Assembly (NCBI GenBank): GCA_040767085.1
Contig: JAXGPF010000007.1
Span: forward strand, 32,001-96,000
Origin: Kiritimatiellia bacterium
GTDB lineage: Bacteria; Verrucomicrobiota; Kiritimatiellia; JAAZAB01
Length of the DNA stretch: 64,000 nt
Reading direction: 5' to 3'
The translations under genes were made by a program, and so were the position numbers. The notes under the pieces were generated by a model. The model had not been told where the DNA came from. It worked only from the letters and a program-made list of their open reading frames with translations, and did no database searches. This document shows, piece after piece, positions 1 to 64,000 of this stretch; the stretch's first letter is position 1; every line of letters starts with the position of its first letter.

Positions 1-946
1 TGATCGCACAACGCTCCACCATGCCGGTATAGGCAATAAAAATCCCGCCGCCGCCATAACGCTCGTCGGCCGCATTGTTGGTCGCGGCATTGTAACCGAT
101 GAGCGAATCCGCGACGCGGCTGGCCGGCCCGGATTCAGACAGATAAATCCCCCCGGCGGTGGCGCTCTGGTTGCTGTTGATGGCCGGGCATCCGGCGATC
201 AGCGCGGCATTGCGGGCATAGATCCCGCCGCCCGCGGTGAGCGCCTGGTTGCCGTTGACCGTGCAAACCTGCGCCGTCGCGCTTTGGAGCCAGAGGCCGC
301 CGCCCCACAAGGTGCTGGTGTTGTTCAAAATCACGCAATTGGAAACCGCGCCTCCGGATTCGGCGGCCACGCCCCCGCCAAAACCGGAGCCAGAAGCTAA
401 AGTTACATTGCCGCTCACCAGGCAATCCGCCAGTTGCCCCAGGCAGTAAACGCCGCCGCCGTAAGTGTTGGCTTTGTTCAAGACGATGTCGCAGTTCCGC
501 ACCAGGCCGCTATCGATATAAACACCGCCGCCCTTTTTGTCAGTGGCCATATAGCCGAAAGCGTATCCATTGCTGATGGTGAAGCCATCCAGCACACCGC
601 CCGACTGGACCATCACACAGCGGTTGGAAACGGGCTTGCCGTCAAAATAATCGCCATTCAGCGATGTCTGCGCCCGGCCCACCAGGCTGGACACCACGAT
701 TGCTTTGTTGATGATGATCTGATTGGTCAACCGGTAGTACCCGTTGGAAACCAGCACCAGGTCGTCAGGAGAGGCCGCGCCGATTGCGGCTTGAATATTC
801 GTGGCGGCGTTTGACCAATTCGTAAAAGGCTCGTTGTGCCCGCCATCCAGCGAAACATACACCGTCGCGGCCGCAACCGGCCCCACGCCCGCCAGCACCG
901 CAATCAATGCCAACGCCGCCCAACGCCAGACATACATTTGTCGCAT
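1..946 (-). CDS. Secreted parallel beta-helix repeat protein (3' end runs off the window)
   Basis: Not in the ORF track; hand translation from ATG at 946 (AAGGAG RBS upstream): MRQMYVWRWAALALIAVLAGVGPVAAATVYVSLDGGHNEPFTNWSNAATNIQAAI..., signal peptide, Gly-Gly-Gly repeats; paralogous in style to 36134-37489. Confidence 0.8.
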   Translation of the reverse strand, partial: MRQMYVWRWAALALIAVLAGVGPVAAATVYVSLDGGHNEPFTNWSNAATNIQAAIGAASPDDLVLVSNGYYRLTNQIIINKAIVVSSLVGRAQTSLNGDYFDGKPVSNRCVMVQSGGVLDGFTISNGYAFGYMATDKKGGGVYIDSGLVRNCDIVLNKANTYGGGVYCLGQLADCLVSGNVTLASGSGFGGGVAAESGGAVSNCVILNNTSTLWGGGLWLQSATAQVCTVNGNQALTAGGGIYARNAALIAGCPAINSNQSATAGGIYLSESGPASRVADSLIGYNAATNNAADERYGGGGIFIAYTGMVERCAI

Positions 947-964
947 TGCTCACTCCTTTTGATT

Positions 965-1130
965 CAATTTCAAAAGTCGCCCCCTGGCACCTTGCGTGGC
1001 AGGAACGAAAGGTTAAGCGAAAACACAAGGTGTTGTTTTTAAACAACATGTGGCGTTTTGCACAACCTTGGTCTCCAGTGGGCTTGTCCGCCGCAGGTGG
1101 AACAAGCCTGTCGGGGGACTTTTGAAATTG
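965..1130. mobile_element. Candidate MITE (166 bp) with terminal inverted repeats and internal hairpins
   Basis: CAATTTCAAAAGTC (965-978) / GACTTTTGAAATTG (1117-1130) perfect 14-bp inverted repeat; internal hairpin 1081-1108; left ~55 bp recurs at 33828-33883. Confidence 0.55.
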
Positions 1131-1164
1131 TCTCCTTTTTGTCTTGAATTTTTCCGCCCGCGGT

Positions 1165-4100
1165 TCAATCGCTTGCAAACACGCCGGGGGTGCTGCCTTC
1201 CTCGAACTGGATGGCATCCAGCCAGACAGATCCTGCAACATACGGATTGATCTTGAAGGCCAGCAGATTGCGCCGGCCCGGCCAGTCCGCCGGCAGCGTG
1301 CCAGTCACCCAGTAGCGCTGCCAGTCGGACGTCAATTTGAATTTACCGGGCCAGAGCCCCGCCACTTCAATCGTCTGACCCGGCTGGCTGGCGCGTGCGT
1401 AAAATGAAAGGACGTAGGGCTGGTTGGTGGCGCCGAGCGGACCGAAGAAACAATAGGCGCCGCTGGCGGCCGGGGCATCCATGCGCAAGGACACCCGGCC
1501 CTCCCAGGGATTGTTGGCATCCAATTCCCAGGCGCAGCCGGCCTGGCCGATCCGCGGCCCTTTGAACCAGCCTCGGATATAATCCGGCCAACCCGGCAAG
1601 GCGGCTTCTTCCAGGCCCGGATTGATAAACCAGTTGGTTTTGCCCGGCCGGCCCGCCGGATCGAATTCTTCCAAAATATTTTCCTGAGCGGGATGCGGCG
1701 TCATCGCCACCCGGATGGTGACAGCGGCGTCTTCGCCGGTGCGCCCGGCCGGCCGTGTTCCCAGGGCATACGCGCGCGTGCCGTAACCTTCCAGCCGGTC
1801 GGCGAAACTGCCGCCGGCCACGGCGTACACGTTGCTGGCGAACAGGCGGACCACGCGGCCCGTGGCGCCCAGGACGGACACATGAAAGACGGCCTCCACC
1901 GGCATATCCACGCTATTGGCGGCCAGCAGTACGTATCCGCCTTCCGGCGCCGCCAGCAGGCGCGCCTGCACTGGCGGGAAATCCGCCGGCGGATGATCCT
2001 CCGGCAGGGCATAGCTGACCGTCTGCGGCACATCCGGCGCGGTCAAGCCGGGCATCAATTCCCGCACCTCGCGCGCCATCTGCACCAGGCTGTCGAAACT
2101 CCATTGATGCTTGAAGGGGTAACAGAAATAAAACAAACCGCGTGCGCCGTGAATCAGCGCCAGGTAGGTCTGGCAGGCGTGTTCCCGGGGCAGGGCCACG
2201 CGCTTATGCACGGCGCCGGCAATTTCGCCGTTCAACACCACCGCGTTGGCTTTCCGCAGGCGCAGGCTGCGCCGGCGCAGGACATCCGTCCATTTGGCCA
2301 CGCGGTTGGGCGAGGAGTAAATGCCCTTCCGCTTGTGGCCGGGCGCCACGTAAATGTCGGCGGCCATAACATCGCACCACGCGGTATTTTCATCGCCTTC
2401 CTGGAATTTTTCATTGTAGAGCAGCAGGCAGGGATGATAGCCGTCGGCGGCATTCAGCGCGGCATAGGTCCGGCGGCCGGCCGGGTTCATGTCCAGGGTG
2501 GCGGTAAAGCATGGCTCGTCGTACAGGTAATAGCCCATGGCCGCCGGATGCTCGCGGATGACGGCGGCCTTGGCCAGCGCGTGCGGCAAATTGGTCCGGA
2601 TGAAATCGCCGTACAACCGCTCCCGTTCCGGCCGGGGCAAGGCGGCATCGCGCGTCAGTCCTCCCCGGTAGTTCAGTTCATTGCTTTCGAACAATTGATC
2701 GATATACGACAGCAGCGCCAGGCCATGGCGCTGCGCCATGTCCAGGTTATCACGCACGTCGTTGGTTGACAGGTGGCGGCCGGCCATCCAGGAGATGACC
2801 GCGTTGCAGCCGGCCGCGGCCAGTTCCTGCATCGCCGCCTCGTGCTCGGGTATGTGCTTCCAGCCGAAATACACGCCAAACGGGAAAAAAGGCCGGCCAT
2901 TGTTCAGCCAGCCGCCGTTGGCCTGGTCAATCTTCCATTCCCGGCCCGGGTGAGGCGCGCGCTTGACGATGACCGTTTCGCAGGCGGCCAGCAAATCCCC
3001 GCCCTCCGCCTGCGCGCATTCCACCCGCACCGTGTGCGTGCCCGCGGGCCAGGACTGCAAATCCACATCTACCGTGCCGCAACCGGCCAGCTTGGATGCG
3101 CCGGCCAGCGCGCGCCCGCCGGCGTCGCGCACCGCCAGCCTGATCCCCGCCAGATCGCCTGGCGGCAGGTTAACGGCATAATACAGCCGCGCCGCGGATT
3201 CCAGGGTATAATAATTCCGGTCCGGGTAAACCGTCAACACCTGCCAGTCGCCCGGGCGGCCGACCGCGACCGACTGCCAGACTTCATTCGTATCCGCCCC
3301 GTATAAAACCACGCGCGCTTCCCGGTTTTCCAGGCGGGCGACCGGCAGGCGCAATTCCAGGGCATTCGTCTCCCCGCCCCGCAAATCCACCGCGGCGCGC
3401 TCGACATGCGCGGGCGCGCCTGGCGGCTGGTCAACCAAGGCCAGTTCCGCCCGGCCCGCTGCCGGTCCGTAGGCCTGCATCTCCACGCGCACGCCATAGG
3501 CAAATGCCCGGCCATCGCGCGCATAACCCGTCATCACGGCGCGTTCCAGGCGGGGCAGGAAAGGCGCGCGGAAAGCCGCCGCGTCCAATCCCTGCACCGG
3601 CACGAACGCCGCGTGTTCCCGCCACCAGGCCGGGCCGGTCGGCGCCCACCCAAACACATGCCGGGTTTCGCCGACCTTGATATTGGCGGCATCGAGCATG
3701 GGCGCCAGCACATGGATCAACAGGTTGATCCGCGCCCGGGACAGATCGCCGGTTTCCGCGATCAGGCGGCAGGGCAAAGCCAGTTCGGCGGTCCACCCGT
3801 TGCTGCCGATCCGCGTGGCCGAACGCCAGGGGATGTTCCAGTCGTCGCGCGGCCCGTTGCGGTCCTGCCGCCGGTCGCCGCGGACATTATGCGCGCTCAA
3901 GCGGAACCAGTACCATAGTTTGCCATCCGTGCCCGGATCGAATGCCAGCTTGACGCAGTCTTCCCTTTGAACCGGGCCATCGTGCCGGTCTTCCCGGGGT
4001 AGAATCCATTGGGGGGCCGGATGCGCCACTTCGAAGGCCGCGTACAGCCATGCATCATCCCGCGCGATATACGCCCGGTGCGGATGCGGCAACGCCACGC

Positions 4101-4299
4101 GGCCGCCATCAAGCAGATGAAAATTCGTAACGCTGGCCGCCTGGACCCAACAGCCGTCATCCAGGCAGCCGTCCAGCACCGGGGGCGGACCATTCAGCGG
4201 CGCCCGTAGTGCCAGCGCCGGCGGCGCGGCCTCCGCCCAGCGGACAGCGGCGTATCCCAGGCCAATCAGCAGCCAACCGCAGCCCATCCATGCGCGCAT
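1165..4299 (-). CDS. Large secreted glycoside-hydrolase-like protein (N-terminal CBM9-like domain, TIM-barrel, C-terminal carbohydrate-binding-like domain)
   Basis: Start re-placed at MRAWMG (GGAG RBS); PVLDGCLDDGCW and WTAELALP CBM9-like motifs; NGRPFFPFGVY and GYYLYDEP GH-A-like motifs. Confidence 0.7.
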   Translation of the reverse strand: MRAWMGCGWLLIGLGYAAVRWAEAAPPALALRAPLNGPPPVLDGCLDDGCWVQAASVTNFHLLDGGRVALPHPHRAYIARDDAWLYAAFEVAHPAPQWILPREDRHDGPVQREDCVKLAFDPGTDGKLWYWFRLSAHNVRGDRRQDRNGPRDDWNIPWRSATRIGSNGWTAELALPCRLIAETGDLSRARINLLIHVLAPMLDAANIKVGETRHVFGWAPTGPAWWREHAAFVPVQGLDAAAFRAPFLPRLERAVMTGYARDGRAFAYGVRVEMQAYGPAAGRAELALVDQPPGAPAHVERAAVDLRGGETNALELRLPVARLENREARVVLYGADTNEVWQSVAVGRPGDWQVLTVYPDRNYYTLESAARLYYAVNLPPGDLAGIRLAVRDAGGRALAGASKLAGCGTVDVDLQSWPAGTHTVRVECAQAEGGDLLAACETVIVKRAPHPGREWKIDQANGGWLNNGRPFFPFGVYFGWKHIPEHEAAMQELAAAGCNAVISWMAGRHLSTNDVRDNLDMAQRHGLALLSYIDQLFESNELNYRGGLTRDAALPRPERERLYGDFIRTNLPHALAKAAVIREHPAAMGYYLYDEPCFTATLDMNPAGRRTYAALNAADGYHPCLLLYNEKFQEGDENTAWCDVMAADIYVAPGHKRKGIYSSPNRVAKWTDVLRRRSLRLRKANAVVLNGEIAGAVHKRVALPREHACQTYLALIHGARGLFYFCYPFKHQWSFDSLVQMAREVRELMPGLTAPDVPQTVSYALPEDHPPADFPPVQARLLAAPEGGYVLLAANSVDMPVEAVFHVSVLGATGRVVRLFASNVYAVAGGSFADRLEGYGTRAYALGTRPAGRTGEDAAVTIRVAMTPHPAQENILEEFDPAGRPGKTNWFINPGLEEAALPGWPDYIRGWFKGPRIGQAGCAWELDANNPWEGRVSLRMDAPAASGAYCFFGPLGATNQPYVLSFYARASQPGQTIEVAGLWPGKFKLTSDWQRYWVTGTLPADWPGRRNLLAFKINPYVAGSVWLDAIQFEEGSTPGVFASD

Positions 4300-4543
4300 G
4301 ATGACACTCCGTGAACAGAACGGCCCCGGACCGGCGCCAGCCCGCAATTTGCCATGACGGCGGCAAGCGAACATTAACGCACGCGATACTATCCCGCCGC
4401 CGGCGCCGGCTGTCAACTGCGCAATCCGCGGCAGGCTGCCAGAGCGGCTCAATTAATTTCTTGATATATAATGCTGCAAAGTTTTCAAGCTTATGTTAGA
4501 TTTGAGCCACTTTTTCAACCAGTGACCGAGGAGGACTGTCTCC

Positions 4544-5611
4544 ATGGCGCGCAACCAGGGCGAACCGCACTACCGCCGCATCATGGCGGCGTTGTTGACC
4601 CGCTGTAATCAGCCGGCGCTGAAAGGCGAACGCCTGCTGTCCGAACGGGCGCTGGCCGCGCGCTTCCACGTTGCGCGCAATACGGCGGCGCGCGCGCTCC
4701 GCGAGTTGTGCGAACGGGGATACCTGCACCGGCGGCGGGGGGCTGGCACCTTCCGCGCGCGCGCCATTTGCCCGGCGATCCTGGCCTGGGGGTACCATGT
4801 TTCCCGCCCGCCCTTCAACGTTTTGTTCGAATGCCTGCAATACGCGCTGGCGCGCGAGGGGTATAGTCTGGCCATCCGCGATTTCGGGGTGGACGGCGGC
4901 AAAATGCCGGACCTCATCCGTGATCCCATCCTGCCAAGGGCCAGGGCAATTTTCTGGCTGGCGCCCAGCTACCCGGCGGCGCTGGCCGCCGCCGCCGAAC
5001 AGTGCCAGAAACTGCCGGCGGAACTGCCGCTGGTGCTGGTCAACGACCTGATGGGAGTGGAACTGCACGGCCGGCAGCGCGTGGACCTGGTCCACTTCGA
5101 TTATGCCGAGGCCGCCCGGCAACTGGTCGGACACCTGGCGGCAGCGGGCTGCCGCCACCCGCTGCTGATCCGCCGCACCTACCTGGACGCGCGGTACGCC
5201 AGCGAGCAAATCCGTGTCGGTTGGACCGCCGCGTTGGCGGAGCGGGGCCTGCCGGATGCGGAAGCCCATGTGGTCAACTGGAATCCGGAAACGCCCGGCG
5301 GACTGGGCGCCCTGCTCTATCCGCCGCCGGCCGCGCGCGGATGGCAGCCGGATGCCATCCTCCTGCCATGGGCATTCAATGCCGCCTTCCTGCGGCATTG
5401 CCGGGCGCAAGGAAATCCCATCCCGAAAACCATGCCGGTCATCGGATTCGGCCAGAACAAAGGCCGATTCCGCTTACCCATGAATTACCGCCGGCTGGCC
5501 GAGATGTGCGCGGAACTGCTGGTTTCACGCCTGCGCCAGCCCGCGCGCGGCAACTGGCATGCGCTCGTTCCCCTGCCGGTCATAACCTCCCGGACCGGCG
5601 CAGCGCAATAA
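4544..5611 (+). CDS. GntR-family regulator with periplasmic-binding-type sensor domain
   Basis: GERLLSERALAARFHVARNTAARALREL...RGAGTF winged HTH; GAGGAGG RBS. Confidence 0.85.
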   Translation: MARNQGEPHYRRIMAALLTRCNQPALKGERLLSERALAARFHVARNTAARALRELCERGYLHRRRGAGTFRARAICPAILAWGYHVSRPPFNVLFECLQYALAREGYSLAIRDFGVDGGKMPDLIRDPILPRARAIFWLAPSYPAALAAAAEQCQKLPAELPLVLVNDLMGVELHGRQRVDLVHFDYAEAARQLVGHLAAAGCRHPLLIRRTYLDARYASEQIRVGWTAALAERGLPDAEAHVVNWNPETPGGLGALLYPPPAARGWQPDAILLPWAFNAAFLRHCRAQGNPIPKTMPVIGFGQNKGRFRLPMNYRRLAEMCAELLVSRLRQPARGNWHALVPLPVITSRTGAAQ

Positions 5612-5680
5612 CCAGCCTACGCGCCGCCGCTGACCGGCCGCACGGGTTAAGATTGATTCTCGCACGCGCCGTCCGCCAGG

Positions 5681-6727
5681 TCAGTGGCGCATTGCCAGCA
5701 CCACGCCCAACGTCCGGTCGGGATGGTCAAGCAGCATGTCTGCCGCCTGCCCCACCTGTTCCAACGGCAGCCGGTGTGTGATCATCGGCTCCACCAGCAG
5801 GCGTTTCTCCGTCATGAGCGCCGTAATCTCGCGCAAATTGCGCTGGGTGGTGAACTGGACGAAGGCCGCCGGGTAATCCCGGCCATATTCATAGGCCTCA
5901 TCATGATAGCCCGGGCCCGTCCGGGCGGAGGAAAGCACATCCAGGTTGCCCATGCCGGCGCCGCCCCGGACCGCAAACGTGCACCCGCCCACCAGGATCA
6001 CCCGGCCCATGCGGTGGCCGTCGGCGGAAAGTTTCATGCATTTGTAAAGCGACTCGAACGCCTTGGTGGCATCGCCGCCGAACGCCATGATGCCGAAATC
6101 CAGGCCATAGGGCGCGGCAAATTCCTCCGTCAGTTTCTGGGCGTCAGCGCGCGTAAAATTCACGCATTGGCGGATGCCGCAACGCCGCGCGGTGTCAATC
6201 CGGAAATCCAGGGCTTCCCAGGCCATCACCCGCGCGCCGCTCAACTGCGCCAGTTGCGCGGCCAGGTTGCCGACGATGCCCAGGCCCAGCACCGCGCCGA
6301 ACTCGCCCAATTCCGGCCGCGCGCGGCGGACTGACTGCAATGCCGTCGCGCCCAGGCAGGCGAAGCACGCCTGCTCGTAAGGCAGATCGTCGGCAATCGG
6401 ACAGAGCATGTTGACCGGCACGCAACTGTAATTGGCATGCTGGGCATGCCCGCCCATGGCGGCCACGCGCATGCCGGGGCGCAGGCGCGGAAAATCACCG
6501 CGCACTTCCAAAATTTCACCGGCGGCGGAATATCCGAAGACATATTCCTTGGCGTCCGGCGGCGGCTGCGTGCGGCGCTGTTTGACCCCGTTCATTTCCG
6601 TGCCGGGGCTGATCAGGGTGGCGTGGGTTTTGATCAGCGCCATCCCCTCCTTCAACTCCGGCAGGGGCTGCGTCCGCATTTCCACCCGCCCGTCCACCGT
6701 AATCACCGCGACTTGCCGTTCTTTCAT
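5681..6727 (-). CDS. Zinc-type (MDR) alcohol dehydrogenase-like protein
   Basis: LISPGTE, GYSAAG, VLGLGIVG Rossmann motif, PMITHR; start re-placed at MKERQ (AAGGAG upstream). Confidence 0.85.
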   Translation of the reverse strand: MKERQVAVITVDGRVEMRTQPLPELKEGMALIKTHATLISPGTEMNGVKQRRTQPPPDAKEYVFGYSAAGEILEVRGDFPRLRPGMRVAAMGGHAQHANYSCVPVNMLCPIADDLPYEQACFACLGATALQSVRRARPELGEFGAVLGLGIVGNLAAQLAQLSGARVMAWEALDFRIDTARRCGIRQCVNFTRADAQKLTEEFAAPYGLDFGIMAFGGDATKAFESLYKCMKLSADGHRMGRVILVGGCTFAVRGGAGMGNLDVLSSARTGPGYHDEAYEYGRDYPAAFVQFTTQRNLREITALMTEKRLLVEPMITHRLPLEQVGQAADMLLDHPDRTLGVVLAMRH

Positions 6728-6833
6728 TGCTTTGCTGGCGCTCCTTGCATGATGGATGTATTCCGGTTTTTTGATTTTTGTGACCAATGCTTCCGGCCCG
6801 GCGGCGGCCGATACCCCGCCGGCGCCCGCAACC

Positions 6834-7946
6834 TCACGCGCCGTATTCCGCGGGATCAATCGCCACCGGCCGATTCTGCCGGATCGAATCGTAGGCCTTT
6901 AAAGCGCAGACCGTGGCGCGCGCGCCGTCCACGGCATTGATGCCGAAGCGCCGGCCTTCCACCACCGCCGCGGCGAATTCCGCCATGGCATGGGCATGCC
7001 CCTTGTCCAGCGACGGTGTGGGGAAGCTTTTGCCGCCCAGGTGAACTTCCGCGATGTCGTAATCCGGGCGGGCGGCGAATTCCTTGCGGTAAAATCCGGT
7101 CATGCTGTCCTCATCCGGCAGGATCTTGTTTTCGCCGGCGGGCGGGAACGTGCGGATGCAATTGCCGCCCGGGCCGTCCAGGCGGAGCTCGAAAAAGTTG
7201 TCCAGCACGAGCGTGCGGTTGTTGCAGAACGACTCTAAAAGTTCCTTGGGATAGAAGAGGCCGCCCTTGCCGCCGCAGAGCATCATGGCCAGCGAGCCGC
7301 CGGCATACTTGATGATGACGGCATTATCCGTTTCCAACGGGCCGGCGGCGAAAATCTCCACCGGCTCCTCGTCCAGGAACCAGGCCAGCAGGTCGAAGAT
7401 ATGGCAGCCTTCGGCCAGCAGGTGGCCGCCGCCGTCGTTCAGGTCGAAGACATAATGCGGGCGCACGCGATGGTCATCCACGATACGGTAGACGATGTTG
7501 GCGGCTTTCCCGGCCTTGTAACCTTGAAACAGGCGCCGGGCCTCCACCATGGCCGGTGCGAACCGGCGGTTGAATCCCACGCCCACGTTGATGTCCACCC
7601 CTTTGAGTACCGCCAGCACCTGCCGGGTTTCGTCGTAGGTCTGGGTCATGGGCTTTTCAACGTAGATATGTTTGCCGTAGCGGGCGGCCAGCTCGATAAA
7701 AGAGGCATGGCGCGCGCCGCGGGTGCCCACCAGCACGGCGTCAACTTCCGGATCGCGGAACACATCTTCCGCCTTGGTGGTGCAGCGCTCCGGCTGGTAT
7801 TCCCGGCGGCGCTGTTCCAGGAGTTCCTCGTTGACGTCGCAGAGGGTATGGATGCGGATATTGGGATTGCGGCGGATGTTGGGCAGATGCTGGCGGGCCA
7901 TGAAGGCCCCCACTCCGATGGCCCCGATATTAACAATACGGCTCAT
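6834..7946 (-). CDS. Gfo/Idh/MocA family oxidoreductase
   Basis: IGAIGVG, HIYVEKP, VGFNRRF, GCHIFD motifs; start at MSRIVN (AAGGAG upstream). Confidence 0.9.
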   Translation of the reverse strand: MSRIVNIGAIGVGAFMARQHLPNIRRNPNIRIHTLCDVNEELLEQRRREYQPERCTTKAEDVFRDPEVDAVLVGTRGARHASFIELAARYGKHIYVEKPMTQTYDETRQVLAVLKGVDINVGVGFNRRFAPAMVEARRLFQGYKAGKAANIVYRIVDDHRVRPHYVFDLNDGGGHLLAEGCHIFDLLAWFLDEEPVEIFAAGPLETDNAVIIKYAGGSLAMMLCGGKGGLFYPKELLESFCNNRTLVLDNFFELRLDGPGGNCIRTFPPAGENKILPDEDSMTGFYRKEFAARPDYDIAEVHLGGKSFPTPSLDKGHAHAMAEFAAAVVEGRRFGINAVDGARATVCALKAYDSIRQNRPVAIDPAEYGA

Positions 7947-8139
7947 GCAATCTGGCTCCTTTGATATTCCGGCATAGTTCAATCTTCAATCGCCGCCCGT
8001 GTCGCGGCAAACCGCTGAGTCTGGAAGCAAAGCCAAATATTTATCATATTTCATGGAGCATGCAACCAAAATGACATCAAAATGAACAGCCGATTTGAAG
8101 CCTTCCTTGCGGTGCCGATTCTGTTGGCAGCAATTCCTA

Positions 8140-8443
8140 CACATGCCGCCACCTCGCGCAAACGAATCCGCACCCCGTTGGGCAATTCCACCTCAACCGG
8201 CGCCAACCCGCCTACCGCCATCTTGCACTTCGCGAATTTGAAGCCAATTTGGTGCTGGCTGCCGCCGGATACTTGCGGCGCCTTGCGGCACCATGTACTG
8301 AATGTGGTGGGGTGGATGCCGCGTTGGGAGCAAAACCGCGCCTAAGCAACTCCCGCCTCCCGCTATCCCCGCACCAGTCCCTGCCGTTGCGCCGCTGTCC
8401 GCAGCGCGCGGCCCCGTCTGTCTCCGCATTGTTTGGTCTTCAT
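8140..8443 (-). pseudogene. Degenerate IS66-family TnpA (HTH accessory protein) remnant
   Basis: Hand translation: MKTKQ...LVRG*REAGVA*ARFCSQRGIHPTTFSTWCRK...APVEVELPNGVRIRL; two in-frame TAG stops; no tnpB/tnpC follow. Confidence 0.65.
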
Positions 8444-8606
8444 GCCGCTGGTCTATCAAATCCCGGCGGCCCTGCATACGGGGTGCTCGGCCAAACCGCC
8501 CTACTTCTTTTTTGCAGGTACGTATTTGTAAACATTTGTCATCCCGCAGCGAATATCATAATTATAACCGCCGATCGAATATATCTCGTCGTTTAGCACA
8601 CCTAAT

Positions 8607-10447
8607 CCTGATCCAAGCGAAGAATTTATGGAAATGAGAGGATAAGATGCTTGAAATGCCCGCCAGTATTGGTTAAAGTGAAGTTGATATAAAACACTAA
8701 GACCAACGAAAGGGGGCATTTCAAGTGAGCAAAGGTTACCGGGAAATCATACGGAATTGCAAGAACAAAATTGAGCGCAAACTGGCAAATTATCGCGGCG
8801 GGCATGTTGACAACACGGTGCCGGTCTTGTCGGCGAGCAACATCCATTACGAGATGGCGGACAAGGCGCAGGGGATGAATTGCGGGGGGATTGGGGCGAT
8901 CCACCAGATGGTTAAGCGCCTTGGCTTGACCGACGAGATTGACCGGCGAATGGGATTGCTGAAGCTGCATATGCCGTATCATGAATCCGATCATGTATTA
9001 AATATTGGCTACAACGTTTTACTTGGCGGCGTACGGTTGGAAGATATTGAATTAAGACGCCAGGATGAGGTGTTTCTGAAGGCGTTGCAAACCGAGAGCA
9101 TGCCTGATCCGACGACGGCGGGCGATTTTACCCGGCGTTTTACGCCGATGGACATAGAGCGGTTGATGGAGTGCTTCAATGCCGGGCGGCGGCGGGTATG
9201 GAAGAGGCGCGGGCGCAAGTTATTGAGGGACGCGTTGATTGATGTTGACGGCACGATTGCCGGGACGCTTGGGGAATGCAAGGGCGGGATGGAAATATCC
9301 TACAAGGGGGTGTGGGGGTATCACCCGCTGGTGGTGAGTTTGGCGAACACCAAAGAGGTGCTGTTTATCGAGAATCGTCCGGGGAATGTCGCCAGTCACG
9401 CAGGATGCGTTAAATGGATTGACAAGGCGATCGATCTGGTATGGCCGCATGCCCGGACGATCACCTTGCGGGGCGACACGGATTTTTCGCTCACGGCACA
9501 ATTCGATGGTTGGGCGAAGCGGGTGGATTTTGTGTTTGGGATGGACGCGCATCCCGCGTTGGTCAAAAGAGCCGAGGCGTTGTCAGAGGCTGATTACCGG
9601 CCGCTAAAGCGGAAGGCCAGGTATGAGGTTGCCACGACTGCGCGGCGGCGTCCGGAAAAAGTCAAAGAGCAGATTGTGGTGCGGCGCGAGTTCGAGAATC
9701 TGCGTTTGGACGGGGAGCAGGTGGCGGAGTTCCGGTATCGTCCTGGGAAATGCGGGCGGGATTATCGCGTGATAGCGCTGCGTAAAAACATCAGCCACAT
9801 TAAAGGCGAGGCGATGCTTTTTGACGAGATTCGATATTTCTTTTACGTCACCACCCGTGAAGATCTGACGCTGGCGCAGGTGGTGGAGTTGGCCAACGGC
9901 CGTTGCGACCAGGAAAACGTGATCGAGCAACTGAAAAACGGCGTGAATGCGATGCGTATGCCGGTGGATGACCTGGTCAGCAATTGGGCGTACATGGTAA
10001 TGGCGGCGCTGGCATGGAATTTAAAGGCGTGGTTTGCGATGATGGTTCGGCGTCAAGATCGCCGGACGGAATTGCTGCGCATGGAGTTTCGCCGGTTTTT
10101 ACACGCCATAATATTATTGCCAACACAAATTATCGTGCAGGGGCGCCGGATTACATATCGGCTTTTGGCGTACAATTCCTGGCTGACGGATTTTTTTGCG
10201 GCATGGGAATATATCCGGCGAACGAAATTCGCCTGACAACATATTTTCCCGGGCAGAAGGCTGGAGCGAGACGCAAGTTACAGTCGAGGTGTATTTAAAA
10301 CCGGCTGTATTTTGAGGAAAGCAAGGTGTGTGCTGATGGAACCGGGCAAAACGGACGCAAATCATCAAATTAATTGCACCGGGAAATCAATTTGGGTGCA
10401 TAAATCGCGAAAAATCAGAGCGCTCGAACAACCTCGCTTATTTTAGG
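8607..10447 (+). mobile_element. IS1380-family insertion sequence
   Basis: Imperfect IRs CCTGATCCAAGCGAAG / CCTCGCTTATTTTAGG; flanking direct repeat CCTAAT at 8601-8606 and 10448-10453. Confidence 0.9.
8725..10236 (+). CDS. IS1380-family DDE transposase
   Basis: [41 protein letters not shown] motifs; intact 503 aa. Confidence 0.92.
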
Positions 10448-11517
10448 CCTAATACACCTGGAGAATTTATTGGAACACTTGCTAAATATTCCCAGTTATG
10501 ACCGTCATAACGATAAAGCGGCGTATCATCGTTTTTACAACCGCCATAACTCATCGCATATATTCCATCCCTAAGGACGGCCAGATTCATATCGCTCCTA
10601 TTTTCGGGATATTGTGGCACTGCAAACCATGTTATTCCATCATAACCATATTCATGATTACTTGCGCTGCGCCCGCCCATGGTTACACCGCCAATAATAT
10701 ATATTACGTCATTCCATACACCCGCGCTCATAAATGCACGCGGTTCAGGCAAGCTGTTTGTTTCAATCCATTTCACTCCATCATAACAGAACACATTTGA
10801 ACGTATGAGCATTCCACCCACTCCACCAATCGCATAAAACAGGCCTCTATACTCACATGCCGCCAAGCAGGCTCGCCCGCCGTCTATGCTTTTAATTGGC
10901 AATGACTGCACCTCGGTCCACTTATTTCCATCATACCTATATACATTCGTACTCTCACCGCCTCCTACTGCATACAACATATTACTTAACACGCCTGCCG
11001 CCATATTAGATCGTGGCTCAGGCAATCCAGGCACCTCTGTCCATTTTATTCCATCACAACAGAACACATTGGTTTTATCTTCACCCCTATCGATACCGCC
11101 AATAATATATATTTTATTATTATAGGTAGCCACAGCCATGCCATAACGCGGTTCTGGCAAACCATCTACTTCAATCCAGGCATTAATTTCTTTTGGTTTT
11201 ATTTTAATTATTCTATCATGTTTTATAATAATAGTAATAATGCATAACACAACAATGGTGATCAACATATACTTTACCATCAATTTATTAAGTTTGCATA
11301 TATTACACATAATATTCTTTGTTAATAGTTCTTATATAATATTTCGCGGGGATGGGTCTTTGAGTCAAGGTTTGAGTCATCAGTCCTGTAATAATATTTA
11401 ATATTACGATGGCCGTTCAGAACCAAGAGTTTGGAGGTTAGACAATTTGACGATTTACACCTCCTGGTCGACCAACTTCTGATCCGATTCCAACAATCTG
11501 CAAACTGACCAAGTTGG

Positions 11518-11760
11518 TCAGATCATAGGCCATGCCCGCCGATAGTTTATGGGGAGCCGGGTCTTGACCCCGAAATATCCTTCGGCACCCACGATTTCGC
11601 TCCGGGTGTTGTAGCCGTAGTGGTAAAATGTCGGGCCAGCGGGGTCGAACGCCGTCCCGCTGTATTTTACGCCTATTCTACGCCCTGCCGCGTCATTGAA
11701 GTAATCATAACGAGAGATGGTGTTGGTGTCAAAGGTGCTTTTAACACTTTTAGCACTAAA
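11518..11760 (-). pseudogene. RHS/YD-repeat gene fragment
   Basis: Hand translation: ...FDTNTISRYDYFNDAAGRRIGVKYSGTAF...YHYGYNTRSEIVGA; Y-x-N/YD-x-x-GRR and YGYN-x-RSE repeat pattern; no plausible start codon seen. Confidence 0.65.
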
Positions 11761-12072
11761 ATGACGTGGGGCGCATCTGCGATTCGTTGACTTACCGCCT
11801 TTTAGGAGTGCGCCCGGCTACGACGGATTTGACGGTTTTAAACGCATGCCTATCAAAAGCACAGATCGAGCCTGCGCACTCCAAGGCACTGCGCGGCCAA
11901 AGACATTGCGCAATCAATCAACTGCGTTGCCGGCGCCTGCTTGCTACAACGAATCGCAAATCCGGCCCCGTCCAGACAAATGCCAACAATCGGCTTGCAA
12001 AGACTGAAAAACAATCTAAACTATCTTTTTTGTCGTGAGTGAATTACCGCAACCAAAGGAGCATACATCACC

Positions 12073-13038
12073 ATGCATGAAATCCTGCAGCAGATAGAAG
12101 AATTCGGGCTCGTGCCCATGATCAAGATTGACCAGGCCAAGGACGCCGTGCCGCTGGCCAAGGCGCTCAGCGATGGCGGACTGCCGGTGGCGGAAGTCAC
12201 GTTCCGCACCGCGGCGGCCGAGGAAGCCATCCGCAATATCGCCTCCGCCCTGCCGGAGGTCCTGATTGGCGCCGGCACCGTGACCAACGTGGCGCAGGCG
12301 GAAAAGGCGGTCAAGGCCGGGGCCAAATTCATCGTCACCCCGGGCTTCAGTTCCGCCGTGGTCAAATTCTGCGTGGACAACAAAATCCCCGTCACCCCCG
12401 GCATTGCCACGCCGACGGAAATCCAGATGGCCCTGGATCATGGCGTGGATACGGTCAAATTTTTCCCGGCGGACGCCTTTGGCGGGCTGAAAACCTTGAA
12501 AGCCATGAGCGCGCCCTACAGCATGGTCAAGTTCATCCCCACCGGCGGGATCAGCGCGGCCAACCTGGCCGAATATATCATGTTTCCCAAGGTGCTGGCC
12601 TGCGGCGGCAGTTGGCTGGCCAAGGACGAATTGATCAAGGCCGGCCAATTCGGCGAAATCACGCGCATCACCCGCGCGGCCATGGATATTGTGCTGGGAT
12701 TCGAATTCGCCCATGTCGGGTTAAATCTGCCGGACGCCGACGCCGCGCTGGGCCTGGCGCGGCAGTTTTCCGAGTTGTTCCGCTTCCCCCTGAAGGAAGG
12801 CAATAGTTCCAACTTCGCCGGCGCCGGCCTGGAAATCAACAAGCGCCCGGGTCGCGGCGCGCACGGGCACATCGCCGTGACCACCAACAGCATACCGCGG
12901 GCGCTGGCTTACCTGCGGCGCCGCGGCGTGGCGGTCAACATGGACAGCGCCAAGCAGGATGCCGCCGGCAAGCTGGCGGCGGTGTACCTGAAGGATGAAT
13001 TCGGCGGGTTTGCCGCGCACCTGCTGCAACGTAAATAG
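12073..13038 (+). CDS. eda: KDPG/KHG aldolase with C-terminal extra domain
   Basis: AEVTFRT, IGAGTV, KFFPA, FIPTGG, ACGGSW motifs. Confidence 0.93.
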
Positions 13039-13049
13039 GAGCATTGAAT

Positions 13050-14081
13050 ATGAAAAAACGCATCGTCAGTTTCGGCGAAATCATGCTGCGCTTGAAGGCG
13101 CCCGGCTTCGAACGCCTGTTCCAATCGCCGATGCTGGAAGCCACTTTCGGCGGCGGCGAAGCCAATGTGGCGGTCTCGCTGGCTAACTTCGGCATGGATG
13201 CCTCGTTCGTCTCCGTCCTGCCTGACAATCCGATTGCCAATGCCTGCCTGGCCGAACTGCGCAAATTCGGCGTTGACACTTCCATGGTGGTCCGCGGCGC
13301 CGGGCGCATGGGGATTTATTACCTGGAAAACGGCGCCAACCAGCGCCCTTCCACGGTGGTGTACGACCGCGCGCATTCGGCCCTGGCGCTGGCCCGGCCG
13401 GGATGCCTTGACTGGCCGGCCGTCTTCAAAGGCGCCGGCTGGTTCCACATCAGCGGCATCACGCCGGCGATCAGCCAGTCCGCCGCCGACTTGTCGCTGG
13501 AAGCGGTGCAGGCGGCCAAGCAGGCGGGGCTGACGGTTTCCTGCGATTTCAATTACCGCGCCAAGCTGTGGAAATACGGCAAAAGCGCCCCGGAAGTCAT
13601 GCGCGAAATTGTCCGCTATACCGATGTCGGTATCGCCAACGAGGAGGATTGCCAGCGCTCGCTGGGCATTGCGGTGGAAACCAGGGTGGAAAATGGCGAA
13701 CTGGACGCCGGCCAATACCGGACGTTGGCGGAACATGTGCTCGAGGCCTTCCCCGATCTCCGCCTGATCGCCATCACCTTGCGCGAAAGCAAAAGCGCCG
13801 ACCATAACGGGTGGTCGGCCTGCCTGCACGACCGCCGTCAATTTTACCTGAGCCGCAAGTACGCCATCACGGATATTGTGGACCGCGTGGGCGGCGGCGA
13901 TGCCTTCGCGGCCGGCTTGATTTACGGACTGGTTTCCCGGAACCAGCCGGAACAGGCGCTGAATTTCGCCGTGGCGGCCAGTTGCCTGAAGCATTCCATC
14001 AGCGGCGATTTCAACCGGGTCAGCGTCAGCGAAGTAGAAAAACTGGCCGGCGGCGACGCTTCCGGCCGCGTGCAACGTTAA
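13050..14081 (+). CDS. kdgK: 2-keto-3-deoxygluconate kinase (PfkB family)
   Basis: [34 protein letters not shown]; follows eda. Confidence 0.9.
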
Positions 14082-14109
14082 AGTTCGCAACCAACGAAAG
14101 GAACATGCC

Positions 14110-14559
14110 ATGTTGAAACGTTTATCCATCTGCGCTTGTGCGGCGGCGGCCGTCCTGGCGGCGTCCGCGGAACAGTCGCCGCCGGACCGCGCCAGCCAAC
14201 CGGAACCGCCGGCCCCGGCAGTGCAACCGGCCATGCCGCCGGCGATGTTTCAGCCGGTGGCCATCGACCCCGAACTGGTGCGCCAGAGCATGCAGGCGCG
14301 CGCCGAATTGGACCGGCTGAACCGCGCCATCAACGCCCGCCGGAACGCGCTTTTCGAGGGCAACGATGAATTGAAAGCGCTGCAGGCGGAAATGCGCGGA
14401 CTCCAGGAGCAAATTGACGGCATCCTGAAAAACGACGCGACCTTGCAGGAACTGCAGGCCAAGCAGCGGGAGATTGCCCCCGAATTGCCGGCCGGCGCCC
14501 GCGCCTTTCCGATGGCGCCTAAACCGCCGGCCGCCGTGACTGCTCCTGACAATGAATAG
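14110..14559 (+). CDS. Exported coiled-coil hypothetical protein
   Basis: Signal peptide, Pro-rich linker, heptad-like central region; AAAGGA RBS. Confidence 0.7.
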   Translation: MLKRLSICACAAAAVLAASAEQSPPDRASQPEPPAPAVQPAMPPAMFQPVAIDPELVRQSMQARAELDRLNRAINARRNALFEGNDELKALQAEMRGLQEQIDGILKNDATLQELQAKQREIAPELPAGARAFPMAPKPPAAVTAPDNE

Positions 14560-14568
14560 CGTGGCGCC

Positions 14569-15378
14569 ATGTTCACGGAAAACACCGCGGTGCTCAACCA
14601 CGATGCGCTCGGCAACGGCTATCACCTGCTGAAGCTGAAATCACGGAAAATTGCGCCGGAGGTCCAGCCGGGACAATTCGTGCATTTGCGCGTGCCCGAT
14701 CTGGGCGAGGCGGTGCTCCGGCGGCCGTTCAGCGTGTATAAAACCGATGCCGACAGCCTGACGATCCTCTACCGGGAAGTCGGTGTGGGCACCCGCCGCA
14801 TGCGCCAGTTGCGCGCGGGCGACCGGCTGAGCCTGCTCGGCCCGCTGGGACACGGATTCCCGCCGGTCGCCCCGGGCAAGTTCCCCGTTTTGGTGGCCGG
14901 CGGATACGGCCTGGCGGCGCTCTACATGACCGCGGCGCGCGCGCCGGCGCCGGGGCTGGTCTGCGTGGGCGGCGCCACGGACCGCGATATCCTGTGCCTG
15001 GATGATTTCGAGCAGTTGAACTGGGAAACGCGCGTGGCGACGGAAGACGGCTCGGCGGGGGACCAGGGATTGGTGACGGATATTCTCGCGCGCTGGCTGG
15101 CCGCGGAAACCGCCGGCCGCGTTCCGGAAATATACGCCTGCGGCCCAAACGGCATGTTGCGCGCCGTCAGCGAACTGGCGGGCCGGTTGGGATACCAGGC
15201 CTGGGTCTCCATGGATCGCAACCTGGGCTGCGGCCTGGGAGCATGCCTGGCCTGCGTGCAGAAGGTGCGCCGGCGCGAAGGCGGACGGGAAACATGGCAA
15301 TGGGCGCGCATCTGCACCGAGGGCCCGGTATTTGACGCGCGCGATATCGCCTGGACGGAAACATCGGATCATGCATAA
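14569..15378 (+). CDS. pyrK: Dihydroorotate dehydrogenase electron transfer subunit
   Basis: PGQFV, LRRPFS, GPLGHGF, YACGP, CGLGACLAC...C [2Fe-2S] motif. Confidence 0.92.
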   Translation: MFTENTAVLNHDALGNGYHLLKLKSRKIAPEVQPGQFVHLRVPDLGEAVLRRPFSVYKTDADSLTILYREVGVGTRRMRQLRAGDRLSLLGPLGHGFPPVAPGKFPVLVAGGYGLAALYMTAARAPAPGLVCVGGATDRDILCLDDFEQLNWETRVATEDGSAGDQGLVTDILARWLAAETAGRVPEIYACGPNGMLRAVSELAGRLGYQAWVSMDRNLGCGLGACLACVQKVRRREGGRETWQWARICTEGPVFDARDIAWTETSDHA

Positions 15379-16303
15379 ACCCAATACCACCGTCACGCTG
15401 GCCGGCATCGCCATGAAAAATCCGGTCATGCCCGCTTCCGGCACGTTCGGCTACGGCCCGGAATTCGCGGGCGTCTTCGACCTGAACCTCCTGGGCGCCA
15501 TGGTGGTCAAGGGGATCAGCCTGGAGCCGGTAGCGGGCAACCCTACCCCGCGCATGGTCGAAACGCCAGCGGGCCTGCTGAATGCCATCGGTTTGCAGAA
15601 CCCTGGATGCGCGGCCTTTATCCGGGATTACCTGCCGTTTCTGCGGCAGTACCAGGTGCCGCTGATCGTCAACATCTGGGGCCGGACCCTGGAAGAATAC
15701 GCCGAGGTTGCCCGGCGCTTGAATGACGCGCCCGGTGTTCATGGGCTGGAATTGAACATTTCCTGCCCCAACATCAAGGCCGGCGGCATCGGCTTCGGCG
15801 TGCGCCCGGACCTGGCCCGCCAGGTCATTACCGCCGTCCGCCAGGCTGTCCGACTGCCTTTGATCGTTAAACTGCCGCCGCATTTGTTCGAAATGGCAGC
15901 CTACGCGCGGCTGGCGGAGGAATGCGGCGCCAATGCCCTTTCCATCACCAATTCCCTGCCGGCAATGACCGTGGATGTCGAAACCCGCCGGCCGACGCTG
16001 GCCAACGTCACCGGCGGATTGACCGGGCCGGCGATTTATCCGGTGGCCTTGAAACTGGTCTGGGAGGCGGCGCGGGCAACTTCTATCCCGATTATCGGCA
16101 TGGGCGGCATCGCCTCGGCGCGGGAAGCCCTGGCCTTCATCATGGCGGGCGCAACGGCCGTGGCGGTGGGCACGGCCAACTTCACCGATCCCGAAACCAT
16201 CCCCAAAGTCATCCAGGGGGTAGAAGACTACCTGGTCCGACATAACCTGCCCGATATTGCCGCCCTGCGGGGAACCCTGCGGACGGAGATGTCCGCGCAA
16301 TGA
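15371..16303 (+). CDS. pyrD: Dihydroorotate dehydrogenase B catalytic subunit
   Basis: KNPVMPASGTFG, NAIGLQNPG, ELNISCPN, IIGMGGI. Confidence 0.95.
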   Translation: MHKPNTTVTLAGIAMKNPVMPASGTFGYGPEFAGVFDLNLLGAMVVKGISLEPVAGNPTPRMVETPAGLLNAIGLQNPGCAAFIRDYLPFLRQYQVPLIVNIWGRTLEEYAEVARRLNDAPGVHGLELNISCPNIKAGGIGFGVRPDLARQVITAVRQAVRLPLIVKLPPHLFEMAAYARLAEECGANALSITNSLPAMTVDVETRRPTLANVTGGLTGPAIYPVALKLVWEAARATSIPIIGMGGIASAREALAFIMAGATAVAVGTANFTDPETIPKVIQGVEDYLVRHNLPDIAALRGTLRTEMSAQ

Positions 16304-17895
16304 CGCCGCCAATGCCAAACAGCAAGAGTCTGCGCGGGCGCCGCCTGGCAGTCCTGGTTTTACTGCCGGCATTGCTGGCCTTGACCTTGTTCTGCATCCT
16401 GCGGATGCCCTGCGACCCGCGGCGGCTGCACCAATGCGTCCCATCTTCCGCCGTCCTGGTCAGCGCGCATCATAACCTGGCGGCGCGTTACGAAGAACTC
16501 GCCACTAATGCCTTCCTGCGGCCGATGCTGCAAGCCGCGGGCTTGAATCCCGCCAACCTGAGCCCCGCCAATGCCCGGCGCCTGCGGTATTGCGCGCCAT
16601 ATATCGCCGGCCGTGAAACCCTGATGGCCTGGGCGCCCCGGATGCATGGCAACGGGCAACCCGGATTGATCCTGGTTTCCTGGATGGGGCGCGCCGGGCT
16701 GGCCGCGCGCTGGTGGCTGGAATTGCGCGCGCCCGCTCAATTGCAACGGCAGCCGGCTTATGCCGGGCATTCCATCTGGATGGCCGCCCAGCCGGTTAAT
16801 CCTGCCGGCTGGCGCCTGGCTTTCGCCATCCACGAGGGCATCCTGATCGCGCTGGTCTCACCGGACCCGGCGGGGATCAAGGAAGTCATTCAGACCGCCG
16901 AACGCTTGCGGCGGCCCGCCGACGCGCTGGCCAACCCCGATTTCCTGGCGCTCCCGCCGGAAACCGCGGACCGCTTCTGGCTGCGCCAACCCGGCGCGGC
17001 GGCGGCGGTTAACGCCATCAAACCTGGCTTGTTCAGCGCCGCCATCCATGCCGCCGCTTGGCTGCCGTCAGACACGGCCAGCCTGCAGCCAGCGGACCTG
17101 CAGCCCATGGCGAACCTGCTGGGCGACCGGCCGGTCATGGCGGCCGTTTTGCCCGCCCGGTCCGCCGGCCAACTGCTCTCGTTGCACCCGGCCCTGCAGG
17201 AGTGGGATGACCTGCTGCTGACGCCGCCGGACGGCGGCCGCCCGGATGGCGCCCTGGGTTTGGCGCTGCTTACCGGCGGCGATGGCGGCGGGCTCGGACT
17301 GGGCCCTTGGCGCATCAGTATCCCGGCCCTCATCGGCTTTATCCCTATCCGGAATCCCGCTGAAGGCCAGGCCATGGTGAAACAGACGCTGGACCGCCTG
17401 AATGCCAGCTATAAGCTGGGTTTAATTGCCGATGCCGGCGCCAATTTGCCTGACCAAGCCACTGCAAAAATATTCACGATCGAACCGACAACCGATAACT
17501 TCCTGGCGCGCCTGGCGCCGGAAGACCGTCCCGCCTATGCAATCCTCGACCGCTGGCTTTTATTCAGCAGCAATGCCGGGGCCCTGGCCCGGCGGTTCGC
17601 GCCGCCGCCCCAGGACGGCCAAACCAGCGCACGCTGGCATCAGGCCGCGAGCGCCGCGCCTTGCGCCGGCATGCTCTGGCTGGATCTCCCCCGCGCCATA
17701 CCCGCCATACAATCCGGATTAACCGCCTGGACGCTGCATCTGCGCGCGCCGGGACGGGTGGATCCGCCCGGCTGGCTCCAGATTTTACGTCAATGGCTGG
17801 ATGAATTGCGCGTCATGGAAACCGCTTGCATCCGCCTGATGCCCGGTCAGCCGACGGTCCTGGTGGACATCAGCGCCGGGAAGGATGCCGATTAA
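16300..17895 (+). CDS. Membrane-anchored hypothetical protein
   Basis: 531-aa ORF overlapping the pyrD stop (ATGA); N-terminal hydrophobic helix. Confidence 0.7.
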   Translation: MTPPMPNSKSLRGRRLAVLVLLPALLALTLFCILRMPCDPRRLHQCVPSSAVLVSAHHNLAARYEELATNAFLRPMLQAAGLNPANLSPANARRLRYCAPYIAGRETLMAWAPRMHGNGQPGLILVSWMGRAGLAARWWLELRAPAQLQRQPAYAGHSIWMAAQPVNPAGWRLAFAIHEGILIALVSPDPAGIKEVIQTAERLRRPADALANPDFLALPPETADRFWLRQPGAAAAVNAIKPGLFSAAIHAAAWLPSDTASLQPADLQPMANLLGDRPVMAAVLPARSAGQLLSLHPALQEWDDLLLTPPDGGRPDGALGLALLTGGDGGGLGLGPWRISIPALIGFIPIRNPAEGQAMVKQTLDRLNASYKLGLIADAGANLPDQATAKIFTIEPTTDNFLARLAPEDRPAYAILDRWLLFSSNAGALARRFAPPPQDGQTSARWHQAASAAPCAGMLWLDLPRAIPAIQSGLTAWTLHLRAPGRVDPPGWLQILRQWLDELRVMETACIRLMPGQPTVLVDISAGKDAD

Positions 17896-17994
17896 ATGCG
17901 CGCGTCGGGAATAATTTTCGCCCATCTGAAAACTAAACGAAAACCATTGACCGGCAAGCGCTGAAACGATATTCTAAAGATCAGTTTTTAACGG

Positions 17995-20964
17995 ATGAAA
18001 GACAAGAACATGCAACAAATTTCCAGTGAAGCCAAGACAAGTTCCCCCGGCGCCGCGGCGGCCCAGTCCACCAGACGTCCGGCGCCTTTTTTTCTGCGGG
18101 ACGACTGGATTGTATTCCTGATCACGTTCCTGGGCGCCGCGGGATTTTACGCTTACACCCAGGCGCCTACCGTAACCCTGGAAGATTCCGGCGAACTGGT
18201 GGTGGCGGCGGATTATCTGGGCGTCCCGCATCCTCCCGGCTATCCGCTCTGGACGATTATCGCCTGGATTTTCACCAGGATTTTCAGTTTCGTGAAATAC
18301 TACGGCCAACCCAATCCGGCCTGGGGTGTGAACTTCTGTTCGGGCGTTTTCGGCGCCCTGACTTGCGCCGCGGCGGCCATGCTGGTATCGCGCGTCGGCC
18401 GCAACTTCCCCGCGCCCGGCGCCGATCCGGCGGACGACCGCGAACCCGGCATGATCCAGCGTCTGATCGGGGCCGCCGCCGGCCTGGCGGCCGGCGGGTT
18501 GCTGGCGTTTAACAGCCTCTTCTGGTCCCAGTCGGTGATCGCCGAAGTTTACACCATCAACGCGTTCCTGCACATATTGGTGCTGCTTTTGGCCGGGATG
18601 TGGATTTACCGGTCCAAGGATAACCGCATTCTTTACTGGCTCTCGTTCATCTTCGGTTTGAGCATCACCAACTGCCAGCCGATCATTTTCCTGGGCCCCG
18701 CCATGCTGGTGGTTTTCTTCTGCACTGACCGGCCTCTTTTCCGGGACCTGATGGCGCTTGGCCTGTTTGCCATCGGCGGCTATCTGCTCTACACGGCCCA
18801 GCAGCCCGCGCCCGGCGGCGGCCCGGCCCCCGCGCACACGCTCAAGACCATCATTGCGATTTTGATGCTGGCCGCGCCGGGCGGTATCTGGCTGCTTTCC
18901 CGCAAACTGCTGACGGAGTGGCGCCGCATCATCATCATGGCGTTGTGTTTCGCGCTGGGGCTGTCGTTTTTCATTTACATGCCGATCGCCTCGGAATTCA
19001 ACCCACCCATGAACTGGGGCTATCCGCGCACGTGGGAAGGTTTTAAGCACGCCGTCTCCCGCGGGCAGTACCAGGCGCTCACCCCGGCGTTGAATTTGAA
19101 GGATTTTTCCCGCCAGTTTATCATGTACCTGCGCGAGTTGGAAATCCAGTTTACCTTCCTTATGGCGTTGGCCGGCATCCTCTGGGTTTTCATCCTGCGC
19201 CGCGTGCGCCATTGCGACCGGGTCTGGCTGGCCACCCTGACGGTCGCCTTCCTGGTGCTCAGCATCGGCATGATGGTCTTCCTCAACCCCGCGCACGATG
19301 TCCAGTCCATGTTCATTGCCCGGGTGCAGTTGGTGCAGGCGGCGGCGGTTTACACGATTTTTATCGGTTACGGACTGGTGACGGTTCTGCAGTCCTGCAC
19401 CGCCGCCCTGGCCGGCAGGCTGCGCCGGCCATTGCTCGCCCTCCTGCTGGCGCTGGCGGCGCTGTCGCCGCTGGCGCTGCTGCACAAAAATTATGCCGAC
19501 GAGGAACTCGTGCGCAACTACGGCGGCGCAGAACTCCGCGAACACGATTTCGGCTGGCAATTCGGCAATTACCAACTCCGCGGCGTTGAGGCGATTATCG
19601 AGGAGCTGGCCCAGGGCGAGGAGCCGCCCCCCAACCCCGCCTACCCGCCGCCGATGGGATCCAATGCCGTCTTTTACGGCGGCACCGACCCGGGGCGTTT
19701 CGTCCCGACCTACATGATCTATTCCGCCCTGGTGCGCCCGGACGTGTTTCTGATTACGCAAAACGCCCTGGCGGACAACACCTACATGAACGTCATGCGC
19801 GACCTCTACGGCGACCAGATCTGGATTCCCACGCCGCAGGATGTCAACGCGGCGTTTCAATCCTATGTCCAGGACGTGCAGGCGGGGCGGATTCCACCGA
19901 GCGCTTCGATCGTCATCGATCCCAGCGGCAAGGTCAGCGTGCAGGGCGTGCAGGGTGTCATGGAAATCAACGGCATCATCAGCAAGATGATTTTCGAGTA
20001 CAATAAATGGCGCCATGCCTTTTACGTTGAGGAAAGTTATGTCATCGCCTGGATGTATCCCTACATGGAGCCGCACGGCCTGATCCTGAAGATCAACAAC
20101 GAGCCCCTGCCCGGCCTGACTCCGGAAATGGTTAAAAACGACATGGATTTCTGGGATTGGTACACGCGGCGGCTGCTGGCCAGCGAAAAATTCCAGCGCG
20201 ATGTCACCGCCCGCAAATCGTTTTCCAAGCTGCGCTGCGCCATTGCCGGACTGTATGCCTGGCGGCGCATGTTCGACGAGGCGGAAATCGCGTTCCGCCA
20301 GGCGGTCGATCTCTGCCCGCTCAGCCCGGAGGCCAATTTCCGCATGGCGGACTTCTACCTGCAGCTCGGCCGGCACGGCGACGCGCTGCAATTGCTGGAA
20401 GCGAATTTGAAGCTCGATCCGCGCAACGATAAAATTTCCGGGTTCATGAATCAAATCCGCGAAATGGAGCAGATGCATCGCCGGGCCGTGGAACTGCAGA
20501 ACGAGATCAGCCAGGGAACCGCGACGCTGGACGGCGTGTTCGAACTGGCCGCCATTTTCATGCGCATCGGGCGCGAACCGCAGTTCCTCGATCTCGCCCG
20601 GCAGATCATGCAAAACACCAACCTGCCCCCGCAAGCTTACCTGAAACTGGCCGAACTGGCCTCGCCCAACGCCTCGCCGGCGCGCCTGGACCTGATGCGC
20701 ACCGCCCTCGACCAGTACCTCCAGCGCGAACCGGCGAATGCCGGCGCCTGGAAGGAACTGGCCTGCATCCAGCTGGCCATGGGACAGCGGGACCAGGCCT
20801 TGCAGACACTGCGCCGCGCCGTCAAGGTGGGCGGCAACCCGCTGCGCGAAGCCCTGCGCCAGGATCAACGGCTCGCTCCGCTGCACACCAACCCGAGCTT
20901 CCAGCAGTTGCTGCAACCCGCCGCCGAGCCGGGATTCCACCCGATTCCGGGGCTGGTTTTTTGA
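17995..20964 (+). CDS. DUF2723 (TMEM260-like, GT-C fold) polytopic membrane protein with C-terminal TPRs
   Basis: APTVTLEDSGEL, LGVPHPPGYPL, WSQSVIAEVY, PPMNWG motifs; many TM helices; TPR-like C terminus. Confidence 0.85.
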   Translation: MKDKNMQQISSEAKTSSPGAAAAQSTRRPAPFFLRDDWIVFLITFLGAAGFYAYTQAPTVTLEDSGELVVAADYLGVPHPPGYPLWTIIAWIFTRIFSFVKYYGQPNPAWGVNFCSGVFGALTCAAAAMLVSRVGRNFPAPGADPADDREPGMIQRLIGAAAGLAAGGLLAFNSLFWSQSVIAEVYTINAFLHILVLLLAGMWIYRSKDNRILYWLSFIFGLSITNCQPIIFLGPAMLVVFFCTDRPLFRDLMALGLFAIGGYLLYTAQQPAPGGGPAPAHTLKTIIAILMLAAPGGIWLLSRKLLTEWRRIIIMALCFALGLSFFIYMPIASEFNPPMNWGYPRTWEGFKHAVSRGQYQALTPALNLKDFSRQFIMYLRELEIQFTFLMALAGILWVFILRRVRHCDRVWLATLTVAFLVLSIGMMVFLNPAHDVQSMFIARVQLVQAAAVYTIFIGYGLVTVLQSCTAALAGRLRRPLLALLLALAALSPLALLHKNYADEELVRNYGGAELREHDFGWQFGNYQLRGVEAIIEELAQGEEPPPNPAYPPPMGSNAVFYGGTDPGRFVPTYMIYSALVRPDVFLITQNALADNTYMNVMRDLYGDQIWIPTPQDVNAAFQSYVQDVQAGRIPPSASIVIDPSGKVSVQGVQGVMEINGIISKMIFEYNKWRHAFYVEESYVIAWMYPYMEPHGLILKINNEPLPGLTPEMVKNDMDFWDWYTRRLLASEKFQRDVTARKSFSKLRCAIAGLYAWRRMFDEAEIAFRQAVDLCPLSPEANFRMADFYLQLGRHGDALQLLEANLKLDPRNDKISGFMNQIREMEQMHRRAVELQNEISQGTATLDGVFELAAIFMRIGREPQFLDLARQIMQNTNLPPQAYLKLAELASPNASPARLDLMRTALDQYLQREPANAGAWKELACIQLAMGQRDQALQTLRRAVKVGGNPLREALRQDQRLAPLHTNPSFQQLLQPAAEPGFHPIPGLVF

Positions 20965-21009
20965 CGCCCGCCTCCGCGCCGCGCGGTGGGCTGCGTCATG
21001 CTCAGAACA

Positions 21010-21132
21010 GACGGCTCGGTACGGAGACCTCGCCCTACCTGGGAAATCTGCTGGAGGTAGGGCGACGTCTCCGACGGAGCCGTCCGGCAAAGCCGGACTC
21101 GGAGAGCTCGCCCACCTGGGAAATCTGCTGAA
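21010..21132. repeat. GTAG-type REP/BIME-like cluster
   Basis: Inverted pair GACGGCTCGGTACGGAGACCTCGCCCTACCT (21010-21040) / AGGTAGGGCGACGTCTCCGACGGAGCCGTC (21055-21084); third variant followed by the same linker CCTGGGAAATCTGCTG. Confidence 0.7.
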
Positions 21133-21316
21133 GGACGAGACCCCGCTCAAAACGGGTAAACCTCCGGCTTATCCCGCCTGGCGTAAGAGCGAGCCGCCGA
21201 GAATGACGCAGCCGTGGCCCCGCGCGGCTGCCGATTTTTTCTGTTTCGATTTTCCGGCAATTGTGTTAGTTTTATCGGGCAGCGGGTTTTATTCATCGAG
21301 CAGGGAGAGACCGCAT

Positions 21317-22159
21317 ATGTGGGAATACACCGACAAGGTATTGGATCACTTCCGCAATCCCCGCAACGTGGGCGCCTTGGAAAATCCTGACGGCGTGGGC
21401 GAAGTCGGCTCCCTGGCTTGCGGCGACGCCTTGAAATTGACTTTCAAGCTGGACGCCCAGGGGCGCATTGCCGACGCCAAGTTCCAGACTTTCGGCTGCG
21501 CCAGCGCCATCGCCTCCTCTTCGGCCCTGACCGAAATGATCAAGGGGCTGACGCTGGAGGAAGCGGAAAAAATCAGCAACCAGGATATTGCGCGCTACCT
21601 GGGCGGGCTGCCGGAACAGAAGATGCACTGCTCCGTGATGGGCCGCGAAGCCCTGGCCCAGGCCATTGAAAACCATCGCACCGGCCGGCGGGAACGCAAG
21701 GAGTTGGGCGGGAAAGTGGTCTGCCACTGCTTCGGCGTGACCGAGGAAGAACTGGAGCGGGTCATCGCCGGCAACCATCTGACCACGGTGGAACAGGTCA
21801 CCAACTATTGCAAAGCCGGCGGCGCCTGCGGCAATTGCCGCGGCGATATCGCCGCCATCATCGCCCGGTTGACCAGCGGGGTCCCGGCCGACGGCGCGCC
21901 GCCGGAGCCGGAACGCAAGCTGACTATGATCCAGAAAATCAAGCTGATCGAAGAAGTCATGGAAAAGGAAATTCGCCCGATTCTGCGGAAGGACGGCGGC
22001 GACATCGAGTTGGTGGATGTGGTGGATAACCGCGTGCTGGTGGCCCTGCGCGGCATGTGCGCCAACTGCCAGGTGGCGCGCTTTACCCTGCAGGACGTGG
22101 TGGCGGCGAAGCTGCGCGAATTTGTCGCCGATAACCTGACGGTGGAGGAAGTCAAGTGA
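21317..22159 (+). CDS. nifU: Fe-S cluster scaffold NifU (IscU + BFD-like + NfuA domains)
   Basis: MWEYTDKVLDHF, ACGDAL, TFGCASA, KMHCS, CHCFGV...CGNC, DGGDIEL...CANC. Confidence 0.95.
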   Translation: MWEYTDKVLDHFRNPRNVGALENPDGVGEVGSLACGDALKLTFKLDAQGRIADAKFQTFGCASAIASSSALTEMIKGLTLEEAEKISNQDIARYLGGLPEQKMHCSVMGREALAQAIENHRTGRRERKELGGKVVCHCFGVTEEELERVIAGNHLTTVEQVTNYCKAGGACGNCRGDIAAIIARLTSGVPADGAPPEPERKLTMIQKIKLIEEVMEKEIRPILRKDGGDIELVDVVDNRVLVALRGMCANCQVARFTLQDVVAAKLREFVADNLTVEEVK

Positions 22160-23319
22160 GCAAACTGGTTTACCTTGACAACAACGCCACCACCCGCCCG
22201 GCGCCGGAAGTGCTCGCGGCCATGGCGCCGTTTTTCAGCAAATACTGGGGCAATCCTTCCAGCATGCACCGCTTCGGCGGCCAGGTGCAGCAATATATCC
22301 GCCGCGCCCGGGAGCAGGTGGCCTCGCTGCTGGGCGCCGATCCTTCGGAAATCATTTTCACCAGTTGCGGCACCGAAAGCAACAACACCGCCATTCGCGG
22401 CGTTGCGGAGGCCGCGCCGGAACGCACGGCGATCATCACCACGCGCGTAGAACACCCCGCCGTGCTCGAACCCTGCCGCCGCCTGAAGGAACAGGGCTGG
22501 CAATTGACGGAACTGGAGGTGGATGGACGGGGCCAACTCAACCTGGATGACCTGCAAGCCGCCCTGCGCGGCAGCCGGCCCATGGTGAGCATGATGTGGG
22601 CCAACAATGAAACCGGGGTTATTTTCCCCGTGCCGGCGGCGGCGGAAATGGTCAAATTGGCCGGGGGGATCATCCACACCGACGCCGTCCAGGCAGCCGG
22701 CAAGGTGCCGATTGACGTGCGGCGCGTGCCGGTGGACCTGCTGACGATTTCCGGGCATAAGCTGCACGCGCCCAAGGGCGTCGGCGCGCTGTACGTCCGG
22801 CGCGGCACGCGCCTGCGCCCGCTGCTGCTGGGCGGCCACCAGGAAAACGGCCGGCGCGGCGGTACGGAAAACGTCCCCTACATTATCGCCCTCGGCGAAG
22901 CTTGCGCGCTGGCGGAACGCCGCCTGGCGGAAGGCACGTCCCGCCTCGCGGCCATGCGCGACCGCCTGCAGGCCGGCATCCTGGCCAGCTGCCCCAATGC
23001 CCAGGTCAACGGCGATGGAACGCTCCGGCTGCCGAACACCCTGAATGTCAGTTTCCATTACGTCGAGGGGGAAGCCATCCTTTATCACTTGAGCGATTTG
23101 GGCGTCGCCGCCTCGTCCGGTTCGGCCTGCGCTTCCGGCTCGCTGGAGCCCTCGCACGTGATCCGCGCCATGGGCGTACCCTTTACGGCCGTCCACGGCA
23201 GCATCCGTTTCAGCCTGAGCCACGACAACACCGACGCTGACATTGATTACGTCCTGGAAAACCTGCCGGGCATCATCCGTAAACTGCGGGCGATTTCGCC
23301 GTTTGCCCGCCCAAACTGA
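22156..23319 (+). CDS. nifS: Cysteine desulfurase NifS
   Basis: YLDNNATT, GNPSS, SGHKLH PLP lysine, SSGSAC catalytic Cys. Confidence 0.95.
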   Translation: MSKLVYLDNNATTRPAPEVLAAMAPFFSKYWGNPSSMHRFGGQVQQYIRRAREQVASLLGADPSEIIFTSCGTESNNTAIRGVAEAAPERTAIITTRVEHPAVLEPCRRLKEQGWQLTELEVDGRGQLNLDDLQAALRGSRPMVSMMWANNETGVIFPVPAAAEMVKLAGGIIHTDAVQAAGKVPIDVRRVPVDLLTISGHKLHAPKGVGALYVRRGTRLRPLLLGGHQENGRRGGTENVPYIIALGEACALAERRLAEGTSRLAAMRDRLQAGILASCPNAQVNGDGTLRLPNTLNVSFHYVEGEAILYHLSDLGVAASSGSACASGSLEPSHVIRAMGVPFTAVHGSIRFSLSHDNTDADIDYVLENLPGIIRKLRAISPFARPN

Positions 23320-23332
23320 ACCGCCAAAACAG

Positions 23333-24064
23333 ATGAATGCAACCCTTGCCGGATTGTTTATGGTTAACCTGCCGCTGGCGGATGTGCTATCCGCGTTCCG
23401 CATTTCCAACTTCGCCGGCCAGGTGATTGTGTTGATTTTGTTTGTCGGTTCGATTTTTGCCTGGTCGGTCATGGCCACGAAATTCATGGAAATGCGCAGG
23501 CTGGCGCGCGGCGCCCGGCAATTCGCAGCGCTGTATCAAAAAAGCCGGCATCCGCTGGAACTGTTCATCCAGGAAACGGCGGTCGAGGCAAGTCCGTTAA
23601 GTGCGCTTTACGAAGCGGTCAGCCGCGACCTGGCGCACGCCATGCAGGCGCAAACCGCCGATGCTTTGATGCGGCCGGCTGCGCCCCTGCAGGAATACCA
23701 GGCCCGCGCCTTGCGCAATCTGGCCGAGCAAATCATGGCCGAACAGGCGCTGCTATTGGAGCGCAACATGATCTTTCTGGCCACCGCCGTCACCGCCGCG
23801 CCGTTCCTGGGATTGTTGGGCACGGTCTGGGGCATCATGGATGCCTTTGGCGGATTGGCGCTCTCTGGCATGGCGACCATGGCGTCCGTGGCGCCCGGGG
23901 TTTCCGGCGCGCTGCTGACCACGGTAGTCGGGCTGGTGGTAGCCCTGCCATCCGCCATCGGCTACAACATTCTGACCGGCAAAATCCGGCATTTAAACAT
24001 TCGCATGGAGCATTTCACCCAGGAATTTCTGGCGGACATTGAACAGCAATTCATGGCGCATTGA
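23333..24064 (+). CDS. MotA/TolQ/ExbB proton channel family protein
   Basis: APFLGLLGTVWGIM, VAPGVSGALLTT. Confidence 0.9.
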   Translation: MNATLAGLFMVNLPLADVLSAFRISNFAGQVIVLILFVGSIFAWSVMATKFMEMRRLARGARQFAALYQKSRHPLELFIQETAVEASPLSALYEAVSRDLAHAMQAQTADALMRPAAPLQEYQARALRNLAEQIMAEQALLLERNMIFLATAVTAAPFLGLLGTVWGIMDAFGGLALSGMATMASVAPGVSGALLTTVVGLVVALPSAIGYNILTGKIRHLNIRMEHFTQEFLADIEQQFMAH

Positions 24065-24109
24065 CGCCGGCCGCGCCGGCTCAAAAACGCAGAACGCAGG
24101 AAATTCTAA

Positions 24110-24517
24110 ATGATGCGGCGCAGAAACACGGCTTTTTCCGTCAAGGAACTCAGCGAAATCAGCAATACCCCGCTGATCGATATTTCCATGCTGCTGCTGG
24201 TCACCTTCCTGATCACTTATCCGCTGCTGGAAAACGGCATTAACGTCAACCTGCCCAAGGGCAAAGCGGACGAGTTGCAGCCGAAACAGTCCCGCAATAT
24301 CACGCTCAAGCTCAGCGGCGAGATTTTTCTGGATGGCCAGCCAGTCTCGTCCGCGGAGCTGCGGCAGGCAATGGAAGCCCTGCCCCGCGCCATGCCGGAC
24401 GCGGCCGTGCTGGTGCGCGCTGACAAGGATTTGAAATACGAGCGGGTGATGGAAATCATGCGCATTCTCCATGCCGCTAACGTAACCAAAATGGCGCTCG
24501 TCACCCAGGCGGAGTAA
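24110..24517 (+). CDS. ExbD/TolR family protein
   Basis: NTPLIDISMLLLVTFLIT, VNLP, VRADK. Confidence 0.9.
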   Translation: MMRRRNTAFSVKELSEISNTPLIDISMLLLVTFLITYPLLENGINVNLPKGKADELQPKQSRNITLKLSGEIFLDGQPVSSAELRQAMEALPRAMPDAAVLVRADKDLKYERVMEIMRILHAANVTKMALVTQAE

Positions 24518-24554
24518 TTCCGCCCCGGATGAACGCCAGGCTGGCGGAATTACC

Positions 24555-25286
24555 ATGCGCGAATTTCTGAAACACAACCTGTTCTGGCGGAACACCCTGC
24601 GCAGCGCCGCGGTGCATGGCGCCATTGTCCTGGCCCTGCTGATCTGGTCGGTGGCATCCTGCGTCAAGCGCCGTCAGCCACGTGAAATTACCACTTTCGT
24701 GGACCTGCAAGTGGAACCGGCGGCGGCTCTGCCGGCCCAACCCGAACCCGAATCAGAACCGGAACCCGAACCGGCGCCGGCGGCCATCCCCGAGCCGGAA
24801 CCGGTCAAACCCAAACCAGCACCCAAACCAGCACCCAAGCCGGAACCCAAGCCAAAACCTAAACCGGAATCGAAGGTGGCTGTGAGCCGCAAACTGGTCC
24901 GGCGCGACCCGGCCGCGCGGCAGGCGCCCAAGCTGACGCCGGAGCAAATCCGCAATCTGCTCGCGGCTGGCGTCAAGCCTGCCGCGGCCGCCAGCGGCGA
25001 TCCGGGATTCGGGTGGTACCTGGCGCTGGTACGGAATGCGATGTACGATGCATGGAACCAGCCCAGCACGCTGGCCGGACGCCGGGGTTTGACCACCCAG
25101 ATTACGCTCAGGGTCCAGCGCAGCGGGATTATTTCCGAGCGGCAACTTACCCGCCCGTCCGGCAACGCCCTGATGGACCAATCCGCGATGCAAGCGGCGG
25201 AATCCGTAATCCGGCTGCCGGAACTGCCCCCGGGATTCGGCGGGGACTACAAGGACATCACGGTGGATTTCGAATTGACCGAATAA
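24555..25286 (+). CDS. TolA/TonB family energy transducer
   Basis: N-terminal S..VH TM helix, EP/KP-rich linker, C-terminal SGN..MDQSA domain. Confidence 0.85.
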   Translation: MREFLKHNLFWRNTLRSAAVHGAIVLALLIWSVASCVKRRQPREITTFVDLQVEPAAALPAQPEPESEPEPEPAPAAIPEPEPVKPKPAPKPAPKPEPKPKPKPESKVAVSRKLVRRDPAARQAPKLTPEQIRNLLAAGVKPAAAASGDPGFGWYLALVRNAMYDAWNQPSTLAGRRGLTTQITLRVQRSGIISERQLTRPSGNALMDQSAMQAAESVIRLPELPPGFGGDYKDITVDFELTE

Positions 25287-25302
25287 AGCCGCCGCCCGGT
25301 AT

Positions 25303-26277
25303 TTAACCGGCTGGCGCCGGCCAGAGGAATTCCCCGCGGTCCAGCCACGCCAGGACCTGCTGTACGCTCTGTTCGGACTTGCGGACCACCGCCTCGGCGG
25401 TATTGAAAGCGTTGTGCGGCGTCAGGATGACATTGTCCATGCCTGCCAGGCGCAGCACGGCCCGCGCGTCCGGGTCGTCCGCCGGCCGGCCGGCGCGCAG
25501 GGCGTCCGCCAAGGCGCTTTCGCCCTGGTAAACGTCCAGGCCGACGCCTCCCAGGCGGCCTTGCTCCAGCAATTCCAGCAGACCGGCGGGCGGCGATAAT
25601 TCGCCGCGCGAGACATTGATGAAAATCGCCCCCGGCCTGGCGGCGCGCAGACGCGGTACATCAAAGTAACCGCGATTCCGTTCCGTCAGGTTCATGGCGC
25701 AGACGATGACATCGGCTCCGCCGATCAGTTCATCCACCGCGCCGTATTGGACGTCGTTATGTTTCCGCACAAGATCCACCCCGGCGGTCCGCATGCCCAA
25801 CCCGCATCCGATTTTTACCGTTTCGTAACCGATATTGCCCACGCCGACCACCAGCAGCGTGCGCCCCTGCAGTTCGCCGCCGGTCAACCCGTCGCGCTGG
25901 AACGACCGGAACTGGCGCATTTGAACCGGCAACTTGCGCAATAAGGCCAGCCACATCAGAAGCGCCTGCTCGGCCACGGCGCGATGGCAATACAGCGGCA
26001 GATAACCGCAGGGCAGGTTTCGGCCGACCAGCCGCCGGTAAGCGTTCAAGTGATCGTAACCCGTGCTGCGCGACAGGACCGCCTGGAGGCGGCCAGCCCA
26101 TGCCGGCGGCAGCGCCGACTGGGTGCGGATGCTGATCAGCGCGGCGCCGGGCGCGTCCTGACCGTATTCCTGGATGGTCTGCCGCGTGAACCCGGTGCGC
26201 ACGCGTGCAGGCAGGCAGGCGCGCAGCGCCTGTTCCTCCTCGGCAAACGCCTCGTAAAAAAATACATCCAGCGCCAT
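25303..26277 (-). CDS. D-isomer-specific 2-hydroxyacid dehydrogenase (D-lactate dehydrogenase-like)
   Basis: RSTGYDH, GVGNIG, INVSRG, GLDVY, TPHNAF. Confidence 0.9.
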   Translation of the reverse strand: MALDVFFYEAFAEEEQALRACLPARVRTGFTRQTIQEYGQDAPGAALISIRTQSALPPAWAGRLQAVLSRSTGYDHLNAYRRLVGRNLPCGYLPLYCHRAVAEQALLMWLALLRKLPVQMRQFRSFQRDGLTGGELQGRTLLVVGVGNIGYETVKIGCGLGMRTAGVDLVRKHNDVQYGAVDELIGGADVIVCAMNLTERNRGYFDVPRLRAARPGAIFINVSRGELSPPAGLLELLEQGRLGGVGLDVYQGESALADALRAGRPADDPDARAVLRLAGMDNVILTPHNAFNTAEAVVRKSEQSVQQVLAWLDRGEFLWPAPAG

Positions 26278-26280
26278 GGC

Positions 26281-27471
26281 TCAGGATGCCAGCAAACGCG
26301 CCGTCTCCCGGACGATCATCAATTCTTCGTTGGTGGGCACCACCAGCACCGCGGGCGATGCGCCATCCCTGGAAATCAGCAGTTCGCCGGCCTTGTTGCG
26401 GGCGGCATCCACCTGGATGCCCAGGAAGCCCAGTTTTTCGCAGACCAGCGCGCGCACACGCGGCACGTTCTCGCCGATGCCGGCGGTGAAGATCAGCGCA
26501 TCGAAACCGTTCAACACCGCCGCGTAAGCGCCGACGTATTTCACCAGGCGGTGGACAAACACTTCCAAAGCCAGCCGCGCGCCGGCATGACCGCCGTCAA
26601 TCGCTTTCATGATATCGCGCATGTCGTTGCTGCCGATGCCGGCGATGCCCAGCAGGCCGCTTTCCTTGTTGAGCATCTTGTCGACATCGTCCAAACCGTA
26701 ACCGGTGCGGCGCAGCACCAGCACCACGGCGGGATCGATGTCGCCGCAGCGCGTGCCCATCACCAGCCCCTCCAGCGGCGTCATGCCCATGCTGGTATCC
26801 GCGACTTTGCCGCGGTTGACGGCGGCGATGCTGCAGCCGTTGCCGAGGTGCGCCGTGATCAGTTTCAGTTCCGCCAGGGGCCGGCCCAGCGCTTCCGCCG
26901 CGCGCCCCGCCACGTATTGATGGGAGGTGCCATGGAACCCGTAACGCCGGATCTTGTTTTTCGCGGCGATCTCCGCGGGGATGGCGTAGGTATAAGCGGC
27001 GGCCGGCATGGTCTGATGGAAAGCCGTGTCGAAAACCGCCACCATGGGCACGTTGGGAAACAGATTTTCGCAGGCTTCGATGCCCTCGTAATTCGGGGGA
27101 TTATGCAGGGGCGCCAGGGCGAAGCAATCCATGATGATCTGCTTGATGTTGGGGGTAATGCGGGCGGACGCGGTAATGTCGGCGCCGCCATGCACCACGC
27201 GATGGCCGATGCCTTCGATTTCGCAAAGATTGGCGATCACGCCGTAGGTCTTTTCCACCAGCGCCAGGCAGGCTTCCGAGATGGCGGCCTCGTAGGAATT
27301 GGCGGTGATGTCTTTTTCGATTTTCTGACCCCGGTAATTACAGTAGCGCATGTTGGTGTTCGGAGCATTAATGCGCTCGATCAAGCCTTTCGCCAGCATT
27401 TTTTCGCCGTCGGATTCATACAGCGTAAATTTTATCGAAGAACTTCCCGCGTTAAGCACCAAGATTTTCAT
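26281..27471 (-). CDS. ackA: Acetate kinase
   Basis: ILVLNAGSSSIK, GHRVVHGG, FDTAFH, YGFHGTSH, TAGIGEN, TNEE. Confidence 0.97.
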   Translation of the reverse strand: MKILVLNAGSSSIKFTLYESDGEKMLAKGLIERINAPNTNMRYCNYRGQKIEKDITANSYEAAISEACLALVEKTYGVIANLCEIEGIGHRVVHGGADITASARITPNIKQIIMDCFALAPLHNPPNYEGIEACENLFPNVPMVAVFDTAFHQTMPAAAYTYAIPAEIAAKNKIRRYGFHGTSHQYVAGRAAEALGRPLAELKLITAHLGNGCSIAAVNRGKVADTSMGMTPLEGLVMGTRCGDIDPAVVLVLRRTGYGLDDVDKMLNKESGLLGIAGIGSNDMRDIMKAIDGGHAGARLALEVFVHRLVKYVGAYAAVLNGFDALIFTAGIGENVPRVRALVCEKLGFLGIQVDAARNKAGELLISRDGASPAVLVVPTNEELMIVRETARLLAS

Positions 27472-27575
27472 AAGCCTTTCCGTTCCGGTTGGAATGCAAA
27501 CAAACGTGTTTGCAACTTATATCATGCGGCCCGCGGCCAGACAACGAAAAACGGCGCCGCCGCACAACCTGAAAA

Positions 27576-27660
27576 TGGTGGGCGAGGCGGGACTTGAACC
27601 CGCAAGCCTTGCGGCACAAGATCCTAAGTCTTGCGTGTATGCCAATTTCACCACTCGCCC
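27576..27660 (-). tRNA. tRNA-Leu (anticodon TAG)
   Basis: GGGCGAG acceptor, D loop TGG, CAAGA-CT-TAG-GA-TCTTG anticodon arm, long variable arm, GTTCAAGTC T loop, encoded CCA. Confidence 0.96.
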
Positions 27661-27761
27661 GATTGCCGGCTACTCTAGCGGCTGACGCCCCGGCGGGCAA
27701 GCGTTTTAGCCTTTTCCGGCAAAATCTAAACCAAGCAATTGTTTGGGCGAAAATGAGACTG

Positions 27762-27919
27762 GGTGGGGCGAGCTCTCCGAGCGAGCCGCTCCGGACGTCT
27801 CCGCCGGATCATGCCATGGGCATGACAAGGGCGTTTATCCCGCTCCTGGCGGGATCGCCCTACCCGCTGCGCCGAAATCGGACGGCTCCGCCGGAGGCGT
27901 CGCCCTACCCGCTGCGCCG
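27762..27919. repeat. Second cluster of the same REP-like family
   Basis: GGTGGGGCGAGCTCTCCGAGCGAGCCG (27762-27788) and GACGGCTCCGCCGGAGGCGTCGCCCTACC (27881-27909) match the 21.0 kb units; TCGCCCTACCCGCTGCGCCG occurs twice. Confidence 0.65.
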
Positions 27920-28064
27920 CGCGGCGCTACTTTTTGCTTGTATTTCCGCCCGCCATTGGTACATTGGATGAGCGTGTCACGTTGACGCTTGCCGCTGTCG
28001 CCAGCGTCCGTAACAAGCCTTGCACATGCCTTTAACATAAATCAACCAGGGAGATATTCCAGCC

Positions 28065-31667
<3,603 letters not shown>

Positions 31668-31689
31668 CCACGGCATCAACATAAAAATC

Positions 31690-31725
31690 AAAAAACCGGC
31701 GCGGTATCTCCGCGCCGGTTTTTTT
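31690..31725. terminator. Intrinsic (bidirectional-looking) terminator after PFOR
   Basis: AAAAAACCGGCGCGG-TATCT-CCGCGCCGGTTTTTTT. Confidence 0.9.
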
Positions 31726-31733
31726 ATGCAACC

Positions 31734-32552
31734 ATGCGCGCCCCGATCATGCGCCTGAAGCCGGAAGATGCGCGCCCGGTGGTGCGCTACGCCAACTACC
31801 ATCACGTCGCGCCCGCGGCCGTCTGGGGCCCGCGCCGGATTGCCGATCTCGAATTGATCCTCGTGGTGGAGGGCCGGTTCGACTACCGGGAGGATGGTCC
31901 GGCCCGGCATTTGGCGCGGATGGGAGAAATCATCGCCATCCCGCCCGGGATAACCCACACGCTCAAGGTGGCAGAAGGCGTCCGCGCGGCGCGGTTCAGT
32001 TGCATCCATGGAGAACTGCTGGCGGGCCGCGCCTGGGGCGCGGGCGATTACCAGCCCGATCCCCTGCCGCCGCGCATCACCGACACGCGCATGGACCCGG
32101 TGATCCACGATCTGTTCCAGCGGTGCGCCGTGGAATACGAGCGGTTTCACCCCTACCGCGAGCAGTTGTTGGGCGCGGTTTTCAAGGAAATCTGGCTGCG
32201 CCTGGCCGGTTACTGGCAGCGGCCGCAAGGCCGGCGGCCAACGCTCCGCACGGCCGGGATGGCCGCCTATGTGCGCGCCAACCTTCACCGCCCGCTTTCA
32301 CGCCGGGACCTGGCCGGGCAATTCCACCTCACCCCCGAACACGTCAACGCGCTCTTCCGCCGCGAGCTGGGCACCACGCCCGGGGCCTTCATCCAGTGGG
32401 AACGCATCCGCCTGGCCTATCGCCTGCTGAGCGATGACGGCTTAAGCGTCAAGGAGGCGGCCGGGCGCACCGGCTTCAACGACCAGTTCCATTTTTCGCG
32501 GGTATTCAAGCGGTTCACCGGCCACCCGCCCAGCCAAATCCGCAGCCGCTGA
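31734..32552 (+). CDS. AraC-family transcriptional regulator
   Basis: Cupin N terminus; LSVKEAA...GFNDQFHFSRVFKRFTG. Confidence 0.92.
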   Translation: MRAPIMRLKPEDARPVVRYANYHHVAPAAVWGPRRIADLELILVVEGRFDYREDGPARHLARMGEIIAIPPGITHTLKVAEGVRAARFSCIHGELLAGRAWGAGDYQPDPLPPRITDTRMDPVIHDLFQRCAVEYERFHPYREQLLGAVFKEIWLRLAGYWQRPQGRRPTLRTAGMAAYVRANLHRPLSRRDLAGQFHLTPEHVNALFRRELGTTPGAFIQWERIRLAYRLLSDDGLSVKEAAGRTGFNDQFHFSRVFKRFTGHPPSQIRSR

Positions 32553-32555
32553 AAC

Positions 32556-33677
32556 TTACGCCAGGCCGAACATCTTTTCCTTCAGGTCCAGGTAGTAAAG
32601 GTAATCCTCCGGCTTGACATCCGGCGGGCAGCGGTGGTCGCAGAAAGGAATGTAGCCGCCGCGTTCCACCAGCGGGGCTACGCTTTCCAGGTAGGTCTTG
32701 ATCGCCCTGGGCCCCTTGCGCAGTTCCAGCTTGTCCACCCCGCCCATGATGCGCAGATCCCTGCCGTATTCCCGCAAAAGTGCGGCCGGATGCACGCAAC
32801 TGTTGACTTCATACGGGAACAGGCAATTGATGCCCGCCTTGAGAAAGCCCGGCAGCAACGGCCGCACATCGCCGTCGCAATCCGTGTACCAGAGGTCAAT
32901 GCCCGCCGCATGCAGCTTGCGGCCGATGCGTTCGTAGCGCGGCACAACCACCTTTTGGAAAAAATCCAGGGAGATGATGGGTCCGTTCTTAAAACAAATA
33001 TCCTCCCAGCCGGAGGCGTAATCAAATTTGAAATGCGGCAGCAGCCAATCCAGCGACTGCTCCACCAGTTCGCAGCAGCGCTCGACCATGTCCTCCACCA
33101 TGTCGGGATAATCGTAACAGGCGTAAGCCAATCCCTCGAACGTCAGCATGCAGCGGATGCGCCCGATCATGGACCCGCAATGGATCCCCAGGGGATAATC
33201 TCGGGTCGGGGGATGCCGGCGCTGCAAATCCGCGATATCCGGCCGGCGTTGCGGCGAATCCAGGCGCATGCGCTCTTCCTTCACCCGCCGCCAGTCGTCC
33301 GGCGTCACTACGGAGGATTTCAAGTAATGCGGGATGGTGTCATGGCCGTCCTTCGGCACTTCCGCCAGCAAGCCATCGCCATTCATCATGATCTTCACAT
33401 CGTCATGCTCTTCGACCACGCGCGACTCAAATGCCGGCAACAACCAAAGCGGAGGCGCAATGACGGTAATCCGGTCAAAACTGAAGAAGCGATCGGCCTC
33501 CGTGTTGTTCTTGATGCCGTTTTTGACAAACAGCGGCCATTCCTGGAAATTTTCCTGCCAATAGCCGAATTCCATGTTAAAACAGCGGTCCACCGGTTGA
33601 TAGTGCATCTGTCGGTTAAACCGCTCGCGATCGGTCATGGCGCCTTTCCACTTTTGCCGGCATGGTACAATAGCCAT
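32556..33677 (-). CDS. Uroporphyrinogen decarboxylase/MtaA-like family protein
   Basis: MTDRERF, WEDICFKNGP, TDCDGD, GGVDK, GGYIPFCDH. Confidence 0.8.
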   Translation of the reverse strand: MAIVPCRQKWKGAMTDRERFNRQMHYQPVDRCFNMEFGYWQENFQEWPLFVKNGIKNNTEADRFFSFDRITVIAPPLWLLPAFESRVVEEHDDVKIMMNGDGLLAEVPKDGHDTIPHYLKSSVVTPDDWRRVKEERMRLDSPQRRPDIADLQRRHPPTRDYPLGIHCGSMIGRIRCMLTFEGLAYACYDYPDMVEDMVERCCELVEQSLDWLLPHFKFDYASGWEDICFKNGPIISLDFFQKVVVPRYERIGRKLHAAGIDLWYTDCDGDVRPLLPGFLKAGINCLFPYEVNSCVHPAALLREYGRDLRIMGGVDKLELRKGPRAIKTYLESVAPLVERGGYIPFCDHRCPPDVKPEDYLYYLDLKEKMFGLA

Positions 33678-33827
33678 AACTACGCCTTTCGATATGCACG
33701 ATTGTGAAACAGACATCGGCGCGCCAGCACTGGCGCACTATGGAAAACGCTATACTCTTGCAGATTTTTCAGCAATCCGCCATGGACGGGCAGCGGAATT
33801 ACATGCACAGGAATAAGATTGCCATTA

Positions 33828-33883
33828 GATTCAATTTCAAAAGTCGTCCCCTGCCGCTTTGCGTGGCAGGATCGGAAGGTTAA
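33828..33883. repeat. Partial second copy of the 961-1016 element end
   Basis: GATTCAATTTCAAAAGTCGTCCCCTGCCGCTTTGCGTGGCAGGATCGGAAGGTTAA versus GATTCAATTTCAAAAGTCGCCCCCTGGCACCTTGCGTGGCAGGAACGAAAGGTTAA. Confidence 0.8.
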
Positions 33884-33989
33884 TCCTTTTATAACAACGC
33901 TGCATTATGACAGAAAATCACGCCGGACGCAATCGCACACACGCCGAATTTTGCTTTCAATCAGCTTTGAATCGACTATATTGCATGGC

Positions 33990-35321
33990 ATGCATGATTT
34001 TACCCGTAATGCGTCCTATGCCCGGTTATTCGCCTATTTTTTTCCGCTGGCGTTGTACGTTGTCATGCAGTCCCTGACCTACCCGCTGGTGGCCATCGTG
34101 GCCGCGCGCGGCGCCGGCGGAGCCCTGAACACGGCCGGCCTGGCGCAATGTTCGGCAATTATCGGCCTGTTATGGGCCCTGGGCAACGGGCTCATCACCG
34201 GCGGCATGGTTTACGCCCGGACCCGCTCCGGTTATCGCCGTTTCCGTGAGGTCAACCGCTGGATTTTCGCCTGCATGGCGCTGTTTTACCTGATCATGGT
34301 CACCCCGCCAGTCAGCCGTTTCCTTTTCAATGTCCTGCTGGGATTGCCGCCTTCGGTAGCCGCGCCGGCCAAGCGGGCCCTGCTTTTCTCGTTTCCCATG
34401 ACCGCGATGTTTTTTCTGCGCACGCCCTACGCGGTGATGATGTTCATCCGCGGCGCCAGCAACCAGGTTTTTCTGACCGGCGTCGTGAGGATTTTGCTGA
34501 CGCTTCTCTTGACGGCGTTTTTCTGCTGGGTCGGCGCGGCGGGTATATTCTGGGCGGTTTTCTGCATGACCGTGGCCGTCGGCGTGGAAACGCTTTTCCT
34601 ACGCCATTTCGCCGCCCGCCATGCGTGGTGTCTGCCCGCGGGCGATGCCCCGCCCCGCCGGCGCGAGATTCTTTCCTTTTCCATGACCTTGTCCGTGGGC
34701 AGCGCCATGCTTTCCCTCTCGGGGTTCATGATCGGCGCCTTCATCGCCCGCGCGCCCAGCCCGGAACAGATGCTGCCGGTATATTACCTGGTTTTTGCAG
34801 CGGTCTCCACCCTGGCCAGCGGCGCGGTCCGCATTCAAACCATGACCCTGGCCTTCTATGGACAATCCAAGGAAGCCAACCGGCGGATATTGATTTTCAC
34901 CCTGGCCGCGGGCATCGCCATGGGGCTTTCCCACTTGATCCTGCTGTATCCGTATCTGTTGAACTGGTATTATGTCGGCATGCAAAACCTGCAGCCGTCG
35001 GATTTGCCGCTGGTGAAAATCACTTCCCTGGCCATGATTCTCTTTGCGCCAGCCGTGGCCCTGCGCTCTTACGCGGAAGGGCTGGCGGCCTATCACAAGA
35101 AGCCGATGATCGTGCTGACGGGCCAGGCGGTTTACCTGGCCATGGTCGGCGTCGTCGCCTTTTTCGCCTTGAATATCCGCGTGCCCGGCAACCTGATCGG
35201 CCCCCTGGCATTGTTCGTCGCCAACACGCTGGGCGCCCTGGCCATCCTGCACGCCATGCGCTGGGAACGCCGGCCGGACCTGCCGGTGCCGGAAACCAAT
35301 CTCGCTCAAAACCTGCGCTGA
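33990..35321 (+). CDS. Polytopic membrane transporter (MATE/MOP-like)
   Basis: About 12 hydrophobic segments, two-fold internal organisation; start re-placed at MHDFTR. Confidence 0.65.
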   Translation: MHDFTRNASYARLFAYFFPLALYVVMQSLTYPLVAIVAARGAGGALNTAGLAQCSAIIGLLWALGNGLITGGMVYARTRSGYRRFREVNRWIFACMALFYLIMVTPPVSRFLFNVLLGLPPSVAAPAKRALLFSFPMTAMFFLRTPYAVMMFIRGASNQVFLTGVVRILLTLLLTAFFCWVGAAGIFWAVFCMTVAVGVETLFLRHFAARHAWCLPAGDAPPRRREILSFSMTLSVGSAMLSLSGFMIGAFIARAPSPEQMLPVYYLVFAAVSTLASGAVRIQTMTLAFYGQSKEANRRILIFTLAAGIAMGLSHLILLYPYLLNWYYVGMQNLQPSDLPLVKITSLAMILFAPAVALRSYAEGLAAYHKKPMIVLTGQAVYLAMVGVVAFFALNIRVPGNLIGPLALFVANTLGALAILHAMRWERRPDLPVPETNLAQNLR

Positions 35322-35347
35322 AGCCGCCGGGAGGCGCCCGCGAAATT

Positions 35348-36064
35348 ATGATGACCGCGACACATTTTCAAATCCGCCGCAGCGCAACAGGCATGTTGCT
35401 CGCGCTGCTTGGCCTCGCCGCGCGGCTGGCGCCCGGCGCGGGCGCGGCACCCTTCGCCGCGCTGGACCCGCCCGCCTCTCCGGCCGGCTACCTGGCCCGC
35501 CTGCTGATCAACGAGATCCCTTTCCCCGGTGAAAAAGGATATGTCAGCGAGGCGAACACCAAGGCCGCCATGGAAGCCGTGCTATGGGTGGTGCATGGCC
35601 GGTTGCATTTAATCCCGCCAGGCTACACCCAGGTGGAAATCGCCGCCGTACGGGCGCGCGACGTGATTGACGTTATCACCGCCGGCGGTCCAAAAGGCCA
35701 GTGTGACGGGTTTCACCGCGACAAGCATGGGAACCCCGCCACGGTCCCGCGGGTGGAAGAGCGCGTGCAATATCTTTTAAAAATCGCCAACCGCGGCCAG
35801 GCGCCCGGGCGTTTCAGCGTCTTGCTGAATTACGCGCAAAACCTGGCGCGCGATTACCTGGCCGATGGCATTGCCGTCCTGGACCGCTACGCGAACCTCC
35901 GCCGCATCGGATCCTATCCTGTGACCGGGCGCGCGTACAGTTGGATGACTGACCGCAGTTTTTACAATCCCGGCGGCAATTTCATCGCCATTCCGAACGA
36001 AAAACAGGGCGTGCTGGGCGGCAACCGGTTTTACACGCTGCGGGACAAGGAAATGAAACGCTGA
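35348..36064 (+). CDS. Exported protein, possibly a divergent SleB/Hydrolase_2 cell-wall hydrolase
   Basis: Signal peptide; LARLLINE...AMEAVLWVVHGR...DVI...GQ..GF...GGNRFY pattern. Confidence 0.6.
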   Translation: MMTATHFQIRRSATGMLLALLGLAARLAPGAGAAPFAALDPPASPAGYLARLLINEIPFPGEKGYVSEANTKAAMEAVLWVVHGRLHLIPPGYTQVEIAAVRARDVIDVITAGGPKGQCDGFHRDKHGNPATVPRVEERVQYLLKIANRGQAPGRFSVLLNYAQNLARDYLADGIAVLDRYANLRRIGSYPVTGRAYSWMTDRSFYNPGGNFIAIPNEKQGVLGGNRFYTLRDKEMKR

Positions 36065-36133
36065 TTCATATTGACTGCGGCGATCTGCCGACGGTGTCGA
36101 AGGCGCAGGGGCGCCGGCACATCCCAAAAGCCC

Positions 36134-37489
36134 TCATCGCAGGCTGAATATTACCCCGTCGGGAATATGCTCATAGCACCCCATATCCACTCTGCCCGAA
36201 AACCTGTCCACGCGCCGAAGACCGCTAACATCCACATCCTGCGCCATCCAGGGATAATTTGAGCCGGTATTGACACAGGGGGAGCCTTTCTGCAGGCGGT
36301 AATCCGGATTGGCCGGGTCCGGATTGACAAACAGCGGGTAATTGGTGGTATTGCCTGAGCCCTGAATCGGGCCGTAACCGTCCAAATCCGTGGCGCAACA
36401 ATTTGTTAACCAGGTAAAGCTTTGTGATAGATATAGAAACATTCGCAAATTGGCGCCTTGGCTGGCCGCATTGGAAGAGATAATCGTGTTGCGGACAAAC
36501 ATGCCGTCAGCTACACTCTGGGCAACAAAAGCAATCCCGCCGCCGCGCTCTGCGCGGTTACTGACAATTGTGCACGACTCGATCAAACCGAACCTGTTGA
36601 CATAGATGCCGCCGCCATACTCGGGAGATGTCATATTATTCATAATCAGGCAATTGCGGACTTCGCCGCCGCGATACTGGTATATCCCTCCGCCGCCCTG
36701 CGCGCCGGAAGACACATTCCCGTCAAGGATCGAGTTGCAGAGAACGGCATTCGTCCGCAAATTCACCCCGCCGCCGTTGTTGGTCGCAATGTTATGCGCT
36801 ATATAGCAGCCGCTGATCATGCCGCCATTGCCCTCAATTGTTATTCCGCCGCCGCTGTCCGAAACAGTATTGCTGACGATTTCGCTGTCCAGAATCACCG
36901 CATTGCCGCCGACGGAAACTCCGCCGCCGTGGCCATTGGTAACGACATTCCACCTGACCATGCAATTTGATGCCAGGGCGTCGTAGGCGAGGTAAAGGCC
37001 CCCGCCGTAATTGCTGGCGGAACAGTGCTCTATGATGCAATTCGCGATCAAGCCGTTTGTCACACGCACGCCGCCGCCTTGATAATGATCATACACGCAA
37101 TTGGAAATGGTGAATCCGGACACAACTGCGCCGGCGCGGCCGATAACCAGTCCCCGCTGGCGGTAAACGGGATAATTGCCGTCCAGAACGGTCATCTCCG
37201 CTCCGGCCGCGCTTTCCAATGCCAAAACTTTACAATTCGTAATCGTGGCATCCAACACATAGCGGCCCGGGCCGACCAGTATCCGGTCGCCATTATCATC
37301 CGCCGCATTCTCCACGGCGTTGCTGATTGTCAAATATGCGTCCGCCCATCCGTTAGTTCCTGAGTGCTCCGTATCACTGCCGTTAGTGGCCACGAACCAG
37401 GTAGTTTGCGCCGGCGCGGTTGCGCACCCGATCGAAACCACGCTCAGTAAACACAGCGCCAGCCGTTGGCAGTAATGATAACGATACAT
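36134..37489 (-). CDS. Secreted right-handed parallel beta-helix repeat protein with choice-of-anchor-Q-like C terminus
   Basis: Repeated GGG-[ILV]...NC-x-I units; DYRLQKGSPCVNTG...VDMGCYE; AAGGAG RBS. Confidence 0.85.
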   Translation of the reverse strand: MYRYHYCQRLALCLLSVVSIGCATAPAQTTWFVATNGSDTEHSGTNGWADAYLTISNAVENAADDNGDRILVGPGRYVLDATITNCKVLALESAAGAEMTVLDGNYPVYRQRGLVIGRAGAVVSGFTISNCVYDHYQGGGVRVTNGLIANCIIEHCSASNYGGGLYLAYDALASNCMVRWNVVTNGHGGGVSVGGNAVILDSEIVSNTVSDSGGGITIEGNGGMISGCYIAHNIATNNGGGVNLRTNAVLCNSILDGNVSSGAQGGGGIYQYRGGEVRNCLIMNNMTSPEYGGGIYVNRFGLIESCTIVSNRAERGGGIAFVAQSVADGMFVRNTIISSNAASQGANLRMFLYLSQSFTWLTNCCATDLDGYGPIQGSGNTTNYPLFVNPDPANPDYRLQKGSPCVNTGSNYPWMAQDVDVSGLRRVDRFSGRVDMGCYEHIPDGVIFSLR

Positions 37490-37692
37490 ATTGCACGCTC
37501 CTTGCCGATGCACTGAAGTAACGCGGCGCACTGGCCGCAACCTAATTTAACCGTTTTTAATACAACATATCTGCATTGTTGTCAAAATCATTCCGGCCAC
37601 CAGGGGACGGTGGGCGCCGTGAATATAATGTTGCCGATTTCACCGCGTGTCAGCCCGGTGGTATTCAGCATGTCAAACAAACCGCACCCGTA

Positions 37693-40600
37693 TCAATGAC
37701 ATTGATCGCGCAAAGCTTCATATTGCGGAAGAATCGTCACCGCTTTGCGGGCATATATTGCTTTATACGGATGCGCCAGGACTTCGAACGCGGCAAACAG
37801 TCCGCCTTGGAATTTTCGCAAATCTTCCGGCAAGTGAAACACGCCAGCCTTGGCAAATACATCCAGAATGCGTGCCACCCCGGCATCCGCGCCCGCTCCG
37901 TCAACAATCCGGGCCTGGCCGATTATGCACCAGCCCCAGTTGTAATCCTGCGCCAGAGCATCGTCGGCCGGGCCGGCCGCGCCGGCCGGCATGTGCTGAT
38001 TATCCCCGGTCGTATTTTGAATAACCAGCAAATTTTCCCCGGCTTTTAAAAAAGCCTGCGGCGCTTCAAATGTCAGCCAACCCCACTTGTTCTTCGCAAA
38101 TTCCACCGGTCCGTTGAAGATGCTGTTGCCATTGATCGTGATTTTAATTTCGGCTTTTTCTTTTTTATCGTTGTCCAACCCCTGCAAGCGCAGTTGGCTG
38201 CCGCCCAACGCCTGGTCCAGGCGGAAATACGCGCGCACGCGCGATTCCGGGGAACTTTGACGCCGCAAGACCACACCGGGATAGCCGGCATAGTTGGCAT
38301 AATACCGCCCTCCCACCCAAGCGCTTGCCGGTAACTCCCATCCGCCCTCCACGGGCTGCTGCAAGTATTTTTTCCGCGCCAAAGTTTCCGCCGGCGCCGC
38401 CAGGAACTCATCCACCCGGGGATCGACCGGCCATTTGCGCGGATCGCGTTCGATATCCAGGGCGCCGGCGCTGGCCTCAAACAGCCAATCCGGAAATGAC
38501 AATGTGCGAAAAGCCTTTTCCGCGCGCAACGCGCGCGCCAGGGCCACCAGTTCCGCCATCCGGCCGGCATGCGCTTCGAATTGATCCCGATCCAGGCTAT
38601 CGGCATGCGCCGCCTCAAGGTTCATCCAGGCCAGCAGCAATTTCAATCTTTCCGCCCGGATCATGGGCAGCATGTGATTGTTATCCTCCCGCGCCGCCTC
38701 TTCCGCCCGGCGTAAGAGCGCCAGCGCGGGTTCGGCATACTCCGCCGGCGCGCGCATCAGCCAGGGCATGGCAAGGCTGGAGTCATAATACCGGTTCCAG
38801 AGCGCCGGCGCCGCAATCGCCTGCTTCAGGAAGGCGTGCGCGCGTGTGAAGTAATCGCGCATGGGCGGCGCGGCTCCGCCGTACATTACCGGCATGATTT
38901 CATCAATCAGCGCCTCCACATCGGCGGCGGGGTCCCAGATCAGCCGGCCGGTGGTATAGATTGTGGTTTCAGGGAAATCGCCGCGCCAGCCGCAATGATA
39001 AAATCCGCGCAGGCCCTTATCCGCCGCCAATTTGATTTTTTCGGCATTCTCGTAAGTATTGACCGGGTACAGGAACAATGTCAGGTTTGTGCCGGTAAAT
39101 GCATTCCAGGCGTCCAGAAGCGCCAGGCCGCGCCGGTTCTGACGGCAAAACGTATCGCCCCATATTGGCCAGGACGACTTCCAAAGCGCATACTGCACGG
39201 CCACATTGGGATGCGGTTTTTCCCGGAGCGGAATGTCCTCCCGCTGCGCGGCATAGGCCATCACCAGCAGGCGCCGGTCGGGATATTTCGCCGGCATCTC
39301 CAAATTTTCCGCCACGGCATTGGCGTAGGCCACCAGCCGGTCGGTTAAGACCGCCGGATCAGCATCCAGCGCCCGGCATTTTTCACACTCGCACCAGCTC
39401 ATGCCGTCGCCCTGCCCAATGCTGAAATATTTCGCTTGCGGATAGGCCTCCATCAGCATGGCGATGCGCCCGGCAATGACCTGGTGCAATTCCGGGTTTG
39501 CCAGGCACAAGTTGATATATCCCGCCTTGTCGGCAAAACCATCGATACGCCGCCCTTTGACCATGGCGTAAAATTCCGGGTGGCGGCGGGCATACAGAAA
39601 CGGCGGCGCCAGAAATACGGGCGGATGCACCCACCCGCCGCTCCCGGGCGGCGAAGCCTTGGCGCTGTCCGCCACGCTGGATTCAGAGTACAGGTATCCA
39701 TATTTCCAGGGGTTGCGGGTCTGCACTCCGCTGCCGTCGGCCCATTCGAAGGCCGGATGCCGGGTAATATCCAAGGCCGAAATCGTCAAATCAGGATTGC
39801 GCACCACCGTGAACACACGCGGCGCGTAGAATTTTACGCCCAACTGCTCCGAAAGCTGCATGGCGCCGGCCAATACTCCGGCGTCATTGCCGCCGATCAC
39901 ATCCACACCGCCGGCGCCGGTAACAAGCCGGTATCCGTTGGCGCACGGCATTTTGTCCGGCGCCCGGAATTCACCCGGCCGGGATGCCGGGGCGGCTGGC
40001 AGCGGTTGCCGCAGGTTGACGATGTTGATATAACCGGCGCCGTCCGTATGCCCTTCCGCGCCCGCGAATACCGGCAACACCGCTCCGGACGCCAGATAGA
40101 TATTCACCCGCACTTCATGCGCCGCCAATTGTTCCGCCCAGTTCGGATCGGCCGGCAGCCGGATGCCGCGGATACGGCTCACACTGCCGCCCGCGTCCCA
40201 GCAGACTGTGCCGGACATATCCGCGGCGGGCGGCAAAACCGGAGTCACCCGCAAATTCTTGAGCGTGAGCCGGACGCCTGGCGGAATCGCGATTTTGATG
40301 TTGAAACCAAAATGATTCGTCCCGGCAACCAGCAGCTCGATATCCTCCCATGCGCCCGGCCGGCTGGTTGCAACCATATGGCTGTGTGCGCCGCCCATGC
40401 GCATGGTGAACGTGCATTGCCCGTTTTCCGCCTTAACCCGGCCGGCAAGTCGGTACCCGGGCGAAATATCGTTGCACATCTCCAGTTGCACCAGGGCCGC
40501 CGCCCCTGTAATGGTCATGCCTTCCGATGAAAAACGCGCAAACCCGCGGCCGGCATCGAGGAGGTTGGTGGTTGCATAATAAATCCAATCCCGCGGCCCT

Positions 40601-40722
40601 TGGCGGTCCAGTCCGGGCAGGAACTCCGGATTGCGCACCAGGTTGATTTCATATTCCGCCATGCCCGCCGCCAGATGCCCCGCCGCCAGGCACAGGCAAA
40701 CGATGCCGCTTAAAAAGCGCAT
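37693..40722 (-). CDS. DUF4838-domain secreted protein
   Basis: Signal peptide; HPEFYAM, NLCLANP, D..WCECEKC, VMAY motifs. Confidence 0.8.
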   Translation of the reverse strand: MRFLSGIVCLCLAAGHLAAGMAEYEINLVRNPEFLPGLDRQGPRDWIYYATTNLLDAGRGFARFSSEGMTITGAAALVQLEMCNDISPGYRLAGRVKAENGQCTFTMRMGGAHSHMVATSRPGAWEDIELLVAGTNHFGFNIKIAIPPGVRLTLKNLRVTPVLPPAADMSGTVCWDAGGSVSRIRGIRLPADPNWAEQLAAHEVRVNIYLASGAVLPVFAGAEGHTDGAGYINIVNLRQPLPAAPASRPGEFRAPDKMPCANGYRLVTGAGGVDVIGGNDAGVLAGAMQLSEQLGVKFYAPRVFTVVRNPDLTISALDITRHPAFEWADGSGVQTRNPWKYGYLYSESSVADSAKASPPGSGGWVHPPVFLAPPFLYARRHPEFYAMVKGRRIDGFADKAGYINLCLANPELHQVIAGRIAMLMEAYPQAKYFSIGQGDGMSWCECEKCRALDADPAVLTDRLVAYANAVAENLEMPAKYPDRRLLVMAYAAQREDIPLREKPHPNVAVQYALWKSSWPIWGDTFCRQNRRGLALLDAWNAFTGTNLTLFLYPVNTYENAEKIKLAADKGLRGFYHCGWRGDFPETTIYTTGRLIWDPAADVEALIDEIMPVMYGGAAPPMRDYFTRAHAFLKQAIAAPALWNRYYDSSLAMPWLMRAPAEYAEPALALLRRAEEAAREDNNHMLPMIRAERLKLLLAWMNLEAAHADSLDRDQFEAHAGRMAELVALARALRAEKAFRTLSFPDWLFEASAGALDIERDPRKWPVDPRVDEFLAAPAETLARKKYLQQPVEGGWELPASAWVGGRYYANYAGYPGVVLRRQSSPESRVRAYFRLDQALGGSQLRLQGLDNDKKEKAEIKITINGNSIFNGPVEFAKNKWGWLTFEAPQAFLKAGENLLVIQNTTGDNQHMPAGAAGPADDALAQDYNWGWCIIGQARIVDGAGADAGVARILDVFAKAGVFHLPEDLRKFQGGLFAAFEVLAHPYKAIYARKAVTILPQYEALRDQCH

Positions 40723-40751
40723 GATATAACATCCTGCTTTGCCGTCCGTGA

Positions 40752-41879
40752 TCATGCTGGCGCATTCCACGGGTATTTGATCCGCGTAAGTTTTCCGCCC
40801 TGGCGCGCCGATTCGGCCGCGTATATTCCCGGCAAGGTCATCCGCAAGCCTTCCTTCAAACCGATCGGCGACGGCCCGCCTGCGCGGACGGCTTTGATGA
40901 AAGCATCCAGCATGGCGTAATCCGCACCGCCATGTCCGGCGGCGCGGGGATTGCCGGCATGCGCCAGGGGCATTTCCGCGATCGGCAATTCAATCCAGTT
41001 GTTGAACAATTTTAAATCCCTGGAATAAAACAAAGTCCGCTGGCTTTCCGCCGGTTCCTTGCGGAAGGTCCGGTAGGGCGGCGTGCGCTCGAAACAGCCC
41101 TTGGTGGTGAAAAAGCGATAGGCATGCCCGCATCCCATATAGTTGTTGATGAACGACACCAGCAGCCGCACCACGACGTTGCGCCTGGTTCGGAACAACG
41201 CGGCCATGACATCGTGCTGTCCCGGGACCTGGTTGATATGGCTGCCGGTGTCGAAACACGACACCCACGCCAATTCTTCTTCCAACACGCGCAAGACCGG
41301 CCCCAGGGAATGCGTGCAATAGCGGATCGGCTCGTAATCGGCGCGCCAGGGTGTTCGATCGAAATAATGGCGCAGGTCATGAATATAGGACGCTTCCACG
41401 TAAATCGGATCGCCGAACAGCCCCTTTTCCTTCAAATCCACGGCCGCATCCACAAATCCCCAGAAATTCGGATTGGCCCCCGCCATGTAAAACGCCTTGC
41501 TCCGCTTTTGGGCCGCCCATAATTTCTCAGCCTCCGCGGCGCTCAGCACAGCAGGAATTTCCGAAAGCACATGGACGTTGTTTTTCAACGCCATTGCGGC
41601 AAACTCCGCATGCAGCGTCGCCGGCGTGCCGATCAGCAGGGCGTCCAGGGATGCGCCGGCAAGCATCTTGCCGCAATCGGTGAAAGTTTTGATTTTGGGA
41701 AACACCTTGCGGGCGCTCGATAAAGACACGTTCGAGATGTCGCATACCGCCGCGGGCATGACCCCGTCGAAACTGCTGACCGCCTGCTGGAACAAGCCGC
41801 CGCCGCGGCCGCTGTTAAACCGCCCATGCGGCGACCCGAACCCTACCAACCCCAACCTGATAGATTTTGTTTTGCGCAT
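40752..41879 (-). CDS. Gfo/Idh/MocA family oxidoreductase
   Basis: LGLVGFG, HVLSEIPA, YIHD, YCTHSLGP, GHGGAD. Confidence 0.88.
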   Translation of the reverse strand: MRKTKSIRLGLVGFGSPHGRFNSGRGGGLFQQAVSSFDGVMPAAVCDISNVSLSSARKVFPKIKTFTDCGKMLAGASLDALLIGTPATLHAEFAAMALKNNVHVLSEIPAVLSAAEAEKLWAAQKRSKAFYMAGANPNFWGFVDAAVDLKEKGLFGDPIYVEASYIHDLRHYFDRTPWRADYEPIRYCTHSLGPVLRVLEEELAWVSCFDTGSHINQVPGQHDVMAALFRTRRNVVVRLLVSFINNYMGCGHAYRFFTTKGCFERTPPYRTFRKEPAESQRTLFYSRDLKLFNNWIELPIAEMPLAHAGNPRAAGHGGADYAMLDAFIKAVRAGGPSPIGLKEGLRMTLPGIYAAESARQGGKLTRIKYPWNAPA

Positions 41880-41924
41880 TGTTTCCTGAGTCCTTATCAC
41901 ATGGCATGCCCAGCAGGCCTGGCC

Positions 41925-42998
41925 TTAATCCAACGCCCGACATGACTCTCGCACCACCAATTCGGCTGGCACAAACTCAGCCTGCCGCTCTTTCAACCCC
42001 TCCCGGCCGATCCGGACAAGCAATTGCACGGCGTGCCGGCCCAACTCTTCCAGCGGCTGGCGCACCGCCGTCAAATCCGGAATCCAGGGATGAAACGGAT
42101 GAACCACGTCATCGAATGCGAGGACGGAAACATCGTCCGGCGCCCGCAGGCCAACCTCGCGGATCAACGCCAGCACGGGCGCCACCATATTCCCCATCAG
42201 CACAAACAACGCGGTGATTTTTCGTTCCGCCAATAAATTCCGCAAACGATTCAGGTCTTCCGGACGCTCATCCGGAAATATTTCGAACAATTCCATCCCA
42301 ACCTGCCCCTGAACCTGCGCCGACCGCACGCCTGCCAGGCGTTGGCGGACAAAACCGGGCCGGCTGCCCGTGGCCACCAAGGCCAGCCGGCGATGGCCCA
42401 GTTGCATGAGATACTCCATCGCCCGGCGCGCCCATTCGGCATGATTGACTGTCACGCAATGAAAAGGGTGCTCATCCGGATGGCGGTTGATCAACACCAC
42501 CGGCACGCCGGGCTCAAGTTTGTTCAGCCGCTCAATGCGGGAAACATCGAAAGAAACTCCAATATATCCGAGCAAATCACGGGCGCGTTCCGTCAAAGCG
42601 CTCTCATTGATGAATTCCAAACGCAGTTTCATCGTCTCCGCCGCCTGCTGGATCCCGGAACAAACCGGCGCGAAAAACATACCCGATGCCTGCCCCACGG
42701 CAAAATTACAGCTGAAGCCGACAATCCTGTTGTGAAGGGCGTCAAGGCCGGCATGAATGTCCGCGACAAAGGTTCCCTTGCCTGCCCGGCGGTAAATCAA
42801 GCCGCGGCCCGCCAGTTCCCGCAAGCCGGCGCGCACCGAAACGCGGCTGATGCCATATTGGCGGCCCATAGCGTGCTCCGACGGCAGACTCTGATCGCGC
42901 ATCAAGCGTCCCTGGCTGATCGCCTCCGCCAAATCCTCCACCAGGGGCGCGTAAATTTTGTTTTTCAACTTCCCCATATCGGTCAATCCATGCATCAC
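41925..42998 (-). CDS. GntR-HTH/LacI-sensor transcriptional regulator
   Basis: LPSEH...ISRVSVR...GKGTFV; PDDVSVLAFDD, LTAVRQP. Confidence 0.9.
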   Translation of the reverse strand: MMHGLTDMGKLKNKIYAPLVEDLAEAISQGRLMRDQSLPSEHAMGRQYGISRVSVRAGLRELAGRGLIYRRAGKGTFVADIHAGLDALHNRIVGFSCNFAVGQASGMFFAPVCSGIQQAAETMKLRLEFINESALTERARDLLGYIGVSFDVSRIERLNKLEPGVPVVLINRHPDEHPFHCVTVNHAEWARRAMEYLMQLGHRRLALVATGSRPGFVRQRLAGVRSAQVQGQVGMELFEIFPDERPEDLNRLRNLLAERKITALFVLMGNMVAPVLALIREVGLRAPDDVSVLAFDDVVHPFHPWIPDLTAVRQPLEELGRHAVQLLVRIGREGLKERQAEFVPAELVVRESCRALD

Positions 42999-43004
42999 AA
43001 AACT

Positions 43005-43487
43005 TCAGCCGCCATCAGCGCCGAACTTCAGCGCCAGGCGCAGCATGTCGCGGAGCTGGGTGCCGTTTTCAAATATCGGCTCTTTGTAGTTTCTGGTGAA
43101 AAAATCACGATCAATGCAGTCCACCCGAAAACCATGGCGCTGATAGAATGCAAGTTGATAGCCAAACGATCCAGTGCCCACCTCCAGCCGGCGCGCGCCG
43201 GCTTTCCGGAAGAAACCGATCACCCACTCCAGGAGCGCGCCGCCATGGCCGCATTTTTGATGGTCCGGATGCACGGCAATGCTCATAAGTTCATATACCC
43301 CCGCCTCAAGCGGAAGCACTGCGCACGCGCCGACAACCACCCCTTTGCTTTGCGCGACAAAACATCTTGAGCGGGGCAGATAGGAACGAACTTTATCCTC
43401 CGAGGGATCGGCGATCAGCAACAATTCCATGGGCGCATCCGCCGCCGGAACCTCCCGGATCAACAGCGACGCAGCATTACGCGGCAT
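43005..43487 (-). CDS. GNAT family N-acetyltransferase
   Basis: LLIADPSE, IAVHPDHQKCGHG, VGTG, FYQRHGF. Confidence 0.9.
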   Translation of the reverse strand: MPRNAASLLIREVPAADAPMELLLIADPSEDKVRSYLPRSRCFVAQSKGVVVGACAVLPLEAGVYELMSIAVHPDHQKCGHGGALLEWVIGFFRKAGARRLEVGTGSFGYQLAFYQRHGFRVDCIDRDFFTRNYKEPIFENGTQLRDMLRLALKFGADGG

Positions 43488-43560
43488 GACATATATCTTT
43501 TAATTTACAGGAATATTTTGGACCGCCCAAACGCGAAATGGCGCCAATTTATGCTGGACG

Positions 43561-43591
43561 AACAATACATATATCTACTACATGTATTGTT
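43561..43591. promoter_or_regulatory. Candidate operator palindrome
   Basis: AACAATACAT-N11-ATGTATTGTT perfect 10-bp inverted repeat upstream of the GNAT/GntR genes. Confidence 0.4.
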
Positions 43592-43720
43592 TAATCAAAT
43601 TAATCAAAATTGTCAACATTTTTAAATTAATTGTGTCGTAAACAAATGACTTGGCCGCATAATTAACAAATGATTTGTCCGCTTAAAGCTGTCAGGATGG
43701 TGCATTCAAAGGGGGGTTAT

Positions 43721-44905
43721 ATGGATGAATATCCGAAGGCAGCACTGGAGCGGGCAATGAAGGTACAGGAAGTGATCTTGCGTGCGATTGAAGGGCGGTT
43801 AATGTGGTGGGAGGCGGCGGAGATACTAGGTGTGAGCTACCGGACCATGCGGCGCTGGAAAGGGCGCTACGAGCGGTATGGTTACGACGGGCTGCTGGAT
43901 CGTCGGCGGAAGATACCGGGGCCGCGGCGCGTGCCCCTTGCGACGGTGAAGCAGGTGCTGAGGTTGTACCGAGAAGAATACATGGATTTCAATGTGAGGC
44001 ATTTTCACGAGAAGCTGCAGGCGGAGCATGGGATCGAGCTCAGTTATCAGTGGGTCAAGAGCGCCTTGCAGACGGCCGGGTTGGTGGCGAAGGCCCGGAA
44101 ACGAGGGCCGCATCGGCAGCAGCGGGAACGGCGACCAATGGCGGGGATGATGTTGATGGTGGATGGCAGCACCCATGCCTGGTTGCCCCTGCTGGCGGGC
44201 CAGAAGCAGGATCTGATCCTGGTGATGGACGATGCCACCAGCGAAGTCTACACGGCCTATCTTGTGCCCCAGGAAGGGACATTAACGGTGATGAAGGGGT
44301 TGAAAGAAGTCATTATTAAACATGGGGTTTTCTGCAGTCTGTACACGGATCGTGGCAGTCATTTCTTTTATACGCCCAAAGAAGGCGGGGCGGTGGACCG
44401 GCGTCAATTGACGCAAATTGGACGGGCGTTGCAACAGTTGGGGATCGAACATATTCCGAGCTATAGCCCCCAGGGACGTGGGCGAATAGAGCGGATGTTT
44501 AAGACCTGGCAAGGGCGCCTGCCGCAGGAATTAAGGCAGGCGGGAATCCGGACGATGGCCGAGGCCAACGTCTATATTCAACAACAGTTTCTGCCTTCCT
44601 TCAATCGCAACATGAAGGTGAAGGCGCGGGAAACAGGAACGTGTTTCGTGCCTTGCGGTGAGCAGGATTTGGACAGCATTTTCTGTGTGCAGCATGCGCG
44701 AGAGGTTCAAAATGACAATACCGTGGCTGTCGGGAGTCGCCGCTTGCAGATTGGACCATCAAAATGGCGTTTCAGCTTCGCCAAGTGCCGGGTTAAAGTC
44801 TGCGAGCACCTCGATGGCACGGTGTCCATCCGTTATGGCCCGCATGTGGTTGGCCGCTACCAAGGACCGTTGAACATTTCGGCGTCGCTGGAGGACGTCG
44901 CATAA
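43721..44905 (+). CDS. ISNCY/IS1202-type DDE transposase
   Basis: N-terminal HTH; DGSTHAW, DDATS, LYTDRGS, SPQGRGRIERMFKTWQGRL. Confidence 0.92.
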   Translation: MDEYPKAALERAMKVQEVILRAIEGRLMWWEAAEILGVSYRTMRRWKGRYERYGYDGLLDRRRKIPGPRRVPLATVKQVLRLYREEYMDFNVRHFHEKLQAEHGIELSYQWVKSALQTAGLVAKARKRGPHRQQRERRPMAGMMLMVDGSTHAWLPLLAGQKQDLILVMDDATSEVYTAYLVPQEGTLTVMKGLKEVIIKHGVFCSLYTDRGSHFFYTPKEGGAVDRRQLTQIGRALQQLGIEHIPSYSPQGRGRIERMFKTWQGRLPQELRQAGIRTMAEANVYIQQQFLPSFNRNMKVKARETGTCFVPCGEQDLDSIFCVQHAREVQNDNTVAVGSRRLQIGPSKWRFSFAKCRVKVCEHLDGTVSIRYGPHVVGRYQGPLNISASLEDVA

Positions 44906-44908
44906 ACT

Positions 44909-44934
44909 TTTTCCTCCCCCGCGGGGGAGGAAAA
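44909..44934. terminator. Perfect 26-bp palindrome after the transposase stop
   Basis: TTTTCCTCCCCCGCGGGGGAGGAAAA. Confidence 0.55.
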
Positions 44935-45110
44935 TCCTCACCCCAGGAGCAACAACACACAATAACAAATCGGACAGATCACTTGTTACAAAAAGCGGAC
45001 ACTTGACTTGTTACGAACACATTTTTAAATTAATTTGTCATGACAGTTTAATCCGTTGACTTACAACGCGCATGGGATACATTACATAAATCAAGGGAGG
45101 TTATTCATCC

Positions 45111-46040
45111 ATGGGAATTTTGTTCACCCGGAAGTTTTGCATGCTGGCGGTCTTGACGGCCCTGTCTGCCGCTCCCGCACGAGCTGACCATGCAACCGCG
45201 ATTCCAGAGGAAACGCAAGCGCCCGATTTTTTGTGCGAAGTCATCCGCCACCTTTACCGATGGTACCTGGACGAACATGACATTGAAAAAATCGCCCCGG
45301 ACGCGGGGATCGCCATCCGGCTGCGCAATATCACCCCGCCCGACCTCGATCCTGGCGATCGCAGCCGCATCATTGAAATGGAGTTGCCCGCGCTGGCACT
45401 GCATGTCACCTTGAAAAAAACGGACTACCGGATTCCCGAACTGAACTTGGAAGTCAAAAGTAAAACTTTTAAAATCATTGACGTCGCGCGCGACAAACAT
45501 GGCGCGCCGGCGCCCGGCGATGCGCTGGAAATTAAACTGCCGGTGCAACAAATCAAGAACTTCGTGTTCCGCACCCGGTCGCAACGGGACCCGCTCACCC
45601 CCGCATTGGGCCGGCATGTCCACGACGCCATCCGCCGGGAGATTGCGGACGAAGACGCCTCCCTGACCAACGACATGCATGAAGCGCACATCGCGCCGTT
45701 AAGCCCGGTGGCCAACGAACTGTGGATTTTCTGGGAGACGGGCCGGCGCCTGATCCGGGTGACCTCCGACCTGGAGATCGCCGACCCGGCCATGTGGCAA
45801 CATGAACATCTTGCCGTGCGTCTTTACGATATTGACCGCCAGACCGTAGTCTCGCTGGAGGAGACGCCCGGCAGCAATGCCTATCTGACGCGCGACCAGG
45901 TCGGCCGCGCCTTGTTCAACTGCATGGTGCTCGGCGAATACCGTGAAATCAATATCGGCCTCAGCGCGGCCCCCGCCCCGCCCGGAGGCGGCGGGCCGGG
46001 GAATGGCAGCGCCGCGGAAACAATCCGGCAAACAAATTAA
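45111..46040 (+). CDS. Exported hypothetical protein
   Basis: GGGAGG RBS, signal peptide ending ARA, 309 aa. Confidence 0.75.
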   Translation: MGILFTRKFCMLAVLTALSAAPARADHATAIPEETQAPDFLCEVIRHLYRWYLDEHDIEKIAPDAGIAIRLRNITPPDLDPGDRSRIIEMELPALALHVTLKKTDYRIPELNLEVKSKTFKIIDVARDKHGAPAPGDALEIKLPVQQIKNFVFRTRSQRDPLTPALGRHVHDAIRREIADEDASLTNDMHEAHIAPLSPVANELWIFWETGRRLIRVTSDLEIADPAMWQHEHLAVRLYDIDRQTVVSLEETPGSNAYLTRDQVGRALFNCMVLGEYREINIGLSAAPAPPGGGGPGNGSAAETIRQTN

Positions 46041-46072
46041 TCCGGGGCGTGATGTCCGGCGCCCGTTTGCCA

Positions 46073-46443
46073 GGTGTACGACAAATTTGTTGGTGATTTG
46101 TATAAACTTTAATATCACGGCGGATTTCAGTGTGATTTATGAGTCCGCTATAGATACAACCATGTAAATTCCGATAATTTCGGCCAAGTTATACCATCCT
46201 GGCCGGAATTGGGCGACCGCGTTGCGAATTCCGCTCCCCGAGCTTGCCGAGGGGTTCGAAAAGACAAGGCAAGTTTGGGGTGGATGCGTGGGCGCAGGTG
46301 GTGACGCTAATCTCAAGATTGCGTCAGCGCCTGCAACCACGCCCGCAGGGTCCGCGCAGCGGACAGACGCCCCAAAATCGCCGCCGTACTTTTCGAACGG
46401 AATTCGCAATGCATCCCTACACCAACAAATTTGTCTTACATCC
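46073..46443. mobile_element. Candidate MITE / structured non-coding element
   Basis: 21-bp inverted repeat TGTACGACAAATTTGTTGGTG (46075-46095) / CACCAACAAATTTGTCTTACA (46420-46440), 1 mismatch; nested multi-stem hairpin 46219-46412. Confidence 0.6.
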
Positions 46444-46562
46444 GTTTACTGCAGCAGTGGATTTCCCGCTCGACCCGCGCCGACGGCTTTGCTAGCATGG
46501 CCAGCGTCTGAATTGACACAGGCCGCCATCCGCGGCCTGCCCGCTTGCACAAGGGGAAGCAT

Positions 46563-47267
46563 ATGAACACACTGATCGCGCTGATCGCCGGATTCTTCAT
46601 CGCTGTGTTGCTGTTCAGCGGCCTGCGCCTGTTGCGCGGGCGCCGCGGCGGCGCCGGCGGCCGCCAGACCGCGGTGGATTCCAGCATTGAAAAGCTCAAA
46701 GCCATCGGCGAACTCTCGGTTTTCAAGGCGTTAACCAAGGAAATCGTCACCGAGGTGGACCACAGTTGGGGCGAATTCGGCCGCAAATACTTGAGCTGGA
46801 TTCTCTCCAACAAGAAAATGGCGATGATCTTCGCCTTTGAAATCGATTTCCGCTACGACTTGCGCAGCCCGGATTTCCAGGTTGAAATTAAGGGCGGGGA
46901 GTGCGTTTTCAAGATGCCGCCGTGCCGGCATGAGATCAACATCCGCGACATCCAGTTTTACGATGAGCAGAAAAGCCGGCTGGTTCCCTGGCTCCTGCCC
47001 GACCTGCTGAACACCCTGTTCACCGACGGCTTCACCGAGCAGGACCGCAACCGCCTCAAGGATGCCGCGCGGAACAACGCCCGGCGTCAAGCCGCCTTGC
47101 TGATCGGCCAACTCGGCTCGGAAGTGGAGCATTCCGCCCAGCAAACCCTGGGGTCTCTGGCCAGGGCTTTCGGCCTGGCCCAGACCTCCTTCGTGTTTCC
47201 CCGGCAGGATGCCGCGGCAGACCTGCCGGTTACGTACGATCCGCCTGCCGCGCGCACACCCGCCTGA
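46563..47267 (+). CDS. DUF4230-like membrane-anchored protein
   Basis: N-terminal TM; IGELSV, FRYDL, YDE motifs. Confidence 0.7.
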   Translation: MNTLIALIAGFFIAVLLFSGLRLLRGRRGGAGGRQTAVDSSIEKLKAIGELSVFKALTKEIVTEVDHSWGEFGRKYLSWILSNKKMAMIFAFEIDFRYDLRSPDFQVEIKGGECVFKMPPCRHEINIRDIQFYDEQKSRLVPWLLPDLLNTLFTDGFTEQDRNRLKDAARNNARRQAALLIGQLGSEVEHSAQQTLGSLARAFGLAQTSFVFPRQDAAADLPVTYDPPAARTPA

Positions 47268-47330
47268 TCCTGGATTCCTCAGGGCGGGCTTTTGGCCGTC
47301 ATCTTCCGCAAATATTTCAGTATCCGAAGC

Positions 47331-48290
47331 ATGCCCTCGAGACCAAAACCTTTAAAATCCGACGCGCCACTCCAACTGATCCTGGCGGCGCCGCGGGGAC
47401 TATGCGCCGGCGTGAAACGGGCTATCGAAACCGCCGAGGCCGCCTTGCGCAAATTCGGCCGCCCGATTTACTGCCTGAACGAAATTGTCCACAACCGGCA
47501 GGTGGTTGACCAATTGGCAAGCCAAGGGGTGATCTTTGTCCGCCGCCTGGAAGACGTCCCCGATGGCAGCGTGCTGCTTTTCAGCGCCCATGGCGTCCCA
47601 CCGGCCGCCCGCACGGCAGCGCAGCGCAAGAATTTGAATGTGATTGACGCCACCTGCCCGTTTGTCGCCAAGGCCCACCAGGCCATCCGCGCCTACGCCG
47701 CCCAGGGCTTCACCATTTTCCTGATCGGCAAGCATGGTCATGAGGAAGTGGTTGGCATCGCGGGGGAAGCGCCCGATCATGTGCAAGTGATTGAAACAGA
47801 AGATGAAGCCCGTGCGGCCGCCGCGCCGGACCCGCGCCGCACGGCCGTGCTGACCCAGACCACTTTAAGCTGGTCCGAAACACAAGCCATCAGCGAAATC
47901 CTCCAGCGGCGTTTCCCGGGCCTCCAAACTCCCGGCGGCGGCATCTGCTACGCTACGCGCCACCGCCAGCAGGCCGTGCAAGCCGTCGCCCGCCAGGCCC
48001 AGGCGGTGTTCGTCCTGGGATCGCCCAACAGTTCTAATTCGCGCCGCCTGGTCGAAGTCGCGCGCGCGGAAGGCGTGCGCGCCGAACTCATTCCCGACCT
48101 GTCCACCCTTGAAAAACTGATCCACCCCGGCATAACACGCTTGGGCCTGACGGCTGGCGCCTCGGTGCCGGAACATTTTATCAAGCAAGCCGTGTCCCTG
48201 CTGCAAAAACATGGATATGCCGTGACTCAGGAAATCGGCGCCGGCCGGGAAAACGTCTGTTTCCCGTTGCCTGATGAAATCCGGCATTGA
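47331..48290 (+). CDS. ispH: 4-hydroxy-3-methylbut-2-enyl diphosphate reductase
   Basis: PRGLCAGV, EIVHN, FSAHG, DATCP, HEEV, ICYAT..RQ, SSNS, TAGAS. Confidence 0.95.
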   Translation: MPSRPKPLKSDAPLQLILAAPRGLCAGVKRAIETAEAALRKFGRPIYCLNEIVHNRQVVDQLASQGVIFVRRLEDVPDGSVLLFSAHGVPPAARTAAQRKNLNVIDATCPFVAKAHQAIRAYAAQGFTIFLIGKHGHEEVVGIAGEAPDHVQVIETEDEARAAAAPDPRRTAVLTQTTLSWSETQAISEILQRRFPGLQTPGGGICYATRHRQQAVQAVARQAQAVFVLGSPNSSNSRRLVEVARAEGVRAELIPDLSTLEKLIHPGITRLGLTAGASVPEHFIKQAVSLLQKHGYAVTQEIGAGRENVCFPLPDEIRH

Positions 48291-48360
48291 TTTCCGCGTT
48301 GGATTTGCGACAATAGGATATGCCCACCGCTGTGCGGATAACTGGAAAGGTGTAGGCCGT

Positions 48361-49158
48361 ATGTATCTCGAATACTGGGGTTTTCAATGCATGCCGTTTG
48401 ATAATGCCCCCGACCACCGCTTCTTCTTCGAATCCGAGGGGCACAAGGAAGCCGTCACGCGCCTGCTGTTTGCCATCCAGTCCAAAAAAGCCATCGCCCT
48501 GCTGACGGGGGATTACGGCAGCGGCAAGACCGTCGTCTGCGAGACCGTCATCAACCAGCTGACCCCTGAAAAATATAAAATCGCCTTGATCACCAATCCC
48601 CGGCTGGACGCCCTGGACTTGGCGCGGGAAATCACCTTTAAGCTGGGCGAAGAAGTTTCCACCCGCTCCATGTACGACACCCTGCACGTTTTGAATAATC
48701 TGCTGGACCGCCACGCCGCCACCGGCAAGCATTGTGTCGTTATGATTGACGAAGCGCAACTGATTCTGAATACCAGCGTGCTGGAAGACATCCGCCTCTT
48801 ATTGAACCATCACCGCGCCGGCGGCTTCCTGCTGACGCTGGTCCTGGTCGGGCAGACGGAATTCGGCGACATGCTGAAATCCATCCCGCAAATGGTGCAA
48901 CGGATTGCCTTGAAATATCACATCAAGCACCTTCAGCCGGCCGAGTTGCAGCCCTACATCCTGTCGCGCATCAAATTAGCCGGCGGTAGCGATGACCTTT
49001 TTGACCAGACTGCTTTCGATGAAATTGCGCGTTACAGCAAGTGCAATCCGCGCGAAATCAACGCCATCTGCGATCTGGCGCTTCTGATCGGCTGTCTGAC
49101 GGAAGCCCGCCGGATTACGGCCAAGGAAATTTTAGAAGCCATCAGCGAGCGCCAATGA
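48361..49158 (+). CDS. ExeA/GspA-like AAA ATPase
   Basis: MYLEYWG...PF..PD, GDYGSGKT Walker A, IDEAQ Walker B, LVGQ, PREIN..CD. Confidence 0.88.
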   Translation: MYLEYWGFQCMPFDNAPDHRFFFESEGHKEAVTRLLFAIQSKKAIALLTGDYGSGKTVVCETVINQLTPEKYKIALITNPRLDALDLAREITFKLGEEVSTRSMYDTLHVLNNLLDRHAATGKHCVVMIDEAQLILNTSVLEDIRLLLNHHRAGGFLLTLVLVGQTEFGDMLKSIPQMVQRIALKYHIKHLQPAELQPYILSRIKLAGGSDDLFDQTAFDEIARYSKCNPREINAICDLALLIGCLTEARRITAKEILEAISERQ

Positions 49159-49240
49159 GCCGGACTGATCAGCAGCACGGCAGATTTGGGGATGATGCCG
49201 GACCGCGCAAGTTCAGACCGGCGAAAGGCACAGGAGCAGC

Positions 49241-49618
49241 ATGCACCAGGACAAGCGTATTTTACTGATCGAAGACGACGAGATCGTCCAGAAACTGATT
49301 GCCAAACTGTGCGCGCGCCATGGCATTCAAGTCGTCGTGGCCGACACCCAGGCCGCGATCAGCCAGGCCTTGAGCGCAGTGGCGCAATTCGACTTGTTTT
49401 TCGTGGACCTGATTTTACCCGAAATCACCGGGTGGGAGGCCATGGACCTGATTAAAAAAAACCCTGGCAGCCGGAACAAACCGCTGATCGTGCTGACCGG
49501 GGCGGTTTTATCCAAGCGCGAAAAAGAAAAGATATTGCAGCAAGCCGCGGCGATTGTTGAAAAAAAGTTTTTTACCTTGAAATTATTCGACGATATCCTG
49601 CATAAATATCTCGCTTGA
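49241..49618 (+). CDS. Single-domain response regulator receiver
   Basis: ILLIEDD, VDLILPEITG, IVLTG. Confidence 0.85.
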   Translation: MHQDKRILLIEDDEIVQKLIAKLCARHGIQVVVADTQAAISQALSAVAQFDLFFVDLILPEITGWEAMDLIKKNPGSRNKPLIVLTGAVLSKREKEKILQQAAAIVEKKFFTLKLFDDILHKYLA

Positions 49619-50877
49619 TTTCCAGCCGGGCGGCGGCCGGGAGATTCCCTGCCGCCGGCCGGCCCGCACAGGATGGGCAGGCCGTGAAACTTTCGGAACT
49701 AATGAGCAAAAAGACGCCCGGCCCCGGGCAACCGCCGCCGGCAACGACCCCCCGCGAAAACCGGGCGTCTCCGCCTGCGCGGAAAGCGCCGGTAAGCCCG
49801 CGCGCCAAAGATGCCTGCCCGGCGCCCACGCCATCGGACGATGCCGATATCTCCACCGCGCCTGTTTTGGAGACGCCTGCCGACATCGCCGCCGTCATGC
49901 GTGACGAAACCCTCTATGACTGCCGGCCGCAGGAAATGTACAAACTGGCCGAACGCATGGGGATTGACATCACCTTGAACAAGCACACCTCCCTGAAAAA
50001 AGCCGCAGCCTGCCTTGGCACGGTGTTTCGCGTCATCGGCAATGATTTGACGGATAAATGCATGTTATGGTCCATGACCAAAAGCATTGCCGGCGACCTG
50101 GAAGACTTGATCGGCGCGGCCGACAACGTGGTCACCGAATTGCCGCGGCCCAAGTTCGCCCCAGACCGCCTGATCTGGCACAGCATTTACACCTCGATTC
50201 TGACCATGGCCCTGGCGCGGGACACGCCGGACTTGCCGTGTTCCATCCAGGAAATCGGCGCGGCGGCGCTGCTGCACGACACCGGTAAACTGGTGCTGCC
50301 GGAGTTCTTCAACAGCGTCAACCAGGAAAACAGCCCGGTTTACCAGGAACATGTCATCCGGAGCGTGGAACTGGCCCGGGAAATCGAGGCGCCGGATATC
50401 GTGATTACCGCCATCGCCCAGCATCACGAGCAACTGGACGGCAAGGGATTCCCCAACCACATAACCGGCGCCGAAATGCTTTTGACCAGCCAGATGGTCG
50501 CCATCGCCAATATTTTCGAGCAGGCTCAAATCAGCCATCTGGTTCCCACGGGCGAAGTGGCTTCGCCCATCCCGGTCGACATTCCGATGCTGTTTAAAAA
50601 ATGCCACGGCGCCTTCGACGACGCGCTTTTGGAAAAGATGATCGGCATGATCGGATTTTATCCTGCCGGCTCGATTGTGGAGCTAAGCGACCGGTCGGTC
50701 TGCAAGGTTATCCGGCAGAACACCGATTATCCGCTCCACCCGGTGGTCCAGGTAATCATGGATGGCGAAGGCAATCACCCGGCCCAGGCACAGGTCATTG
50801 ATTTGCGCCAGGCTGCCATGTTATCCATCACCAAGTCCATCAGCCGCGCCGCCGGGCAACCGCCCGCGACACAGTAA
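49615..50877 (+). CDS. HD-GYP-like domain protein (partly degenerate); true start uncertain, possibly 49702
   Basis: LLHDTGK, HHEQLDGKGFP, GFYPAGSIVELS. Confidence 0.8.
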   Translation: MISSRAAAGRFPAAGRPAQDGQAVKLSELMSKKTPGPGQPPPATTPRENRASPPARKAPVSPRAKDACPAPTPSDDADISTAPVLETPADIAAVMRDETLYDCRPQEMYKLAERMGIDITLNKHTSLKKAAACLGTVFRVIGNDLTDKCMLWSMTKSIAGDLEDLIGAADNVVTELPRPKFAPDRLIWHSIYTSILTMALARDTPDLPCSIQEIGAAALLHDTGKLVLPEFFNSVNQENSPVYQEHVIRSVELAREIEAPDIVITAIAQHHEQLDGKGFPNHITGAEMLLTSQMVAIANIFEQAQISHLVPTGEVASPIPVDIPMLFKKCHGAFDDALLEKMIGMIGFYPAGSIVELSDRSVCKVIRQNTDYPLHPVVQVIMDGEGNHPAQAQVIDLRQAAMLSITKSISRAAGQPPATQ

Positions 50878-50996
50878 TTGTGCGGAAGTCAATCATTGCA
50901 TGGTTTCCCCGGCCTGGCGTCACCATTTACAGCCGCGCCCATGCCCGTTGAAATTCTTTGTGTTCTTTGCGCTCTTTTGCGGTTAATTTGCTGAAT

Positions 50997-51800
50997 CTAA
51001 TCCGTAATAAGACCGCCCAGAAAACGGCGGATATTTCCTCGCAACGCCTCCGCTAATGTTCCGTCCGGCACACCGCGCAACTCCGCTGCCGCATGGAACA
51101 CTATGCCCAGATTGGCGGGCTCGTTCCATTCGCCCGCCGCGCCGGCCGGCAGGAGGTCGGGCGAGTCGGTTTCCAGCAGCAGCCGGTCCGCGGGCATCGC
51201 CAGCAAGGCCCGGCGGGCGCGTTGATGATGCGGGAAGGTGATGTTGCCGGCGAAGGAAACATACGCCCCCAGTTCCAACAGTTCCTCCAGCACTTCCAGG
51301 GAACCCGACCAGGCATGCACCATCAGACCGGCCGGCGGCAGGCCATCCCGGCGCAAAATTTCCAGGAGCCGTCCCCAGGCCCGGCGGCAATGGATCGTCA
51401 CCGGGCGCCGCATCCGGCGCGCCAGTTCCAACTGGCCGACAAATATCTTTCCCTGCTCCAGGTCATCCCGGCCGGCAACCAGGCGGTCAAGCCCGATTTC
51501 GCCGATGCCGGCCGGCTGGCGGCTTAACTGATCTTCCAAAACACGCAGCCAATCCTGCGAATGTCCGGCAATATGGCAGGGATGCAGGCCGAATGAAGGG
51601 AAGATCCTGAGGGCCGGGCGCTGGGCCGCGTCGGCTTCCTGGCCGCGCGCCAGCTCCGCCACAAGCGGCCAGTCCTGTTCGGTGCAACCGCAGCACTGTA
51701 CGCCCGCCACCCCGGCGGCGGCGGCCCGCCGCAAGACCGCCGGCCAATCAGCCAGCAGCCGCGCATCCTGCAAATGGCAATGGGCATCGAATAGTTGCAT
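50997..51800 (-). CDS. tatD: TatD-family hydrolase
   Basis: DAHCH, GLHP, IGEIGLD, TIHCR, LLETDSP, NEP. Confidence 0.9.
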   Translation of the reverse strand: MQLFDAHCHLQDARLLADWPAVLRRAAAAGVAGVQCCGCTEQDWPLVAELARGQEADAAQRPALRIFPSFGLHPCHIAGHSQDWLRVLEDQLSRQPAGIGEIGLDRLVAGRDDLEQGKIFVGQLELARRMRRPVTIHCRRAWGRLLEILRRDGLPPAGLMVHAWSGSLEVLEELLELGAYVSFAGNITFPHHQRARRALLAMPADRLLLETDSPDLLPAGAAGEWNEPANLGIVFHAAAELRGVPDGTLAEALRGNIRRFLGGLITD

Positions 51801-51820
51801 GGCACTAAGAATGGTGGTCG

Positions 51821-51967
51821 GTGTTCAGTGTTCAGGATTCAGTGTTCAGTGTTCGGTGTTCGGTGTTCGGTGTTCAGTGTTCGGTGTTCGGTGTTCAGTG
51901 TTCGGTGTTCGGTGTTCGGTGTTCGGTGTTCAGTGTTCGGTGTTCAGGATTCAGTGTTCGGTGTTCG
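51821..51967. repeat. Tandem heptamer repeat (GTGTTCR) x21
   Basis: 147 bp, 21 units including two GGATTCA variants; inverted copies at 52073-52096 and 52128-52140. Confidence 0.95.
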
Positions 51968-52119
51968 GTGTCGCATACTGTTATGCATCAACATATTAAA
52001 ATCCTGGCTGATTTCAACCGAATACTGCGTTGAAAGCGGCTCGGTTTTTAGGCATGACAACGGAACCTATTCCACTGAACACCGAACACTGAACACAAAC
52101 TCTACACCCCGCATCCCGC

Positions 52120-53115
52120 TCACTGCCCACCGAACACTGATTTCAATTCCTCAACCTGCCGCACTGCCAGGGGAGACAGCTTCTCCGTTTCGCCCGGCGG
52201 CAGCCGCCGCCCCTGATTAAACAACACCACCACCGCATTCCGCTGCAATCTTTCCAGGCCCAGTCGCATGACCGGCGTATCCCGGAAAATAGCTGAAAAT
52301 CCCGGCTCCAGCAATGCCAGGCAATCCTCCGGCCCGGGCAAGTTTTCCCGCTGCGCCACAAACTCCGGCAGCATGCCGGCACGATCAGCCTGGGATGGAT
52401 TCCGCGGGCAGACGGCGGTGCAACAATCACAGCCGAATAGACGCTTTCCTACAAACCCAGCCGCCGCGCGGGGAATGACGCCCTTATGTTCCACGGTCCA
52501 ATATGCCGCGCACCGGCGCGCGTCCACCAGGCCATCCGGGCCGATGGCGGAATTGGGACAAGCCGCGGCGCACTGCCGGCAATCGCCGCAAAGATCGGGG
52601 GCCGGCGAACCGGATGTTTGCAGCGAAACATCCATCAACACCGCCCCCAGGCACAGGCAACAACCCCAGCGCGGATGCACCAGCGCCCCCTGCCGGCCGC
52701 GCCAGCCCAGCCCGGCACGCAAAGCCCATTCCCTTTCCGGCAGCGGCGCCGAATCAACGCAGATGCGGTACCGGGCGGAGCCGCCGGTTTGAACGCGGAG
52801 AAACTCCGCCAATTGGCGCAACCGCGCGCGCATAACCTCATGGTAATCCGGCAGACGGGCGTAGCCGGCATAGTCATTCCCGGGCCTGCCCGGCAGGTAC
52901 CGCGCCGCAACCATTACAAGCGTTCGGGCACCAGGCAGCAGCCGCTCCGGATGCCGCCGCAACGCGGCATGGCGCACCAGGTAACCCATCCCCGCCGCCC
53001 GGCCGGATGCCAGCCATTGTTCGATAACGGATTGCGATTGGCTGGGTCCGGCCGGCGCGCAGCCGGCCGCCGCAAATCCCAATTCCAACGCCTTGTTGAT
53101 GATGGCGGATTCCAT
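52120..53115 (-). CDS. queG: Epoxyqueuosine reductase
   Basis: DYH, VDSAPLPER, CGDCRQCAAACP, DARRC, FGCDCCTAVCP. Confidence 0.9.
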   Translation of the reverse strand: MESAIINKALELGFAAAGCAPAGPSQSQSVIEQWLASGRAAGMGYLVRHAALRRHPERLLPGARTLVMVAARYLPGRPGNDYAGYARLPDYHEVMRARLRQLAEFLRVQTGGSARYRICVDSAPLPEREWALRAGLGWRGRQGALVHPRWGCCLCLGAVLMDVSLQTSGSPAPDLCGDCRQCAAACPNSAIGPDGLVDARRCAAYWTVEHKGVIPRAAAGFVGKRLFGCDCCTAVCPRNPSQADRAGMLPEFVAQRENLPGPEDCLALLEPGFSAIFRDTPVMRLGLERLQRNAVVVLFNQGRRLPPGETEKLSPLAVRQVEELKSVFGGQ

Positions 53116-53183
53116 GTCAATTCGTTAACTACCTGAAGTTTGCGCCATGCAAGTTTGGCGCGGGGCAAGGCGGCGAGAGTGGT

Positions 53184-53297
53184 AGCTATTAGAGCTATTA
53201 GGGGCACGTCTCATGCTATTAGGGTCACGTCTAAATATGTCATGCTATTAGGGTCACGTCTTAATTTGTAATATTTTCAGCACTTTACGGCAGGCTG
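53184..53297. repeat. Ladder of partial duplications of the Y1 element end (9, 19, 29, 57 bp)
   Basis: Units start at or near (CAT)GCTATTAG and extend increasing distances into GGTCACGTCTAAATTTGTAATATTTTCAGC... Confidence 0.85.
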
Positions 53298-53303
53298 CAT
53301 GCT

Positions 53304-54423
53304 ATTAGGGTCACGTCTAAATTTGTAATATTTTCAGCACTTTACGGCAGGCTGTATTGACATCTTTGTCAATCTCGCGTTGGGCTTCCAAGCGTCGCAC
53401 CGCTTCACCAACTGCAGCATAATCCAGGCCGCCCACCGCCGCGCCAAGTTCATGATAGGTCAGCCCGGTGCAAGCCCGCGCCGCCCATAATGCCACATCC
53501 GCCCCCAATCGCCATGCCGGTTGACAAAGACCGCCCACTTTTCCTGCTTCACCGTTTCAACCGTTTTAACCACCTCCGCAAAACTACGTAAGCCGCGTAA
53601 AGCACGCTTCGCCGGCCACTCCCGGCATAACGGTTTAGCTCCTTGCTTTATAGCCTGAAAATATCCTTCGGCGCCAACCGCCAAATTGCTTCGCAAGCGC
53701 TCGGCCCAGTTCTCGGCATAGCCACCCTGACCATATCGCTCAAGTTCCGCACGATACCGCCGCCACCGCTCCGCCCCACGACCGCCTGCTCTTTTCAAAA
53801 TCGCTTCCTGATGCAACCAGTCCGGGCCGCGGTTATAACCGGCAAAGGCACAATATGAACTCCACGCATGCTCCCGTAACACCTTCAGCCGTGAAGCCAC
53901 CTCGGTGGCACTAGCCGCCTGCTTCAACCCTAACCCTTCAAGACGCCGCCCGTGTTTATCCAGCCCCAGCCATTTCACACGCACCGGATTCAAATGCACA
54001 TACTGGCTCAGCCGATAGAGCCACCCACCGCCCTCCACCGGCACACTCTTAAAGCGCCCCTGGAACAACGGCCCAACCCGGTCATGCCGCCGGTTAAACC
54101 AAATACTGTAGCTCACATTTAACCATTGCATCCCACGGCTTAGATTGCCCTCCGGCACGCGCAAAATTAAATGATAGTGATTGTCCATCAGCACATAACC
54201 ATGCACTTCAAACGCATAGCGCTGGCTAACCTTTGCAAGCAACCCCATAAGATGCTCGTAATCGCCCTGGTCGCAAAAGATCCCCGCGCGATTAATCCCG
54301 CGGTTCACCACGTGATACCACCCGCCTGCGTGTTGCAATCGAAGTGCTCTAGCCATGTTTAGATGCCAACATAATCCGTAATTCTTGTCAAGTATTTATT
54401 ACTTATTTAGACATGACCCCAAT
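53304..54423 (-). mobile_element. HUH/Y1 (RAYT-like) element with short terminal inverted repeats
   Basis: ATTAGGGTCACGTCTAAAT (53304-53322) / ATTTAGACATGACCCCAAT (54405-54423), 17/19 inverted match, tightly bracketing the gene. Confidence 0.75.
53317..54356 (-). pseudogene. Y1 HUH transposase (RAYT-like) with C-terminal HTH; 1-bp frameshift near 53500
   Basis: MAR.LR...YHVVNRG, MDNHYHL (HUH), FQGRFKS, YVHLNP, WSSY; ACATCC here versus ACATCCC in the second copy; C terminus in ORF 53317-53538. Confidence 0.85.
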
Positions 54424-54443
54424 TCTTTTACCAAATATATTCC

Positions 54444-55816
54444 TGTTCGTAACAAGTCAAGTGTCCGCTTTTGTAACAAGTGATCTGGGTCTGATTTGTT
54501 ATTGTGTTGTTGCTCCTGGGGTGAGGATTTTCCTCCCCCGCGGGGAAGAAAAAGTGGCTTATGCGACGTCCTCAGCGACGCCAAGATGTTCAACGGTCCT
54601 GGTAGCGCCAACCACATGCGGGCCATAACGGATGGACACCGTGCCATCGAGGTGCTCGCAGACTTTAACCCGGCACTTGGCGAAGCTGAAACGCCATTTG
54701 ATGGTCCAATCTGCAAGCGGCGACTCCCGACAGCCACGGTATTGTCATTTTGAACCTCGCGCATGCTGCACACAGAAAATGCTGTCCAAATCCCTGCTCA
54801 CCGCAAGGCACGAAACACGTTCCTGTTTCCCGCGCCTTCACCTTCATGTTGCGATTGGAAGGAAAGCAGAAACTGTTGTTGAATATAGACGTTGGCCTCG
54901 GCCATCGTCCGGATTCCCGCCTGCCTTAATTCGCGGTATGCCCTTGCCAGGTCTTAAACATCCGCTCTATTCGCCCACGTCCCTGGGGGCTATAGCTCGG
55001 AATATGTTCGATCCCCAACTGTTGCAACGCCCGTCCAATTTGCGTCAATTGACGCCGGTCCAACCGCCCCGCCTTCTTTGGGCGTATAAAGAAATGACTG
55101 CCACGATCCGTGTACAGACTGCAGAAACCCCATGTTTAATAATGACTTCTTTCAACCCCTTCATCACCGTTAATGTCCCTTCCTGGGTACAAGATAGGCC
55201 GTGTAGACTTCGCTGGTGGCATCGTCCATCACCAGGATCGGATCCTGCTTCTGGTCTGGCCAGCAGGGGCAACCAGGCATGGGTGCTGCCACCATCAACA
55301 TCATCCCCGCCATTTGTCGCCGTTCGGCTGCTGCTGCCGATGCGGCCCTCGTTTCCGGGCCTTCGCTACCAACCCGGCCGTCTGCAAGGCGCTCTGACCC
55401 ACTGATAACTGAGCTCGATCCCATGCTCCGCCTGCAGCTTCTCGTGAAAATGCCTCACATTGAAATCCATGTATTCTTCTCGTACAACCTCAGCACCTGC
55501 TTCACCGTCGCAAGGAGCACGCGCCGCAGCACCGGTATCTTCCGCCGACGATCCAGCAGCCCGTCGGAACCATACCGCTCGTAGCGCCCTTCCAGCGCCT
55601 CGCATGGTCCGGTAGCTCACACCTAGTATCTCCGCCGCCTCCCACCACATTAACCGCCCTTCAATCGCACGCAAGATCACTTCCTGTACACCATTGCCCG
55701 CTCCAGCGGCTGCCTTCGGATATTCATCCATATATTACCCCTTTGAATGCACCATCTGACAGCTTTAAGCGGACAACCATTTGTTAATTATGCGGCCAAG
55801 TCATTTGTTTACGACA
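54444..55816 (-). mobile_element. Second, frameshifted copy of the IS1202-type element
   Basis: Full-length reverse-complement copy of 43634-45019 with many small indels; imperfect flanking repeat TTACCAAATATATTCC / TTACCCAAATACGTGTTCC. Confidence 0.9.
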
Positions 55817-55837
55817 TTACCCAAATACGTGTTCCGC

Positions 55838-55913
55838 TTGACATTTGTTCCAATCATGCTAAATGAATTTCAGTAGTAATTTCGCAGGTTAGTCTAATAC
55901 TACTGTTGGAGTC
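55838..55913 (+). promoter_or_regulatory. Candidate cassette promoter and attI-like site
   Basis: TTGACA at 55838-55843; GTCTAATACTACT followed by core GTTGGAG (55905-55911) immediately before the ATG. Confidence 0.45.
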
Positions 55914-56324
55914 ATGAAGAAACGCAGGACACTCCTGACGATCGCAATCACCGCAGTGCTCTGCTTTGCTGCCGTTCCTATCGCAAGATACCTTCATGCA
56001 TTCCACCACTGGAGCCGAAAGTACAATCAGGCAGAGCGCCTCGTGCCAATCGTGTGGCCAATGTCTTCCGACATTCAGGAGTTCAGCCAAGATCGTGCGG
56101 CGTTCCCAGCATCTTTGGAGGAGCTTGTGGCGTTTTCGGGGGCAACGCAGTGCCTGTCCCTCGCTCGGTTCCCGCACGAGTTCTCCACAGGAACGGGCGT
56201 AGTGTTTCGCATCATGGTAAATGACATGTTCGGGTTCACAGTCAGTGCAGACGGGCGACCAGACTGGATCTGGCCACCTGATGGAATATGGACTCCAACA
56301 ACCGGCGGAACCGTACGCCGCTAA
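55914..56324 (+). CDS. Hypothetical membrane-anchored protein carried as an integron-type gene cassette
   Basis: 136 aa with N-terminal TM; ATG 9 bp after the GTT core; stop lies inside the attC. Confidence 0.7.
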   Translation: MKKRRTLLTIAITAVLCFAAVPIARYLHAFHHWSRKYNQAERLVPIVWPMSSDIQEFSQDRAAFPASLEELVAFSGATQCLSLARFPHEFSTGTGVVFRIMVNDMFGFTVSADGRPDWIWPPDGIWTPTTGGTVRR

Positions 56325-56353
56325 CGCGCCGCCGGTTCGCCGGGGCGTTGGGA
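56293..56353 (+). other. attC recombination site (61 bp)
   Basis: R'' CTCCAAC, 5-nt spacer, L'' GCGGAACC (one extra G), central region, L' GGTTCGC, 6-nt spacer, R' GTTGGGA; GACTCCAAC is the exact reverse complement of the cassette start GTTGGAGTC. Confidence 0.75.
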
Positions 56354-56359
56354 GTCACG

Positions 56360-56405
56360 AGTAATTAGGGGAGTAATTAGTAATTAGGGTCACGTCTAAA
56401 TTTGT
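56360..56405. repeat. Second ladder of partial end duplications (12, 7, 27 bp)
   Basis: AGTAATTAGGGG / AGTAATT / AGTAATTAGGGTCACGTCTAAATTTGT preceding the full end at 56406. Confidence 0.8.
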
Positions 56406-56866
56406 AGTAATTAGGGTCACGTCTAAATTTGTAATATTTTAGCACTTTACGGCAGGCCGCATTGATATCTCGATCAATCTCGCGTTGGGCTTCCAAGCGT
56501 CGCACTGCTTCACCAACTGCAGCATAATCCAAGCCGCCCACCGCCGCGCCAAGTTCGTGATAGGTCAGCTCGGTGCAAGCCCGCGCCGCCCATAATGCCA
56601 CATCCCGCCCCCAATCGCCATGCCGGTTGACAAAGACCGCCCACTTTTCCTGCTTCACCGCTTCAACCGCTTTAACCACCACTGTAAAACTACGTAAGCC
56701 GCGTAAAGTACGTTTCGCCGGCCACTCCCGGCATAACGGTTTAGATCCTTGCTTTATAGCCTGAAAAAATTCTTCGGCGCCAACCGCCATATTGCTTCAC
56801 AAGCGCGCGGCCCAGTTCTCGGCATAGCCACTCCTGACATATCGCTCAAGTTCCGCACGATACCGC
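56406..56866 (-). pseudogene. Truncated second copy (3' part) of the Y1 transposase element
   Basis: Closely similar to 53304-53760; similarity stops abruptly at 56866. Confidence 0.85.
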
Positions 56867-56883
56867 TGGCATCCGGCCAGGCT

Positions 56884-58944
56884 TCACTGCCGCTGGATCA
56901 GGTAGTAAATGGACGGGAATGGCCCGCCCAGCGTAAACGAGATGGCGCCGTCTTGTACGGCGGCCGGCACCTTCCCGATCAGCGCGCCGGCGGTGTTAAC
57001 GGCGAATATTTTCAAGCCGCTGACCCGGGTGCCGATTTCCAGTTCCGCCTCGATCACCTCGACCTGGATCGGCCCATGACCGCGATTAAACTGAAGGGTA
57101 TGGTCGGCATTGTACTCGGCGCCGGTGTTGTCCGCCCGGCCCACGGCGGTCAGGAGCAGATTATCGGACTCCGCCACCGGGGCATCGGTGAGCGAACTCA
57201 GGGCAATCACGCCAAAATCCGTATGCACCTTGATTTTCATTCCGCGCAGGGCGATCGCGCCGGCCGCACCCAGGAAGCCGTATGCCGCCTTGGTGCGCGG
57301 CGTGTCAATCGTGGCATAGCGGCGGTCGAGATTGCGATACAGTTCGCCGGTATCGGAAACCAATTTCCGCAGGTTTTCCGGAACCAGCGGGCGGTCCAGC
57401 GGCGTTTGCAGCGGCGCGGAGGCAGAGTCGCCGGCAAAACGGATGCCGACCTTGCGGACTTCCGCGGCGCCGGCCAACGCCGGGACATCGCCGGCGCCCA
57501 GATGAACCTTGCCGGCCGGCGCGGGCGCGGCGGGATCGGGCAAATCCGGCAGCACGACTTCCGCCGGGTTGTCGGATTCGCGGACATCGCCGCGCCGCAG
57601 CAACAGCGCGGCGTGGTAAAACAAGCCGAATTTAGCAGGATCGTTAAACGTGTCGAACACCCCTCCGCGGTACGGGACGCCGGCCAGCGCATCGGAAGTG
57701 ATGGGCGCGGCAATCTGGTCCACATGTTCCCGGCAATCATAGCGGTAGGTGTGGATCGCGGCGCCCGCCCAGCCCTGCAACGCGGCAACCGCGGCCAGAT
57801 AGAGCGGGCTTTCGGCGCGCCATTCGTTGGGCCAGGGATCGTCCCACTCGGAAACGAAGAAAGGGCGGTCCAGGAACCGGCAGAAAGTCAGCCCGCGGAA
57901 CCACGGGGCACGCTCCCCCAGCATGCTGCGGTTCCGAAAACGTTTTTCCGCCGGACGCCACACCCCCCATTCATACCAGTAGGTATGGCCATCGGTGAAA
58001 TCCGCCGTGCGCTGGGCGGCCATCAAAGGCGCCCCGCCGGCGGCCCAGTTGGTGCCGGCGATGGGAATCCGCACGCCCAATTCCCGCAGATGCCGGATCA
58101 TGCCGGCGTAATATTCCCGCTGGATTTCCACCAGGAAGGCCAGCATGGCCGGCGCGCCGGAGGTAAAATCCAGCGGATCCGCCGCCGGCGGCAAGCCCCG
58201 GCCTTCCTCCCAGGCGCGGTAACGCTGCGCCAACTGCGAGCGGTATGGTTCCACCAGGTTCTGCATGCAGGCCCGGTTTAAAATCTCGTTTTCATTGGCG
58301 ATTTCCGTCATAACGATGGCCGGATCGTCCTTGAAGGCCAGGCTGGTATAGGGATTGACATGCGTCCAGATTTGCGCGTTAAATTCGCGCTGGAGTTCGA
58401 TCAGGCGCGGATCGAAATTGGAATACGGCCGGGCGGCCGCCGGCAACTGGTCGGCCGCCGGCACGCCATCGCCGCTGCGGAAAGTCCGGTAGGTCAGCAG
58501 GTCCAGATAAATGTAGATTCCCTCGTTTTTCAAACAATGGACAAGGTAATCCAGGCGGTCGAGACTTTCCGGATCAAGCCGCCGGGTATTTTCCAGGCGG
58601 GCGCCCTTGGTGAATTGAAAAATATTCGGCGTGGACCATTCGCCGTCCAACTGGTGAAAACGCACCAGGTTGACACCGAACCGCGCCAGGCGCCGGGCCA
58701 CGATTTCGCTGTGAGCATGGGTGGGGAAATTGGCGGCGCTGTTGAAATTGACGCCCCAAAAACGGCCGGGAGCGCCATCCTCGAAAACGAACCGGCCGCC
58801 GCGCGCTTGCAGAAAGCCATGGCGGCCTGCGGGCTTTTCGCCGGCGAACACGAACGACAAGTCAACCGGCGCATTGTCCCACGGCAGGGTAAAGTCGATC
58901 ACACGGCGGGATTCGGTTTGCATGTTATTCCTCATTGGGGGCAT
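56884..58944 (-). CDS. Clan GH-A (GH5-like) glycoside hydrolase; start may be 58923 or 58935
   Basis: RFWGVN, GVNLVRFH, HVNPYT, EIANENE acid/base, FVSEW nucleophile. Confidence 0.8.
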   Translation of the reverse strand: MPPMRNNMQTESRRVIDFTLPWDNAPVDLSFVFAGEKPAGRHGFLQARGGRFVFEDGAPGRFWGVNFNSAANFPTHAHSEIVARRLARFGVNLVRFHQLDGEWSTPNIFQFTKGARLENTRRLDPESLDRLDYLVHCLKNEGIYIYLDLLTYRTFRSGDGVPAADQLPAAARPYSNFDPRLIELQREFNAQIWTHVNPYTSLAFKDDPAIVMTEIANENEILNRACMQNLVEPYRSQLAQRYRAWEEGRGLPPAADPLDFTSGAPAMLAFLVEIQREYYAGMIRHLRELGVRIPIAGTNWAAGGAPLMAAQRTADFTDGHTYWYEWGVWRPAEKRFRNRSMLGERAPWFRGLTFCRFLDRPFFVSEWDDPWPNEWRAESPLYLAAVAALQGWAGAAIHTYRYDCREHVDQIAAPITSDALAGVPYRGGVFDTFNDPAKFGLFYHAALLLRRGDVRESDNPAEVVLPDLPDPAAPAPAGKVHLGAGDVPALAGAAEVRKVGIRFAGDSASAPLQTPLDRPLVPENLRKLVSDTGELYRNLDRRYATIDTPRTKAAYGFLGAAGAIALRGMKIKVHTDFGVIALSSLTDAPVAESDNLLLTAVGRADNTGAEYNADHTLQFNRGHGPIQVEVIEAELEIGTRVSGLKIFAVNTAGALIGKVPAAVQDGAISFTLGGPFPSIYYLIQRQ

Positions 58945-59120
58945 AGGGATCAGACATTGTTACGCACTGAGTGCCGGGCATGATTTTGCCGGAAGAGGGC
59001 AAGGCGGACAAAGCCTACAACCCCGGGAAACCGCAGATTGCCGAATGATGATGTCCAAATTACAGGGCATATCCTTTGTTTCCTTCGATATTCTGCGGTT
59101 TATTATCCGTCAATTTGCAG

Positions 59121-60251
59121 TTAACTTTTCTTGCTTTTAACGGCAGTACTTCCCTGATAAGGCAATTCCCCGGCATCCGCACCCGCCGGGAAGACGGCCG
59201 GCGGCGGCTCCGCCGGCAAGTTAAACTGCTCGGCCAACCACTGGTAAGCCATCTGCATGGCGTCCGGCGGCGGACGATGCCCGGCGGCATGGTAGAGGAA
59301 TCCCAAGGACTCAGGCTGTCCGTAAAGCGCATACACGGGCCGGGCGGCGGACAGATACTGGCGGCTTTCCGGCTTGTCATATTCGCCGCCAACCAGCAAA
59401 AAGGCCCGCGGCGCCATCAATGCCAGCAGGTGGTGGTTGCCCCAGCGGAATCCCGGAGTCCGCACCTGGGGACCGTAATACCACGGCGCATCCCAGTTGC
59501 TGAAATCCCATCCCATGCCGAAATCCGAGCCGATGACCGCCTTGACCCGGTCATCCAGGACGCCGGCGGTAAAGGCCATTTTTCCGCCCAGTGAATGCCC
59601 CACTGCGGCAATGCGGTTAAGGTCCATGCACGGCTGCGCCAGTAAAAGATCCACCGCCCGCATGACATCGGCGGTCAGTTTGCCGATGCCGGTCCAGTGC
59701 GGATGATCCGCCAACAATTTATCCGCCGCCGCCTGCCACCAGGCAAATCCCTGGTTGGGTTGCGGCTCCGGCACGGTATTAAAAGGGAAGGCTTCGCAGC
59801 ACACCACCACATACCCCTGCTCCGCCAGGCAGCGGCCGAATTGCATGTGTGGCAGTTCGGTAATGGGCGCTTTGAGCTTCAAATTATAGCCCATCATGGC
59901 ATCCGGATGGTAAAATGGCACGATGGCGCCCGGGCGGTAAGCATACCGCGCCTCCCGCGGTTCCAGCACTACGGCCAGTTGTGTGGCATTGGGTCCGGTC
60001 TGCTGACGGTATACTTTGCCCGTATAAGCCGGCGCCTCGAAGGTTTCCAGGAGCACATCGCGACGATCGAACCAGGTGTATTCCGGCCGGCCCATGATGG
60101 CGCCCCAAGCCTCGCGGATGGAGGCGCGCGCGTAGTTCCAATCGCGGATATCGGCGGGCATGCCGCCGGGGTAAATCGGCGCCAGGTTTTGGGGCGACCC
60201 CATGTCCGCCGCCGCCCAATCCGCCAGCCTTGCCGCAGTGGTATCGCTCAT
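59121..60251 (-). CDS. Alpha/beta hydrolase (dienelactone hydrolase/esterase-like)
   Basis: GHSLGG nucleophile elbow, LMAPRAFL, GEYD, GH; GGAGG RBS. Confidence 0.85.
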   Translation of the reverse strand: MSDTTAARLADWAAADMGSPQNLAPIYPGGMPADIRDWNYARASIREAWGAIMGRPEYTWFDRRDVLLETFEAPAYTGKVYRQQTGPNATQLAVVLEPREARYAYRPGAIVPFYHPDAMMGYNLKLKAPITELPHMQFGRCLAEQGYVVVCCEAFPFNTVPEPQPNQGFAWWQAAADKLLADHPHWTGIGKLTADVMRAVDLLLAQPCMDLNRIAAVGHSLGGKMAFTAGVLDDRVKAVIGSDFGMGWDFSNWDAPWYYGPQVRTPGFRWGNHHLLALMAPRAFLLVGGEYDKPESRQYLSAARPVYALYGQPESLGFLYHAAGHRPPPDAMQMAYQWLAEQFNLPAEPPPAVFPAGADAGELPYQGSTAVKSKKS

Positions 60252-60509
60252 TTTCCTCCGCAATCCACGCGCCCCCGCCACCGCGGCGAGCCCGCTCATA
60301 TTTTAACGTAATTCGACGCCAGTAATGCGTAAATACTACGCCTTCCCCGCACAAAGTCAAGATGCCGGGCGTTTCCTACTCTTGCCTGGCGCAAGTCAAT
60401 GTCCCCAGGGATTGCCGCCACTCTTTCGCGGCGAAGCCTTTTCGGACTGCGGCGGCCGGCACGCAGTTCCGGCGTGACATATCGCGGCCTTCGTGTTATG
60501 AATCCTGCC

Positions 60510-61607
60510 ATGAATACACGCGAAAGGTTCGTTAAAACGCTGCTGGGCGAGAAAGTTGACCGCGTCCCTTTCATGAAAGTCTTCGGCGGGGCCAACGCCA
60601 TCCTGCCCGGCTGGGAAAAGGAATATCCCGGCATCGGGAAGTGCATTGATCAGTTGCTCGAATTTGAAGGCGCCCACCGCGGCTGGGGTGTCACCAAGGT
60701 GAACATGGACCCCGCCAACCTCGGCAAGCCGGTAGTGCTCCAGGAGTCCGGCAACATCAAGGTGCAGCGCCGGGGCGACGGCACCATTGAGCAGGTGCAC
60801 AAGGGCGGCGACTACCGCCGCCATACGCTGGAGTGGCCCGTCAAGGCCATGGCCGACTGGGAGGCCTATAAATCCCGGCATCTCGACCCGGACGATCCGT
60901 CCCGCTTCCCGGCGGACTGGCCCCAGCGCGTCCAGGAATACCAGCGCCGGGATTATCCCCTGCAACTCACCCACCGCGGGGTATATGGTTTCGCGCGCGA
61001 GCGCATGGGAGACGAGAACCTGGCCCTGGCGTTTTACGATGCGCCGGAGCTGGTGCACGCGATCATGGAAGACTACACCGATATAGCCATCCGGATTTGG
61101 GAGAAACAGGTTGCCGATGTTGAATTCGACCTGATCGAGTGCTGGGAGGACATGGCCTCGAAGAATGGCGCGCTGATCTCGCCCCGGATGTTCCGCGAAT
61201 TCATGGCGCCGTGTTACCGGCGCATCGCGGATTTTGCCCGGCAGCACGGCATCAAGGTCATCCTGGTTGATTCGGATGGCCTGGTCGAAGAACTCACCGG
61301 CCTGATGCTCGAAGCCGGTGTGACGGCGCTTTACCCTTACGAGGTCATGGCTGGCAACGATGTCGGACGGGTGCTCAAGCGTTATCCCCAAGTCGGCGTT
61401 ATCGGCGGCTTGCGGAAGGAAGCGATGTACGAGGGGCGGGCGGCGATTGACCGGGAAATGGAGAAGGCGCGGGCATGGATCAAGCAAGGCCGCTACATTC
61501 CCGGCCCGGACCATTTTGTCCTGGAACTGGCCAGTTTCGCCAACTACCGCTATTTCATGGAAAGCCTGCGGGAAGTCATCATGACCACGGAACCAGGCGG
61601 CGCATAA
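60510..61607 (+). CDS. Uroporphyrinogen decarboxylase/MtaA-like family protein
   Basis: MNTRERF, WEDMASKNG, VDSDG, GRYIPGPDH. Confidence 0.8.
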   Translation: MNTRERFVKTLLGEKVDRVPFMKVFGGANAILPGWEKEYPGIGKCIDQLLEFEGAHRGWGVTKVNMDPANLGKPVVLQESGNIKVQRRGDGTIEQVHKGGDYRRHTLEWPVKAMADWEAYKSRHLDPDDPSRFPADWPQRVQEYQRRDYPLQLTHRGVYGFARERMGDENLALAFYDAPELVHAIMEDYTDIAIRIWEKQVADVEFDLIECWEDMASKNGALISPRMFREFMAPCYRRIADFARQHGIKVILVDSDGLVEELTGLMLEAGVTALYPYEVMAGNDVGRVLKRYPQVGVIGGLRKEAMYEGRAAIDREMEKARAWIKQGRYIPGPDHFVLELASFANYRYFMESLREVIMTTEPGGA

Positions 61608-61636
61608 CGACGGCGCGGCCGGGCAAGGAAATTGAC

Positions 61637-62521
61637 ATGTTCATTGACGCGCACCTGCATACCGTCCGGCGCAAGGGATTGCCGCGCAACGCGGCCGGAT
61701 CGAATTTTGCGACGCCGGCGGAACTGATTGTCATGATGGACCGCACCGGCGTGGACAAGGGCATCCTCCTGCCTCAGGCCAGCCCGGAATGCAATTACCA
61801 AGCCTCCACAACTGAAGATATCCTGGAAATCTGCGAGCAATATCCTGGCCGGTTTTACCCGTTCTGCAACGTGGATCCCCGGGCGGGCAAGAATTCCCCG
61901 GACACCGATCTCTCCTTCCACCTGAATTACTACAAAGGCCGCGGCTGCCGGGGCGTGGGCGAAATCACCGCCAACCTTGAATTCGGCGATCCGCTGGTGC
62001 AGAACCTGTTCCGGCACTGCGAACGCTGCGACATGCCGGTGCTGTTTCACATTGCCCCAAAACGCTACGGCTGTTACGGACTGATTGATACCCCCGGCCT
62101 GCCCGGACTCGCGGCATCCCTGGCGGCGTTCCCGAACCTGGCATTCATCGGGCATTCCCAGCCTTTCTGGGCCGAAATCAGCGGCGATGTGGCCGCGGAA
62201 AGCCGCAACACTTATCCCAATGGCCCGGTGGCGCCGGGCGGCGTCCTGCCCGAGCTGATGGAACTATACCCGAACTTGTACTGCGGCTGGGATGCCGGCA
62301 GCGGCTATAACGGCCTCACCCGCGACCCGGAATTCGGCTGGGCCTTCATGGAGCGCTTCAGCGCGCGCATCCTGTTCGGCACGGACATCTGCGACCCGTC
62401 CAACAATCACCGGCATGCGGAATACCTGCGCCAATCGCGCGCCGCCGGCCGCATTTCCGCGGACGCCTTCGAAAACATCAGTTGGCGCACCGTGAATCGC
62501 CTTTTAAAACTCGGATTGTAA
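61637..62521 (+). CDS. Amidohydrolase (Amidohydro_2-like)
   Basis: IDAHLH, GVGE, VLFH, FIGH, LFGTD. Confidence 0.85.
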   Translation: MFIDAHLHTVRRKGLPRNAAGSNFATPAELIVMMDRTGVDKGILLPQASPECNYQASTTEDILEICEQYPGRFYPFCNVDPRAGKNSPDTDLSFHLNYYKGRGCRGVGEITANLEFGDPLVQNLFRHCERCDMPVLFHIAPKRYGCYGLIDTPGLPGLAASLAAFPNLAFIGHSQPFWAEISGDVAAESRNTYPNGPVAPGGVLPELMELYPNLYCGWDAGSGYNGLTRDPEFGWAFMERFSARILFGTDICDPSNNHRHAEYLRQSRAAGRISADAFENISWRTVNRLLKLGL

Positions 62522-62542
62522 ATCCGCCCGGGGGAACATGCT

Positions 62543-63541
62543 GTGGACCAGATTAACCTTGACCGCCAACCCGAATTGATCCAGGGCGCCGCCTGCATCG
62601 TCCGCCGCGGCCGGGCCTGGCATCCCGCCCGCATGACTGCGGCGCTGGAAAAGCATTACGGCGATAACCCCGCCCACCTTGCCCGCGCGGTTTGCACGGC
62701 CGGCATCCGCCTGGCCCTGCGGACCGACGCCCCGGAAATCCAGGTCGGCCTCCAATACGCCCGCTCCTGCCGGCCGCTCTCACAGTGTGACGTGTTTATT
62801 GACGGGCAGCCGGCCGCGCCAATCGCGCCCGCGCCGGATGCCGCGGATGTTGCCGCCACCGTACCGCTGCCCGGCGGCGCGCCGCACACCTTGGAAATTT
62901 ACCTGCCGCATTGCCGGGAAGTCTTTATTTCCAGCCTGACCGTCGCCAAGGGCTCTTCCATTGCGCCGCTGCCCCGCCCCCGCACGCGCTGGCTGGCCCT
63001 GGGCGACTCGATCACCCAGGGCATGGCGGCCACCTCCCCCGCCCTGACCTGGACTGCGCGCATCGCCCGGCAGTTGGCATGGGACCTGCATAACCTGGGC
63101 GTGGGCGGCGCCATTCTACAGGCTGAACTGGGTCAATTGGCGCTGGATCTGCCATGGAACATCGTCACCGTGGCTTTTGGTGTCAACGATTTCAACCAGG
63201 ACCGGCCATTGGATGAACTGCAGGCCGAAACGCGCGCGCTCCTGGAAACGCTCCAGCAGCGGCCGCGGGCTGCGATTTACCTTTTGACACCGGTGCCCTG
63301 GGCCGGCCGCACTACGCCCAATAAGCTCAACCTCTACCTGGAAGATTACCGCCAGGCATTGCGGCAGGCCGCCGCCGGCCTGCCCCAGGTGTCAGTCATT
63401 GAAGGCGCGGCGCTGCTGGATGACCGGGAAGACCTGTTCGCCGACAAAGTCCATCCCAACAACGCCGGCATGGCGCAATTCGCCGAACGCCTGGCGGCCG
63501 CAGTGCGGCCGGCCGCAGCGTGCAGCCGCGGCCATTCTTGA
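62543..63541 (+). CDS. SGNH/GDSL hydrolase
   Basis: LGDSITQG, NLGVGG, FGVND, DKVHP. Confidence 0.88.
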   Translation: MDQINLDRQPELIQGAACIVRRGRAWHPARMTAALEKHYGDNPAHLARAVCTAGIRLALRTDAPEIQVGLQYARSCRPLSQCDVFIDGQPAAPIAPAPDAADVAATVPLPGGAPHTLEIYLPHCREVFISSLTVAKGSSIAPLPRPRTRWLALGDSITQGMAATSPALTWTARIARQLAWDLHNLGVGGAILQAELGQLALDLPWNIVTVAFGVNDFNQDRPLDELQAETRALLETLQQRPRAAIYLLTPVPWAGRTTPNKLNLYLEDYRQALRQAAAGLPQVSVIEGAALLDDREDLFADKVHPNNAGMAQFAERLAAAVRPAAACSRGHS

Positions 63542-63634
63542 TTTTACCCGTCGGGCGTTCTACCATGCCGGCCGGCCCCGCGGCCCTGCCGGCCGACGGA
63601 ACGCTGAACATCAAAACTTGAAAGATTGAACAAC

Positions 63635-64000
63635 ATGCTCGACTGTAAAATCATCCACGGCACGATCATTGACGGCGACGGCAATCCGCCCCGTCTGGCG
63701 GATGTTGGCGTTCAAAATGATCGCATCGCCGCCATCGGCCGGCTGGCGGATGCACCCGCTGTCCGGACGTTCGACGCCGCCGGACAATACCTCTGCCCGG
63801 GCTTCATTGACGCCCACTCGCATTCCGACGCCTTCCTGCTGATCGAGCCGGCCGCCCCCAGCAAGCTTTATCAAGGGGTCACCACTGAAGTCACCGGCAA
63901 TTGCGGCGCTTCAGCCGCGCCCATCAAAGAATGGACATACCTGTCTCCCGACTGGAGCAGCATGGACTACCCGCTGGGGCACTGGCAAACATTCGCGGAA
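63635..64000 (+). CDS. N-acyl-D-amino-acid deacylase (partial, runs off the window)
   Basis: Hand translation MLDCKIIHGTIIDGDG...ADVGV...PGFIDAHSHSD...QGVTTEVTGNCG. Confidence 0.88.
   Translation, partial: MLDCKIIHGTIIDGDGNPPRLADVGVQNDRIAAIGRLADAPAVRTFDAAGQYLCPGFIDAHSHSDAFLLIEPAAPSKLYQGVTTEVTGNCGASAAPIKEWTYLSPDWSSMDYPLGHWQTFAE

Follow-up and report, generated by a model that had tools for sequence, protein, structure and literature searches.

The stretch of DNA analysed here, hereafter the window, comprises 64,000 nt from a Kiritimatiellia bacterium (assembly GCA_040767085.1, contig JAXGPF010000007.1, positions 32,001-96,000 of the forward strand; a draft genome of 28 contigs and 4.08 Mb) and contains one full and one truncated copy of a TIRtron, referred to as locus 1 and locus 2, respectively. 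The full TIRtron is about 1.12 kb long and consists of a single gene between 27-nt terminal inverted repeats with the motif GGGGWSAS. The TIRYT gene, which encodes a Y1/HUH domain and a DnaA-domain-IV-like HTH, extends over 53317..54356 on the minus strand and is split by a frameshift near 53498, which may be an assembly error, into the open reading frames 53460-54356 and 53317-53538. The right-end repeat ATTAGGGTCACGTCTAAATTTGTAATA lies at 53304..53330 on the plus strand and displays the three-G variant GGGTCAC of the motif, while the left-end repeat (ATTGGGGTCATGTCTAAATAAGTAATA on the minus strand) lies at 54397..54423 and its motif reads GGGGTCAT. The trinucleotides after the C run, AAT at one end and ATT at the other, are mutually reverse-complementary and therefore belong to the repeat. 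DNA folds of both ends revealed no hairpin better than those of shuffles (z-scores of -0.6 to -1.1, with -0.6 for the right end), which rules out a structured end of the REP or IS608 type, and no target-site duplication is evident in the listed flanks. The 15-mer ATTRGGGTCAYGTCT occurs seven times in the window at up to two mismatches, while shuffles average 0.22 occurrences and none of 100 shuffles reached seven. A Pfam search of the four open reading frame fragments between the two loci returned no matches.

A further copy of the element, 99% identical to locus 1, is found at a different locus on contig C25, and further flanks of the element are seen in metagenome contigs; the element thus is, or was, mobile. 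The element's own repeat had no matches when JGI metagenome contigs were scanned for its exact pattern. The TIRYT of the C25 copy is intact and encodes 346 aa, so that the frame-repaired protein which the earlier note had proposed for nick mapping is not needed. That note's assignment of the protein to the Y1 HUH enzymes with an HTH domain is borne out by several lines of evidence. Pfam Y1_Tnp matches with an E value of 1.1e-12 (48.6 bits versus a cut-off of 23), and the HUH residues H60 and H62 together with Y119 are invariant in the alignment of 23 homologues. In the structure model, the N-terminal domain has E. coli TnpA_REP (4er8_A; E value of 5.6e-6) as its best Foldseek match, and the C-terminal domain, which follows a middle helical region, matches DnaA domain IV (1j1v_A) with a TMt of 0.86 and an rmsd of 1.7 over 94 columns. 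A profile of the 23 homologues also matches DnaA domain IV (1j1v) with an E value of 2e-6, while the single-sequence Pfam match to Bac_DnaA_C/HTH is weak (E values of 0.0012 to 0.008) and below the cut-off. The NCBIfam equivalog REP_Tyr_transpos (NF047646) is not reached, with 57.7 bits versus a cut-off of 80.

According to its domain, HTH, and repeat features, the element is a TIRtron, a type that has already been published (Di Nocera, De Gregorio & Rocco 2013, PMC3733652, section 16) and whose enzymes have been equated with subgroup 2.1.2 of TnpA_REP subclass 2.1, with a Bac_DnaA_C-like tail (Quentin et al. 2018, PMC6006769). It shares with the published elements a RAYT-like Y1/HUH gene of about 340-360 aa with a C-terminal HTH, a low copy number, and flanking inverted repeats that have GGGGWSAS in common and are not REP hairpins.

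Outside the right end of each copy, nested partial copies of that end are stacked in what we call a ladder: 9, 19, 29, and 57 nt at 53184-53297 and 12, 7, and 27 nt at 56360-56405, all read on the plus strand. Each stack adjoins a full element end, and every copy begins with bases of the local flank. At locus 1, the outermost copy is the 9-nt AGCTATTAG (53184..53192; AGCT plus the first 5 nt of the end; period 9 in Tandem Repeats Finder, TRF), followed by the 19-nt AGCTATTAGGGGCACGTCT (53193..53211; AGCT plus 15 nt of the end, a one-mismatch match at 53197-53211 with G for T in the GGG(T) run), by a 29-nt copy (53212..53240; CATGCT plus ATTAGGGTCACGTCTAAATATGT, 23 nt of the end with one mismatch; TRF period 29, 93% matches), and by a 57-nt copy (53241..53297; CATGCT plus 51 nt of the end with one mismatch, including a whole terminal inverted repeat; TRF period 57, 98% matches, and also found by the parser described below). 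The flank hexamer CATGCT beside the full end (53298..53303), which is the 5' start of the repeated unit, is absent from the C25 copy. At locus 2, the ladder begins with the 12-nt AGTAATTAGGGG (56360..56371; AGTA plus ATTAGGGG), continues with the 7-nt AGTAATT (56372..56378; AGTA plus ATT; TRF period 7) and a 27-nt copy (56379..56405; AGTA plus 23 nt of the end; TRF period 27, 100% matches), and leads to AGTA and the truncated element (56406..56866). The latter has lost all but the right end and 457 bp at the 3' end of the gene, has 94% DNA identity to locus 1, and ends 18 nt before the neighbouring gene (56884-58944, minus strand). Outside the left end of the full copy, there is no convincing ladder.

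Direct reading and the TRF periods confirm the partial copies as the earlier note had listed them, and the point differences that it reported in the outer copies are real, namely, GGGGCAC for GGGTCAC, AAATATGT for AAATTTGT, and CTTAATT for CTAAATT. Of its proposal that the copies share one fixed boundary and vary in their inner ends, the variable inner ends hold, while the outer boundary is nearly but not strictly fixed, the two outermost copies of locus 1 beginning with AGCT and not with CATGCT. One copy at each locus (29 nt at locus 1, 27 nt at locus 2) halts at a common internal position, after ..AAATTTGT, which is not significant, with a chance estimate of about 0.2. The junction bases in the window are G or T and not G only.

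The C25 copy shares sequence with locus 1 only from TTAGGG inward. Since the units include bases that this sister copy lacks, they were made in place, and since the two loci use different flank bases, the two ladders arose separately, in agreement with the earlier note. Flank bases travelling with the element, for which the AGTA common to locus 2 and the C25 copy was considered, were rejected because the closest pair of copies, C25 and locus 1, has different flank bases.

Among related elements from many bacteria, roughly one end in four bears a similar ladder. In loci taken from species genomes, a strict parser detected them at 49 of 170 ends (25 left and 24 right, i.e., equally frequent at the two ends; 37 of 88 loci); metagenome contigs, analysed as a separate set, gave 26 of 107 ends. 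Homologous elements thus do show the polarised duplications whose absence the earlier note had named as a refutation. Nearly all of the 88 and 58 loci in these sets display inverted repeats ending in ..GACCTGACCCC. The same parser found ladders at 126 of 12169 control anchors in flanks (1.0%) and at 9 of 4849 anchors inside elements (0.2%), which corresponds to an enrichment of 25- to 28-fold over flanks and about 150-fold over element interiors, and an unbiased scan for tandem duplications revealed a pile-up 0-20 nt outside GACCCC. In 42 of 49 ladders, the distance from the G run out to the outer boundary is 4-13 nt. Strongly unequal copies with a common outer boundary are seen in both ladders of the window and in L058 (26, 9, 19), L049 (17, 12), L143 (22, 18), L147 (8, 47), and L167 (19, 12), while in the C22 paralogue the boundary creeps by 1-4 nt over five steps. 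The mirrored parser, in which the inner boundary is fixed, is a weakly discriminating test of polarity, as it parsed six multi-copy ends, mostly with lengths differing by 1 nt; the polarity of the ladders is decisive in a handful of them only.

The duplications have a median length of 12 nt, with a copied tract of 7-80 nt, and the inner boundaries are spread over more than 25 positions, decaying with distance; the shortest units (7 nt) contain 0-3 nt of the element. Junction microhomology is near chance in the 26 perfect single duplications (0 nt, n=11; 1 nt, n=8; 2 nt, n=4; 3 nt, n=2; 8 nt, n=1), and because of this, the ladders are not slippage-like. Of 87 junctions, 54 have G as the joined 3' base, a bias partly confounded at the inner junction by the repeat's own G run (40-52% G at neighbouring offsets). 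In 30 of 66 cases, the outermost unit is preceded by a G in the flank, versus 18-32% G at neighbouring flank positions, and none of 20000 simulations reached the observed G count. The anatomy of the ladders, their family-wide enrichment, the position of the common boundary, and the G bias are direct observations.

Assembler stutter in a repeat was considered as a source of the ladders, since the window belongs to a draft genome of 28 contigs and the frameshift in its gene may itself have arisen in assembly. We inspected Logan contigs, not reads, of four runs from four independent studies (X1, X2, X5, and X7). X1 covers 52700-53277 and X2, X5, and X7 reach 53292, in each case with 0 differences; X2 and X7 run across the point where the 57-nt copy meets the full end, and the ladder of locus 2, with its 27-nt copy, is present in X1 and X5. 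The ladders recur in contigs of four independent studies and are therefore not assembly stutter, the possible refutation raised in the earlier note itself, and like anatomy at 75 of 277 ends from unrelated assemblies leaves an artefact with a negligible probability. Length variants of the ladders were not seen in the contigs of the four runs, which cannot judge the copy number of the 57-nt unit and cannot show rare variants. The outer part of the ladder is identical across the contigs of the four studies, and the growing array that the earlier note had envisaged therefore finds no support in them.

We lean slightly towards reading the ladders as scars of the transposase working on its own ends in place, and they probably mark the site where the enzyme cuts and rejoins DNA. 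A nick, priming, and rejoining are inferred in the following order. The enzyme, bound at the repeat, would nick the 5'-flank-GGGGTCA-3' strand at a flank position that mostly lies 4-13 nt 5' of GGGG and preferentially follows a G, and would stay linked to the 5' end by a covalent bond, as HUH chemistry requires; at locus 1, the nick would fall just 5' of CATGCT (53298..53303) on the plus strand. A host polymerase would then extend the 3'-OH of the flank towards and into the element, displacing the enzyme-linked strand. Once synthesis has proceeded for some distance, which would differ between events (median 12 nt, reaching beyond 50), the extended 3' end would attack the phosphotyrosyl link, either as it stands or following another cleavage, with G once more as the favoured preceding base. 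The strand would now hold the stretch from nick to stop twice, and the next round of replication would fix a tandem duplication, so that repeated cycles could yield copies with one common outer (5') boundary and differing inner boundaries. HUH chemistry predicts the joining of one constant 5' end to 3' ends that vary, in support of the earlier note, in which the fixed-site nicking is likewise a putative step. For TnpA_REP, an unrelated 3'-OH can attack and resolve the Tyr-5'P link, provided that its terminal base matches the cleavage site (PMC8266576), and the sequence of nicking, priming, rejoining the Tyr-5'P to a new 3'-OH, and adding a tandem unit is the published model for REP/BIME amplification by TnpA_REP (Ton-Hoang 2012, PMC3333891, Fig. 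7B). However, the simple form of the model does not predict a boundary that is not strictly fixed, as in AGCT versus CATGCT or in the creep of C22. Furthermore, since both ends have ladders, the strand on which the enzyme acts must differ between the left and the right end, which a purely lagging-strand mechanism does not explain.

HUH chemistry could also operate without priming, by two cleavages, at the fixed flank site and at a G in or near the repeat, the ends being cross-joined between sister strands at a fork, or by excision of a partial unit as a small circle that is re-inserted at the flank site, i.e., peel-and-paste of a sub-element (cf. Fig. 7A of PMC3333891). The preference for G at both boundaries would suit two sequence-selective cleavages, TnpA_REP recombines two cleavage sites in vitro (PMC3333891), and both loci of the window have a copy with the common internal stop. 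However, that shared stop falls within chance, and inner boundaries spread over more than 25 positions and decaying with distance look more like variable extension than like a few discrete sites, so that we deem this route unlikely.

Still less probable, in our judgement, is an origin without enzyme chemistry, in which a fork stalls where the end is occupied by protein or hard to replicate for another reason and resumes through template switching or slippage, leaving short tandem duplications. The duplications are indeed short, they lie at a protein-binding site beside the G run of the element end, and about 1% of the control anchors also have tandem duplications. These features are outweighed by the near-chance microhomology, by a boundary common to several copies, by its location in flanks of unrelated sequence, where its spacing from the motif varies little (4-13 nt in 42 of 49), by the enrichment over flanks and interiors, by element ends without a stable hairpin, and by the G preferred just before the boundary in flank DNA. 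Repeated self-insertion into the terminal region, each time followed by homologous deletion between copies that leaves a partial end, would draw on the mobility of the element, which is attested by the two 99%-identical copies at different loci and the further flanks in metagenome contigs. It is already disfavoured by the anatomy and appears very improbable: each unit has 4-10 nt of local flank after the element end, which such events would leave once only, units down to 7 nt hold only 0-3 nt of the element, and the flank bases differ between sister copies.

Scars of the enzyme's own activity, the reading preferred here, invite comparison with known HUH systems. Rolling-circle Rep proteins and relaxases become joined to DNA through a 5'-phosphotyrosyl link when they nick it; synthesis starts from the 3'-OH, and the link is resolved by a 3'-OH that arises later. 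The proposed reaction has these steps in common with them (cf. PMC8266576) but differs in scale, since they copy a whole replicon between two passes of one site, whereas here a tract of 7-80 nt would be duplicated locally in tandem. The elements of the IS200/IS605 family (IS608, ISDra2) share the Y1 HUH fold and a left-end cleavage site in the flank 5' of the recognised structure. They have subterminal hairpins without inverted repeats, one active strand, and seamless excision (PMC3333891), whereas the ends studied here are inverted repeats without hairpins and related elements bear scars at both ends. Their TnpA is a small single-domain protein of about 130-155 aa, according to the chain lengths of solved structures in the Foldseek list, whereas the 346-aa protein has an extra domain of the dsDNA-binding type. 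The distinction from peel-and-paste drawn in the earlier note stands.

Its distinction from REP systems stands for the anatomy only and not for the logic. The REPtron enzyme TnpA_REP (RAYT) is related, 4er8 being the best structural match, and cleaves a few nucleotides 5' or 3' of the recognised element at the minimal site C|T, and the only demand on the 3'-OH that resolves its Tyr-5'P is a suitable terminal base (Ton-Hoang et al. 2012, PMC3333891; Corneloup et al. 2021, PMC8266576); the amplification model likewise involves a primed 3'-OH, rejoining, and an added tandem unit. Unlike REPtrons, the window element has neither a GTAG-tagged hairpin nor a high-copy repeat family, and whole elements move; its units are partial, nested, and anchored at one boundary instead of whole BIMEs, and the preferred base is G and not C. 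The claim of a new kind of activity did not hold, as both the TIRtron type and the nick-prime-rejoin logic for REP/BIME were already known (PMC3333891 for the latter). The portions available of the two TIRtron papers (PMC3733652, PMC6006769) do not mention partial end copies with flank bases, and in that of PMC3733652 the terms "duplication" and "target site" each occur 0 times, Di Nocera et al. noting only that TIRs may occur as dimers or clusters. The literature searched yielded neither a description of end-copy ladders nor a report of TIRYT assays.

A broader, tentative reading, which we regard as possible but do not favour, would take the ladders as a genome-wide natural footprint of TIRYT catalysis. 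The enzymes would then be active in vivo across many phyla, nicking the GGGGWSAS strand in the flank 4-13 nt 5' of the motif, after G, with the flank 3'-OH priming synthesis; TIRtrons would move by nick-primed copy-out on opposite strands at the two ends, unlike peel-and-paste, and the reaction would be the driver, long searched for, behind the local amplification of REP/TIR repeats. The ladders offer a map, drawn from sequence alone, of the likely cleavage site in terms of strand, distance from the motif, and preferred base, and thereby make TIRYT cleavage directly testable with short oligonucleotides. They also lend in vivo support to the nick-prime-rejoin model, which has so far rested on in vitro reactions of one E. 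coli enzyme. For genome annotation, ladders are a handy marker of TIRtron ends and caution against taking such repeats for regulatory arrays. In the 4.08-Mb genome, the end motif has 11 matches, all at or near such transposase genes or their remnants.

The full TIRtron in the window (locus 1, 53304 to 54423) adjoins a ladder, a stack of partial copies of the element end together with flank bases. This ladder lies at 53184 to 53297 on the forward strand and consists of four partial copies arranged head to tail (9, 19, 29, and 57 nt), directly followed, from 53298, by CATGCT and the complete element end. From the outermost to the innermost, the copies enter the end sequence ATTAGGGTCACGTCTAAATTTGTAATA... 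by 5, 15, 23, and 51 nt; every copy opens with flank-type bases, namely, AGCT in the outer pair and CATGCT in the inner pair. At locus 2, the element is truncated to 457 bp, made up of the right end and the gene tail, and is 94% identical to locus 1; its ladder (56360 to 56405, forward strand) has copies of 12, 7, and 27 nt with the flank bases AGTA, and AGTA plus another copy of the same end follows from 56406. Direct reading of the sequence confirmed the coordinates, copy lengths, and point differences given for both ladders in the earlier note, and its claim of essentially one fixed outer boundary (the flank-side edge common to the copies) per locus holds nearly, the exception being AGCT versus CATGCT within locus 1. 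Tandem Repeats Finder reports nested periods of 9/29/57 at locus 1 and 7/27 at locus 2, and the 15-mer of the end occurs seven times in the window versus 0.22 expected, a count reached in 0 of 100 shuffles. We also observed GGGG in an outer, presumably older, partial copy at both loci (53200 to 53203 and 56368 to 56371) and GGGT in all three full right ends; AGTA precedes the end at locus 2 and in the copy on contig C25 of the same genome, not at locus 1, and neither observation has an explanation.

Logan contigs from four sequencing runs of four studies (landfill, sludge, and digester) were compared with 52700 to 54600. The contigs of run X1 span 52700 to 53277 and those of runs X2, X5, and X7 extend to 53292, in each case with 0 differences, and X2 and X7 also bridge the transition from the 57-nt copy to the full end. 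For the locus 2 ladder, X1 has a loose end, and both X1 and X5 have a back-joint with "GTA". Assembly stutter, named in the earlier note as a possible origin, is rejected, since contigs from four independent studies reproduce the ladders. No ladder-length variants were seen in these contigs, in which rare variants cannot show. The sequence common to locus 1 and the C25 copy is limited to TTAGGG (53305) through ..GACCC (54419), and the repeated unit of locus 1 begins 7 nt outside it. The units therefore contain the local flank of each locus and arose after insertion, separately per locus; the separate origin agrees with the earlier note.

The element is bounded by inverted repeats of 27 nt (53304 to 53330 and 54397 to 54423), between which a minus-strand gene encodes a Y1_Tnp domain (Pfam E 1.1e-12). 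In this assembly, the gene is split by a frameshift near 53498, where one C is missing from a C run; the extra C is present in every covering contig of the four runs and in the C25 copy, and either an assembly error or a strain-specific difference may underlie the frameshift. The C25 sister copy is 99% identical and has an intact gene of 346 aa. All 23 aligned homologues share the HUH histidines H60 and H62 and Y119, and an AlphaFold model was built from this alignment (mean pLDDT 85.9). For the predicted N-terminal domain, the top match is E. coli TnpA_REP in complex with a REP hairpin (4er8_A, E 5.6e-6), followed by the IS608 and ISDra2 transposases, and the predicted C-terminal domain resembles DnaA domain IV (1j1v_A, TMt 0.86, rmsd 1.7), which the homologue profile also matches at the sequence level (E 2e-6). 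Folding of the element ends into hairpins is no better than that of shuffled sequence (z −0.6 to −1.1). The element is of the published TIRtron/TIRYT type, described as RAYT-like genes flanked by inverted repeats sharing GGGGWSAS in place of REPs (PMC3733652); according to Quentin et al., it is the same as TnpA_REP subclass 2.1, in which a Bac_DnaA_C-like tail is found in subgroup 2.1.2 (PMC6006769).

Homologous loci were gathered irrespective of repeats, 30 from relatives' genomes, 80 from one-genome-per-species contigs (many phyla), and 80 from metagenome contigs, and nearly all have inverted repeats ending ..GACCTGACCCC. In an unbiased scan of 165 ends for tandem duplications of 7 to 90 nt, the junctions concentrate 0 to 20 nt outside the C run, with 39 and 14 junction clusters in the first two 10-nt bins versus about 0.5 per bin past 100 nt. 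A strict parser, in which all copies end at one outer boundary, with a minimum of 7 nt and exact matching below 11 nt, was applied to 88 of 111 loci of the genome set (repeat score of at least 28, duplicates removed) and 58 of 80 of the metagenome set. Ladders were detected at 49/170 genome ends and 26/107 metagenome ends, bearing out the same duplications at homologous elements elsewhere; control anchors matched at 126/12169 (1.0%) in the flanks of the same loci on both strands, where some of the matches are themselves extra end arrays, and at 9/4849 (0.19%) inside elements. Left and right ends of the genome set are equally affected (25 and 24), at least one ladder being present in 37 of the 88 loci and ladders at both ends in 12.

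Within this genome, the left end on C25 (C25:228771-228800, L031) is followed by two copies of TTATCTG, a 7-nt duplication made of flank sequence alone; the same flank also occurs in X2 and X7, and the right end of the C25 copy is without a ladder. A TIRtron paralogue on contig C22 (374700 to 375260), whose protein is 35% identical, has a five-step ladder at its left end, with copies of about 45, 24, 16, 8, and 8 nt. In X5, a contig with a loose end behind 54426 continues GACCCAAATTCC CCTCAATTCC CCTGCGAT past the left end (30-letter consensus), a pattern resembling a two-step ladder in a different copy or strain of this element. Of the loci sampled, L051, from an uncultured gammaproteobacterium MAG, shows the strongest stutter: about 60 to 80 nt consisting almost entirely of reiterated TGACCCC-like pieces lie beyond both inverted repeats. 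At C3:53985-54035, on a further contig, two tandem copies of a repeat-core-like sequence (GGGACACGTCTCGACATGAC / GGGGTCACGTCTCGACATG) occupy a site without a reported transposase match, perhaps a solo end accompanied by a partial copy.

In 42 of 49 ladders, the shared outer boundary is 4 to 13 nt past the G run. The inner boundaries, measured from the last C, range between +6 and −58 and become rarer farther away; units have a median length of 12 nt. The polarity is imposed by the strict parser, and a mirrored parser also reads 6 multicopy ends, with lengths mostly one nt apart. The reading with a fixed outer boundary is decisive solely for the strongly unequal ladders, namely, both in the window, L058, L049, L143, L147, and L167. 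Among 26 perfect single duplications, microhomology at the junctions is close to chance (0 nt, n = 11; 1 nt, n = 8; 2 nt, n = 4; 3 nt, n = 2; 8 nt, n = 1). Read on the flank-GGGGTCA strand, 54 of 87 inner junctions have G as the joined base, a bias that is partly an effect of the G run itself. In the flank, G directly precedes the outermost unit in 30 of 66 cases, versus 18 to 32% G at adjacent flank positions, and C is rare there; for set 1, 0 of 20000 simulations reach the observed G count.

HUH enzymes remain attached to the 5' side of the nick, and release requires a 3'-OH, so a fixed 5' boundary with variable 3' ends is the signature of such an enzyme. We consider it probable that the ladders are scars of TIRYT cleavage and rejoining in one version or another. 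On the simplest route, the motif strand would be nicked in the flank, the flank 3'-OH would be extended into the element with strand displacement, and the new 3' end would attack the phosphotyrosyl link, directly or following a second cleavage. We lean towards this primed version. Some units consist of flank alone, as expected if copying begins in the flank and proceeds inward. Two cleavages by TIRYT without priming appear unlikely; the other rival readings are fork slippage, self-insertion, and artefact. Older and newer units can differ by a few nt in their outer boundary, at locus 1 and at the C22 paralogue; at the latter, the newer, inner copies have it 1 to 4 nt farther out (..TTCC, ..TTCCC, ..TTCCCC, ..TTCCCCGG), a creep that the simple model does not explain.

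The earlier note had proposed a repeat-generating activity distinct from IS200/IS605 peel-and-paste and from REP doublets; a new kind of activity is not supported, as both the element type (PMC3733652) and the reaction logic are already published, the three-step route matching in essence the model that Ton-Hoang et al. gave for BIME amplification (PMC3333891, Fig. 7B). The in vitro link of E. coli TnpA_REP is resolved by any attacking oligonucleotide ending in the C of the C|T site (PMC8266576), a last-base rule that parallels the G preference at TIRtron junctions. In the TIRYT/TIRtron literature searched, no mention of nested partial copies with flank bases was found, "duplication" has 0 occurrences in the running text of PMC3733652, and a wider literature term search brought up nothing relevant among the titles listed. 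The ladders are a well-supported real footprint, and their main value is that they make the cleavage site testable for a class of enzymes still unassayed.

Two further features were observed nearby. A tandem heptamer GGTGTTC (51813 to 51971; 22.7 copies, 87% matches) lies between a TatD-family gene (50997 to 51800, minus strand) and a queG-like gene (52120 to 53115, minus strand). Directly outside the left end, at 54440 to 55800, broken minus-strand ORFs look by eye like an insertion-sequence transposase with several frameshifts; Pfam gave no match for four of the ORF fragments. Contigs over 54444 to 54600 have a depth 5- to 30-fold above that of adjacent contigs in all four runs, with 7 letter differences and 8 gaps, so the stretch is a multicopy repeat or a sequence common to other organisms.
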